Assembly (NCBI GenBank): GCA_964016885.1 | Contig: OZ024741.1 | Span: forward strand, 6,076,001 to 6,140,000 | Direction: 5' to 3' | Source: Eledone cirrhosa | Taxonomy: Eukaryota | Length of the DNA: 64,000 nt | Shown: positions 1 through 64,000 of the stretch, piece by piece | Layout of the letters: each line of letters opens with the position of its first letter | How positions within the stretch are numbered: position 1 is the stretch's first letter | Translations under genes and position numbers: made by a program | Notes under the pieces: model-generated | Databases searched by the model: none | Told to the model about the DNA's origin: nothing | What the model saw: only the letters and a program-made list of their open reading frames with translations

Positions 1-3000
1 ATAACAGAGGAGTGTGTGATATAGCAGAAGCATGTGATATAGCAGAGGTGTGTGTGATATAGCAGAGGTGTGTGTGTGATATAGCAGAGCTGTGTGTAAT
101 ATGCCAGAGGTGTGTGTGATATAGCAGATGTGTGTGTGATATAGCAGGAGTGTGTGTGATATAGCAGAGGTGAGTGATATAGCAGAGGTGTGTGATATAG
201 CAGGTGTGTGTGATATAGCAGAGGTGTGTGTGATATGGCAGAGGTGTGTGATATGGCTGAGGTGTGTGTGATAAAACAGAGGTGTGTGTGATATAGCAGA
301 GGTGTGTGTGATATAGCAGAGGTGTGTGTGATATAGCAGGAGTGTGTGTGATATAGCAGAGATGTGTGATATAACAGACGTGTGTGTGATATAACAGAGG
401 AGTGTGTGATATAGCAGAAGCGTGTGATATAGCAGAGGTGTGTGTGATATAGCAGAGGTGTGTGTGATATAGCAGAGGTGTGTGTGATATGGCAGAGGTG
501 TGTGATATGGCAGAGGTGTGTGTGATGTAGCAGAGGTGAGTGATATAGCAGAGGTGTGTGATATAGCAGGTGTGTGTGATATAGCAGAGGTGTGTGTGAT
601 ATGTCAGAGGTGTGTGTGATATGGCAGAGGTGTGTGTTATATAGCAGAGGTGTGTGTGATATGGCAGAGGTGTGTGTGATATAACAGAGGTGTGTGATAT
701 AGCAGGTGTGTGTGTGATATGTCAGAGGTGTGTGTGATATAACAGAGGTGTGTGATATAGCAGAGGTGTGTGTGACATGGCATAGGTGTGTGTGATATAG
801 CAGAGGTGTGTGATATAGCAGAGGTGTGTGTGGTATAGCAAAGATGTGTGATATAACAAACGTGTGTGATATATCAGAGGTGTGTATGATATGGCAGAGG
901 TGTGTATGATATGGCAGAGGTGAGTGATATAGCAGAGGTGTGTGATATAGCAGATGTGTGTGTGATATGGCAGGTGTGTGTGATATAGCAGAGGTGTGTG
1001 TGATATGGAAGGTGTGTGTGATATAGCAGAGGTGTGTGATATAGCAGAGGTGTGTGTGATATAGCAGAGGTGTGTATGATATGGCAGAGATGTGTGTGAT
1101 ATAGCAGAGGTGTGTGATATAGCAGAGGTCTGTGGGATATAGCAGAGGTGTCTGATATCGCAGAGGTGTGTGTGATATAGCAGGTGTGTGTGATATAGCA
1201 GAGGTGTGTGTGATATAGCAGAGATGTATGTGATATGGCAGAGGTGTGTGTGATACAGCAGAGGTTTGTGATATAGCAGAGGTGTGTGTCATATGGCAGA
1301 GCTGTGTGTGATATAGCAGGGGTGTGTGATATAGCAGAGGTGTGTGTGATATAGCAGTGGTGTGTGATATAGCAGAGGTGTGTGTGATATAGCAGAGATG
1401 TGTGATATAACAGACGTGTGTGTGATATAACAGAGGAGTGTGTGATATAGCAGAAGCATGTGATATAGCAGAGGTGTGTGTGATATAGCAGAGCTGTGTG
1501 TAATATGGCAGAGGTGTGTGTGATATAGCAGATGTGTGTGTGATATAGCAGGAGTGTGTGTGATATAGCAGAGGTGAGTGATATAGCAGAGGTGTGTGAT
1601 ATAGCAGGTGTGTGTGATATAGCAGAGGTGTGTGTGATATGGCAGAGGTGTGTGATATGGCTGAGGTGTGTGTGATATAACAGAGGTGTGTGTGATATAG
1701 CAGAGGTGTGTGTGATATAGCAGAGGTGTGTGTGATATAGCAGGAGTGTGTGTGATATAGCAGAGATGTGTGATATAACAGACGTGTGTGTGATATAACA
1801 GAGGAGTGTGTGATATAGCAGAAGCGTGTGATATAGCAGAGGTGTGTGTGATATAGCAGAGGTATGTGTGATATAGCAGAGCTGTGTGTAATATGGCAGA
1901 GGGGTGTGTGATATAGCAGAGGTGTGTGTGATATAGCAGGAGTGTGTGATATAGCAGAGGTGTGTGATATAGCAGAGGTGTGTGTGATATATCAGGGGTG
2001 TGTGTGATATGGCAGAGGTGTGTGATATGGCAGAGGTGTGTGTGATATAGCAGAGGTGAGTGATATAGCAGAGGTGTGTGATATAGCAGGTGTGTGTGAT
2101 ATAGCAGAGGTGTGTGTGATATGTCAGAGGTGTGTGTGATATGGCAGAGGTGTGTGTGATATAGCAGAGGTGTGTGTGATAAGGCAGAGGTGTGTGTGAT
2201 ATAACAGAGGTGTGTGATATAGCAGGTGTGTGTGTGATATGTCAGAGGTGTGTGTGATATAACAGAGGTGTGTGATATAGCAGAGGTGTGTGTGACATGG
2301 CATAGGTGTGTGTGATATAGCAGAGGTGTGTGATATAGCAGAGCTATGTGTGGTATAGCAAAGATGTGTGATATAACAAACGTGTGTGATATAGCAGAGG
2401 TGTGTATGATATGGCAGAGGTGTGTATGATATGGCAGAGGTGAGTGATATAGCAGAGGTGTGTGATATAGCAAAGTTGTGTGTATAGCAGAGGTGTGTGA
2501 TATAGCAGAGATGTGTGTGATATAGCAGAGGTGTGTGATATGGCAGAGGTGTGTGATATGGCAGAGGAGTGTGTGATATAGCAGAGGAGTGTGTGATATA
2601 GCAGATGTGTGTGATATAGCATAGGTGTGTGATATAGCAGAGGTGTGTGTGATATGGCAGAGGTGTGTGTGATATAACAGAGGTGTGTGATATAGCAGAG
2701 GTGTGTGTGATATGGCAGAGGTGTGTGTGATATAACAGAGGTGTGTGAAATAGCAGAGATGTGTGTGATATGGCAGAGGTGTGTGTGATATAGCAGAGGT
2801 GTGTGATATAGCAGAGGTGTGTGTGATATAGCAGAGATGTGTGATATAACAGACGTGTGTGTGATATAGAAGAGGTGTGTGATATAGCAGAGGTGTGTGT
2901 GATATAGCAGATATGTGTGATATAACAGACGTGTGTGTGATATGGCAGAGGTGTGTGTAATATAGCAGAGGTGAGAGATATAGCAGAGGTGTGCGATATA

Positions 3001-6000
3001 GCAAAGGTGGGTGATATAGCAGAGGTGTGTGTGATATGGCAGAGGTGTGTGTGATATAGCTGAGCTGTGTGATATAGAAGAGGTGTGAGATATAGCAGAT
3101 GTGTGTGTGATGTAGCAGAGTTGTGTGATATAGCAGAGGTGGGTGTGATATGGCAGAGATGTGTGTGATATGGCAGAGGTGTGTTTGATATAGCAGAGAT
3201 GTGCGTGATATAGCAGAGGTGTGTGATATAGCAGAGGTGTGTGTGATATGGCAGGTGTGTGTGATATAGCAGAGGTGTGTGATATGGCAGATGAGTGTGT
3301 GATATAGCAGAGGTGCGTATGATATAGCAGAGGTGTGTGTGATATAGCAGACGTGTGTGTGATATGGCAGACGTGTGTGTGATATAGCAGAGGTGCGTGT
3401 GATATAGCAGAGGTGCGTGTGATATAGCAGAGGTGTGTGTGATATAGCAGAGGTGTGTGATATAGCAGGTATGTTTGATATAGCAGAGGTGTGTGTGATA
3501 TAGCAGAAGTGTGTGATATAGCAGAGGTGTGTGATATAGCAGGTGCCTGTGATATAGCAGAGGTGTGTGTGATATAGCAGATGTGTGTGATATAGCAGAG
3601 GTGTGTGATATAGGAGAGGTGCGTGTGATATGGCAGGTGTGTGTGATATAGCAGAAGTGTGTGATATAGCAGAGGTGTGTGATATAGCATAGGTGTGTGT
3701 GATGTAGCAGAGGTGTGTGTGATATAGCAGAAGTGTGTGTGATATACCAGATGTGTGTGATATAGTAGAGGTGTGTGTGATATAGCAGAGGTGTGTGTGA
3801 TATAGCAGAGGTGTGTGATATAGCAGAGGTGTGTGTGATGTAGCAGAGCTGTGTGTGATATAGCAGAGGTGTGTGATATAGTAGAGGTGTGTGTGATATA
3901 GCAGAGGTGTGTGTGATATAGCAGAGATGTGTGATATAGCAGAGGTGTGTGATATGGCAGAGGTGCGTGATATGGCAGAGGTGTGTGTGATATAGCAGAG
4001 GTGTGTGTGATGTAGCAGAGCTGTGTGTGATATAGCAGAGGTGTGTGTGATATAGCAGAGGTGTGTAATATAGCAGAGGTGTGTGTGATATAACAGAGGT
4101 GTGTGTAATATAGCAGAGGTGTGTGTGATATAGCAGAGGTGTGTGATATGGCAGAGGTGCGTGATATGGCAGAGGTGTGTGTGATATGGCAGAGGTGTGT
4201 GTGATATAGCAGAGGTGTGTGATATAGCAGAGGTGTGTGTGATATAGCAGAGGTGTGTGTGATATAACAGACGTGTGTGTGATATAGCAGAAGTGCGTGA
4301 TATAGCAGAGGTGTGTGATATGGCAGAGGTGCATGATATGGCAGACGTGTGTGTTATATGGCAGAGGTGTGTGTGATATAGCAGAGGTGTGTGTGATATG
4401 GCAGAGGTGTGTGTGATATAACAGAGGTGTGTGATATAGCAGGTGTGTGTGATATGTCAGAGGTGTGTGTGATATAACAGAGGTGTGTGATATAGCAGAG
4501 GTGTGTGTGATATGGCATAGGTGTGTGTGATATAGCAGAGGTGTGTGATATAGCAGAGGTGTGTGTGGTATAGCAAAGATGTGTGATATGACAAACGTGT
4601 GTGTGATATAGCAGAGGTGTGTATTATATGGCAGAGGTGTGTATGATATGGCAGAGGTGAGTGATATAGCAGAGGTGTGTCATATAGCAAAGTTGTGTGT
4701 ATAGCAGAGGTGTGTGATATAACAGAAATGTGTGTGATATAGCAGAGGTGTGTGATATGGCAGAGGTGTGTGATATGGCAGAGGAGTGTGTGATATAGCA
4801 GAGGTGTGTGTGATATAGCAGAGGTGTGTGTGATATAGCAGAGGTGTGTGATATAGCATAGGTGTGTGATATAGCAGAGGTGTGTGTGATATGGCAGAGG
4901 TGTGTGTGATATAACAGAGGTGTGTGATATAGCAGAGGTGTGTGTGATATGGCAGAGGTCTGTGTGATATAACAGAGGTGTGTGAAATAGCAGAGATGTG
5001 TGTGATATGGCAGAGGTGTGTGTGATATAGCAGAGGTGTGTGATATAGCAGAGGTGTATGTGATATAGCAGAGATGTGTGATATAACAGACGTGTGTGTG
5101 ATATAGAAGAGGTGTGTGATATAGCAGAGGTGTGTGTAATATAGCAGAGATGTGTGATATAACAGACGTGTGTGTGATATGGCAGAAGTGTGTGTAATAT
5201 AGCAGAGGTGAGTGATATAGCAGAGGTGTGCGATATAGCAAAGTTGTGTGATATAGCAGAGGTGTGTGTGATATGGCAGAGGTGTGTGTGATATAGCTGA
5301 GCTGTGTGATATAGCAGAGGTGTGAGATATAGCAGATGTGTGTGTGATGTCGCAGAGATGTGTGTGATATAGCAGAGTTGTATGATATAGCAGAGGTGTG
5401 TGTGATATGGCAGAGATGTGTGTGATATGGCAGAGGTGTTTTTGATATAGCAGAGGTGTGTGTGATATAGCAGAGGTGTGTGATATAGCAGAGGTGTGTG
5501 TGATATGGCAGGTGTGTGTGATATAGCAGAGGTGTGTGATATGGCAGATGAGTGTGTGATATAGCAGAGGTGCGTATGATATAGCAGAGGTGTGTATGAT
5601 ATAGCAGACGTATGTGTGATATGGCAGAGGTGTGTTTGATATAGCAGAGGTGTGTGTGATATAGCAGAGGTGTCTGTGATATGGCAGAGGTGTGTGTGAT
5701 ATAGCATAGCTGTGTGTGATATGTCAGAGGTGTGTGTGATATAGCAGAGGTGCGTGTGATATAGTAGAGGTGCGTGTGATATAGCAGAGGTGTGTGATAT
5801 AGCAGAGGTGTGTGATATAGCAGAGGTGTGTGATATAGCAGGTGTGTGTGATATAGCAGAAGTGTGTGATATAGCAGAGGTGTGTGATATAGCAGAGGTG
5901 TGTGATATAGCAGGTGTGTGTGATATAGCAGGTGCGTGTGCTATGGCAGGTGTGTGTGCTATGACAGGTGTGTGTGATATAGCAGAAGTGTGTGATATAG

Positions 6001-9000
6001 CAGAGGTGTGTGTGATATAGCAGAGGTGTGTGATATAGCAGAGGTGTGTGATATAGCAGGTGTGTGTGATATAGCAATGGTGTGTGATATAGCAGAGGTG
6101 TGTAATATAGCAGAGGTGTGTGTGATATAGCAGAGGTGTGTGATATGGCAGAGGTGTGTGTGATATAGTAGAGGTGTGTGATATAGCAGATGTGTGTGTG
6201 ATGTAGCAGAGGTGTGTGATATAGCAGAGGTGTGTGTGATATAGCAGAGGTGTGTGATATGGCAGAGGTGTGTGTTATATGGCAGAGGTGTGTGTTATAT
6301 GACAGAGGTGTGTGTGATATGGCAGAGGTGTGTGTGATATAGCAGAGGTGTGTGTGATATGGCAGAGGTGTGTGTGATATAGCAGAGGTGTGTGATATAG
6401 CAGAGGTGTGTGTGATATAGCAGATGTGTGTGATATAGCAGAGGTGTGTGATATGGCAGAGGTGCATATGATATAGCAGAGGTGCATTTGATATAGCAGA
6501 GGTGTGTGTGATATATCAGAAGTGTGTGATATAGCAGAGGTGTGTGTGATATAGCAGAAGTGTGTGATATAGCAGAGGTGTGTGATATAGCAGGTGTGTG
6601 TGATATAGCAGAGGTGTGTGTGATATAGCAAAAGTGTGTGATATAGCAGAGGTGTGTGATATAGCAGGTGTGTGTGATATAGCAGAGGTGTGTGTGATAT
6701 AGCAGAGGTGTGTAATATAGCAGAGGTGTGTGTGATATAACAGAGGTGTGTGTGATATAGCAGAGGTGTGTGTGATATAGCAGAGGTGTGTGATATGGCA
6801 GAGGTGCGTGATATGGCAGAGGTGTGTGTGATATGGCAGAGGTGTGTGTGATATAGCAGAGGTGTGTGATATAGCAGAGGTGTGTGTGATATAGCAGAGG
6901 TGTGTGTGATATAACAGACGTGTGTGTGATATAGCAGAAGTGCGTAATATAGCAGAGGTGTGTGATATGGCAGAGGTGCATGATATGGCAGACGTGTGTG
7001 TTATATGGCAGAGGTGTGTGTGATATAGCAGAGGTGTGTGTGATATGGCAGAGGTGTGTGTGATATAACAGAGGTGTGTGATATAGCAGGTGTGTGTGAT
7101 ATGCCAGAGGTGTGTGTGATATAACAGAGGTGTGTGATATAGCAGAGGTGTGTGTGATATGGCATAGGTGTGTGTGATATAGCAGAGGTGTGTGATATAG
7201 CAGAGGTGTGTGTGGTATAGCAAAGATGTGTGATATGACAAACGTGTGTGTGATATAGCAGAGGTGTGTATTATATGGCAGAGGTGTGTATGATATGGCA
7301 GAGGTGAGTGATATAGCAGAGGTGTGTCATATAGCAAAGTTGTGTGTATAGCAGAGGTGTGTGATATAACAGAAATGTGTGTGATATAGCAGAGGTGTGT
7401 GATATGGCAGAGGTGTGTGATATGGCAGAGGAGTGTGTGATATAGCAGAGGTGTGTGTGATATAGCAGAGGTGTGTGTGATATAGCAGAGGTGTGTGATA
7501 TAGCATAGGTGTGTGATATAGCAGAGGTGTGTGTGATATGGCAGAGGTGTGTGTGATATAACAGAGGTGTGTGATATAGCAGAGGTGTGTGTGATATGGC
7601 AGAGGTCTGTGTGATATAACAGAGGTGTGTGAAATAGCAGAGATGTGTGTGATATGGCAGAGGTGTGTGTGATATAGCAGAGGTGTGTGATATAGCAGAG
7701 GTGTATGTGATATAGCAGAGATGTGTGATATAACAGACGTGTGTGTGATATAGAAGAGGTGTGTGATATAGCAGAGGTGTGTGTAATATAGCAGAGATGT
7801 GTGATATAACAGACGTGTGTGTGATATGGCAGAAGTGTGTGTAATATAGCAGAGGTGAGTGATATAGCAGAGGTGTGCGATATAGCAAAGTTGTGTGATA
7901 TAGCAGAGGTGTGTGTGATATGGCAGAGGTGTGTGTGATATAGCTCAGCTGTGTGATATAGCAGAGGTGTGAGATATAGCAGATGTGTGTGTGATGTCGC
8001 AGAGATGTGTGTGATATAGCAGAGTTGTATGATATAGCAGAGGTGTGTGTGATATGGCAGAGATGTGTGTGATATGGCAGAGGTGTGTTTGATATAGCAG
8101 AGGTGTGTGTGATATAGCAGAGGTGTGTGATATAGCAGAGGTGTGTGTGATATGGCAGGTGTGTGTGATATAGCAGAGGTGTGTGATATGGCAGATGAGT
8201 GTGTGATATAGCAGAGGTGCGTATGATATAGCAGAGGTGTGTGTGATATAGCAGACGTATGTGTGATATGGCAGAGGTGTGTTTGATATAGCAGAGGTGT
8301 GTGTGATATAGCAGAGGTGTCTGTGATATGGCAGAGGTGTGTGTGATATAGCATAGCTGTGTGTGATATGTCAGAGGTGTGTGTGATATAGCAGAGGTGC
8401 GTGTGATATAGTAGAGGTGCGTGTGATATAGCAGAGGTGTGTGATATAGCAGAGGTGTGTGATATAGCAGAGGTGTGTGATATAGCAGGTGTGTGTGATA
8501 TAGCAGAAGTGTGTGATATAGCAGAGGTGTGTGATATAGCAGAGGTGTGTGATATAGCAGGTGTGTGTGATATAGCAGGTGCGTGTGCTATGGCAGGTGT
8601 GTGTGCTATGACAGGTGTGTGTGATATAGCAGAAGTGTGTGATATAGCAGAGGTGTGTGTGATATAGCAGAGGTGTGTGATATAGCAGAGGTGTGTGATA
8701 TAGCAGGTGTGTGTGATATAGCAATGGTGTGTGATATAGCAGAGGTGTGTAATATAGCAGAGGTGTGTGTGATATAGCAGAGGTGTGTGATATGGCAGAG
8801 GTGTGTGTGATATAGTAGAGGTGTGTGATATAGCAGATGTGTGTGTGATGTAGCAGAGGTGTGTGATATAGCAGAGGTGTGTGTGATATAGGAGAGGTGT
8901 GTGATATGGCAGAGGTGTGTGTTATATGGCAGAGGTGTGTGTTATATGACAGAGGTGTGTGTGATATGGCAGAGGTGTGTGTGATATAGCAGAGGTGTGT

Positions 9001-12000
9001 GTGATATGGCAGAGGTGTGTGTGATATAGCAGAGGTGTGTGATATAGCAGAGGTGTGTGTGATATAGCAGATGTGTGTGATATAGCAGAGGTGTGTGATA
9101 TGGCAGAGGTGCATATGATATAGCAGAGGTGCATTTGATATAGCAGAGGTGTGTGTGATATATCAGAAGTGTATGATATAGCAGAGGTGTGTGTGATATA
9201 GCAGAAGTGTGTGATATAGCAGAGGTATGTGATATAGCAGGTGTGTGTGATATAGCAGAGGTGTGTGTGATATAGCAAAAGTGTGTGATATAGCAGAGGT
9301 GTGTGATATAGCAGGTGTGTGTGATATAGCAGAGGTGTGTGATATAGCATAGGTGCGTGTGATATGGCAGGTGTGTGTGATATAGCAGAGGTGTGTGATA
9401 TAGCAGAGGTGTGTGTGATATAGCAGAAGTGTGTGATATAGCAGAGGTGTGTGATATAGCAGGTATGTGTGATATAGCAGAGGTGTGTGTGATGTAGCAG
9501 AGCTGTGTGTGATATAGCAGAGTGTGTGATATAGCAGAGGTGTGTGATATAGCAGAGGTGTCTGTGATATAGCAGAGGTGTGTGTGATATAACAGAGGTG
9601 TGTGTGATATAGCAGAAGTGTGTGATATAGCAGGTGTGTGTGTGATATGTCAGAGGTGTGTGTGATATAACAGAGGTGTGTGATATAGCAGAGGTGTGTG
9701 TGATATGGCATAGGTGTGTGTGTTATAGCAGAGGTGTGTATTATATGGCAGAGGTGTGTATGATATGGCAGAGGTGAGTGATATAGCAGAGGTGTGTGAT
9801 ATAGCAAAGTTGTGTGTATAGCAGAGGTGTGTGATATAGCAGAGATGTGTGTGATATAGCAGAGGTGTGTGATATGGCAGAGGAGTGTGTGATATAGCAG
9901 AGGTGTGTGATATAGCATAGGTGTGTGATATAGCAGAGGTGTGTGTGATATGGCAGAGGTGTGTGTGATATAACAGAGGTGTGTGATATAGCAGAGGTGT
10001 GTGTGATATGGCAGAGGTCTGTGTGATATAACAGAGGTGTGTGAAATAGCAGAGATGTGTGTGATATGGCAGAGGTGTGTGTGATATAGCAGAGGTGTGC
10101 GATATAGCAGAGGTGTATGTGATATAGCAGAGATGTGTGATATAACAGACGTGTGTGTGATATAGAAGAGGTGTGTGATATAGCAGGGGTGTGTGTAATA
10201 TAGCAGAGATGTGTGATATAACAGACGTGTGTGTGATATGGCAGAAGTGTGTGTAATATAGCAGAGGTGAGTGATATAGCAGAGGTGTGCGATATAGCAA
10301 AGTTGTGTGATATAGCAGAGGTGTGTGTGATATGGCAGAGGTGTGTGTGATATAGCTGAGCTGTGTGATATAGCAGAGGTGTGAGATATAGCAGATGTGT
10401 GTGTGATGTAGCAGTGATGTGTGTGATATAGCAGAGTTGTATGATTTAGCAGAGGTGTGTGTGATATGGCAGAGATGTGTGTGATATGGCAGAGGTGTGT
10501 TTGATATAGCAGAGGTGTGTGTGATATAGCAGAGGTGTGTGATATAGCTGAGGTGTGTGTGATATGGCAGGTGTGTGTGATAAAGCAGAGGTGTGCGATA
10601 TGGCAGATGAGTGTGTGATATAGCAGAGGTGCGTATGATATAGCAGAGGTGTGTGTGATATAGCAGACGTATGTGTGATATGGCAGAGGTGTGTTTGATA
10701 TAGCAGAGGTGTGTGTGATATAGCAGAGGTGTCTGTGATATGGCAGAGGTGTGTGTGATATAGCATAGCTGTGTGTGATATGGCAGAGGTGTGTGTGATA
10801 TAGCAGAGGTGCGTGTGATATAGTAGAGGTGCGTGTGATATAGCAGAGGTGTGTGATATAGCAGAGGTGTGTGATATAGCAGAGGTGTGTGATATAGCAG
10901 GTGTGTGTGATATAGCAGAAGTGTGTGATATAGCAGAGGTGTGTGATATAGCAGAGGTGCCTGATATAGCAGAGGTGTGTGATATAGCAGGTGTGTGTGA
11001 TATAGCAGGTGCGTGTGCTATGGCAGGTGTGTGTGCTATGGCAGGTGTGTGTGATATAGCAGAACTGTGTGATATAGCAGAGGTGTGTGTGATATAGCAG
11101 AGGTGTGTGATATAGCAGAGGTGTGTGATATAGCAGAGGTGTGTGATATAGCAGGTGTGTGTGATATAGCAGAAGTGTGTGATATAGCAGAGGTGTGTGA
11201 TATAGCAGAGGTGCGTGATATAGCAGAGGTGTGTGATATAGCAGGTGTGTGTGATATAGCAGGTGCGTGTGCTATGGCAGGTGTGTGTGCTATGGCAGGT
11301 GTGTGTGATATAGCAGAAGTGTGTGATATAGCAGAGGTGTGTGTGATATAGCAGAGGTGTGTGATATAGCAGAGGTGTGTGATATGGCAGAGGTGCGTAT
11401 GATATAGCAGAGGTGCGTTTGATATAGCAGAGGTGTGTCTGATATGGCAGAGGTGTGTGTGATATAGCTGAGCTGTGTGATATAGCAGAGGTGTGAGATA
11501 TAGCAGCTGTGTGTGTGATGTAGCAGTGATGTGTGTGATATAGCAGAGTTGTGTGATATAGCAGAGAAGTGTGTGATATGGCAGAGATATGTGTGATATG
11601 GCAGAGGTGTGTTTGATATAGCAGAGGTGTGTGTGATATAGCAGAGGTGTGTGATATAGCAGAGGTGTGTGTGATATAGCAGAGGTGCGTATGATATAGC
11701 AGAGGTGTGTGTAATATAACAGACGTATGTGTGATATAGCAGAGGTGTGTGATATAGCAGAGGTGTGTGATATAGCAGAGGTGTGTGATATAGCAGGTGT
11801 GTGTGTTATAGCAGGTGCGTCTGCTATGGCAGGTGTGTGTAATATGGCAGGTGTGGGTGATATAGCAGAAGTGTGTGATATAGCAGAGGTGTGTGTGATA
11901 TAGCAGAGGTGTGTGATATAGCAGAGGTGTGTGATATAGCAGGTGTGTGTGATATAGCAGTGGTGTGTGATATAGCAGAGGTGTGTGTGATATAGCAGAG

Positions 12001-15000
12001 GTGTGTGATATGGCAGAGGTGTGTGTGATATAGTAGGGGTGTGTGATATAGCAGATGTGTGTGTGATGTAGCAGAGGTGTGTGATATAGCAGAGGTGTGT
12101 GTGATATAGCAGAGGTGTGTGATATGGCAGAGGTGTGTGTGTGATATAGCAGAGTTGTGTGATATAGCAGATGTGTGTGTGATGTAGCAGAGGTGTTTGA
12201 TATAGCAGAGGTGTGTGTGATATAGCAGAGGTGTGTGATATAGCAGAGGTGTGTGATATAGCAGGTGTGTGTGATATAGCAGTGGTGTGTGATGTAGCAG
12301 AGGTGTGTAATATAGCAGAGGTGTGTGTGATATAGCAAAGGTGTGTGATATGGCAGAGGTGTGTGTGTGATATAGCAGAGGTGTGTGATATAGTAGATGT
12401 GTGTGTGATGTAGCAGAGGTGTTTGATATAGCAGAGGTGTGTGTGATATAGCAGAGGTGTGTGAAATGGCAGAGGTGTGTGTTATATGGCAGAGGTGTGT
12501 GTTATATGGCAGAGGTGTGTGTGATATGGCAGAGGTGTGTGTGATATAGCAGAGGTGTGTGTGATATGGCAGAGGTGTGTGTGATATAGCAGCGGTGTGT
12601 GATATAGCAGAGGTGTGTGTGATATAGCAGATGTGTGTGATATAGCAGAAGTGTGTGATATGGCAGAGGTGCGTATGATATAGCAGAGGTGCGTTTGATA
12701 TAGCAGAGGTATGTGTGATATATCAGAAGTGTGTGATATAGCAGAGTTGTGTGTGATATAGCAGAAGTGTGTGATATAGCAGAGGTGTGTGATATAGCAG
12801 GTGTGTTGATATAGCAGAGGTGTGTGTGATATAGCAAAAGTGTGTGATATAGCAGAGGTGTGTGATATAGCAGGTGTGTGTGATATAGCAGAGGTGTGTG
12901 ATATAGCATAGGTGCGTGTGATAAGGCAGGTGTGTGTGATATAGCAGAGGTGTGTGATATAGCAGAAGTGTGTGTGATATAGCAGAGGTGTGTGTGATAT
13001 GGCAGAGGTGTGTGTGATATGGCAGAGGTGTGTGTGATATAGCAGAGGTGTGTGATATAGCAGAGGTGTGTGTGATGTAACAGTGATGTGTGTGATATAG
13101 CAGAAGTGTGTGATATAGCAGAGGTGTGTGATATAGCAGGTGCGTGTGATATAGCAGAGGTGTGTGTGATATAGCAGATGTGTGTGATATAGCAGAGGTG
13201 TGTGATATAGCAGAGCTGTGTGTGATATAGCAGAAGTGTGTTTGATATAGCAGATGTGTGTGATATGGCAGAGGTGTGTGTGATATAGCAGAGGTGTGTG
13301 TGATATGGCAGAGGTGTGTGTTATATGGCAGAGGTGTGTGTGATAAAGCAGAGGAGTGTGATATAGCAGAGGTGTGTGATATGGCAGAGGTGTGTGATAT
13401 GGCAGAGGTGTGTGATATGGCAGATGTGTGTGTGATATAGCAGAGCTGTGTGTGATATGGCAGAGGTGTGTGTGATATAGCAGAGGTGTGTGATATAGCA
13501 GAGATGTGTGTGATATAGCAGATGTGTGTGATATAGCAGAGGTGTGTGATATGGCAGACGTGCGTATGATATAGCAGAGGTGCATTTGATATAGCAGAGG
13601 TTTTTGTGATATTTCAGAAGTGTGTGATATAGCAGAGGTGTGTGTCATATAGCAGAAGTGTGTGATATAGCAGAGGTGCGTGTGATATAGCGGAGGTGTG
13701 TGTGATATAGCAGGTGTGTGTGATATAGCAGAGGTGTGTGATATAGCAGAGGTGCCTGTGATATGGCAGGTGTGTGTGATATAGCAGAGGTGTGTGATAT
13801 AGCAGAGGTGCGTGTGATATAGCAGAGGTCTGTGATATAGCAGAGGTGTGTGTGATGTAGCAGAGCTGTGTGTGATATAGCAGAGGTGTGTGATATGGCA
13901 GAGGTGTGTGATATAGCAGAGGTGTGTGTGATATGGCAGAGGTGTGTGTGATATGGCAGAGGTGTGTGTGATATGGCAGAGGTGTGTGTGATATAGCAGA
14001 GGTGTGTGATATGGCAGAGGTGTGTGTGATATAGCAGAGGTGTGTGTGATATGGCAGAGGTGTGTGTGATATAGCGGAGGTGTGTGTGATATAGCAGGTG
14101 TGTGTGATATAGCAGAGGTGTGTGATATAGCAGAGGTGCGTGTGATATGGCAGGTGTGTGTGATATAGCAGAGCTGTGTGTGATATGGCAGAGATGTGTG
14201 TGATATAGCAGAGGTGTGTGATATGGCAGAGATGTGTCTGATATGGCAGAGGTGTGTGTGATATAGCAGAGGTGTGTGATATAGCAGAGGTGTGTGTGAT
14301 ATAACAGAGGTGTGTGTGATATAGCAGAAGTGTGTGATATAACAGAGGTGCGTGATATGGCAGAGGTGTGTGTGATATGGCAGAGGTGTGTGTGATATAG
14401 CAGAGGTGTGTGTGATATGGCAGAAGTGTGTGTGATATAACAGAGGTGTGTGATATAGCAGGTGTGTGTGTGATATGTCAGAGGTGTGTGTGATATAACA
14501 GAGGTGTGTGATATAGCAGAGGTGTGTGTGATATGGCATAGGTGTGTGTAATATAGCAGAGGTGTGTATGATATGGCAGAGGTGTGTGTGATATAACAGA
14601 GGTGTGTGTGATATAGCAGAAGTGTGTGATATAGCAGAGGTGCGTGATATAGCAGAGGTGAGTGATATAGCAGAGGTCTGTGGGATATAGCAGAGGTGTG
14701 TCATATAGCAAAGTTGTGTGTATAGCAGAGGTGTGTGATATAGCAGAGATGTGTGTGATATAGCAGAGGTGTGTGATATGGCAGAGGTGTGTGATATGGC
14801 AGAGGAGTGTGTGATATAGCAGAGGTGTGTGTGATATAGCAGAGGTGTGTGTGATATAGCAGAGGTGTGTGATATAGCATAGGTGTGTGATATAGCAGAG
14901 GTGTGTGTGATATGGCAGAGGTGTGTGTGATATAACAGAGGTGTGTGAAATAGCAGAGTTGTGTGTGATATGGCAGAGGTGTGTGTGATATAGCAGAGGT

Positions 15001-18000
15001 GTGTGATATAGCAGAGATGTGTGATATAACAAACCTGTGTGTGATATAGCAGAGGTGTGTGATATAGCAGAGGTGTCTGTGATATAGCAGAGATGTGTGA
15101 TATGGCAGAGGTGTGTGATATAGCAAAGGTGTGTGATATAGCAGATGTGTGTGTGATGTAGCAGTGATGTGTGTGATATAGCAGAGTTGTGTGATATAGC
15201 AGAGGTGTGTGTGATATGGCAGAGGTGTGTTTGATATAGCAGAGGTGTGTGTGATATAGCAGAGGTGTGTGATATAGCAGAGGTGTGTGTGATATGACAG
15301 GTGTGTGTGATAGGAGAGGTGTGTGATATGGCAGATGAGTGTGTGATATAGCAGAGGTGCGTGTGATATAGCAGAGGTGTGTGTGATGTAGCAGAGGTGT
15401 TTGATATAGCGGAGGTGTGTGTGATATAGCAGAGGTGTGTGAAATGGCAGAGGTGTGTGTTATATGGCAGAGGTGTGTGTTATATGGCAGAGGTGCGTGT
15501 GATATGGCAGAGGTGTGTGTGATATAGCAGAGGTGTGTGTGATATGGCAGAGGTGTGTGTGATATAGCAGCGGTGTGTGATATAGCAGAGGTGTGTGTGA
15601 TATAGCAGATGTGTGTGATATAGCAGAAGTGTGTGATATGGCAGAGGTGCGTATGATATAGCAGAGGTGCGTTTGATATAGCAGAGGTATGTGTGATATA
15701 TCAGAAGTGTGTGATATAGCAGAGGTGTGTGTGATATAGCAGAAGTGTGTGATATGGCAGAGGTGTGTGACATAGCAGGTGTGTTGATATAGCAGAGGTG
15801 TGTGTGATATAGCAAAAGTGTGTGATATAGCAGAGGTGTGTGATATAGCAGGTGTGTGTGATATAGCAGAGGTGTGTGATATAGCATAGGTGCGTGTGAT
15901 AAGGCAGGTGTGTGTGATATAGCAGAGGTGTGTGATATAGCAGAAGTGTGTGTGATATAGCAGAGGTGTGTGTGATATGGCAGAGGTGTGTGTGATATGG
16001 CAGAGGTGTGTGTGATATAGCAGAGGTGTGTGATATAGCAGAGGTGTGTGTGATGTAGCAGTGATGTGTGTGATATAGCAGAAGTGTGTGATATAGCAGA
16101 GGTGTGTGATATAGCAGGTGCGTGTGATATAGCAGAGGTGTGTGTGATATGGCAGATGTGTGTGATATAGCAGAGGTGTGTGATATAGCAGAGCTGTGTG
16201 TGATATAGCAGAAGTGTGTTTGATATAGCAGATGTTTGTGATATGGCAGAGGTGTGTGTGATATAGCAGAGGTGTGTGTGATATGGCAGAGGTGTGTGTT
16301 ATATGGCAGAGGTGTGTGTGATAAAGCAGAGGAGTGTGATATAGCAGAGGTGTGTGATATGGCAGAGGTGTGTGTTATATGGCAGAGGTGTGTGATATGG
16401 CAGAGGTGTGTGATATGGCAGATGTGTGTGTGATATAGCAGAGCTGTGTGTGATATGGCAGAGGTGTGTGTGATATAGCAGAGGTGTGTGATATAGCAGA
16501 GATGTGTGTGATATAGCAGATGTGTGTGATATAGCAGAGGTGTGTGATATGGCAGACGTGCGTATGATATAGCAGAGGTGCATTTGATATAGCAGAGGTG
16601 TGTGTGATATTTCAGAAGTGTGTGATATAGCGGAGGTGTGTGTGATATAGCAGAAGTGTGTGATATGGCAGAGGTGTGTGATATAGCAGGTGTGTTGATA
16701 TAGCAGAGGTGTGTGTGATATAGCAAAAGTGTGTGATATAGCAGAGGTGTGTGATATAGCAGGTGTGTGTGATATAGCAGAGGTGTGTGATATGGCAGAC
16801 GTGCGTATGATATAGCAGAGGTGCATTTGATATAGCAGAGGTGTGTGTGATATTTCAGAAGTGTGTGATATAGCAGAGGTGTGTGTCATATAGCAGAAGT
16901 GTGTGATATAGCAGGTGTGTGTGATATAGCAGAGGTGTGTGTGATATAGCAGAAGTGTGTGATATAGCAGAGGTGCGTGTGATATAGCGGAGGTGTGTGT
17001 GATATAGCAGGTGTGTGTGATATAGCAGAGGTGTGTGATATAGCAGAGGTGCGTGTGATATGGCAGGTGTGTGTGATATAGCAGAGGTGTGTGATATAGC
17101 AGAGGTGCGTGTGATATAGCAGAGGTCTGTGATATGGCAGAGGTGTGTGATATAGCAGAGGTGTGTGTGATATGGCAGAGGTGTGTGTGATATGGCAGAG
17201 GTGTGTGTGATATGGCAGAGGTGTGTGTGATATAGCAGAGGTGTGTGATATGGCTGCTGAGTGTGTGATATAGCAGATGTGCATGTGATATGGCAGAGGT
17301 GTGTGTGATATGGCAGAGGTGTGTGTGATAAGGCAGAGGTGTGTGTGATATAGCAGAGGTGTGTGATATGGCAGAGATGTGTGTGATATAGCAGAGGTGT
17401 GTGATATGGCAGAGATGTGTCTGATATGGCAGAGGTGTGTGTGATATAGCAGAGGTGTGTGATATAGCAGAGGTGTGTGTGATATAACAGAGGTGTGTGT
17501 GATATAGCAGAAGTGTGTGATATAACAGAGGTGTGTGATATGGCAGAGGTGTGTGTGATATGGCAGAGGTGTGTGTGATATAGCAGAGGTGTGTGTGATA
17601 TGGCAGAAGTGTGTGTGATATAACAGAGGTGTGTGATATAGCAGGTGTGTGTGTGATATGTCAGAGGTGTGTGTGATATAACAGAGGTGTGTGATATAGC
17701 AGAGGTGTGTGTGATATGGCATAGGTGTGTGTAATATAGCAGAGGTGTGTATGATATGGCAGAGGTGTGTGTGATATAACAGAGGTGTGTGTGATATAGC
17801 AGAAGTGTGTGATATAGCAGAGGTGCGTGATATAGCAGAGGTGAGTGATATAGCAGAGGTCTGTGGGATATAGCAGAGGTGTGTCATATAGCAAAGTTGT
17901 GTGTATAGCAGAGGTGTGTGATATAGCAGAGATGTGTGTGATATAGCAGAGGTGTGTGATATGGCAGAGGTGTGTTATATGGCAGAGGAGTGTGTGATAT

Positions 18001-21000
18001 AGCAGAGGTGTGTGTGATATAGCAGAGGTGTGTGTGATATAGCAGAGGTGTGTGATATAGCATAGGTGTGTGATATAGCAGAGGTGTGTGTGATATGGCA
18101 GAGGTGTGTGTGATATAACAGAGGTGTGTGAAATAGCAGAGTTGTGTGTGATATGGCAGAGGTGTGTGTGATATAGCAGAGGTGTGTGATATAGCAGAGA
18201 TGTGTGATATAACAAACGTGTGTGTGATATAGCAGAGGTGTGTGATATAGCAGAGGTGTCTGTGATATAGCAGAGATGTGTGATATGGCAGAGGTGTGTG
18301 ATATAGCAAAGGTGTGTGATATAGCAGATGTGTGTGTGATGTAGCAGTGATGTGTGTGATATAGCAGAGTTGTGTGATATAGCAGAGGTGTGTGTGATAT
18401 GGCAGAGGTGTGTTTGATATAGCAGAGGTGTGTGTGATATAGCAGAGGTGTGTGATATAGCAGAGGTGTGTGTGATATGACAGGTGTGTGTGATAGGAGA
18501 GGTGTGTGATATGGCAGAATAGTGTGTGATATAGCAGAGGTGCGTGTGATATAGCAGAGGTGTGTGTGATATAGCAGACGTATGTGTGATATGGCAGAGG
18601 TGTGTGTGATATAGCAGAGGTGCGTGTGATATAGCAGAGGTGTCTGTGATATGGCAGAGGTGTGTGTGATATAGCAGAGGTGCGTGTGATATAGCAGAGG
18701 TGCGTGTGATATAGCAGAGGTGTGTGTGATATAGCAGAAGTGTGTGATATAGCAGAGGTGTGTGATATAGCAGGTGTGTGTGATATAGCAGTGGTGTGTG
18801 ATATAGCAGGTGCGTGTGCTATGGCAGGTGTGTGTGATATAGCAGAGGTGTGTGATATAGCAGAAGTGTGTGATATAGCAGAGTTGTGTGTGATATAGCA
18901 GAGGTGTTTGATATAGCAGAGGTGTGTGTGATATAGAAGAGGTGTGTGATGTAGCAGAGGTGTGTGTGATATAGCAGAGGTGTGTGATGTAGCAGAGGTG
19001 TGTGTGATATAGCAGAAGTGTGTTATATAGCAGATGTGTGTGATATGGCAGAGCTGTGTGTGATATAGCAGAGGTGTGTGTGATATAGCAGAGGTGTGTG
19101 ATATGGCAGAGGTGTGTGTTATATGGCAGAGGTGTATGTTATATGGCAGAGGTGTGTGTGATATGGCAGAGGTGTGTGTGATAAAGCAGAGGTGTGTGAT
19201 ATAGCAGAGGTGTGTGATATGGCAGAGGTGTGTGATATGGCAGAGGTGTGTGTGATATGGTAGAGGTGTGTGTGATATAGCAGAGCTGTGTGTGATATGG
19301 CAGAGGTGCGTGTGATATGGCAGAGGTGTGTGATATAGCAGGTGTGTGTGATATAGCAGAAGTGTGTGATATAGCAGAGGTGTGTGATATAGCAGGTGTG
19401 TGTGACATAGCAGATATGTGTGATATAGCAGAAGTGTGTGTGATATAGCAGAAGTGTGTGATATAGCAGGTGTGTGATATAGCAGAGCTGTGTGTGATAT
19501 AGCAGAGGTGTGTGATCTAGCAGGTGTGTGTGATATAGCAGGTGTGTGATATAGCAGAGCTGTGTGTGATATGGCAGAGGTATGTGTGATATAGCAGAGG
19601 TGTGTGTGATATAGCAGAGGTGTGTGATATAGCAGGTGTGTGTGATGTAGCAGGTGTGTGTGATATAGCAGGTATGTGTGATATAGCAGAGGTGTGTGTG
19701 ATATAGCAGAGGTGTGTGATATAGCAGGTGTGTGTGATATATCAGAGGTGTGTGATATAGCAGAAGTGTGTGTGATATAGCAGAAGTGTGTGATATAGCA
19801 GAGAAGTGTGATATAGCAGGTGTGTGTGATATAGCAGGTGTGTGTGATATAGCAGAGGTGTGTGTGATATAGCAGAAGTGTGTGATATAGCAGAGGTGCG
19901 TGATATAGCAGAGGTGCATGTGATATGGTAGGTGTGTGTGATATAGCATAGCTGTGTGATATAGCAGAGGTGTGTGATATGGCAGAGGTGTGTGTGATAT
20001 AGCAGAGCTGCGTGTGATATAGCAGAGGTGCGTGTGATATAGCAGAATTGTGTGATATGGCAGAGGTGCGTGTGATATAGCAGAGGTGTGTGTGATATAG
20101 CAGAGGTCTGTGTGATATGGCAGAGGTGTGTGTGATATCGCAAAGGTGTGTGTGATATAGCAGAGGTGTGTGATATGGCAGAGGTGTGTGATATGGCAGA
20201 CGTGTGTGTGATATGGCAGAGGTGTGTGTGATATAGCAGAGGTGTGTGTGATATAGCAGAAGTGTGTGATATAGCAGAGGTGTGTGATATAGCAGAGGTG
20301 CGTGTGATATGGTAGGTGTGTGTGATATAGCATAGGTGTGTGATATAGCAGAGGTGTGTGATATGGCAGAGGTGTGTGTGATATAGCAGATGTGTGTGAT
20401 ATAGCAGAGGTGTGTATGATATGGCAGAGGTGCGTGTGATATAGCAGAGGTGTGTGTGATATAGCAGAGGTGTGTGTGATATAGCAGAGGTGTGTGATAT
20501 GGCAGAGGTGTGTGATATGGCAGACGTGTGTGTGATATGGCAGAGGTGTGTGTGATATAGCAGAGGTGTGTGATATAGCAGATGTGTGTGATATAGCAGG
20601 TGTGTGTGATATAGCAGATGTGTGTGTGATGTAGCAGTGATGTGTGTGATATAGCAGAGGTGTGTGTGATATGGCAGAGGTGTGTTTGATATAGCAGAGG
20701 TGTGTGTGATATAGCAGAGGTGTGTGTGATATGACAGGTGTGTGTGATAGGAGAGGTCTGTGATATGGCAGATGAGTGTGTGATATAGCAGAGGTGCGTG
20801 TGATATAGCAGAGGTGTGTGTCATATAGCAGACGTATGTGTGATATGGCAGAGGTGTGTGTGATATAGCAGAGGTGCGTGTGATATAGCAGGGGTGTCTG
20901 TGATATGGGAGAGGTGTGTGTGATATAGCATAGCTGCGTGTGATATGGCAGAGGTGTGTATGATATAGCAGAGGTGCGTGTGATATAGCAGAGGTGCGTG

Positions 21001-24000
21001 TGATATAGCAGAGGTGCGTGTGATATAGCAGAGGTGTGTGTGATATAGCAGAAGTGTGTGATATAGCAGAGGTGTGTGATATAGCAGGTGTGTGTGATAT
21101 AGCAGTGGTGTGTGATATAGCAGGTGCGTGTGCTATGGCAGGTGTGTGTGATATAGCAGAGGTGTGTGATATAGCAGAAGTGTGTGATATAGCAGAGTTG
21201 TGTGTGATATAGCAGAGGTGTGTGATATAGCAGAGGTGAATGTGATATAGAAGAGGTGTGTGATGTAGCAGAGGTGTGTGTGATATAGCAGAGGTGTGTG
21301 ATGTAGCAGAGGTGTGTGTGATATAGCAGAAGTGTGTGTTATATAGCAGATGTGTGTGATATGGCAGAGCTGTGTGTGATATAGCAGAGGTGTGTGTGAT
21401 ATAGCAAAGGTGTGTGATATGGCAGAGGTGTGTGTTATATGGCAGAGGTGTATGTTATATGGCAGAGGTGTGTGTGATATGGCAGAGGTGTGTGTGATAA
21501 AGCAGAGGTGTGTGATATAGCAGAGGTGTGTGATATGGCAGAGGTGTGTGATATGGCAGAGGTGTGTGTGATATGGCAGAGGTGTGTGTGATATAGCAGA
21601 GCTGTGTGTGATATGGCAGAGGTGCGTGTGATATGGCAGAGGTGTGTGATATAGCAGGTGTGTGTGATATAGCAGGTATGTGTGATATAGCAGAAGTGTG
21701 TGTGATATAGCAGAAGTGTGTGATATAGCAGGTGTGTGTGATATAGCAGGCGTGTAATATAGCAGAGCTATGTGTGATATAGCAGAGGTGTGTGATGTAG
21801 CAGGTGTGTGTGATATAGCAGGTGTGTGATATAGCAGAGCTGTGTGTGATATGGCAGAGGTGTGTGTGATATAGCAGATGTGTGTGATATAGCAGATGTG
21901 TGTGATATAGCAGAGGTGTGTGTGATATGGCAGAGGTGCGTGTGATATAGCAGAGGTGTGTGTGATATAGCAGAGGTGCGTGTGATATAGCAGGGGTGTC
22001 TGTGATATGGGAGAGGTGTGTGTGATATAGCATAGCTGCGTGTGATATGGCAGAGGTGTGTATGATATAGCAGAGGTGCGTGTGATATAGCAGAGTTGCG
22101 TGTGATATAGCAGAGGTGCGTGTGATATAGCAGAGGTGTGTGTGATATAGCAGAAGTGTGTGATATAGCTGAGGTGTGTGATATAGCAGGTGTGTGTGAT
22201 ATAGCAGTGGTGTGTGATATAGCAGGTGCGTGTGCTATGGCAGGTGTGTGTGATATAGCAGAGGTGTGTGATATAGCAGAAGTGTGTGATATAGCAGAGT
22301 TGTGTGTGATATAGCAGAGGTGTGTGATATAGCAGAGGTGAATGTGATATAGAAGAGGTGTGTGATGTAGCAGAGGTGTGTGTGATATAGCAGAGGTGTG
22401 TGATGTAGCAGAGGTGTGTGTGATATAGCAGAAGTGTGTGTTATATAGCAGATGTGTGTGATATGGCAGAGCTGTGTGTGATATAGCAGAGGTGTGTGTG
22501 ATATAGCAAAGGTGTGTGATATGGCAGAGGTGTGTGTTATATGGCAGAGGTGTATGTTATATGGCAGAGGTGTGTGTGATATGGCAGGGGTGTGTGTGAT
22601 AAAGCAGAGGTGTGTGATATAGCAGAGGTGTGTGATATGGCAGAGGTGTGTGATATGGCAGAGGTGCGTGTGATATGGCAGAGGTGTGTGATATAGCAGG
22701 TGTGTGTGATATAGCAGGTATGTGTGATATAGCAGAAGTGTGTGTGATATAGCAGAAGTGTGTGATATAGCAGGTGTGTGTGATATAGCAGGCGTGTAAT
22801 ATAGCAGAGCTGTGTGTGATATAGCAGAGGTGTGTGATGTAGCAGGTGTGTGTGATATAGCAGGTGTGTGATATAGCAGAGCTGTGTGTGATATGGCAGA
22901 GGTGTGTGATATAGCAGAGGTGCGTGTGATATGGTAGGTGTGTGTGATATAGCATAGGTGTGTGATATAGCAGAGGTGTATGATATGGCAGAGGTGTGTG
23001 TGATATAGCAGATGTGTGTGATATAGCAGAGGTGTGTGTGATATGGCAGAGGTGCGTGTGATATAGCAGAGGTGTGTGTGATATAGTAGACGTATGTGTG
23101 ATATGGCAGAGGTGTGTGTGATATAGCAGAGGTGCGTGTGATATAGCAGAGGTGTCTGTGATATGGCAGAGGTGTGTGTGATATAACATAGCTGCATGTG
23201 ATATGGCAGAGGTGTGTGTGATATAGCAGAGGTGCGTGTGATATAGCAGAGGTGCGTGTGATATAGCAGAGGTGCGTGTGATATAGCAGAGGTGTGTGTG
23301 ATATAGCAGAAGTGTGTGATATAGCAGAGGTGTGTGATATAGCAGGTGTGTGTGATATAGCAGTGGTGTGTGATATAGCAGTGGTGTGTGATATAGCAGG
23401 TGCGTGTGTGATATAGCAGAGGTGTGTGATATAGCAGAAGTGTGTGATATAGCAGAGTTGTGTGTGATATAGCAGAGGTGTGTGATATAGCAGAGGTGTG
23501 TGTGATATAGAAGAGGTGTGTGATGTAGCAGACGTGTGTGTGATATAGCAGAGGTGTGTGATGTAGCAGAGGTGTGTGTGATATAGCAGAAGTGTGTGTT
23601 ATATAGCAGATGTGTGTGATATGGCAGAGCTGTGTGTGATATAGCAGAGGTGTGTGTGATATAGCAGAGGTGTGTGATATGGCAGAGGTGTGTGTTATAT
23701 GGCAGAGGTGTATGTTATATGGCAGAGGTGTGTGTGATATGGCAGAGGTGTGTGTGATAAAGCAGAGGTGTGTGATATAGCAGAGGTGTGTGATATGGCA
23801 GAGCTGTGTGTAATATAGCAGAGGTGTGTATGATATGGCAGAGGTGTGTGTGATATAACAGAGGTGTGTGTGATATAGCAGAAGTGTGTGATATAGCAGA
23901 GGTGCGTGATATAGCAGAGGTGAGTGATATAGCAGAGGTCTGTGGGATATAGCAGAGGTGTGTGATATAGCAAAGTTGTGTGTATAGCAGAGGTGTGTGA

Positions 24001-27000
24001 TATAGCAGAGATGTGTATGATATAGCAGAGGTGTGTGATATGGCAGAGGTGTGTGATATGGCAGAGGAGTGTGTGATATAGCAGAGGTGTGTGTGATATA
24101 GCAGAGGTGTGTGTGATATAGCAGAGGTGTGTGATATAGCCTAGGTGTGTGATATAGCAGAGGTGTGTGTGATATGGCAGAGGTGTGTGTGATATAACAG
24201 AGGTGTGTGAAATAGCAGAGTTGTGTGTGATATGGCAGAGGTGTGTGTGATATAGCAGAGGTGTGTGATATAGCAGAGATGTGTGATATAACAAACGTGT
24301 GTGTGATATAGCAGAGGTGTGTGATATAGCAGGTGTGTGTGATATATCAGAGGTGTGTGATATAGCAGAAGTGTGTGTGATATAGCAGAAGTGTGTGATA
24401 TAGCAGAGAAGTGTGATATAGCAGGTGTGTGTGATATAGCAGGTGTGTGTGATATAGCAGAGGTGTGTGTGATATAGCAGAAGTGTGCGATATAGCAGAG
24501 GTGCGTGATATAGCAGAGGTGCGTGTGATATGGTAGGTGTGTGTGATATAGCATAGGTGTGTGATATAGCAGAGGTGTGTGATATGGCAGAGGTGTGTGT
24601 GATATAGCATAGGTGTGTGATATAGCAGAGGTGTGTGATATGGCAGAGGTGTGTGTGATATAGCAGATGTGTGTGATATAGCAGAGGTGTGTGTGATATG
24701 GCAGAGGTGCGTGTGATATAGCAGAGGTGTGTGTGATATAGCAGAGGTGTGTGTGATATAGCAGAGGTGTGTGATATGGCAGAGGTGTGTGATATGGCAG
24801 ACGTGTGTGTGATATGGCAGAGGTGTGTGTGATATAGCAGAGGTGTGTGATATAGCAGAGGTGTGTGTGATATAGCAGATGTGTGTGATATAGCAGGTGT
24901 GTGTGATATAGCAGATGTGTGTGTGATGTAGCAGAGGTATGTGTGATATAGCAGAGGTGTGTGATATAGTAGAGGTGTGTGATATGGCAGAGGTGTGTGT
25001 GATATAGCAGAGGTGTGTGATATAGCAGAGGTGTGTGATATGGCAGAGATGTGTGTGATATAGCAGAGGTGTGTGTGATATGGCAGAGGTGTGTGTGATA
25101 TAACAGTGGTGTGTGATATAGCAGAGGTGTGTGATATAGCAGAGGTGTGTGATATAGCAGATGTGTGTGATATGGCAGAGGTGTGTGTGATATAGCAGAG
25201 GTGTGTGTGATATAGCAGAGGTGTGTGTTATATGGCAGAGGTGTGTGTGATATAGCAGAGGTGTGTGTGATATGGCAGAGGTGTGTGTGATAAAGCAGAG
25301 GTGTGTGATATACAAAGATCTGTGTGATATAGCAGGTGTGTGATATAGCAGAGGTGTGTGATATGGCAGAGGTGTGTGTGATATGGCAGAGGTGTGTGTG
25401 ATATAGCAGAGGTGAGTGTGATGTAGCAGAGGCATGTGTGATATAGCAGAGGTATGTGTGATATAGCAGAGGTGTGTGATATGGCAGAGGTGTGTGTGAT
25501 ATAGCAGAGGTGTGTGATATAGCAGAGGTGTGTGTGATATGGCAGAGGTGTGTGTGATATGGCAGAGGTGTGTGTGATATAACAGTGGTGTGTGATATAG
25601 CAGAGGTGTGTGTGATATAGCAGAGGTGTGTGTGATATGGCAGAGGTGTGTGTGATATAACAGTGGTGTGTGATATAGCAGAGGTGTGTGATATAGCAGA
25701 GGTGTGATATAGCAGATGTGTGTGATATGGCAGAGTTGTGTGTGATATAGCAGAGGTGTGTGTGATATAGCAGAGGTGTGTGTTATATGGCAGAGGTGTG
25801 TGTGATATAGCAGAGGTGTGTGTGATATGGTAGAGGTGTGTGTGATAAAGCAGAGGTGTGTGATATACAAAGGTCTGTGTGATATAGCAGGTGTGTGATA
25901 TAGCAGAGGTGTGTGTGATATAGCAGAGGTGTGTGTGATATAGCAGAGGTGTGTGTGATGTAGCAGAGGTATGTGTGATATAGCAGAGGTGTGTGTGATG
26001 TAGCAGAGGTGTGTGTGATATAGCAGGGGTGTCTGTGATATGGGAGAGGTGTGTGTGATATAGCATAGCTGCGTGTGATATGGCAGAGGTGTGTATGATA
26101 TAGCAGAGGTGCGTGTGATATAGCAGAGTTGCGTGTGATATAGCAGAGGTGCGTGTGATATAGCAGAGGTGTGTGTGATATAGCAGAAGTGTGTGATATA
26201 GCTGAGGTGTGTGATATAGCAGGTGTGTGTGATATAGCAGTGGTGTGTGATATAGCAGGTGCGTGTGCTATGGCAGGTGTGTGTGATATAGCAGAGGTGT
26301 GTGATATAGCAGAAGTGTGTGATATAGCAGAGTTGTGTGTGATATAGCAGAGGTGTGTGATATAGCAGAGGTGAATGTGATATAGAAGAGGTGTGTGATG
26401 TAGCAGAGGTGTGTGTGATATAGCAGAGGTGTGTGATGTAGCAGAGGTGTGTGTGATATAGCAGAAGTGTGTGTTATATAGCAGATGTGTGTGATATGGC
26501 AGAGCTGTGTGTGATATAGCAGAGGTGTGTGTGATATAGCAAAGGTGTGTGATATGGCAGAGGTGTGTGTTATATGGCAGAGGTGTATGTTATATGGCAG
26601 AGGTGTGTGTGATATGGCAGGGGTGTGTGTGATAAAGCAGAGGTGTGTGATATAGCAGAGGTGTGTGATATGGCAGAGGTGTGTGATATGGCAGAGGTGC
26701 GTGTGATATGGCAGAGGTGTGTGATATAGCAGGTGTGTGTGATATAGCAGGTATGTGTGATATAGCAGAAGTGTGTGTGATATAGCAGAAGTGTGTGATA
26801 TAGCAGGTGTGTGTGATATAGCAGGCGTGTAATATAGCAGAGCTGTGTGTGATATAGCAGAGGTGTGTGATGTAGCAGGTGTGTGTGATATAGCAGGTGT
26901 GTGATATAGCAGAGCTGTGTGTGATATGGCAGAGGTGTGTGATATAGCAGAGGTGCGTGTGATATGGTAGGTGTGTGTGATATAGCATAGGTGTGTGATA

Positions 27001-30000
27001 TAGCAGAGGTGTATGATATGGCAGAGGTGTGTGTGATATAGCAGATGTGTGTGATATAGCAGAGGTGTGTGTGATATGGCAGAGGTGCGTGTGATATAGC
27101 AGAGGTGTGTGTGATATAGTAGACGTATGTGTGATATGGCAGAGGTGTGTGTGATATAGCAGAGGTGCGTGTGATATAGCAGAGGTGTCTGTGATATGGC
27201 AGAGGTGTGTGTGATATAACATAGCTGCATGTGATATGGCAGAGGTGTGTGTGATATAGCAGAGGTGCGTGTGATATAGCAGAGGTGCGTGTGATATAGC
27301 AGAGGTGCGTGTGATATAGCAGAGGTGTGTGTGATATAGCAGAAGTGTGTGATATAGCAGAGGTGTGTGATATAGCAGGTGTGTGTGATATAGCAGTGGT
27401 GTGTGATATAGCAGTGGTGTGTGATATAGCAGGTGCGTGTGTGATATAGCAGAGGTGTGTGATATAGCAGAAGTGTGTGATATAGCAGAGTTGTGTGTGA
27501 TATAGCAGAGGTGTGTGATATAGCAGAGGTGTGTGTGATATAGAAGAGGTGTGTGATGTAGCAGACGTGTGTGTGATATAGCAGAGGTGTGTGATGTAGC
27601 AGAGGTGTGTGTGATATAGCAGAAGTGTGTGTTATATAGCAGATGTGTGTGATATGGCAGAGCTGTGTGTGATATAGCAGAGGTGTGTGTGATATAGCAG
27701 AGGTGTGTGATATGGCAGAGGTGTGTGTTATATGGCAGAGGTGTATGTTATATGGCAGAGGTGTGTGTGATATGGCAGAGGTGTGTGTGATAAAGCAGAG
27801 GTGTGTGATATAGCAGAGGTGTGTGATATGGCAGAGCTGTGTGTAATATAGCAGAGGTGTGTATGATATGGCAGAGGTGTGTGTGATATAACAGAGGTGT
27901 GTGTGATATAGCAGAAGTGTGTGATATAGCAGAGGTGCGTGATATAGCAGAGGTGAGTGATATAGCAGAGGTCTGTGGGATATAGCAGAGGTGTGTGATA
28001 TAGCAAAGTTGTGTGTATAGCAGAGGTGTGTGATATAGCAGAGATGTGTATGATATAGCAGAGGTGTGTGATATGGCAGAGGTGTGTGATATGGCAGAGG
28101 AGTGTGTGATATAGCAGAGGTGTGTGTGATATAGCAGAGGTGTGTGTGATATAGCAGAGGTGTGTGATATAGCCTAGGTGTGTGATATAGCAGAGGTGTG
28201 TGTGATATGGCAGAGGTGTGTGTGATATAACAGAGGTGTGTGAAATAGCAGAGTTGTGTGTGATATGGCAGAGGTGTGTGTGATATAGCAGAGGTGTGTG
28301 ATATAGCAGAGATGTGTGATATAACAAACGTGTGTGTGATATAGCAGAGGTGTGTGATATAGCAGGTGTGTGTGATATATCAGAGGTGTGTGATATAGCA
28401 GAAGTGTGTGTGATATAGCAGAAGTGTGTGATATAGCAGAGAAGTGTGATATAGCAGGTGTGTGTGATATAGCAGGTGTGTGTGATATAGCAGAGGTGTG
28501 TGTGATATAGCAGAAGTGTGCGATATAGCAGAGGTGCGTGATATAGCAGAGGTGCGTGTGATATGGTAGGTGTGTGTGATATAGCATAGGTGTGTGATAT
28601 AGCAGAGGTGTGTGATATGGCAGAGGTGTGTGTGATATAGCATAGGTGTGTGATATAGCAGAGGTGTGTGATATGGCAGAGGTGTGTGTGATATAGCAGA
28701 TGTGTGTGATATAGCAGAGGTGTGTGTGATATGGCAGAGGTGCGTGTGATATAGCAGAGGTGTGTGTGATATAGCAGAGGTGTGTGTGATATAGCAGAGG
28801 TGTGTGATATGGCAGAGGTGTGTGATATGGCAGACGTGTGTGTGATATGGCAGAGGTGTGTGTGATATAGCAGAGGTGTGTGATATAGCAGAGGTGTGTG
28901 TGATATAGCAGATGTGTGTGATATAGCAGGTGTGTGTGATATAGCAGATGTGTGTGTGATGTAGCAGAGGTATGTGTGATATAGCAGAGGTGTGTGATAT
29001 AGTAGAGGTGTGTGATATGGCAGAGGTGTGTGTGATATAGCAGAGGTGTGTGATATAGCAGAGGTGTGTGATATGGCAGAGATGTGTGTGATATAGTAGA
29101 GGTGTGTGTGATATGGCAGAGGTGTGTGTGATATAACAGTGGTGTGTGATATAGCAGAGGTGTGTGATATAGCAGAGGTGTGTGATATAGCAGATGTGTG
29201 TGATATGGCAGAGGTGTGTGTGATATAGCAGAGGTGTGTGTGATATAGCAGAGGTGTGTGTTATATGGCAGAGGTGTGTGTGATATAGCAGAGGTGTGTG
29301 TGATATGGCAGAGGTGTGTGTGATAAAGCAGAGGTGTGTGATATACAAAGATCTGTGTGATATAGCAGGTGTGTGATATAGCAGAGGTGTGTGATATGGC
29401 AGAGGTGTGTGTGATATGGCAGAGGTGTGTGTGATATAGCAGAGGTGAGTGTGATGTAGCAGAGGCATGTGTGATATAGCAGAGGTATGTGTGATATAGC
29501 AGAGGTGTGTGATATGGCAGAGGTGTGTGTGATATAGCAGAGGTGTGTGATATAGCAGAGGTGTGTGTGATATGGCAGAGGTGTGTGTGATATGGCAGAG
29601 GTGTGTGTGATATAACAGTGGTGTGTGATATAGCAGAGGTGTGTGTGATATAGCAGAGGTGTGTGTGATATGGCAGAGGTGTGTGTGATATAACAGTGGT
29701 GTGTGATATAGCAGAGGTGTGTGATATAGCAGAGGTGTGATATAGCAGATGTGTGTGATATGGCAGAGTTGTGTGTGATATAGCAGAGGTGTGTGTGATA
29801 TAGCAGAGGTGTGTGTTATATGGCAGAGGTGTGTGTGATATAGCAGAGGTGTGTGTGATATGGTAGAGGTGTGTGTGATAAAGCAGAGGTGTGTGATATA
29901 CAAAGGTCTGTGTGATATAGCAGGTGTGTGATATAGCAGAGGTGTGTGTGATATAGCAGAGGTGTGTGTGATATAGCAGAGGTGTGTGTGATGTAGCAGA

Positions 30001-33000
30001 GGTATGTGTGATATAGCAGAGGTGTGTGTGATGTAGCAGAGGTGTGTGTGATATAGGAGAGGTGTGTGTGATATGGCAGAGGTGTGTGTGATATAACAGA
30101 GGTGTGTGATATAGCAGAGGTGTGTGATATAGCAGGGGTGTGTGTGATATAACAGAGGTATGTGATATAGCAGAGGTGTGTGATATAGCAGAGGTGTGTT
30201 TGATATAGCAGTGGTGTGTGTGATATAGCAGAGATGTGTATGATATAACAGAGGTGTGTGTGATATGGCAGAGGTATGTGTGATATAGTAGAGGTGTGTG
30301 ATATGGCAGAGGTGTGTGTGATATAACAGAGGTGTGTGATATAGCAGAGGTGTGTGATATAGCAGGTGTGTTTGATATAGCAGTGGTGTGTGTGATATAG
30401 CAGAGATGTGTGATAGGGCAGAGGTGTGTGATATAGCAAAGGTGTGTGTGATATAGGAGAGGTGTGTGTGATATGGCAGGTGTGTGTGATGTAGCAGAGA
30501 TGTGTGTGATATAGCAGATGTGTGTGATATGGCAGAGGTGTGTGTGATATAGCAGAGGTGTGTGTGATATAGCAGAGGTGTTTGATATGGCAGAGGTGTG
30601 TGTTATATGGCAGAGGTGTGTGTGATATGGCAGAGGTGTGTGTGATAAAGCAGAGGTGTGTGATATAGCAGAGGTGTGTGATATGGCAGAGGTGTGTGAT
30701 ATGGCAGAGGTGTGTGTGATATGGAAGAGGTGTGTGTGATATAGCAGAGCTGTGTGTGATATGGCAGAGGTGTGTGTGATATAGCAGAGGTGTGTGATAT
30801 AGCAGAGGTGTGTGTGATATAGCAAATGTGTGTGATATGGCAGAGGTGCGTGTGATATAGCAGAGGTGTGTGATATGACAGAGTTGTGTGATATGGCAGA
30901 GGTGTGTGTGATATGGCAGAGGTGTGTGTGATATAGCAGAGCTGTGTGTGATATGGCAGAGGTGTGTGTGATATAGCAGAGGTGTGTGATATAGCAGAGG
31001 TGTGTGTGATATAGCAAATGTGTGTGATATGGCAGAGGTGCATGTGATATAGCAGAGGTGCGTGTGATATAGCAGAAGTGTGTGTGATATAGCAGAGGTG
31101 TGTGATATAGCAGGTGTGTGTGATATAGCAGAGGTGTGTGTGATATAGCAGAGGTGTGTGATATAGCAGAGGTGTGTGTGATATGGCAGAGGTGTGTGTG
31201 ATATGGCAGAGGTGTGTGTGATATAACAGTGGTGTGTGATATAGCAGAGGTGTGTGTGATATAGCAGAGGTGTGTGTGATATGGCAGAGGTGTGTGTGAT
31301 ATAACAGTGGTGTGTGATATAGCAGAGGTGTGTGATATAGCAGAGGTGTGATATAGCAGATGTGTGTGATATGGCAGAGGTGTGTGTGATATAGCAGAGG
31401 TGTGTGATATAGCAGAGGTGTGTGTGATATAGCAGATGTGTGTGATATAGCAGGTGTGTGTGATATAGCAGATGTGTGTGTGATGTAGCAGAGGTATGTG
31501 TGATATAGCAGAGGTGTGTGATATAGTAGAGGTGTGTGATATGGCAGAGGTGTGTGTGATATAGCAGAGGTGTGTGATATAGCAGAGGTGTGTGATATGG
31601 CAGAGATGTGTGTGATATAGCAGAGGTGTGTGTGATATGGCAGAGGTGTGTGTGATATAACAGTGGTGTGTGATATAGCAGAGGTGTGTGATATAGCAGA
31701 GGTGTGTGATATAGCAGATGTGTGTGATATGGCAGAGGTGTGTGTGATATAGCAGAGGTGTGTGTGATATAGCAGAGGTGTGTGTTATATGGCAGAGGTG
31801 TGTGTGATATAGCAGAGGTGTGTGTGATATGGCAGAGGTGTGTGTGATAAAGCAGAGGTGTGTGATATACAAAGATCTGTGTGATATAGCAGGTGTGTGA
31901 TATAGCAGAGGTGTGTGATATGGCAGAGGTGTGTGTGATATGGCAGAGGTGTGTGTGATATAGCAGAGGTGAGTGTGATGTAGCAGAGGCATGTGTGATA
32001 TAGCAGAGGTATGTGTGATATAGCAGAGGTGTGTGATATGGCAGAGGTGTGTGTGATATAGCAGAGGTGTGTGATATAGCAGAGGTGTGTGTGATATGGC
32101 AGAGGTGTGTGTGATATGGCAGAGGTGTGTGTGATATAACAGTGGTGTGTGATATAGCAGAGGTGTGTGTGATATAGCAGAGGTGTGTGTGATATGGCAG
32201 AGGTGTGTGTGATATAACAGTGGTGTGTGATATAGCAGAGGTGTGTGATATAGCAGAGGTGTGATATAGCAGATGTGTGTGATATGGCAGAGGTGTGTGT
32301 GATATAGCAGAGGTGTGTGTGATATAGCAGAGGTGTGTGTTATATGGCAGAGGTGTGTGTGATATAGCAGAGGTGTGTGTGATATGGTAGAGGTGTGTGT
32401 GATAAAGCAGAGGTGTGTGATATACAAAGGTCTGTGTGATATAGCAGGTGTGTGATATAGCAGAGGTGTGTGTGATATAGCAGAGGTGTGTGTGATATAG
32501 CAGAGGTGTGTGTGATGTAGCAGAGGTATGTGTGATATAGCAGAGGTGTGTGTGATGTAGCAGAGGTGTGTGTGATATAGGAGAGGTGTGTGTGATATGG
32601 CAGAGGTGTGTGTGATATAACAGAGGTGTGTGATATAGCAGAGGTGTGTGATATAGCAGGGGTGTGTGTGATATAACAGAGGTATGTGATATAGCAGAGG
32701 TGTGTGATATAGCAGAGGTGTGTTTGATATAGCAGTGGTGTGTGTGATATAGCAGAGATGTGTATGATATAACAGAGGTGTGTGTGATATGGCAGAGGTA
32801 TGTGTGATATAGTAGAGGTGTGTGATATGGCAGAGGTGTGTGTGATATAACAGAGGTGTGTGATATAGCAGAGGTGTGTGATATAGCAGGTGTGTTTGAT
32901 ATAGCAGTGGTGTGTGTGATATAGCAGAGATGTGTGATAGGGCAGAGGTGTGTGATATAGCAAAGGTGTGTGTGATATAGGAGAGGTGTGTGTGATATGG

Positions 33001-36000
33001 CAGGTGTGTGTGATGTAGCAGAGATGTGTGTGATATAGCAGATGTGTGTGATATGGCAGAGGTGTGTGTGATATAGCAGAGGTGTGTGTGATATAGCAGA
33101 GGTGTTTGATATGGCAGAGGTGTGTGTTATATGGCAGAGGTGTGTGTGATATGGCAGAGGTGTGTGTGATAAAGCAGAGGTGTGTGATATAGCAGAGGTG
33201 TGTGATATGGCAGAGGTGTGTGATATGGCAGAGGTGTGTGTGATATGGAAGAGGTGTGTGTGATATAGCAGAGCTGTGTGTGATATGGCAGAGGTGTGTG
33301 TGATATAGCAGAGGTGTGTGATATAGCAGAGGTGTGTGTGATATAGCAAATGTGTGTGATATGGCAGAGGTGCGTGTGATATAGCAGAGGTGTGTGATAT
33401 GACAGAGTTGTGTGATATGGCAGAGGTGTGTGTGATATGGCAGAGGTGTGTGTGATATAGCAGAGCTGTGTGTGATATGGCAGAGGTGTGTGTGATATAG
33501 CAGAGGTGTGTGATATAGCAGAGGTGTGTGTGATATAGCAAATGTGTGTGATATGGCAGAGGTGCATGTGATATAGCAGAGGTGCGTGTGATATAGCAGA
33601 AGTGTGTGTGATATAGCAGAGGTGTGTGATATAGCAGGTGTGTGTGATATAGCAGAGGTGTGTGTGATATAGCAGAGGTGTGTGATATAGCAGAGGTGTG
33701 TGTGATATGGCAGAGGTGTGTGTGATATGGCAGAGGTGTGTGTGATATAACAGTGGTGTGTGATATAGCAGAGGTGTGTGTGATATAGCAGAGGTGTGTG
33801 TGATATGGCAGAGGTGTGTGTGATATAACAGTGGTGTGTGATATAGCAGAGGTGTGTGATATAGCAGAGGTGTGATATAGCAGATGTGTGTGATATGGCA
33901 GAGGTGTGTGTGATATAGCAGAGGTGTGTGTGATATAGCAGAGGTGTGTGTTATATGGCAGAGGTGTGTGTGATATAGCAGAGGTGTGTGTGATATGGTA
34001 GAGGTGTGTGTGATAAAGCAGAGGTGTGTGATATACAAAGGTCTGTGTGATATAGCAGGTGTGTGATATAGCAGAGGTGTGTGTGATATAGCAGAGGTGT
34101 GTGTGATATAGCAGAGGTGTGTGTGATGTAGCAGAGGTATGTGTGATATAGCAGAGGTGTGTGTGATGTAGCAGAGGTGTGTGTGATATAGGAGAGGTGT
34201 GTGTGATATGGCAGAGGTGTGTGTGATATAACAGAGGTGTGTGATATAGCAGAGGTGTGTGATATAGCAGGGGTGTGTGTGATATAACAGAGGTATGTGA
34301 TATAGCAGAGGTGTGTGATATAGCAGAGGTGTGTTTGATATAGCAGTGGTGTGTGTGATATAGCAGAGATGTGTATGATATAACAGAGGTGTGTGTGATA
34401 TGGCAGAGGTATGTGTGATATAGTAGAGGTGTGTGATATGGCAGAGGTGTGTGTGATATAACAGAGGTGTGTGATATAGCAGAGGTGTGTGATATAGCAG
34501 GTGTGTTTGATATAGCAGTGGTGTGTGTGATATAGCAGAGATGTGTGATAGGGCAGAGGTGTGTGATATAGCAAAGGTGTGTGTGATATAGGAGAGGTGT
34601 GTGTGATATGGCAGGTGTGTGTGATGTAGCAGAGATGTGTGTGATATAGCAGATGTGTGTGATATGGCAGAGGTGTGTGTGATATAGCAGAGGTGTGTGT
34701 GATATAGCAGAGGTGTTTGATATGGCAGAGGTGTGTGTTATATGGCAGAGGTGTGTGTGATATGGCAGAGGTGTGTGTGATAAAGCAGAGGTGTGTGATA
34801 TAGCAGAGGTGTGTGATATGGCAGAGGTGTGTGATATGGCAGAGGTGTGTGTGATATGGAAGAGGTGTGTGTGATATAGCAGAGCTGTGTGTGATATGGC
34901 AGAGGTGTGTGTGTGATATAGCAGAGGTGTGTGATATAGCAGAGGTGTGTGTGATATAGCAAATGTGTGTGATATGGCAGAGGTGCGTGTGATATAGCAG
35001 AGGTGTGTGATATGACAGAGTTGTGTGATATGGCAGAGGTGTGTGTGATATGGCAGAGGTGTGTGTGATATAGCAGAGCTGTGTGTGATATGGCAGAGGT
35101 GTGTGTGATATAGCAGAGGTGTGTGATATAGCAGAGGTGTGTGTGATATAGCAAATGTGTGTGATATGGCAGAGGTGCATGTGATATAGCAGAGGTGCGT
35201 GTGATATAGCAGAAGTGTGTGTGATATAGCAGAGGTGTGTGATATAGCAGGTGTGTGTGATATAGCAGAGGTGTGTGTGATATAGCAGAAGTGTGTGATA
35301 TAGCAGGTGTGTGTGATATAGCAGAGGTGTGTGATATAGCAGAGGTGTGTGATATAGCAGGTGTGTGTGTGATATAGCAGAGATGTGTGTGATATAACAG
35401 AGGTGTGTGTGATATAGCAGAGGTGTGTGATAGGGCAGAGGTGTGTGATAGGGCAGAGGTGTGTGATATAGCAAAGGTGTGTGTGATATCGGAGAGGTGT
35501 GTGATATAGCAGAGGTGTGTGATATTGCAGGTGTGTGTGATATCGCAGGTGTGTGTGATATGGCAGAGGTGTGTGATATAGCAGAGGTGTGTGATATAGC
35601 AGTGTGTGATATGGCAGAGGTGTGTGTGATATGGCAGAGGTGTGTGTTATATAGCAGAGGTGTGTGTGATATAGCAGAGATGTGTGTGTGATATAGCAGA
35701 GATGTGTGATATGGCAGAGGTGTGTGATATAGCAGATGTGTGTGATATAGCAGAGGTACGCGTGATATGGCAGGTGTGTGTGATATGGCAGAGGCGTGTG
35801 TGATATAGGAGATGCGTGTGTGATATAGCAGAGGTGTGTGATATAGCAGTGGTGTGTGTGATATAGCAGTGTGTGATATAGCAGAGGTGTGATATAACAG
35901 AGGTGTGTGTGATATAGCAGAGGTGTGTGATATAGCAAAGGTGTGTGTGATATAGCAGGTGTGTGATGTAGCAGGTGTGTGATATATAGCAGAGGTGTGT

Positions 36001-36050
36001 GTGATATGGCAGAGGTGTGTGTGATATAGCAAAGGTGTGTGTCATATGAC
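1..36050. repeat. Satellite array 1: 18/20-bp unit GATATAGCAGAGGTGTGT(GT), continues past the left edge
   Basis: Continuous tandem copies of GATATAGCAGAG followed by 3-4 GT. Recurrent variants include GATATGGCAG, GATATAACAG, GCAGGTGT and GCAGAAGT. The array decays from ~35400 and ends near 36050. Confidence 0.98.
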
Positions 36051-37616
36051 AGTCTGTGACTGATATAAGCAGTAGGAAGGTACAACATAATCCTCAAATG
36101 ATCTGGAGATCCCAGGGTAGAGTTGAAACCCACTCTCCTCAGGTTGCAGGTGAATCAACATATAATGTCTGCTTTCCCTGTTAAGGGTTGGACAGGTCTA
36201 CATCAAGTTAGTACTGAAGCTGAGCCACTGACATCCCAGAGACGCTGGCGAAGTCTGTATCCTGCTTACATAGTCATATCAAATGCAGAGTTGTCGTGCC
36301 TTTTCACTCAAACTGTTTCGAATGCTTTCTACAGATGGATGATTCACAAAAATCAGTACACGAACCAATGAAGGAATTCAACAGCAGTCAAATCTCCATA
36401 CAACTAGTAGGACACATTGAATAAATAATCAAATTAAGCCCTAAAAGGTTTGGAAGGTCTATGAATGCCTATGACTGTATCAACTTGATCAGAATTGAAC
36501 TGGAGCTAAACTACATGTAAGTCAATCAATGAATATTGAGCCAATAGCTTAATAACATTGAAACTAAATTATGAAATACATTATTTAACACACTTATCAG
36601 GTTTTGATCAGTTCAATAACCAATCAGATATAGTAACTGCCTTATTTCGTAAACACAAATTTCAAATTTAGACTCCATTCTGTTGCAACTTTCAGTAACT
36701 CAATTTCCACAAGCTGTAAAATCAGTTGTTTCAGATACACTCTACTATATGTATTGAGTACTTTTTGACATATATTTCTAAATGCTTGATTGAGTGTATG
36801 TCCAGCTCCTCCCCTCCCACTTTACCTCACGTATATTACTTCTCTCTCTATCTCACATTCTGCCCAAGACACCATTGTAGTCACAGTAGAAGCTGGAGCA
36901 TGTCTGCCAGTAAAGCAAGTGATTCTGTTTCTGAATGTAGTCTTCGATGTTTGTTTATGTTAACAGCAGTACTGTCTTACATGTAGGAACAGCACTCCAT
37001 TATGGATCTTACCTGAGTTTTGTCGAGGGTCAGAGGTTTTTGGGCTCCTGAAGTGTTTTCTAGCTCTGAAGAGAAGGACCACTCTTCTCTTACAGATTCA
37101 GTTCAAAATATATTTAGGATATGTTTTCACCATGAGAGATTGTCAGTGATAAGGCAAAACAGATCAAATGTAAGGGCTCTAATCTCATGCTGTTCATTGA
37201 AGTATAAGGTGCAGCAATGGTTTAGTTCTACAATCAACAAAGCAAATGAAAATAAAACTGAATCAGATTTTTATCTGGTTTCAGTCATTTCACTGGTTTG
37301 TGGTCGTACTGGAGCAATAAGTATTGGATCAATACTTAATGCAGCCTGTTACTTATTCTATCAATATCTATTTGCTAAACTATGTTACCAGACAAACAGT
37401 AAGAACAGACATCGACACACGCTCAATATAAACATCGTTTTAAATAATATATCTATGTAGAGTTGCAATTATTATTTCCCAAGAAATATTGAGTCATCTC
37501 TTTCTTAAACAGCAGCGGTTGGATACTACGCAGAGAAAGTATATTAAAAAGTGCACCGGTAGCCGAGGTGTATGATAATGTTATATCTGTATACATACAG
37601 AGTGTGCAGCAGAGAC

Positions 37617-37756
37617 TTTTACGTCCGCTTTCCCCCTGCTTGCAAGGGTGGGACGGGTCCTATTCAGCACAACATCTCTCCACTTGTCACCTCGTCCGTG
37701 AGCTTCAGCAATCTGAGGTCTGCTCTCACCACCTCCGCCCATGTTTTTCGTGGTCT
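37617..37756 (-). mobile_element. 5'-truncated RTE-clade LINE 3' end (degenerate)
   Basis: The minus strand translates RPRKTWAEVVRADLRLLKLTDEVT and then, after a frameshift, WRDVVLNRTRPTLASRGK. This matches the RPRKTW..DL..L C-terminal motif of RTE ORF2. It is followed by GCAAGCAGGGGGAAAGCGGACGTAAAA, which resembles RTE tail sequence. Confidence 0.7.
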
Positions 37757-37795
37757 TATATATATATATATATATATATAAGACCACGAAAAACA
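37742..37795. repeat. Perfect 54-bp palindrome centred on (TA)12
   Basis: TGTTTTTCGTGGTCT-(TA)12-AGACCACGAAAAACA; the 15-bp arms are exact reverse complements. Confidence 0.95.
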
Positions 37796-37949
37796 CACAC
37801 ACACACACACACACATATCTAACGTGTAAACATGCCAGAAAATACGAATTTTCCTGTAAATTGAAAAAAATATATTTCCCTAGACAGAATTTGAATCAAG
37901 ATTTAGATACTAAATCTTCAAAGTTCAAACCCTTCCTTGGGAAATGTGT

Positions 37950-37953
<4 letters not shown>

Positions 37954-37990
<37 letters not shown>
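37954..37990 (+). repeat. Poly-G tract (37 G)
   Basis: Uninterrupted G run. Confidence 0.9.
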
Positions 37991-38291
37991 CTGCTGGCTC
38001 TTTGGCATGAAGAGACATACAAAAGGTTGCTGTATCTAGCCAGAATTTTCTCACCTTTTTTCTGTTTAAACTGGCCATAAATGACCACTCATACTGATGT
38101 TAAGGTATTGTTCTCAAAATAAAATATCAAAATCTCAGATTCGATATTGTGAAATAATTATATAACAGCCTTTACCACGAAAATACAATATAGTCATGTA
38201 AATGGTAAAGGGTTAATGAGAAAGTTATATTACTAAATTCCTCAAAATCATAAGCACCGACTATTAGAAATATGGTAACAATGGAAATACA

Positions 38292-38467
38292 GTTTATATT
38301 TATCTAAAAACCTTCCATCATAATTTTATGTAAGAACCTTTGTTAAGTTATGTTCCTGACACCAAGTGTATTCATTAGAAATATAGTAAACAAAAGGGTT
38401 AAAGTGTTTATATTTATCTAAAAGCCTTCCATCATAATTTTATGTAAGAACCTTTGTTAAGTTATGT
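38292..38467. repeat. Direct duplication, ~62 bp near-identical core, period ~114 bp
   Basis: GTTTATATTTATCTAAAA(A/G)CCTTCCATCATAATTTTATGTAAGAACCTTTGTTAAGTTATGT at 38292 and 38406. Confidence 0.9.
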
Positions 38468-38887
38468 CCCAACCATCATAGGCTTAATAATGAAATAGTT
38501 GAGATAGTTATTTTACGAAATCCCTCCAGATTCTTGATTATTTTCAAAATGGTTTCAAAATTATCGGCAGTGTCTTTCATTAGAAAAATAGTTGAGGAGC
38601 AATGACACAATGCTGAAATAAATGAAATTTTACAACAAACTCACAGATTTAATGACACAAAATAACAGAAATCAACAAAATTTACTTTCCAATTTTAGTA
38701 AAAGAATGTTTTAATTTTAAAAAAAGAACAAAATAGAAGGAAATGTGAAGAAAAGAGGAAAAGATTTGAGATTCATTCAGCAAAATATAGAATATTTCCT
38801 CTTCTAGAAACAGTTTTATTAGGGGGGGGGGGATTTATAAATACCAGCAGGGGCTCATTTCTAAAAAATATTTTGTAAGCTTTATTT

Positions 38888-39415
38888 TATATATATATAT
38901 ATATACATACATACATACATATATACATACATATATACATACATACATGCATATATACATACATACATGCATATATACATACATACATGCATGTATATAT
39001 GCATACATACATGTATACACACATGCATACATACATGTATACACACATGCATACATACATGTATACACACATACACACATACATGTATACACACATGTAT
39101 ACACATACACACATGCATGTATACACACATGCATACACATACACACATGCATGCATACATACATACATGTATGTATACACACATACATGTATACACACAT
39201 ACATACATACATGTATACACACATACATGTATACACACATACATACATGTATACACACATGCATACATACATGTATATACACATACATACATGTATATAC
39301 ACATACATACATACATACATATATACATGTATATACACATACATACATGTATATACACATACATACATGTATATACACATACATACATACATGTATACAC
39401 ACATACATGTATGTG
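38888..39415. repeat. Complex (TA)/(ACAT)/(ACAC)/(ATGT) microsatellite
   Basis: Alternating purine-pyrimidine low-complexity tract. Confidence 0.95.
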
Positions 39416-39507
39416 AATGGATGGATAGATGAATGAGTAGATGAGAGAAACTAGAAGGAAGGTTGAGCAATGAATATTGGAGTTATTCTGATTAAGAAGA
39501 AGCAACC

Positions 39508-39597
39508 AGAGAAAGAGAGAGCGAGAGAGAGAGCGAAAGAGCGAGAGAGAGCGAGGGAGCGAGAGAGCGAGCGAGCGAGCGAGAGAGCGAGGGGGGG
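39508..39597. repeat. (GA)/(GAGC) microsatellite
   Basis: GAGAGAGCGAGAGCGAGCGAGC... tract. Confidence 0.9.
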
Positions 39598-39884
39598 TAC
39601 TAGCATCCGTCAGAAACAGTATATTTGCTTTTAATTAACATAAATATTTAGCTGTGGTATGTTTTGGTTAAATAGAGAATAAGATTGTGTAAAACATAAG
39701 TGAAACATTTAAATATAAACAATATGATGGAATATAAGAATTGGGCGGCTGAGTTTTATGTCAGAAATAAGAAAGTTTCCAAGTTATTTTGTTCAGTTTT
39801 ACTACAAGTTTAAACAAACTGTTTCAGAAATCAATTGAGATCGATCTTACAACCACATGCTTGACAACATGTCATATATAGATG

Positions 39885-40040
39885 GTTTCTAATTTAGATA
39901 CAAGGCTAGCAAATTCGGGATGGGGAGGAAGCTGATTTTTAGTTCTTATCCCGGAAGGATGGAAGGCAAAGTTGACCTCAGCGGGATTTGAACACAGAAC
40001 TGCAAAGTATTTGTCCCACGATCTAACCATTCTGCCAACC
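39885..40040 (-). mobile_element. tRNA-derived SINE, degraded copy
   Basis: GGATGGAAGGCAAAGTTGACCTCAGCGGGATTTGAAC...ATTCTGCCA is the reverse complement of the B-box and core seen in the 49244 copy. The tail motif ACAAGGCTAGCAAATT is present. Confidence 0.75.
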
Positions 40041-40720
40041 CAGTTAACCATGACAACTTAGACAACATTTAAACTTAACCAATTTAAAAAAAGGGGCAAT
40101 GCAACAGATGTCTATGATAGAGAAAAGTTATAAGAGGGAGCAAAATAAAGGTTTTTTCATGTTCCTCACATATTTTAGTTCGTATTAGACTAAGTAACTA
40201 TTTTAGTAAACGTATTAAAACAGCTACAAGTAAATTACTATGATTGAGTCAGTTGATTTATACCTACTTCCTACATCAACACCTAATTAAAAGGAAAAAG
40301 GATTTTAAGAGTCTAAAGTACAATTCAACGGACAGATTTATTTACATGTGGTGGTGTTAGACCTGCCATGAATTGACTAGATTCAGGGTCACCTATATTT
40401 TGATAGGACAGCTAAATATATACTGCTTTAATTAAAAAGTTTAATTAGCAGTATTTAATTAGAGAAGAACAACAACAAATACTGGAGAAACTAGAAACAT
40501 ATCCAGGTTAATGTGTCACAAAGTGGGGTTATACAGGATCATCACCAGAGAACTCGATATAAGGTTTGAGCCAACGAAGGATTTTAAAGACACCGGTTTC
40601 ATTAAGCTCATGTTTAAAATATAAAATATAAAACATTTAGGCTTATATTGTGCACTCTATTTTACTGAAATATTACAGTCAAAGGAATAATGATTATATA
40701 TCAGGATTAAACCAGTATTA

Positions 40721-40907
40721 AACTAGTTCGACCATTATTCAACAGAGTACTCGATACTTGAGGTAGTGGAGTGACTATATTAGAGTCGGGACCCGACGAC
40801 TGAGCCCTTAACTGGTTAGACCAGAAACTGGTTAGACCATTACTCAACAGAGTAGTCGATACGTGGGATAGTAGAGTATGGGTATATGAAAGAGTGGGGT
40901 CCCGACT
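40721..40907. repeat. Diverged ~105-bp direct duplication
   Basis: GACCATTATTCAACAGAGTACTCGATAC...GAGTCGGGACCCGAC versus GACCATTACTCAACAGAGTAGTCGATAC...GAGTGGGGTCCCGAC, with an extra AACTGGTTAGACCA copy at the junction. Confidence 0.8.
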
Positions 40908-41462
40908 CTTTTAGAGAGAGAGAGAGATTTCTTTATTGTATATAGAGATAGATAGATAAATTGTACAGTTGCCCCGTGATTTGTTCGTTCATTTTCAACT
41001 AAATATTATATATATATATAACGGTTGTATCTATTAGCAACAAGACTTAAGAAAAAGAGCTGTATAAATATGAGAAAGTATTTTTCAGAGTTGTTGAACT
41101 GAGGAACCCGTTTAAGAAAAACTACGATAAATTAAAAAATCACCAAAAAACTTCCTAACAACGGAACAATGGTGCAGTCCTGTTTACTGAGTCTCCCTTA
41201 TATTTAACCAGTCTATATAATAAACACTGGTATTGAGTTGTTGAATTATTTAGCTGGGTTATCGTAAGTTGTAGCATGTCTGGGTGAAAGAGAAACTACA
41301 ACTCTCAATGACTAGTCTTCTAAGTTGTAAATACTATAAAAAGATATATTCACTACTGTAGCCTGTGAATAACTCAGGAGGAAGACATGTTTTGTGTCAG
41401 ACTGACTTGATCACAGACTGCCTTCGTACCAAAGACTCAATGATTCTATTGATAGGGGCTAA

Positions 41463-41564
41463 GTAGGCCAGTTGACATGGCCCTATAGTTATTTTGTAGG
41501 CCAGTTGACATGGCCTTATAGTTATTTTGTGTGTGATGTATTTATCTGTAAATACATCACACAC
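41463..41564. repeat. 33-bp tandem duplication directly followed by a perfect 16-bp hairpin
   Basis: GTAGGCCAGTTGACATGGCC(C/T)TATAGTTATTTT x2, then GTGTGTGATGTATTTA-TCTG-TAAATACATCACACAC (41529-41564). Confidence 0.9.
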
Positions 41565-42119
41565 CAATTAACAGGCCCTGTCCGTAACCAATAAGTTATA
41601 TGTATTCAACACTAATTAATAAATACTTAACAACCAGTGAGAAACAGGGCCTACATAAGTGGCATTCCTAAGAAAAAAAGCTAGCAGTATAACAATTATC
41701 TAACCATAGTTCTTGCATAATGAACTTAACATTTTGGAATACTATAATATATTAAGATAGAAACGTTTGTTAGATTTTGTTTTGAAAGTGGTCGTATAAC
41801 TGTTCCTTGAATATGCAACATTCTATTAGCTTACCCTATCGTGTTTCACATCAAACACGGACCTATTTCTAACTTAGCATCAGATTTATAGACCCTATAA
41901 CAAAGCCGGACAGAAATCAATCATTTGAACACTGACAAGAAGGAAACTTTTACTATAAATTCTTCTATCTAAGATGGAGTGAAACTTATTCTAGGCCCTA
42001 TTTACGAGATAGTTCAGTCTCTATTTACAACGAGCTAGACATTTTAATAAAGTGCAACAAGTAATTATTTATGGAACTGCGATTAAAAAATAAAGCTCCT
42101 TCCACGGGTTGTAGGTGAA

Positions 42120-42225
42120 ATATTGATTTCTAACAAAGGCTGCACATTGTGTATGGGGGATATGGTCGGCAATATCGACCTCAGTATTTCACTGGTACTT
42201 TACTTCATCCACACTAAAAGGATGC
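42120..42225 (-). mobile_element. SINE 3' fragment
   Basis: ATCGACCTCAGTATTTCACTGGTACTTTACTTCATC...AAGGATG resembles the reverse complement of the SINE core and tail (GTACCAGT...CTG.GGTCGAT). Confidence 0.6.
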
Positions 42226-44314
42226 ACCTCTGTCGCTATTAGAAATCAAAATACACGTTTCATATTGATCACTATATTTTCAATTTCTGTATTGTTTGTC
42301 GTCTTGTACTACCCCCATCATATTGCCACTTGATGCGACGACTAAATCAAACATTTTCAGGTTTAACTTTATAAACAGTAAAAGAATTAAGTTATATTTT
42401 AAAGAATTGAGGATTTCTAAGAGAAAGAAAGAATAGAAAAATAAAGAGGTGAAATTAAATGTTTATAACTGAACATAAGTGAACATTTGTGATATATTAC
42501 CTTTATCACAATTAGAGAACGGTGGGGAGAGAAAACAGGTGAGAATATTTCTTCCTTAGTAACGAGATTAAATATTTGGGGCAATAAACGATGTTCAGGC
42601 CTTTCTAAAAGACAGACAATAGCTTTAACCATAAATTTAAATTTGATTGTAGTTTAGATTAGTTGAGAGCCTGTAGGACTCAATACAGATATAAACCTAG
42701 AGCCAAGGACTGTATGTATATATATATACTTCCAATGAACAGACATTGAGTAATAAATATTTCGCATGCCAGCTTCATTTTAAATTTAGCTTCCTGTTTT
42801 GATTAACTAATGAAGTAGTCACCTCTCCCCCGACATGTACAAAATAGTTTTGTATTTTTTTAATCCTTCAACAATTAATTAGACAAGATTTAATTTCTTA
42901 GACTGGGGCGCTATTAGCTTTAATTTGACACCAAATAATTTCTTTATATTTTTCTGTTTGTATTTTTCCACTTGTTCTTCATTTTATTTCACTAAACGCC
43001 CACCATAAGCCATAAAGCATCTAGATGAGATTTTTTTTTTATTAAAAAGAAAAATTCCTACCATTTCGAATATTAAACAGACCTGAAATTCCCTGTAGAG
43101 CACCTGTAAAAGATTATCTACAATTTTCTCACTGTGGAGTCATTGTACAAATAAACTAGCGGGATTTGGTTGCCATGTAGACCCAAACTACGATTCCTTC
43201 TTACCAACTGTATATTTTTATAGTAAAAGATGTGGGTCAGTGTTTTCAGGACATTGTTGCACGTCTATATTGTATATTAACAAATAATAATTCATAACTT
43301 TGTCACAAGATCACACACAAAAAAAAAAGTGAGATCAACTTGATGGAAACTAGTATTTAGATTAATGCTAATTTTACCGACTTTTAACTGGGTTTAAAAT
43401 ATACTAATAACATTGTTAGTTTAAATATATCTATTTGCAAAAACAAAAAAAAAACACCTAAATTTTTGGATCTTAAAGATAAATAGGAAAATGGAAAGGT
43501 AGAGGACCCTAAAATAGTGAAATAACATTAGTGGTGTTAGAGTATGGAAGGATGAGGGAAGTCCGATAACTCCAGTAGAGGACATAAAGCCACACCCTGG
43601 TTAGGAATAAATTAAGACGGGATAGACGTGAATTAAGGTTTGAGAGGGGAAACCGATAGAAATTTAGTGGGGACGATGCTGTTATTGCTTTATAAAGGAC
43701 AAGCCGACCTAAGTAGAGAGTTTCGACTAGGAATCGAAAGTGGGTCGTGGGTGCAATATTACTTCACTGCCACCATGACCACCACTACTCAAGATATTTT
43801 TTTTAATTAGCTCAAGGCCGGATCTTTGTCGGTGAATGATATGGGAAGGTTGATGTTTGTGGCCTCGACTGGTAACACAGATTACAAATATGAACTATGG
43901 TTCCATGAGAACTTTCTTACTATTAGACATTTACTCAAAAAAGCGGAAAGAAGAAACATTTTTTGTATGTGTGGGTGGAGTACGGATAAGCAAATGAAGA
44001 AAAAAATAACCCCAATTTAACAAAATACGGGTATCACGGGTATGAAACATCAAATATAACAATTCTAAATACTATCATACAGGGAAAACAAAACAAAAAA
44101 TAAAGTGGAAAATGAAAAAAAAAAAATAGCAAAGAATTATTGCAACAGTTAAAAGGCAAATAGTTGTTTCGTCATTTAAATAACTAGAACATGTACCCGA
44201 GTGTATATGGGTGCCTGTATGGAGGGGTAAGATTATGTGGGTATGTGGAAGCATATATTTGTCTGTAATATACCTGTAGATATTTAGGTCTGCACAACTA
44301 TAACTATGTAAGTG

Positions 44315-44315
<1 letters not shown>

Positions 44316-44368
<53 letters not shown>

Positions 44369-44502
44369 AGTGAGTTTTGTTTTCGTGCTGCATGTCATCA
44401 TGCGTTTGCATACAGTATGTCAGAGTGTGTGTGTGTGTGTGTGTGATTCTGTGTGACTATGTATGTGTATGTATATGTGTGTGATTGTGTGACTATGTAT
44501 GT
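44316..44502. repeat. (TA)n and (GT)n microsatellites in the probable 3' UTR
   Basis: (TA)~24 at 44316-44364, (GT)n at 44425-44445, and a short duplicated GTGTGATT.TGTGTGACTATGTATGTG. Confidence 0.9.
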
Positions 44503-44879
44503 GAATTGGACTTGGTATTTATCACAAATAAAACAGTAAATCTGTCAAGTTAGTAATAAACAAACCAAAAAGTTAAATATCAATGGTTGGTTGTTTGTAT
44601 GTTTTTCGTGAAATTCTCATATGAGTGATGTCTGCTGGCACTGGTGTTTGTATGTAAGATGCTATGTAATGTGTTTCTAATAGTATGCTCCATGTATATA
44701 TATATATATATTATTAATGCCGGTAAGTTTGGATGGTTGAAATAAATTAGAGAGGACTTGATACAACACCCATTCGTAGAATCATCATCATCATCATCAC
44801 CACAACTGTTCTTATTACTATTAATATTATTATTAAACATTATCCGTCACGTTTAGTTACAAAATATATTGCAAGCTCA

Positions 44880-45584
44880 CTAAAACTGAGAGAGTATTCT
44901 GTTGGCCTGACCAGGGCCGACTTCATTCTCATATCGATAGGAAAGATATTTGGCAGTTTCTGTAAACTCCTGCAACAGGTTAAATAATCCACGGAGATGA
45001 TACTTGAAGGAAGTGGCGACATGACGGGGGACTTCGTCATTGCCACTACCATTGGAACCGACAGAGGCACAGTCATCTTCATCGCATATATCCATAGTTG
45101 ATGTCGACTCCACATCTTGGTCTTGTTCATGATCCTGCTCCGTCGGAGAGTCCAGACAATCATTTTGCAAGTTTCCACATGTCACTTCTTGTTTAATGGC
45201 TTTCAACATACTGTAGAAGTTGTATAAGTTTTTTGCGTCGGCATTAGCAGCGAGGAGGGTGCTTTGTTCGGCCGAATGCCGGCGGCGATGATTTGGTTTC
45301 AATTTTAGGTTAGAACTCAGGCTCGGAATGCTGGCACTTGAAGACGATGGAGACGGTGGGGCGCTGAAAGAATGATAGGGATCCCGGCCTTGTCGGTCAC
45401 CAGAAATTGGGTTAAAGTTGGGGTCCGATTCCTGCGAAATCTCCATATCTCTCAGTCTGCTTGGTATCATAACTGTGGAGTCCATATAGTTGACGGCCGA
45501 AACGAAGTTGCTTAAGGCGGACAAGATGGACTGATGGGTCACCCGTTCCTCGGAGATACTCATATCACGGACAGGATGGTTCAT
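44880..45584 (-). CDS. MID1IP1: Spot14/MID1-interacting protein 1 (THRSP/MIG12 family) protein, 234 aa, single coding exon
   Basis: All three family motifs occur in order: QSILSALSNFVSAVNYMDSTVMIPSRLRDM, LYNFYSMLKAIKQEV and FKYHLRGLFNLLQEFTETAKYLSYRYENEVG. The start context ACCACCATG is strong and the ORF is uninterrupted. The symbol denotes family-level homology only. Confidence 0.93.
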   Translation of the reverse strand: MNHPVRDMSISEERVTHQSILSALSNFVSAVNYMDSTVMIPSRLRDMEISQESDPNFNPISGDRQGRDPYHSFSAPPSPSSSSASIPSLSSNLKLKPNHRRRHSAEQSTLLAANADAKNLYNFYSMLKAIKQEVTCGNLQNDCLDSPTEQDHEQDQDVESTSTMDICDEDDCASVGSNGSGNDEVPRHVATSFKYHLRGLFNLLQEFTETAKYLSYRYENEVGPGQANRILSQF

Positions 45585-45746
45585 GGTGGTAACAAGGAAA
45601 ATATAAATACCAAAGAGAAAGAGAAAATAGCTGTATGAGCTGGTAACAGTGTTGAAAATAGTGACTAAGGTTAGTAACTCTCAATGATAGTATCCTTGAC
45701 AACTATCCGTGATTGCAATTCTAGGTTTTTGTTTTTGTTTTCTTTA

Positions 45747-45815
45747 AACTGACGGAAAATATCCGACAGTGTTTCTTAATGAAAATTGCATGGTATCTGT
45801 CCTGAAGGTATTATA
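45747..45815 (-). promoter_or_regulatory. Candidate core promoter (TATA-like plus Inr-like motifs)
   Basis: Minus-strand TATAATA at 45815-45809, with Inr-like TCATT at 45782-45778 and TCAGTT at 45752-45747. These lie 160-230 bp upstream of the ATG. The spacing is not ideal. Confidence 0.35.
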
Positions 45816-45824
45816 AGGTGACTA

Positions 45825-47070
45825 GGGAGAGGAGGAGAGTGTAGAGTGAGAGAGAGAGGGGGAGAGATAGAGTGCAGTGTTAGAGAGAGGGGGAGAGAGC
45901 AGAGTATAGAGAGATAGAGTGAGAGAAGGGCAGAGTAGAGTGTTAGGCAGAGAGGGCGATAAAGAGAGGAAGAGGAAGACAGAGTAGGTGTTAGAGAGAG
46001 AGGGGGAGAAAGTAAAGAGAAGAGAGAGAAGTATTAACCGACCGTTTTTCTCTCGTTACTTCTCATTGGAGGAGAGATTATCACGCGGTCTATACACTTC
46101 CATTAACGGTGCATTTACATAGCTTTCTTTCTTTCTCACCTTCTTTCTCTCTTTGTCGCTCACCTTCTTTCTTTATCTCTCACCTTCTTTCTCTCTTTCA
46201 CTCTTACCTTCTTTCTTTCTCTCTCTCACTCTTACCTTTTTTCTCTATTTTTCACTCTCACTTTTACCTTTTTACTCCCACATCCACTTTCTTTTTTTCT
46301 TTCACTCTCACTCCCACCTTCGTCTCTGTCTCTCACTCCCACCTTTCTTATTCTCTCTCACTTACTTTCACCTTCTTTCTCTCACTCACTCCCACTTCTA
46401 CCTGCTTCCTCTCTCTCTCTTTTCCCAGTTAATATATTCTAATACATCTACCAACTTTCCTCCCCCTCTCTTTATTTCCCTCTCTCTCTTCTTCTCTCTA
46501 CCATCTAACTCTATTCCTCTTTATCTCATTACTTTAATGCTTTTATCTTATTCTACTCTCTCTCTCTCAATAACTTACCCTCTCTCTCTCTGTCTCAATT
46601 TCTTACTCTCTCTCTGTCTCAATTACTTTCACTCTGTTAATTACTTACACTCTCTCTCTCTCAATTACTAACACACACACACACACACTCTCTCTCTCTA
46701 TCTCATTTACTTTTACTCTCTATCATTTACTCTCTCTCTTTCTTTCTCTTTTTTTTACTTATACACTCTCTCACACTTATACTCTCTATCTATACCCTCT
46801 CTCCGTCTCTCACTTATACTCTCTATCTATACCCTCTCTCTGTCTCTCACTTATACTCTCTATCTATACCATCTCTGTCTCTCACACTTATACTCTCTAT
46901 CTATCTCTCTCTCTCTCTCTGTCTCGCTTATACTCTCTATCTATCTCTCTCTCTCTCTCTCTCTCTGTCTCGCTTATACTCTCTATGTCCCTCTCTTTCT
47001 CTATCTTATACTCTCTATGTCCCTCTCTTTCTGTCTTATACTCTCTCCATCCCCCTCTCTCTTTGTCTCA
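45825..47070. repeat. GA-rich tract (45825-46030) and CT-rich tract (46120-47070), including a ~30-bp CTTATACTCTCTAT minisatellite (46770-47045)
   Basis: Polypurine then polypyrimidine low-complexity sequence, separated by a ~90-bp unique island. Confidence 0.9.
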
Positions 47071-47440
47071 TCCTACACACGAACACTCCAATAAAAAATT
47101 CAAAATGTTTAGTTGTATTATAATCTCCAAGTAAATTGTTCAACTAAATTACAGAATTCCAGCCATCATCTCTTGTTTTACGTCTTTCCTGTCAACGATT
47201 GTTTCTCTTACTTCAGCAAATGGCGTCAATTTAATACCTCACAACTGACGGTTTAAATTTAAACTACATAGAGAGAGATAGTAAATGGTTTCCCTCCTAT
47301 ATATATATATATTACATATATATATATACATGTAGAAGTTATATTTAATTTGTTGGGATTCCAACAAACTTAAAAGTTTCTAACTATATATATATATATA
47401 TATTATAAGTTTATAACTATATATATATATATATATATAT

Positions 47441-47555
47441 ATAGGAACAAGTATGACCCCGACGGCAGAGCTCAAGCCGTTTCGACGGCTAATTTGTCCA
47501 GAATTAGCCGTCGAAACGGCTTGAGCTCTGCCGTCGGGGTCATACTTGTTCCTAT
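47441..47555. repeat. Perfect hairpin, 54-bp arms and 7-nt loop; probable inactivated hammerhead ribozyme remnant
   Basis: 47441-47494 is the exact reverse complement of 47502-47555, with loop TGTCCAG. The right half reads GAAA-CGGC-TTGAGCTCT-GCCG-TC, like a hammerhead 3' half. The hairpin itself is directly observed, and the ribozyme origin is inferred. Confidence 0.85.
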
Positions 47556-47631
47556 TACCCACTCTACTACCCTAAGTATTGAGTACTTTGGTGCGTTATG
47601 GTCCATCTGGTTCCTTACCACATTTCCTTCG

Positions 47632-47776
47632 TTATATATATATATAACATATATATTATATATATAACATATATATTATATATATAACATATAACATATA
47701 TATTATATATATAACATATTATATATATAACATATATAACATATATATTATATATATAACATATATATTATATATA

Positions 47777-47846
<70 letters not shown>
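47632..47846. repeat. (TA)n / TATATAACATA microsatellite
   Basis: AT-only tract with interspersed AC. Confidence 0.95.
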
Positions 47847-47849
<3 letters not shown>

Positions 47850-47952
47850 ACATATAAATGAAGTAATTCCGTCGGAAAAGTCCAGGAAAAAAGAGTGCTC
47901 TATGTAGGTAACAGAGCTTAATAGTTATGTAATAAACAACATAAGGCAATTA

Positions 47953-48012
47953 TTCCATTTACCAGTGGTTTCTTAAAAGCAAAAAATTTTGCTTTCAATC
48001 ATCAGAATGAAA
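47953..48012 (-). ncRNA. Type I hammerhead ribozyme motif (copy 1)
   Basis: Reverse complement of the 48515-48574 motif, within the left arm. Confidence 0.75.
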
Positions 48013-48514
48013 AAATCCTGGTCTGTTTATTGAATTTGGATTTTAAAAACAAAAATGCAATCTATATGAAAGTGAGGCTGGAGAAAGAAGAAGGAAAGGA
48101 AAAATAAAATAAAAACACACATGCAAACAGACACACACACACACAAATGCATACATACACACATATATATATATGTGTATATAATATACATACACACACA
48201 CATATACACATATATATGTGTATATAAATACACACATACACATACACATACATACATACATACGCACATAAATATCAACACATCCATACATACATATATA
48301 CAACCACACATATATACAACCACACATACATATACACATATATATGTGTATATGTGTGTGTATGTATATATATATATATATATTATGTGTGTGTGTGTGT
48401 TTGCATGTGTGTTTTTATTTTATTTTTCCTTTCCTTCTTCTTTCTCCAGCCTCACTTTCATATAGATTGCATTTTTGTTTTTAAAATCCAAATTCAATAA
48501 ACAGACCAGGATTT

Positions 48515-48574
48515 TTTCATTCTGATGATTGAAAGCAAAATTTTTTGCTTTTAAGAAACCACTGGTAAATGGAA
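48515..48574 (+). ncRNA. Type I hammerhead ribozyme motif (copy 2)
   Basis: Stem I UUUCAUU / core CUGAUGA (48522-48528) / stem II UUGAAAGCAAAA..UUUUGCUUUUAA / GAAA (48555-48558) / minimal stem III CCA-C-UGG / GUA cleavage triplet (48565-48567) / stem I' AAUGGAA. Confidence 0.78.
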
Positions 48575-48740
48575 TAATTGCCTTATGTTGTTTATTACAT
48601 AACTATATTACATATATATATATATATATATATGTGTGTATATATATATATTTATTAAAATAACAGATTAAAGTTTAAGCAAAGAATCGCTGCTTTCACC
48701 CTTAACGGGAGCTTTTATTATTATTATTATTATTATTTAC

Positions 48741-48785
48741 ACTGGAATAATTGCTGGCCTTGTGCCAAAAGTAGAAACAAATATT
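48741..48785 (+). mobile_element. SINE tail fragment
   Basis: ACTGGAATAATTGCTGGCCTTGTGCCAAAAGTAGAAACAA, nearly identical to 49384-49423. Confidence 0.75.
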
Positions 48786-48940
48786 TTATACACACACACA
48801 ATGTAAGGATCACAGCTTCCGTTGCCGAACAGAATAAAATCCGAAAATACCGAGAATTATCAAAAACTATTTTTTCCAGTCTGGTGATCGAGTCGTTTGG
48901 TGGAGTTGGGTCACTGACAGCGAAGTTCTTGTCATTGTTG

Positions 48941-49081
48941 GTGGCTCACTTTACCGAAGTGTCAGGTGATGTTCGTGACGTTGCTTAGTTGTTTCACTAC
49001 CTTAGCCTCGCCATCACCTGGCCTTACCGCGGTGTCAGGTGGGGGTGCTTGGTTGTTTCATCACCTTAGCCTCGCCATCAC
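48941..49081. repeat. Diverged direct duplication
   Basis: TTACCG..GTGTCAGGTG...TGCTT(A/G)GTTGTTTCA..ACCTTAGCCTCGCCATCAC occurs twice. Confidence 0.8.
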
Positions 49082-49243
49082 AGTAATGCTGTCAGTGTGT
49101 TGGCTTACCTCAAAATATTCCATTGACCTTTGTGATGTGATGTGTGATAGATTGTCACACTCGTTTTTTTTTTTTGTCTTTCACTTTGGTGAGTTGTATT
49201 TGTGAGGTTCTTAGCAATAGTTAATTGTATTTATTATGTGTTT

Positions 49244-49427
49244 GGTGAATTGGCAGTATCGGTAGAGGGTAGGATATGCTTTCCAGCATAGTTACGTCCC
49301 TTTACGATCTGAGTTCAATTCCCGCCGAGGTTTACTTTGCCTTTCATCCTTACGGGGTCGATAAAATAAAGTACCAGTAATGTACTGGGATAATTGCTGG
49401 CCTTGTGCCAAAAGTAGAAACAATTAT
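49244..49427 (+). mobile_element. tRNA-derived SINE (octopus-type)
   Basis: A-box-like TGGCAGTATCGG, B-box GAGTTCAATTCCC, core CGCCGAGGTTTACTTTGCCTTTCATCCTTACGGGGTCGATAAAATAAAGTACCAGT, and tail GCTGGCCTTGTGCCAAAAGTAGAAAC. Several related copies occur in the window. Confidence 0.85.
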
Positions 49428-49499
49428 GTGTTTATATTTGTGTTTACATTTTCGTTCTGAAAAAATTTGTGAACAATTTGTAATGTTATTTATACAACT

Positions 49500-49810
49500 T
49501 CTTCACCCACTTATTCCTGAGAGTATCGTGGGGGCAGTCCTCAAACACTCCTTCCAGTGGGCCCTTCCAGAAGCAACAATCTACAACTGACCCGGCTGGA
49601 TCCCCAAATGAGACCAGCCAATCTCATGGATGTTATCCAACCATCTTGCTCGGGGTCTACACCAGGGTCTCCTGCCATAAAATCTACCTATCGCTTTTTT
49701 TCCTGAGACATTCTAATCACATGTCCATAGTATCGGAGCTGTGATCTCTCAATTCAGAGAAGTAGCAGCTCTACCTGGAGTGACTCTCTTATCTCTGGGC
49801 TACAGACTCT
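49500..49810 (-). mobile_element. RTE-clade LINE (Expander/Rex3-like) ORF2 3' fragment, pseudogenised
   Basis: The minus strand translates EIRESLQVELLLL*IERSQLRYYGHVIRM...GRRPWCRPRARWLDNIHEIGWSHLGI, with stops and frameshifts. These are the RTE LRW.GH..RM and GRP..RW motifs. Confidence 0.8.
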
Positions 49811-50012
49811 ATCAACATTTATACAACTGTGAATAAAAATTGCAATACACACACACTAGTGAACCCGTCTCGTTAATAATTCCGTTAATGGCGGTTGAAC
49901 GTATTTAGTCAACAGAATATAAAATAGACAATACAAAGTATATATACATCTGAAACATGTATAAGTTATTTCATATATAGTATTGTTTGATGTAGTTGGG
50001 AACTGGTGTCGT

Positions 50013-50215
50013 TAATAATATTACTATAGGCCAGCTATTTCAGAAGGGAAAGTCGATTAAATCAACTCCAGTGCGTTACTGGTACTTTATTTTTATCGAC
50101 CCCGTAAAAATGAAAGGCAAAGCTAACCCCGGTGGGATTTGAACTCAGAACGTAAAGGGCCGTAACTCTATGTCGCAGGCATGTTGTCCGACGCTCTACA
50201 GATACTGCCAATCCA
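50013..50215 (-). mobile_element. tRNA-derived SINE (same family as 49244)
   Basis: ACTGGTACTTTATTTTTATCGACCCCGTAAAAATGAAAGGCAAAG...GGGATTTGAACTCAGAACGTAAAGG...ATACTGCCAAT is the reverse complement of the 49244 copy. Confidence 0.85.
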
Positions 50216-50690
50216 TAATGATGGCCACCAGCATTGCACGTAATTTGATTTTAGGAGTCGAAGTCTGATAGGCTGTATAAACTAGAAAATTTGCGTTTTG
50301 TTAAATTAATGGTTTGCATAAGAGAAACCCTATAGATTGTTTTGACTATTTACACTTGGAAGTAATAACAGATAACAGTGATATTTTCATCGTTTATTAC
50401 TTGGAGATAATTATGTTCATATGTCCGAGTAACTTTTGAGAAATATTTACAGTGACAAATGTAGGATTAGATCTAGGGCAAGACCTTGGAAAACGAACTC
50501 CTTGTTATAGCACTATAACTAAAGTAGGAGATGGTATATTTGTGTGTATATATAGTGAAGAGTTACAGACAGTACTGCTGGGTGGTCAACAACACCCCGT
50601 GGTAAAGGACATGACTAGGTGCTAGAAGGAAGTTAATGAGGTAGAGAGATGAAAGGGGTTATTTGGCAAGGGAATAGGGACCTCAATATT

Positions 50691-53600
50691 ATTACACCAC
50701 TACTAGTACCACCACTACTGGTACCACCATCCTCTCCACCTTACACCACTACCTGTACCACCACCCTCTCCACCTTACACCACTACTGGTACCACCACTA
50801 CTGGTACCACCATCCTCTCCACCTTACACCACTACCTGTACCACCACCCTCTCCACCTTACACCACTACTGGTACCACCACTACTGGTACCACCATCCTC
50901 TCCACCTTACACCACTACCTGTACCACCACCCTCTCCACCTTACACCACTACTGGTACCACCACTACTAGTACCACCACCCTCTCCACCTTACACCACTA
51001 CTGGTACCACCATCCTCTCCACCTTACACCACTACCTGTACCACCACCCTCTCCACCTTACACCACTACCTGTACCACCACCCTCTCCACATTACACCAC
51101 TACCTGTACCACCACCCTCTCCACCTTACACCACTACTAGTACCACCACCCTCTCCACCTTACACCACTACCTGTACCACCACCCTCTCCACATTACACC
51201 ACTACCTGTACCACCACCCTCTCCACCTTACACCACTACTAGTACCACCACCCTCTCCACCTTACACCACTACCTGTACCACCACCCTCTCCACATTACA
51301 CCACTACCTGTACCACCACCCTCTCCACATTACACCACTACTAGTACCACCACCCTCTCCACCTTACACCACTACCTGTACCACCACCCTCTCCACCTTA
51401 CACCACTACCTGTACCACCACCCTCTCAACGTTACACCACTACCAGTACCACCACCCTCTCCACCTTACACCACTACCTGTACCACCACCCTCTCCACCT
51501 TACACCACTACCTGTACCACCACCCTCTCAACGTTACACCACTACTGGTACCACCACCCTCTCCACCTTACACCACTACTGTTACCACCACCCTCTCCAC
51601 CTTACACCACTACCAGTACCACCACCCTCTCCACCTTACACCACTACTGGTAACACCACCCTCTCCACCTTACACCACTACCAGTACCACCACCCTCTCC
51701 ACCTTACACCACTACCTGTACCACCACCCTCTCCACCTTACACCACTACTGGTACCACCACCCTCTCCACATAACACCACTACCTGTACCACCACCCTCT
51801 CCACCTTACACCACTACTAGTACCACCACCCTCTCCACCTTACACCACTACCTGTACCACCACCCTCTCCACCTTACACCACTACCTGTACCACCACCCT
51901 CTCCACCTTACACCACTACCTGTACCACCACCCTCTCCACCTTACACCACTACCTGTACCACCACCCTCTCCACCTTACACCACTACCTGTACCACCACC
52001 CTCTCCACATTACACCACTACCAGTACCACCACCCTCTCCACCTTACACCACTACCTGTACCACCACCCTCTCCACCTTACACCACTACCTGTACCACCG
52101 CCCTCTCCACCTTACACCACTACCTGTACCACCACCCTCTCCACCTTACACCACTACCAGTACCACCACCCTCTCCACCTTACACCACTACTGGTACCAC
52201 CACCCTCTCCACATAACACCACTACCTGTACCACCACCCTCTCCACCTTACACCACTACTAGTACCACCACCCTCTCCACCTTACACCACTACCTGTACC
52301 ACCACCCTCTCCACCTTACTCCACTACTGGTACCACCACCCTCTCCACCTTACACCACTACTGGTACCACCACCCTCTCCACCTTACACCACTACCTGTA
52401 CCACCACCCTCTCCAGCTTACACCACTACCTGTACCACCACCCTCTCCACCTTACACCACTACCTGTACCACCACCCTCTCCAGCTTACACCACTACCTG
52501 TACCACCACCCTCTCCAGCTTACACCACTACCTGTACCACCACCCTCTCCACCTTACACCACTACCTGTACCACCACCCTCTCCAGCTTACACCACTACC
52601 TGTACCACCACCCTCTCCAGCTTACACCACTACCTGTACCACCACCCTCTCCACCTTACACCACTACCTGTACCACCACCCTCTCCAGCTTACACCACTA
52701 CCTGTACCACCACCCTCTCCACCTTACACCACTACCTGTACCACCACCCTCTCCACATTACACCACTACCTGTACCACCACCCTCTCCACCTTACACCAC
52801 TACCTGTACCACCACCCTCTCCACATTACACCACTACCTGTACCACCACCCTCTCCACCTTACACCACTACTGGTACCACCACCCTCTCCACCTTACACC
52901 ACTACCTGTACCACCACCCTCTCCACCTTACACCACTACCTGTACCACCACCCTCTCCACCTTACACCACTACTGGTACCACCACCCTCTCCACCTTACA
53001 CCACTACCTGTACCACCACCCTCTCCACATTACACCACTACCAGTACCACCACCCTCTCCACATTACACCACTACCTGTACCACCACCCTCTCCACATTA
53101 CACCACTACCTGTACCACCACCCTCTCCACATTACACCACTACCTGTACCACCACCCTCTCCACATTACACCACTACCTGTACCACCACCCTCTCCACCT
53201 TACACCACTACTGGTACCACCACCCTCTCCACCTTACACCACTACTGGTACCACCACCCTCTCCACCTTACACCACTACCTGTACCACCACCCTCTCCAC
53301 CTTACACCACTACCTGTACCACCACCCTCTCCACCTTACACCACTACCAGTACCACCACTCTCTCCACCTTACACCACTACCTGTACCACCACCCTCTCC
53401 ACCTTACACCACTACCTGTACCACCACCCTCTCCACATTACACCACTACCTGTACCACCACCCTCTCCACATTACACCACTACCTGTACCACCACCCTCT
53501 CCACCTTACACCACTACTGGTACCACCACCCTCTCCACCTTACACCACTACCTGTACCACCACCCTCTCCACCTTACACCACTACCTGTACCACCACCCT

Positions 53601-56600
53601 CTCCACCTTACACCACTACTGGTACCACCACCCTCTCCACCTTACACCACTACCTGTACCACCACCCTCTCCACCTTACACCACTACCTGTACCACCACC
53701 CTCTCCACCTTACACCACTACCTGTACCACCACCCTCTCCACCTTACACCACTACTGGTACCACCACCCTCTCCACCTTACACCACTACCTGTACCACCA
53801 CCCTCTCCACCTTACACCACTACTAGTACCACCACCCTCTCCACCTTACACCACTACCTGTACCACCACCCTCTCCACCTTACACCACTACCTGTACCAC
53901 CACCCTCTCCACATTACACCACTACCTGTACCACCACCCTCTCCACCTTACACCACTACTAGTACCACCACCCTCTCCACCTTACACCACTACCAGTACC
54001 ACCACCCTCTCCACCTTACACCACTACCTGTACCACCACCCTCTCCACATTACACCACTACTAGTACCACCACCCTCTCCACCTTACACCACTACCTGTA
54101 CCACCACCCTCTCCACCTTACACCACTACCTGTACCACCACCCTCTCCACCTTACACCACTACCTGTACCACCACCCTCTCCACCTTACACCACTACTGG
54201 TACCACCACCCTCTCCACCTTACACCACTACTGGTAACACCACCCTCTCCACCTTACACCACTACCTGTACCACCACCCTCTCCACCTTACACCACTACC
54301 TGTACCACCACCCTCTCCACCTTACACCACTACCTGTACCACCACCCTCTCCACCTTACACCACTACTGGTACCACCACCCTCTCCACCTTACACCACCA
54401 CTAGTACCACCACCCTCTCCACCTTACACTACTACCTGTACCACCACCCTCTCCACATTACACCACTACCTGTACCACCACCCTCTCCACCTTACACCAC
54501 TACTAGTACCACCACCCTCTCCACCTTACACCACTACTGGTACCACCACCCTCTCCACCTTACACCACTACTGGTACCACCACCCTCTCCACGTTACACC
54601 ACTACTGGCACCACCACCCTCTCCACCTTACACCACTACTAGTACCACCACCCTCTCCACCTTACACCACTACCTGTACCACCACCCTCTCCACCTTACA
54701 CCACTACCTGTACCACCACCCTCTCCACCTTACACCACTACTGGTACCACCACCCTCTCCACCTTACACCACTACTGGTACCACCACCCTCTCCACCTTA
54801 CACCACTACCTGTACCACCACCCTCTCCACCTTACACCACTACCTGTACCACCACTCTCTCCACCTTACACCACTACTGGTACCACCACCCTCTCCACCT
54901 TACACCACTACCTGTACCACCACCCTCTCCACCTTACACCACTACCTGTACCACCACCCTCTCCACCTTACACCACTACTGGTACCACCACCCTCTCCAC
55001 CTTACACCACTACCTGTACCACCACCCTCTCCACCTTACACCACTACCAGTACCACCACTCTCTCCACCTTACACCACTACCTGTACCACCACCCTCTCC
55101 ACCTTACACCACTACCTGTACCACCACCCTCTCCACCTTACACCACTACCTGTACCACCACCCTCTCCACCTTACACCACTACCTGTACCACCACCCTCT
55201 CCACCTTACACCACTACCTGTACCACCACCCTCTCCACCTTACACCACTACCTGTACCACCACCCTCTCCACCTTACACCACTACTGGTACCACCACCCT
55301 CTCCACCTTACACCACTACCTGTACCACCACCCTCTCCACCTTACACCACTACCAGTACCACCACCCTCTCCACCTTACACCACTACCTGTACCACCACC
55401 CTCTCCACCTTACACCACTACCAGTACCACCACCCTCTCCACCTTACACCACTACCTGTACCACCACCCTCTCCACCTTACACCACTACCAGTACCACCA
55501 CCCTCTCCACCTTACACCACTACCAGTACCACCACCCTCTCCACCTTACACCACTACCAGTACCACCACCCTCTCCACCTTACACCACTACCAGTACCAC
55601 CACTCTCTCCACCTTACACCACTACCTGTACCACCACCCTCTCCACCTTACACCACTACCTGTACCACCACCCTCTCCACATTACACCACTACCTGTACC
55701 ACCACCCTCTCCACATTACACCACTACCTGTACCACCACCCTCTCCACCTTACACCACTACTGGTACCACCACCCTCTCCACCTTACACCACTACCTGTA
55801 CCACCACCCTCTCCACCTTACACCACTACCTGTACCACCACCCTCTCCACCTTACACCACTACTGGTACCACCACCCTCTCCACCTTACACCACTACCTG
55901 TACCACCACCCTCTCCACCTTACACCACTACCTGTACCACCACCCTCTCCACCTTACACCACTACCTGTACCACCACCCTCTCCACCTTACACCACTACT
56001 GGTACCACCACCCTCTCCACCTTACACCACTACCTGTACCACCACCCTCTCCACCTTACACCACTACTAGTACCACCACCCTCTCCACCTTACACCACTA
56101 CCTGTACCACCACCCTCTCCACCTTACACCACTACCTGTACCACCACCCTCTCCACATTACACCACTACCTGTACCACCACCCTCTCCACCTTACACCAC
56201 TACTAGTACCACCACCCTCTCCACCTTACACCACTACCAGTACCACCACCCTCTCCACCTTACACCACTACCTGTACCACCACCCTCTCCACATTACACC
56301 ACTACTAGTACCACCACCCTCTCCACCTTACACCACTACCTGTACCACCACCCTCTCCACCTTACACCACTACCTGTACCACCACCCTCTCCACCTTACA
56401 CCACTACCTGTACCACCACCCTCTCCACCTTACACCACTACTGGTACCACCACCCTCTCCACCTTACACCACTACTGGTAACACCACCCTCTCCACCTTA
56501 CACCACTACCTGTACCACCACCCTCTCCACCTTACACCACTACCTGTACCACCACCCTCTCCACCTTACACCACTACCTGTACCACCACCCTCTCCACCT

Positions 56601-59600
56601 TACACCACTACTGGTACCACCACCCTCTCCACCTTACACCACCACTAGTACCACCACCCTCTCCACCTTACACTACTACCTGTACCACCACCCTCTCCAC
56701 ATTACACCACTACCTGTACCACCACCCTCTCCACCTTACACCACTACTAGTACCACCACCCTCTCCACCTTACACCACTACTGGTACCACCACCCTCTCC
56801 ACCTTACACCACTACTGGTACCACCACCCTCTCCACGTTACACCACTACTGGCACCACCACCCTCTCCACCTTACACCACTACTAGTACCACCACCCTCT
56901 CCACCTTACACCACTACCTGTACCACCACCCTCTCCACCTTACACCACTACCTGTACCACCACCCTCTCCACCTTACACCACTACTGGTACCACCACCCT
57001 CTCCACCTTACACCACTACTGGTACCACCACCCTCTCCACCTTACACCACTACCTGTACCACCACCCTCTCCACCTTACACCACTACCTGTACCACCACT
57101 CTCTCCACCTTACACCACTACTGGTACCACCACCCTCTCCACCTTACACCACTACCTGTACCACCACCCTCTCCACCTTACACCACTACCTGTACCACCA
57201 CCCTCTCCACCTTACACCACTACTGGTACCACCACCCTCTCCACCTTACACCACTACCTGTACCACCACCCTCTCCACCTTACACCACTACCAGTACCAC
57301 CACTCTCTCCACCTTACACCACTACCTGTACCACCACCCTCTCCACCTTACACCACTACCTGTACCACCACCCTCTCCACCTTACACCACTACCTGTACC
57401 ACCACCCTCTCCACCTTACACCACTACCTGTACCACCACCCTCTCCACCTTACACCACTACCTGTACCACCACCCTCTCCACCTTACACCACTACCTGTA
57501 CCACCACCCTCTCCACCTTACACCACTACTGGTACCACCACCCTCTCCACCTTACACCACTACCTGTACCACCACCCTCTCCACCTTACACCACTACCAG
57601 TACCACCACCCTCTCCACCTTACACCACTACCTGTACCACCACCCTCTCCACCTTACACCACTACCAGTACCACCACCCTCTCCACCTTACACCACTACC
57701 TGTACCACCACCCTCTCCACCTTACACCACTACCAGTACCACCACCCTCTCCACCTTACACCACTACCAGTACCACCACCCTCTCCACCTTACACCACTA
57801 CCAGTACCACCACCCTCTCCACCTTACACCACTACCAGTACCACCACCCTCTCCACCTTACACCACTACCAGTACCACCACCCTCTCCACCTTACACCAC
57901 TACCAGTACCACCACCCTCTCCACCTTACACCACTACCAGTACCACCACCCTCTCCACCTTACACCACTACCAGTACCACCACCCTCTCCACCTTACACC
58001 ACTAGCAGTACCACCACCCTCTCCACCTTACACCACTACCTGTACCACCACCCTCTCCACCTTACACCACTACCTGTACCACCACCCTCTCCACCTTACA
58101 CCACTACCTGTACCACCACCCTCTCCACCTTACTCCACTACTGGTACCACCACCCTCTCCACCTTACTCCACTACTGGTACCACCACCCTCTCTACCTTA
58201 CACCACTACTGGTACCACCACCCTCTCTACCTTACTCCACTACTGGTACCACCACCCTCTCCACCTTACACCACTACCTGTACCACCACCCTCTCCACCT
58301 TACACCACTACTGGTACCACCACCCTCTCCACCTTACACCACTACTGGTACCACCACCCTCTCCACCTTACACCACTACTAGTACCACCACCCTCTCCAC
58401 CTTACACCACTACTGGTACCACCACCCTCTCCACCTTACACCACTACTGGTACCACCACCCTCTCCACCTTACACCACTACCTGTACCACCACCCTCTCC
58501 ACGTTACACCACTACTGGTACCACCACCCTCTCCACCTTACACCACTACCTGTACCACCACCCTCTCCACCTTACACCACTACTGGTACCACCACCCTCT
58601 CCACCTTACACCACCTCTGGCACCACCACCCTCTCCACCTTACACCACTACTGGTACCACCACCCTCTCCACCTTACACCACTACCTGTACCACCACCCT
58701 CTCCACGTTACACCACTACTGGTACCACCACCCTCTCCACCTTACACCACTACCTGTACCACCACCCTCTCCACCTTACACCACTACCTGTACCACCACC
58801 CTCTCCACCTTACACCACTACTGGTACCACCACCCTCTCCACCTTACACCACTACCTGTACCACCACCCTCTCCACGTTACACCACTACTGGTACCACCA
58901 CCCTCTCCACCTTACACCACTACCTGTACCACCACCCCTCTCCACCTTACACCACTACCTGTACCACCACCCCTCTCCACCTTACTCCACTACTGGTACC
59001 ACCACCCTCTCCACCTTACACCACTACTGGTACACCACCCCTCCACCTTACACCACTACCTGTACCACCACCCTCTCCACCTTACACCACTACCTGTACC
59101 ACCACCCTCTCCACCTTACACCACTACCTGTACCACCACCCTCTCCACCTTACACCACTACTGTACCACCACCCTCTCCACCTTACACCACTACCTGTAC
59201 CACCACCCTCTCCACCTTACACCACTACCTGTACCACCACCCTCTCCACCTTACACCACTACCTGTACCACCACCCTCTCCACCTTACACCACTACCTGT
59301 ACCACCACCCTCTCCACCTTACACCACTACCTGTACCTCCACCCCTCTCCACCTTACACCACTACCTGTACCACCACCCTCTCCACCTTACACCACTACT
59401 GGTACCACCACCCTCTCCACCTTACACCACTACCTGTACCACCACCCTCTCCACCTTACACCACTACCTGTACCTCCACCCTCTCCACCTTACACCACTA
59501 CCTGGTACCACCACCCTCTCCACCTTACACCACTACCTGTACCACCACCCTCTCCACCTTACTCCACTACTGGTACCACCACCCTCTCCACCTTACACCA

Positions 59601-62600
59601 CTACCTGTACCACCACCCTCTCCACCTTACACCACTACTGGTACCACCACCCTCCTCCACCTTACACCACTACCTGTACCACCACCCTCTCCACCTTACA
59701 CCACTACCTGTACCACCACCCTCTCCACCTTACACCACTACCTGTACCACCACCCTCTCCACCTTACACCACTACCTGTACCACCACCCTCTCCACCTTA
59801 CACCACTACTGGTACCACCACCCTCTCCACCTTACTCCACTACTGGTACCACACCCCCTCCACCTTACACCACTACCTGTACCACCACCCTCTCCACCTT
59901 ACACCACTACCTGTACCACCACCCTCTCCACCTTACACCACTACTGGTACCACCACCCTCTCCACCTTACACCACTACTGGTACCACCACCCCTCCACCT
60001 TACACCACTACCTGTACCACCACCCTCTCCACCTTACACCACTACCTGTACCACCACCCTCTCCACCTTACACCACTACCTGTACCACCACCCTCTCCAC
60101 CTTACACCACTACTTGTACCACCACCCTCTCCACCTTACACCACTACTGGTACCACCACCCTCTCCACCTTACACCACTACTGTACCACCACCCTCTCCA
60201 CCTTACACCACTACTGGTACCACCACCCTCTCCACCTTACACCACTACCTGTACCACACCCTCTCCACCTTACACCACTACTGTACCACCACCCTCTCCA
60301 CCTTACACCACTACCTGTACCACCACCCTCTCCACCTTACACCACTACTGGTACCACCACCCCTCTCCACCTTACACCACTACCTGTACCACCACCCTCT
60401 CCACCTTACACCACTACCTGGTACCACCACCCTCTCCACCTTACACCACTACCTGTACCACCACCCTCTCCACCTTACACCACTACTGGTACCACCACCC
60501 TCTCCACCTTACACCACTACCTGTACCACCACCCTCTCCACCTTACACCACTACCTGGTACCACCACCCTCTCCACCTTACACCACTACCTGGTACCACC
60601 ACCCTCTCCACCTTACACCACTACCTGTACCACCACCCTCCTCCACCTTACACCACTACCTGGTACCTCCACCCTCTCCACCTTACACCACTACCTGTAC
60701 CACCACCCTCTCCACCTTACACCACTACTGGTACCACCACCCTCTCCACCTTACACCACTACCTGGTACCACCACCCTCTCCACCTTACACCACTACCTG
60801 TACCACCACCCTCTCCACCTTACACCACTACTGGTACCACCACCCTCTCCACCTTACACCACTACCTGTACCACCACCCTCTCCACCTTACACCACTACC
60901 TGGTACCACCACCCTCTCCACCTTACACCACTACTGGTACCACACCCTCTCCACCTTACACCACTACCTGTACCACCACCCTCTCCACCTTACACCACTA
61001 CCTGGTACCACCACCCTCTCCACCTTACACCACTACCTGTACCACCACCCTCTCCACCTTACACCACTACTGGTACCTCCACCCTCTCCACCTTACACCA
61101 CTACCTGTACCACCACCCTCTCCACCTTACACCACTACTGGTACCACCACCCTCTCCACCTTACACCACTACCTGTACCACCACCCTCTCCACCTTACAC
61201 CACTACCTGTACCACCACCCTCTCCACCTTACACCACTACCTGTACCACCACCCTCTCCACCTTACACCACTACCTGTACCACCACCCTCTCCACCTTAC
61301 ACCACTACCTGTACCACCACCCTCTCCACCTTACACCACTACTGGTACCACACCTCTCCACCTTACACCACTACTGGTACCACCACCCTCTCCACCTTAC
61401 ACCACTACTGTACCACCACCCTCTCCACCTTACACCACTACCTGTACCACCACCCTCTCCACCTTACACCACTACTGGTACCACCACCCTCTCCACCTTA
61501 CACCACTACTGTACCACCACCCTCTCCACCTTACACCACTACCTGTACCACCACCCTCTCCACCTTACACCACTACTGGTACCACCACCCTCTCCACCTT
61601 ACACACTACCAGTACCACCACCCTCTCCACCTTACACCACTACCTGTACCACCACCCTCTCCACCTTACACCACTACCTGTACCACCACCCTCTCCACCT
61701 TACACCACTACCTGTACCACCACCCTCTCCACCTTACACCACTACTGGTACCACCACCCTCTCCACCTTACACCACTACCTGTACCACCACCCTCTCCAC
61801 CTTACACCACTACCTGTACCACCACCCTCTCCACCTTACACCACTACTGTACCACCACCCTCTCCACCTTACACCACTACTGGTACCACCACCCTCTCCA
61901 CCTTACACCACTACCTGTACCACCACCCTCTCCACCTTACACCACTACTGTACCACCACCCTCTCACCTTACACCACTACTGGTACCACCACCCTCTCCA
62001 CCTTACACCACTACTGGTACCACCACCCTCTCCACCTTACACCACTACCTGTACCACCACCTCTCCACCTTACACCACTACTGTACCACCCTCTCCACCT
62101 TACACCACTACCTGTACCACCACCCTCTCCACCTTACACCACTACCTGTACCACCACCCTCTCCACCTTACACCACTACTGGTACCACCACCCTCTCCAC
62201 CTTACACCACTACCTGTACCACCACCCTCTCCACCTTACACCACTACCTGTACCACCACCCTCTCCACCTTACACCACTACCTGTACCACCACCCTCTCC
62301 ACATTACACCACTACTGGTACCACCACCCTCTCCACCTTACAGCACTACTGGTACCTCCACCCTCTCCACCTTACACCACTACCAGTACCACCACCCTCT
62401 CCACCTTACACCACTACCTGTACCACCGCCCTCTCCACCTTACACCACTACCTGTACCACCACCCTCTCCACATTACACCACTACTGGTACCACCACCCT
62501 CTCCACATTACACCACTACTGGTACCACCACCCTCTCCACCTTACACCACTACTGGTACCACCACCCTCTCCACCTTACTCCACTACTGGTACCACCACC

Positions 62601-64000
62601 CTCTCCACCTTACACCACTACCTGTACCACCACCCTCTCCACATTACACCACTACTGGTACCACCACCCTCTCCACCTTACACCACTACCAGTACCACCA
62701 CCCTCTCCACCTTACACCACTACCTGTACCACCGCCCTCTCCACCTTACACCACTACCTGTACCACCACCCTCTCCACCTTACACCACTACCTGTACCAC
62801 CACCCTCTCCACATTACACCACTACTGGTACCACCACCCTCTCCACCTTACACCACTACTGGTACCACCACCCTCTCCACCTTACTCCACTACTGGTACC
62901 ACCACCCTCTCCACATTACACCACTACTGGTACCACCACCCTCTCCACCTTACACCACTACTGGTACCACCACCCTCTCCACCTTACTCCACTACTGGTA
63001 CCACCACCCTCTCCACCTTACACCACTACTGGTACCACCACCCTCTCCACCTTACACCACTACTGGTACCACCACCCTCTCCACCTTACTCCACTACTGG
63101 TACCACCACCCTCTCCACCTTACACCACTACTGGTACCACCACCCTCTCCACCTTACACCACTACCTGTACCACCACCCTCTCCACCTTACACCACTACT
63201 GGTACCACCACCCTCTCCACCTTACACCACTACTGGTACCACCACCCTCTCCACCTTACACCACTACTGGTACCACCACCCTCTCCACCTTACTCCACTA
63301 CTGGTACCACCACCCTCTCCACCTTACACCACTACTGGTACCACCACCCTCTCCACCTTACACCACTACCTGTACCACCACCCTCTCCACCTTACACCAC
63401 TACTGGTACCACCACCCTCTCCACCTTACACCACTACTGGTACCACCACCCTCTCCACCTTACACCACTACCTGTACCACCACCCTCTCCACATTACACC
63501 ACTACTGGTACCACCACCCTCTCCACCTTACACCACTACTGGTACCACCACCCTCTCCACCTTACTCCACTACTGGTACCACCACCCTCTCCACATTACA
63601 CCACTACTGGTACCACCACCCTCTCCACCTTACACCACTACTGGTACCACCACCCTCTCCACCTTACTCCACTACTGGTACCACCACCCTCTCCACCTTA
63701 CACCACTACTGGTACCACCACCCTCTCCACCTTACACCACTACTGGTACCACCACCCTCTCCACCTTACACCACTACTGGTACCACCACCCTCTCCACCT
63801 TACACCACTACTGGTACCACCACCCTCTCCACCTTACACCACTACTGGTACCACCACCCTCTCCACCTTACACCACTACTGGTACCACCACCCTCTCCAC
63901 CTTACACCACTACTGGTACCACCACCCTCTCCACCTTACACCACTACCTGTACCACCACCCTCTCCACATTACACCACTACTGGTACCACCACCCTCTCC
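50691..64000. repeat. Satellite array 2: 34-bp unit TACCACCACCCTCTCCACCTTACACCACTA(CCTG/CTGG/CTAG/CCAG), continues past the right edge
   Basis: Continuous tandem copies, with variation concentrated in one 4-nt slot and in ACCT/ACAT/AGCT/ACGT. Confidence 0.98.

Follow-up and report, generated by a model that had tools for sequence, protein, structure and literature searches.

A perfect hairpin in the Eledone cirrhosa genome is a two-armed stub of a probable Hydra-clade Penelope-like element

The hairpin at 47441-47555 and its surroundings

The window analyzed here, a stretch of 64,000 nt from Eledone cirrhosa (contig OZ024741.1, positions 6,076,001 to 6,140,000), carries at 47441-47555 a perfect hairpin, the 54-nt arms of which (47441-47494 and 47502-47555) are 100% complementary and separated by a 7-nt gap. 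Its predicted fold is extreme (-111.3 kcal/mol, z = -22.6), and none of 200 shuffled sequences was as stable (0/200). An initial annotation had described the hairpin as a hammerhead ribozyme whose catalytic core was overwritten by fold-back copying, an interpretation that is partly supported by our analysis. The parts it named are in place: GAAA at 47513-47516, CGGC/GCCG at 47517-47520 and 47530-47533 enclosing GAGCTC, GTC at 47533-47535 and GGGGTCATAC, with (TA)n on both sides of the segment 47441-47631. Numbering the element from the G of GAAAC (position 0, window position 47513), the locus is composed as follows.

47418-47443, no strand: left flank, (TA)n target microsatellite; its last bases are common to the arm end
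47441-47494, minus strand: inverted short-end arm, element +42 to -11
47495, no strand: single non-templated junction base at position -18 (the putative RNA start); native A, here T
47496-47631, plus strand: forward tail-end arm, element -17 to +118; 94% identical to the full-length unit at locus L161
47505-47512, plus strand: 3' strand of the natural hammerhead stem II (TAGCCGTC), as defined from 34 intact copies
47513-47535, plus strand: GAAA, stem III (CGGC/GCCG with GAGCTC loop) and GUC triplet; cut predicted after 47535
47536-47540, plus strand: 3' strand of stem I (GGGGT)
47556-47631, plus strand: 76-nt tail, on one arm only, between two putative reverse transcriptase (RT) start sites
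47632-47846, no strand: right flank, (TA)n / TATAACA microsatellite

The proposal that the right arm derives from a type I hammerhead proved correct: it holds the 3' half of the ribozyme, with the cleavage triplet at 47533-47535. The hairpin itself is half a ribozyme, in which a motif scan found the 5' core and the 5' strands of stems I and II absent; the same scan detected no complete hammerhead at the hairpin, the only ones in the window being the two copies of the neighbouring repeat. An Rfam search of the whole window returned sub-threshold miRNA and snoRNA matches on microsatellites only, and none at 47441-47555. The 11-bp central helix GACGGCTAATT/AATTAGCCGTC, previously taken for stem II, proved to be something else, as its left strand belongs to the inverted arm; the natural stem II, seen in the 34 intact copies, is formed by GNTCGGCTA paired with TAGCCGTC around a loop of about 37-39 nt. 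In the window's copy, the putative RNA start is missed by 1 nt on the arm that stops at -17 and by 7 nt on the arm that stops at -11, and neither arm carries an extra G. The same junction type occurs in another subfamily (locus L012; L numbers are our locus identifiers).

Several other repeats were observed in the window. At 47856-48141 and 48386-48606 lies a neighbouring inverted repeat, perfect over 221 bp, which belongs to a different family, as the annotation had stated; it contains a hammerhead with the canonical CTGATGA core, at 48515-48574 on the plus strand and at 47953-48012 on the minus strand. Its left arm has a 65-nt extension, indicating that the pairing of one short and one tail-bearing arm described below holds there too, and relatives of it were found at L026/L027, L090, L107, L133 and L235. 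A third abundant repeat associated with (TA)n, probably a further Penelope-like element (PLE) stub family, has its end at 48648-48705 (84-100% identity at about 30 fetched loci, often as inverted pairs). A short repeat lies between (TA)n tracts at 47326-47385 (83-91% matches, about 10 loci), and a perfect palindrome with 27-bp arms and no spacer at 37742-37795. Two decayed fragments at 40721-40906 are, judging from their 74-81% likeness to the leader and tail of the family studied here, an older relative of it.

The family, its full-length copy and its hammerhead

In the 3.0-Gb genome of the species, 66,511 sites match a 23-mer of the right arm with at most one mismatch, many of them minus/plus pairs 30-90 bases apart, and the exact 51-mer of the window's subfamily occurs 513 times. 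Long copies extend upstream into an open reading frame for a reverse transcriptase with a C-terminal GIY-YIG domain. The 3,118-bp unit at L161 has an open frame of 719 aa (ATG at +213), in which we recognized RWR at residue 37, DKT at 117, YRDD at 348, CNCPDRSIC (CxCX5C) at 572, IYQ..YIG at 592, CNLCSEE (CxxC-EE) at 670 and LNKKDELVTACKH (LN..E..CxH) at 688; it is without CX2-5CxxC, and no CCHH was seen by eye. Pfam matched neither RT nor GIY-YIG on this ORF and a PDB sequence search with it gave no match, while a sister copy gave a sub-threshold Pfam GIY-YIG match (E = 0.069).

Hydra-clade PLEs are described, in section 11 of Craig et al. (2021, PMC8557442), as having a single RT-endonuclease (EN) ORF with DKT, a CxCX5C linker and CxxC and CxH around the E/N, and as inserting into (TA)n. 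The family studied here has a single ORF with RT followed by GIY-YIG, as well as DKT, CxCX5C and CxxC/CxH, and (TA)n is the target at the insertion sites of its members, the window's copy included. It carries RWR where the clade has RWK, a conservative variant, and its 3,118-bp unit is slightly above the soft limit of generally less than 3 kb. Motifs and target match the description of this clade, and 47441-47631 is described here as a two-armed head-to-head stub of a probable Hydra-clade PLE.

Short perfect inverted repeats in TA targets, some with recurrent junctions (L012), could also be produced by a MITE or a fold-back DNA element that multiplies as a whole, the case that the annotation had named as contradicting its own reading, or by an assembly artefact. 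A MITE is unlikely because the 76-nt tail occurs on one arm only, leaving the ends asymmetric, because the junctions are heterogeneous, and because the arms of long copies run into the RT-EN ORF. The family and both of its loose ends, represented in the window by 47555 and 47629, are moreover present in independent short-read contigs (four sequencing runs), none of which spans the 47441-47631 copy. We consider both of these origins extremely unlikely.

The 34 intact copies share a type I fold, in the order ACCCC / core / GNTCGGCTA / loop of 37-39 nt / TAGCCGTC / GAAAC-GGC..GCC-GTC / GGGGT, with a stable stem III of 5 bp counting A-U. Complete ribozymes thus do occur in the family, as had been predicted, but the arrangement expected for them (GACCCC-CTGANGA-GACGGCTAATT) was not found, the copies reading ACCCC-(T/C)TGANAA-GNTCGGCTA instead. 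The canonical CTGANGA core anticipated in intact copies accounts for only 12 of 6,421 core matches genome-wide, and 11 of these 12 are CTGAGGA, best read as point changes within CTGAGAA copies; CTGANAA accounts for 1,589. Among the first 100 core matches listed, 73 were TTGANAA, with all four bases at N7, and 24 were CTGANAA. About three quarters of the cores combine a paired 3-8 position (U3-A8) with GAAA and NUH, and U3-A8 is among the covariants described for PLE hammerheads in the cited part of PMC4209133.

The core of the window's subfamily is CTGAGAA, with a mismatched C3.A8, in 7/7 full copies bearing its tag (one reads CTGAGGA). The hammerhead fold lay within about 1 kcal of the minimum free energy in three of four U3-A8 copies and within 1.5 in the fourth, as compared with 2.6-4.1 above it in three C3.A8 copies and 5.9 in one U3.G8 copy; Rfam gave no hammerhead match on the one intact ribozyme copy submitted. 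Subfamilies with C3.A8, in which the ribozyme is likely crippled, have expanded widely (1,589 cores), from which cleavage seems dispensable for spreading. Among variants of the fold, L043 and L047, of one U3-A8 subfamily, have AATAAA in loop II just upstream of the putative RNA start, a possible polyadenylation signal. A divergent member on the minus strand of L046 (1500-1620) has an ATGATAA core and GAGAC replacing GAAAC, and its stem II is lengthened by altered yet paired bases (CAGCTAGAT/ATCTAGCTG).

Arm pairs, arm ends and the origin of the stubs

The architecture of the family was examined in the first 100 exact matches listed (C1, 0-24.2 Mb), which collapse to 83 elements. An adjacent inverted arm was present in 65 of the 83, so that the left arm of the window's hairpin is a routine inverted second arm rather than the product of a rare overwriting of the core; no partner was found in 18 elements, four of them too long to parse. 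The 65 pairs comprised 58 in which a short arm (ending at +42) faces a tail arm (ending near +118), one tail/tail, one short/short and five unclassified pairs, and the short/tail rule therefore holds in 58/60 classifiable cases (p = 3e-15), the tail being the 76-nt difference between the two arm ends. The short arm went further 5' in 34/58, a soft count in which many calls hang on 1-3 nt of microhomology. An inverted pLTR with a one-sided tail is a known form of PLE insertion (sections of PMC8557442 and PMC3846280), and for a Poseidon PLE in vitro, the cited results of PMC11167929 describe extension of both target strands, starting at two sites within the RNA between which the tail lies. Subfamily tags were concordant between the arms in 38, 38 and 36 of 38 pairs (shuffled means 22, 19 and 10; pairs pooled from fetched loci and biased toward the subfamilies searched), which points to one source transcript or locus for both arms; one RNA, two RNAs of one locus or later homogenisation would produce such concordance alike.

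Fold-back or self-priming at stem II of a single cDNA or an antisense template, replacing the ribozyme core, would likewise yield perfect arms with subfamily variants common to both, and self-priming of an antisense template has been published for PLE head-to-head repeats (Arkhipova et al. 2013, in the relevant part of PMC3846280). In the window's copy the short arm (-11) is nested within the tail arm (-17), leaving a fold-back origin compatible with that single copy taken by itself. Across the family, however, outer ends fall at two fixed sites in 58/60 pairs, and in 8/58 short/tail pairs the tail arm ends inside the tail while the short arm goes on, a structure that a single strand folding back on itself cannot make.

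The inner ends of the arms are also confined. Of 100 tail-anchored arms drawn as an independent sample, 53 have their start at -11 to -23, none at -24 to -36, 10 at -37 or further upstream and 37 downstream of -11. Rather than sharing one sharp end, the arms scatter over -11 to -23, with microhomology leaving the calls ambiguous by 1-3 nt; the wall that they form has the sequence (T/C)-AGTCC, the hyphen marking its position, inside hammerhead loop II. Genome-wide, 25,357 arms reach -18 and 9,873 continue in native sequence to -22, and the base before -18 is a non-native G in 4,854 cases and a non-native A in 800. Manual reading of 30 such Gs showed that 15 are not derivable from the partner arm and that the other 15 could be. 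In 171 elements of the form GGACTC-n(0-3)-GAGTCC, the extra G is found on both arms, each complete to -18, as compared with 5 elements having A on both; such arms, full to the wall with no template-derived single-stranded loop between them, argue against fold-back. Single A or T spacers predominate in the listed junctions of this cap-cap type and in those of the cut-cut type at +23 described below.

Downstream of the wall, no match to a downstream promoter element was seen by eye at +28 to +33. The initiator consensus is TCAGTY, which the wall sequence resembles. For PLEs, an Inr-like motif in the pLTRs and an internal promoter have been reported (portions of PMC3846280 and PMC2377424), and in L1 an extra G is the accepted mark of capped full-length insertions (as treated in the cited part of PMC11702581). 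From the extra G and the wall we infer that a capped RNA likely starts at A(-18), inside loop II, and since the arms stop at AGTCC, the template likely lacked the 5' half of the ribozyme from the outset.

A wall of this kind could alternatively arise from two primings on a long transcript if RT stalled at a structure in loop II, with G as its preferred untemplated base. Some copies are indeed predicted to form a weak hairpin that closes near -21 to -15, and the ends do spread over about 12 nt. This hairpin is AU-rich and varies by subfamily, however, whereas the wall is constant at AGTCC; an extra G-run base is found in about 4/55 listed +23 elements (hand count), whereas G dominates at -18. 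In the junctions of L027, L067, L086, L106 and L216, the terminal 10-20 nt are re-copied, as if RT had realigned at the RNA end, and in the first four this fits a template running out. We regard a stall as improbable. Still less probable is splicing or trans-splicing at the wall, with TTTAG or TTCAG before TCCAG as the 3' acceptor and G-AG as the end of an upstream exon or leader. Almost every intact copy does have, at -19 to -17, a YAG following a U-rich tract (2/34 read TTTAT), and a 5' UTR intron near the hammerhead is reported for Penelope (passages of PMC4209133 and PMC2377424); yet no conserved exon sequence precedes the G, the base before it in the 15 partner-independent cases is T in 6, C in 4, A in 3 and G in 2 (hand count), and cap-cap junctions contain 0-3 variable bases.

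A second class of ends lies at +23, the base that directly follows GUC. Among the 21,617 arms of the two subfamilies tagged as U3-A8, 43 elements (79 strand matches) have this position as the end of both arms, with one A or T between them; the controls, the same two-arm pattern at +21 and at +24, gave 0 matches each. Of the +23 stubs examined, 15/16 are short/tail. Tags were tallied for the 55 elements contained in the first 100 rows of a listing of 527, and 15 of these elements, having a possible microhomology spacer, were set aside; U3-A8 tags were carried by 34/40 of the remaining +23 elements as compared with 26/80 in a control listing (Fisher p = 7e-8, hand tallies, with the link from tag to core based on 34 intact copies and one tag mixed), and the 15 set aside show a like enrichment. 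The window's C3.A8 subfamily (3,026 arms) gave one +23 match against about 6 expected (p = 0.017), and this lone cut-cut match (L354) has an atypical tail/tail structure. A test for arms starting with A returned 207 matches at +23, of which about 22/30 sampled were true truncations, as compared with 80 at +20, of which 12/30 were not point mutants; in the sample of tail arms, 7/100 lay at +22 to +24, two of them artefacts, forming a weak peak.

The simplest reading of these ends would be in vivo cleavage by the U3-A8 ribozyme with copying of the 3' product, the window's subfamily having lost ribozyme activity yet still spread. In the cited experiments of Frangieh et al. (PMC11167929), no RNA-seq reads ended at the cut site, and cleavage was dispensable in vitro. 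An antisense template predicts neither the extra G at a sense Inr-like site nor ends at a sense GUC, and fold-back is largely refuted for the family as a whole; we judge it quite improbable. At L270 the +23 position is where the short arm ends and also where, following a jump to ORF sequence, the tail arm begins; at L270 (1163-1604) and L276 (1342-1604), in coordinates oriented to the match, a +23 tail arm is preceded by sense element 348-673 or 35-194. These joins suggest template jumps from a cleaved 5' end, or joined RNA ends.

The reading that we favour, with a probability of roughly 0.8, is that the tiny stub arose when the RT-endonuclease cut both strands of (TA)n and two cDNAs, primed on one sense RNA, ran off its 5' end and were joined. 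The family, its ORF, the short/tail pairing, the wall, the extra G and the +23 class are observations, and the steps, read from the DNA junctions, would be these. Transcription from the pLTR promoter would begin at A(-18) within loop II, and the capped RNA would then carry only the GAAA/stem III/GUC half of the hammerhead at its 5' end. The RT start sites at +42 and +118, near which the enzyme would bind, would lie 60 and 136 nt from this 5' end, and priming on the 5'-proximal copy would give two very short cDNAs running off the RNA end. RT would often copy the cap as an extra G and add an untemplated A, after which trimming and joining of the cDNA ends would produce the perfect inverted repeat. 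A minority of templates would be the 3' product of hammerhead cleavage, giving stubs that end at +23. The ribozyme core would thus have been never copied, rather than overwritten, and the stub would be a dead end.

A further, tentative possibility, which we hold to be considerably less likely than not to be correct, is that the transcription start splits the hammerhead, leaving the substrate half on the capped leader and the U3-A8 core half in the 3' UTR, 3 kb off. The two RNA ends might then assemble an open-stem-II ribozyme, which would cut off the 41-nt leader and hold the ends for template jumping or circularisation, and the stubs would be a fossil record of both RNA 5' ends and of two-strand priming. 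The AATAAA in loop II of one subfamily bears on this possibility, but cleavage within a tandem read-through RNA would account for the +23 class equally well. About 10% of arms pass -18 without a scar and lie outside the favoured model, and the long copies need a read-through, multimeric or circular template; among 30 loci with the G, no long copy combined native upstream sequence with the extra G, so that an end-to-end jump is so far unsupported. If true, the split-hammerhead arrangement would settle the origin of PLE inverted repeats and show that PLE hammerheads cut in vivo.

Significance and comparison with known systems

The hairpin alone is ordinary retroelement debris, and the family is a base-resolution record of tens of thousands of insertions, whose junctions point to a capped sense template primed twice and to a second template starting at the ribozyme cut, enriched in paired-core subfamilies. 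The genome is seeded with tens of thousands of perfect inverted repeats of 50-60 bp, possible sources of dsRNA or cruciforms. The role of the hammerhead in PLEs is described as unclear in the section cited from PMC8557442, and the cited part of the 2024 in vitro study (PMC11167929) does not treat the origin of the inverted repeats; an intact ORF and natural variants with active and inactive cores make these two questions directly testable. The stub architecture and the clade were known. In the literature searched, with most subscription papers outside it, we met no PLE insertions described with a cap G, on one arm or both, or with run-off at the cut site, tied to core pairing or otherwise, and no start inside the ribozyme.

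Inverted insertions of EN+ PLEs, as presented in the cited sections of Craig et al. (2021, PMC8557442) and Arkhipova et al. (2013, PMC3846280), have the same inverted, 5'-truncated head-to-head copy, one-sided tail and microsatellite target. Their tail measures 30-40 nt as compared with 76 nt here, and, unlike in those descriptions, about nine in ten arms here stop at a single site within the ribozyme and show a cap-like G. To explain the inverted copies, those sections invoke EN-mediated resolution or antisense self-priming, as opposed to the two primings on a capped sense RNA proposed here. Within the Hydra clade, elements such as Hydra-1_Obim (Craig et al. 2021, clade section of PMC8557442) share the ORF plan, the (TA)n target and a sense hammerhead near the 3' end; the family studied here differs in RWR for RWK, its 3.1-kb unit, a non-canonical core (U3-A8 or C3.A8) and a long loop II, and by eye the hammerhead listed for Hydra-1_Obim is of another sequence.

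The Poseidon PLE PAc (Frangieh et al. 2024, results cited from PMC11167929) resembles the proposed mechanism in cutting and extension on both strands, two internal RT starts, an AT-rich target and dispensable cleavage. Its RT start sites lie in the ORF rather than, as here, in the 5' UTR, and that part of the study leaves inverted copies unexplained and reports no cut-site reads, whereas insertions here end exactly at the cut site. The type I U3-A8 hammerheads of PLEs (Cervera and De la Pena 2014, description in PMC4209133) have the same pLTR topology, U3-A8, free N7, extra bases where stem II begins and loop 3 palindrome, as compared with which the hammerhead here has a stable stem III and a loop II of 37-39 nt that would hold the transcription start. 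In L1 twin priming, as outlined in the cited part of PMC11702581, the second target strand likewise primes on the RNA and an extra G marks complete copies; the inverted parts of L1 are adjacent and barely overlap, whereas here both cDNAs would copy the same stretch, yielding a palindrome.

Follow-up and report, generated by a model that had tools for sequence, protein, structure and literature searches.

A perfect inverted repeat that carries a hammerhead ribozyme motif in each arm can be read as an element in its own right, as the residue of a larger element, or as an error of sequencing or assembly, and if it is real the question follows of how two identical ends came to lie head to head and whether the ribozymes within them can act. 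Such a repeat occurs in the window analysed here, by which is meant the whole 64,000-nucleotide stretch of the Eledone cirrhosa genome.

The inverted repeat and its hammerhead motifs

The arms of the repeat match exactly over 209 bp and have no outward extension; a repeat search that allows one mismatch lengthens the match to 221 nt. Both the coordinates and the fold of the 66-nt core agree with the initial annotation of this DNA, made from the sequence alone, which had described a 209-bp perfect inverted repeat with a hammerhead in each arm. That description was right about the inverted arms and overlooked two things: the tail present on one side only (47853-47920) and the link to an open reading frame. 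The longer of the two copies that make up the locus, called L here, contains a microsatellite-rich 3' UTR, the pseudo-LTR (pLTR), the hammerhead and the 68-nt tail, and its 5' limit is approximate (48340-48385, within the microsatellite). The 5' limit of the shorter, tailless copy, called S, is also approximate, and is placed at the element's own palindrome ATATACACATATATATGTGTATAT. The flanks offer a possible imperfect target site duplication (TSD) of 13-15 bp. Coordinates are collected in Table 1.

Table 1. Features of the insertion and of the neighbouring gene, in positions of the window
Feature	Coordinates	Strand	Basis and remarks
Spot14-family host gene, 234 aa	44880..45584	-	Pfam PF07084, E 2e-27; ORF
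Putative imperfect TSD, left copy TATATTTTACATATA	47842..47856	+	edge of (TA)n tract
Long (L) arm: PLE 3' end, 5'-truncated	47853..48385	-	ends +107 past cut site; alignment to L016 and L006
68-nt tail, on one side only	47853..47920	-	start of PLE 5' UTR
Left arm, exact 209-bp inverted repeat	47921..48129	-	arm comparison
Mirror type I hammerhead motif	47950..48015	-	exact complement of 48512-48577; predicted cut between 47960 and 47959
Short (S) arm: inverted 5'-truncated copy, tailless	48330..48606	+	ends +39 past cut site
Right arm, exact 209-bp inverted repeat	48398..48606	+	arm comparison
Type I hammerhead motif	48512..48577	+	fold and variation pattern; predicted cut after 48567 (GUA)
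Putative imperfect TSD, right copy TATATTACATATA	48604..48616	+	

On the plus strand, stem I is formed by 48512-48521 and 48568-48577, with standard pairs at nine of its ten positions, one of them G-U. The core consists of CUGAUGA (48522-48528) and GAAA (48555-48558), stem II (48529-48554) has 11 bp and a U-A closing pair, and stem III has 3 bp (ACC/GGU) with the loop ACU and is followed by the GUA triplet, so that the CUGANGA and GAAA elements, an NUH site and the three stems of a type I hammerhead are all present. The minimum-energy fold of the 66 nt from 48512 to 48577 is a three-way hammerhead junction (-11.9 kcal/mol), and the full type I topology claimed for both arms is therefore upheld; an 81-nt fragment with added flank takes another fold (z -2.09). 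Rfam gave no match at gathering thresholds, and no hammerhead family was among its 76 matches at E<=5; the Hydra hammerheads given in File S2 of PMC8557442 were identified by means other than Rfam.

The motif shares with the metazoan PLE hammerheads presented by Cervera and De la Pena (2014, PMC4209133) a long stem II and a short, near-palindromic stem III, for which dimeric activity was predicted. It differs from them in that its stem III, with 3 bp and a triloop, can form in a monomer, and in that stem II closes with U-A where theirs closes with G10.1-C11.1. The U-A pair had been singled out as unusual; it is indeed present, but it is not unusual among relatives, since most Hydra ribozymes in File S2 of PMC8557442 read ctgatgat...tgaa.

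Variation was compared in 167 terminal copies of the motif and in 69 copies of a second, internal hammerhead that is described below. Variants at a frequency of 10% or more affect N7 (T, G, A), loops II and III, H17 and a distal position of stem I, where it must be borne in mind that the terminal counts for stem III and the triplet are biased, because most of the loci were found through a pattern containing them, whereas N7 and the internal copies are unbiased. The 69 internal copies also have two variable positions in stem II, one giving a wobble and one a broken pair. No conserved core base varies at this level in either set, and the expectation that other copies would conserve the core has thus been borne out. 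Judged from the sequences, the variation resembles the pattern that selection on a hammerhead would give, with no double-compensatory change in the stems of any of the 167 terminal and 69 internal copies.

The parent element

Examination of the flanks of 30 copies revealed that the arm continues upstream into a microsatellite-rich region, then into the second hammerhead, and then into sequence coding for a reverse transcriptase (RT) and an endonuclease (EN). The full unit consists, in order, of a pLTR, the 68-nt tail and 5' UTR, an RT-GIY-YIG ORF of 711 aa, a microsatellite-rich 3' UTR with the second hammerhead, and a further pLTR, and measures about 3.9-4.5 kb from one pLTR to the other. Where the ORF has a copy in front of it, as in full copies, the arm and the 68-nt tail are followed by about 100 nt and then the ATG, and it is from this order that the arm and tail are recognized as a pseudo-LTR. 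By these sequence relationships the 209-bp arm is the 3' pLTR of an autonomous Hydra-clade Penelope-like retrotransposon (PLE), and the window copy is a truncated stub of it.

This identification bears out the placing of the hammerheads with those of PLE pseudo-LTRs, the suggestion that the repeat is of the inverted PLE kind (it is a 5'-truncated copy head to head with an inverted one), and the anticipated link to PLE RT/GIY-YIG ORFs, RT and EN pieces having been found upstream of arm homologues. The proposal of a non-autonomous ribozyme-bearing retroelement, on the other hand, has to be abandoned, since the arm is continuous with an autonomous PLE of about 4 kb that has complete ORFs elsewhere in the genome.

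The family is abundant: a 28-nt ribozyme motif has 3,813 exact copies in the 3.0-Gb genome, against 0 for a control. It is also young, as had been supposed: a repeat search with the arm gave 1,074 candidates, and the 40 that were scored are 98-100% identical. A search with an RT piece gave at least 150 matches at 91-100% identity, and about 19 of those listed (counted by eye) have open frames of 713-715 aa; 20 regions chosen around RT matches yielded nine complete frames of 714-715 codons with the arm and tail at their flanks.

The protein chosen to represent the family (P0003, 711 aa) is a single RT ORF with a C-terminal GIY-YIG-type EN, in which DIVDFYPSI and YRDD are followed by VVYEA...YVGMT. 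It contains RWK (in KRMRWKA), DKT in place of DKG (in SDKTKN), a CxCX5C linker, CxxC before E and CxH after N, and CCHH is absent. A Pfam search of P0003 gave RVT_1 below its threshold (E 0.015) and none of the GIY-YIG families, so the Hydra assignment rests on the motifs and on likeness to Hydra alignments. The traits attributed to the Hydra clade in section 11 of PMC8557442 are RWK, DKT, CxCX5C, CxxC/CxH, lack of CCHH, (TA)n targets and a canonical hammerhead, and the clade resembles the window family further in its single RT-EN ORF of about 710 aa with YRDD, in the position of the type I hammerhead near the 3' end and, in Penelope-13_HM, in an inverted 5'-truncated copy at that end. The pLTR of the window family carries a canonical hammerhead, and TA tracts lie beside nearly all of the 35 inverted pairs printed for inspection, with one locus (L100/L103) in AT-rich DNA that is not repetitive. 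The insertions have the architecture of EN+ PLEs, with a partial-tandem pLTR, an inverted 5'-truncated copy and a one-sided tail.

The family departs from the clade in two respects: its tail is 68 nt where Hydra tails are 30-40 nt, and its unit is about 4 kb, whereas Hydra elements are generally short (<3 kb), a trait worded in PMC8557442 as typical rather than strict. The additional length is due to a 3' UTR of 1.1-1.9 kb, rich in microsatellites, that contains the second, GUG-type hammerhead. The nearest known element is Hydra-1_Obim of Octopus bimaculoides (Craig et al. 2021, PMC8557442), which shares long motifs with P0003 by eye; the window PLE is a separate family, with a different hammerhead sequence and a protein that is visibly different, again by eye only.

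Two readings would deny that the locus is a fragment of such an element. If it were a stand-alone, non-autonomous ribozyme element, similar to a retrozyme or a MITE and having the inverted repeat itself as its unit, then pLTR-only stubs would be expected to outnumber ORF-bearing copies, as they do by far (summed contig depth, which is not a copy number, is about 100-fold higher over the pLTR), and its matches would be young, as their 98-100% identity attests. Such a unit should, however, have fixed limits, whereas the 5' boundaries and spacers vary from locus to locus, with 53 to 7,700 bp between cut sites, and the arm sequence runs on into the RT-EN ORF. The animal non-LTR retrozymes described by Cervera and De la Pena (2020, PMC7229834) likewise have their type I hammerhead within a repeat of low GC content, but they are non-coding head-to-tail repeats of 150-450 bp, without an RT of their own, while the window arm is the inverted, variably truncated end of a coding PLE. 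The present family has a continuous RT-EN ORF, forms outward inverted pairs at 35 of 72 loci, and shows only short local tandems (L018, L144) in place of head-to-tail 150-450-bp arrays. A stand-alone element is accordingly very improbable.

Exact identity over 209 bp within microsatellite-rich DNA might also be produced by misassembly or by a fold-back read, a danger that the initial annotation had itself pointed out. What speaks against an artefact is the tail on one side, the dissimilarity of the arms inside the spacer, the TSD-like flank, and the repetition of the end rule set out below at more than 60 loci. Both end types, moreover, recur among public DNA contigs in the form of (TA)n loose ends; these contigs come from one study and possibly from the assembly's own sample. 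Since the arms differ outside the repeat, the architecture recurs at dozens of loci, and both end types are found in these contigs, an artefact is exceedingly unlikely.

Paired ends and integration

The arrangement of ends was surveyed in two samples. The first, made up of the first 100 pattern matches on contig C1, comprises 72 loci, of which 35 are outward-pointing pairs, 33 have only one end in the sequence retrieved, and 4 are arranged otherwise. One long and one short end make up 34 of the 35 pairs, the other being unclassified (L100 and L103 in this sample are one duplicated locus). The S ends lie 34-42 nt past the cut site and the L ends, which include the tail, 101-109 nt past it. In the second sample, drawn from other searches, the combination holds in 29 of 32 pairs, with L067 (S/S) and L069 (L/L) as exceptions and a third, L085, scored S/S because internal copies were taken as ends when it is actually L/S. 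The rule thus holds in 63 of 67 pairs over both samples, with arms ending at about +39 and about +107, and the window locus obeys it, its minus arm being L (ending at 47853) and its plus arm S (ending at 48606). A qualitative statement that the tail is often at one end is in this way turned into a sharp constraint on the mechanism of PLE integration.

Other properties of the pairs are less regular. The base at N7 is identical between the arms in 28 of 29 pairs, against an expectation of 0.60, and both arms must therefore derive from one template lineage. On the 5' side either arm may be the longer (by eye, S in about 9 clear pairs and L in about 6), and in L116 and L123 the L arm consists of the tail only (+38 or +36 to +107). 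Among the 33 single-end loci, 20 are S and 13 are L. A TSD of 16 bp occurs at L100.

It is very probable that the locus represents one insertion of an autonomous Hydra-clade PLE, made up of two 5'-truncated 3' ends head to head in (TA)n, and likely produced by two coupled events of target-primed reverse transcription. The head-to-head architecture itself is an already published PLE structure. PMC8557442 describes an inverted truncated PLE copy and a tail on one side, for which EN-mediated resolution is proposed, PMC3846280 an inverted pLTR with a one-sided tail and TSD, for which self-priming is proposed, and PMC4209133 hammerhead motifs 100-700 bp apart on opposite strands.

We consider it probable that the priming is dual, with one event for each cut DNA strand. 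The endonuclease would make a staggered cut in (TA)n, giving two 3' ends, and the RT would initiate on one uncleaved RNA at two internal sites, +39 and +107, each of which would be a short TA microhomology. Both cDNAs would stop early and would then be joined head to head through microhomology. The hammerhead would be selected in the active family and be a passenger at the window locus. In vitro work on a lizard Poseidon element (Poseidon_Ac or PAc, from Anolis carolinensis; Frangieh et al. 2024, PMC11167929) offers a partial parallel: both target strands were cut and extended, RT started at two internal sites whose spacing equals the tail, a dimer was predicted, and ribozyme cleavage was dispensable. 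PAc resembles the window family in having the tail between two fixed ends downstream of the hammerhead, in its AT-rich target, and in showing no sign that a ribozyme cut defines the copied RNA. It belongs to another and distant clade, however, and starts inside its ORF without homology to the target, whereas the window family starts in the 5' UTR at TA microhomologies, which weakens the parallel; a strict pairing of one site with each arm is not quantified in the main text of PMC11167929. In the literature covered, no biochemistry of any Hydra PLE was found, and a search of titles and abstracts that took in few subscription papers found no link between twin priming and PLEs.

The same ends might be reached from a single cDNA, which, having started at +107, would snap back on a local palindrome and be copied as far as +39, the EN or a bound protein resolving the product. 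Fold-back of this kind would likewise yield arms of identical sequence, one with a long and one with a short end. It explains equally well the many pairs that are near-perfect palindromes with equal arms (L087 with 2459/2462, L089, L111, L131), its pivots would be the short intrinsic palindromes at which arms meet in the window and elsewhere, and it is in keeping with the self-priming of PMC3846280 and the EN-mediated tail resolution of PMC8557442. It also predicts, however, that everything in the S arm is present in the L arm as well, and this is contradicted by the pairs in which S is clearly the longer by eye (L119, L129, L132 and L149 among them), by the L arms of L116, L123 and L165, which stop at +36 to +40, and by the preponderance of S among the single ends. 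Fold-back must therefore call on extra deletions, unequal arms being attributed to later losses from the centre, and we judge it unlikely, if by no means negligible. Dual priming, the reading preferred here, has its own exceptions in L067 and L069, and does not of itself account for the 33 of 72 loci with a single end.

Two observations on the ends may be added. Short (CA)n runs stand between the last TTCA of the PLE and the (TA)n target at many tail ends (L092, L111, L129, L140, L142, L145 and others), which suggests stuttering of the RT at initiation. At L088 (G000:C1:3570319-3571585) the pair faces inward, and both arms end with a tail around a central (TA)17.

Cleavage, the internal hammerhead and the neighbourhood

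Every copy has its 3' end downstream of the predicted cut, and the copied RNA must therefore have been uncleaved at the 3' ribozyme, or else circular or tandem. The 5' ends of copies do not accumulate at the cut site: 39 genome matches lack the upstream bases (about 1% of the 3,813 copies), against 16 for a control position about 11 nt upstream of the cut and 79 for one 8 nt downstream, figures obtained with letter sets of differing stringency, the downstream control being dominated by one repeated upstream 4-mer that is possibly a sequence variant. The start of L067 at the cut site looks incidental.

The initial annotation had supposed that in a transcript crossing the window locus self-cleavage would compete with formation of the duplex. 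The computed folding energy is -432 kcal/mol for the whole insert and -12 kcal/mol for the ribozyme, and the antisense arm is made first in any crossing transcript; on this modelling, sequestration in the 209-bp duplex should not compete with cleavage but forestall it, and self-cleavage at the locus would be unlikely. Head-to-head insertions spread long perfect hairpins through the genome, which would be sources of dsRNA wherever they are transcribed.

The second hammerhead lies in the 3' UTR of the longer copies, at least 1.1 kb upstream of the terminal one, and has 697 exact matches in the genome. Its core is retained, and its site is GUG in 66 of the 69 copies examined, which departs from NUH and should not be cleavable. 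Divergence between groups of copies is 0.083 in the internal hammerhead, 0.11-0.19 in the adjacent UTR and 0.048 in the terminal copy, values to be read with the caveats that the grouping is rough and that the figure for the ORF end is inflated by truncated copies. As evidence that the internal hammerhead is selected, such sequence comparison is only suggestive, and the pattern could also arise through conversion by the terminal copy.

The stem III strands of two copies can pair with each other (-8.2 kcal/mol, computed), so the internal copy could serve as the enzyme in a double hammerhead. This leads to an asymmetric model in which the internal GUG copy would supply an enzyme strand that cuts only the pLTR copy, while a protein dimer would prime both DNA strands at two fixed sites of one RNA, 68 nt from each other. 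We hold this to be improbable, and a literature search in which few subscription papers were covered found no precedent for an uncleavable partner hammerhead in a retrotransposon. The internal copy could equally be a fossil, the remnant of an earlier 3' end that a single change silenced and that conversion partly homogenized; captured spacers within PLE 3' ends are described in PMC3846280. Whichever holds, a retained GUG hammerhead provides a direct test of whether PLE ribozymes act as dimers, and if the asymmetric model were true, the thousands of copies and the complete ORFs would make this family the best natural system for studying the role of PLE ribozymes and inverted insertions.

Within one unit the two hammerheads, internal and terminal, mostly carry the same N7 base (T/T or G/G; L031-L042, L082-L084 and L112, in a subfamily like that of the window), a hint of conversion between them. 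A 1.2-kb non-autonomous unit lying between two direct hammerheads was considered and dropped, because ORF sequence lies upstream.

The insertion is situated about 2.3 kb upstream of the start codon of the Spot14 gene, and the minus hammerhead lies on the same strand as that gene, 2.37 kb from its ATG at 45584, close to the distance of about 2.4 kb given earlier. Taken alone, the locus is common transposon debris, and the more useful object is the family, which is very abundant and recently active and has complete ORFs. Satellites at 1-36047 (20/38-bp unit, about 36 kb) and 50959-64000 (34-bp unit, more than 13 kb) flank the 15-kb island that contains Spot14.

Other repeats accompany the element. 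At 47441-47633 there is a separate repeat of about 190 bp in (TA)n, one end of which is formed by a perfect 54-bp hairpin (47441-47494 / 47502-47555); it has 881 candidates in the genome, the top 40 at 91-100% identity, and occurs also inside or beside the PLE copies L003, L008 and L015. The 54-bp palindrome (47441-47555) belongs to this repeat and is no part of the PLE. Copies of another common dispersed repeat, which we take to be SINE-like, lie at 49243-49437 and 50091-50167 and form a 77-nt inverted pair at 88%. In the downstream flanks of L020 and L021, other long palindromic elements lie in (TA)n beside the PLE ends.

Among the truncated arms of L087-L158, the points of truncation or inversion seem by eye to cluster at -60 to -65 from the cut site (10 of 55 arms), which is 14-19 nt upstream of the hammerhead core, where there is a 5-mer with complementarity to stem III. 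A second apparent cluster in the same loci lies at -88 to -108, and both are near short intrinsic palindromes.
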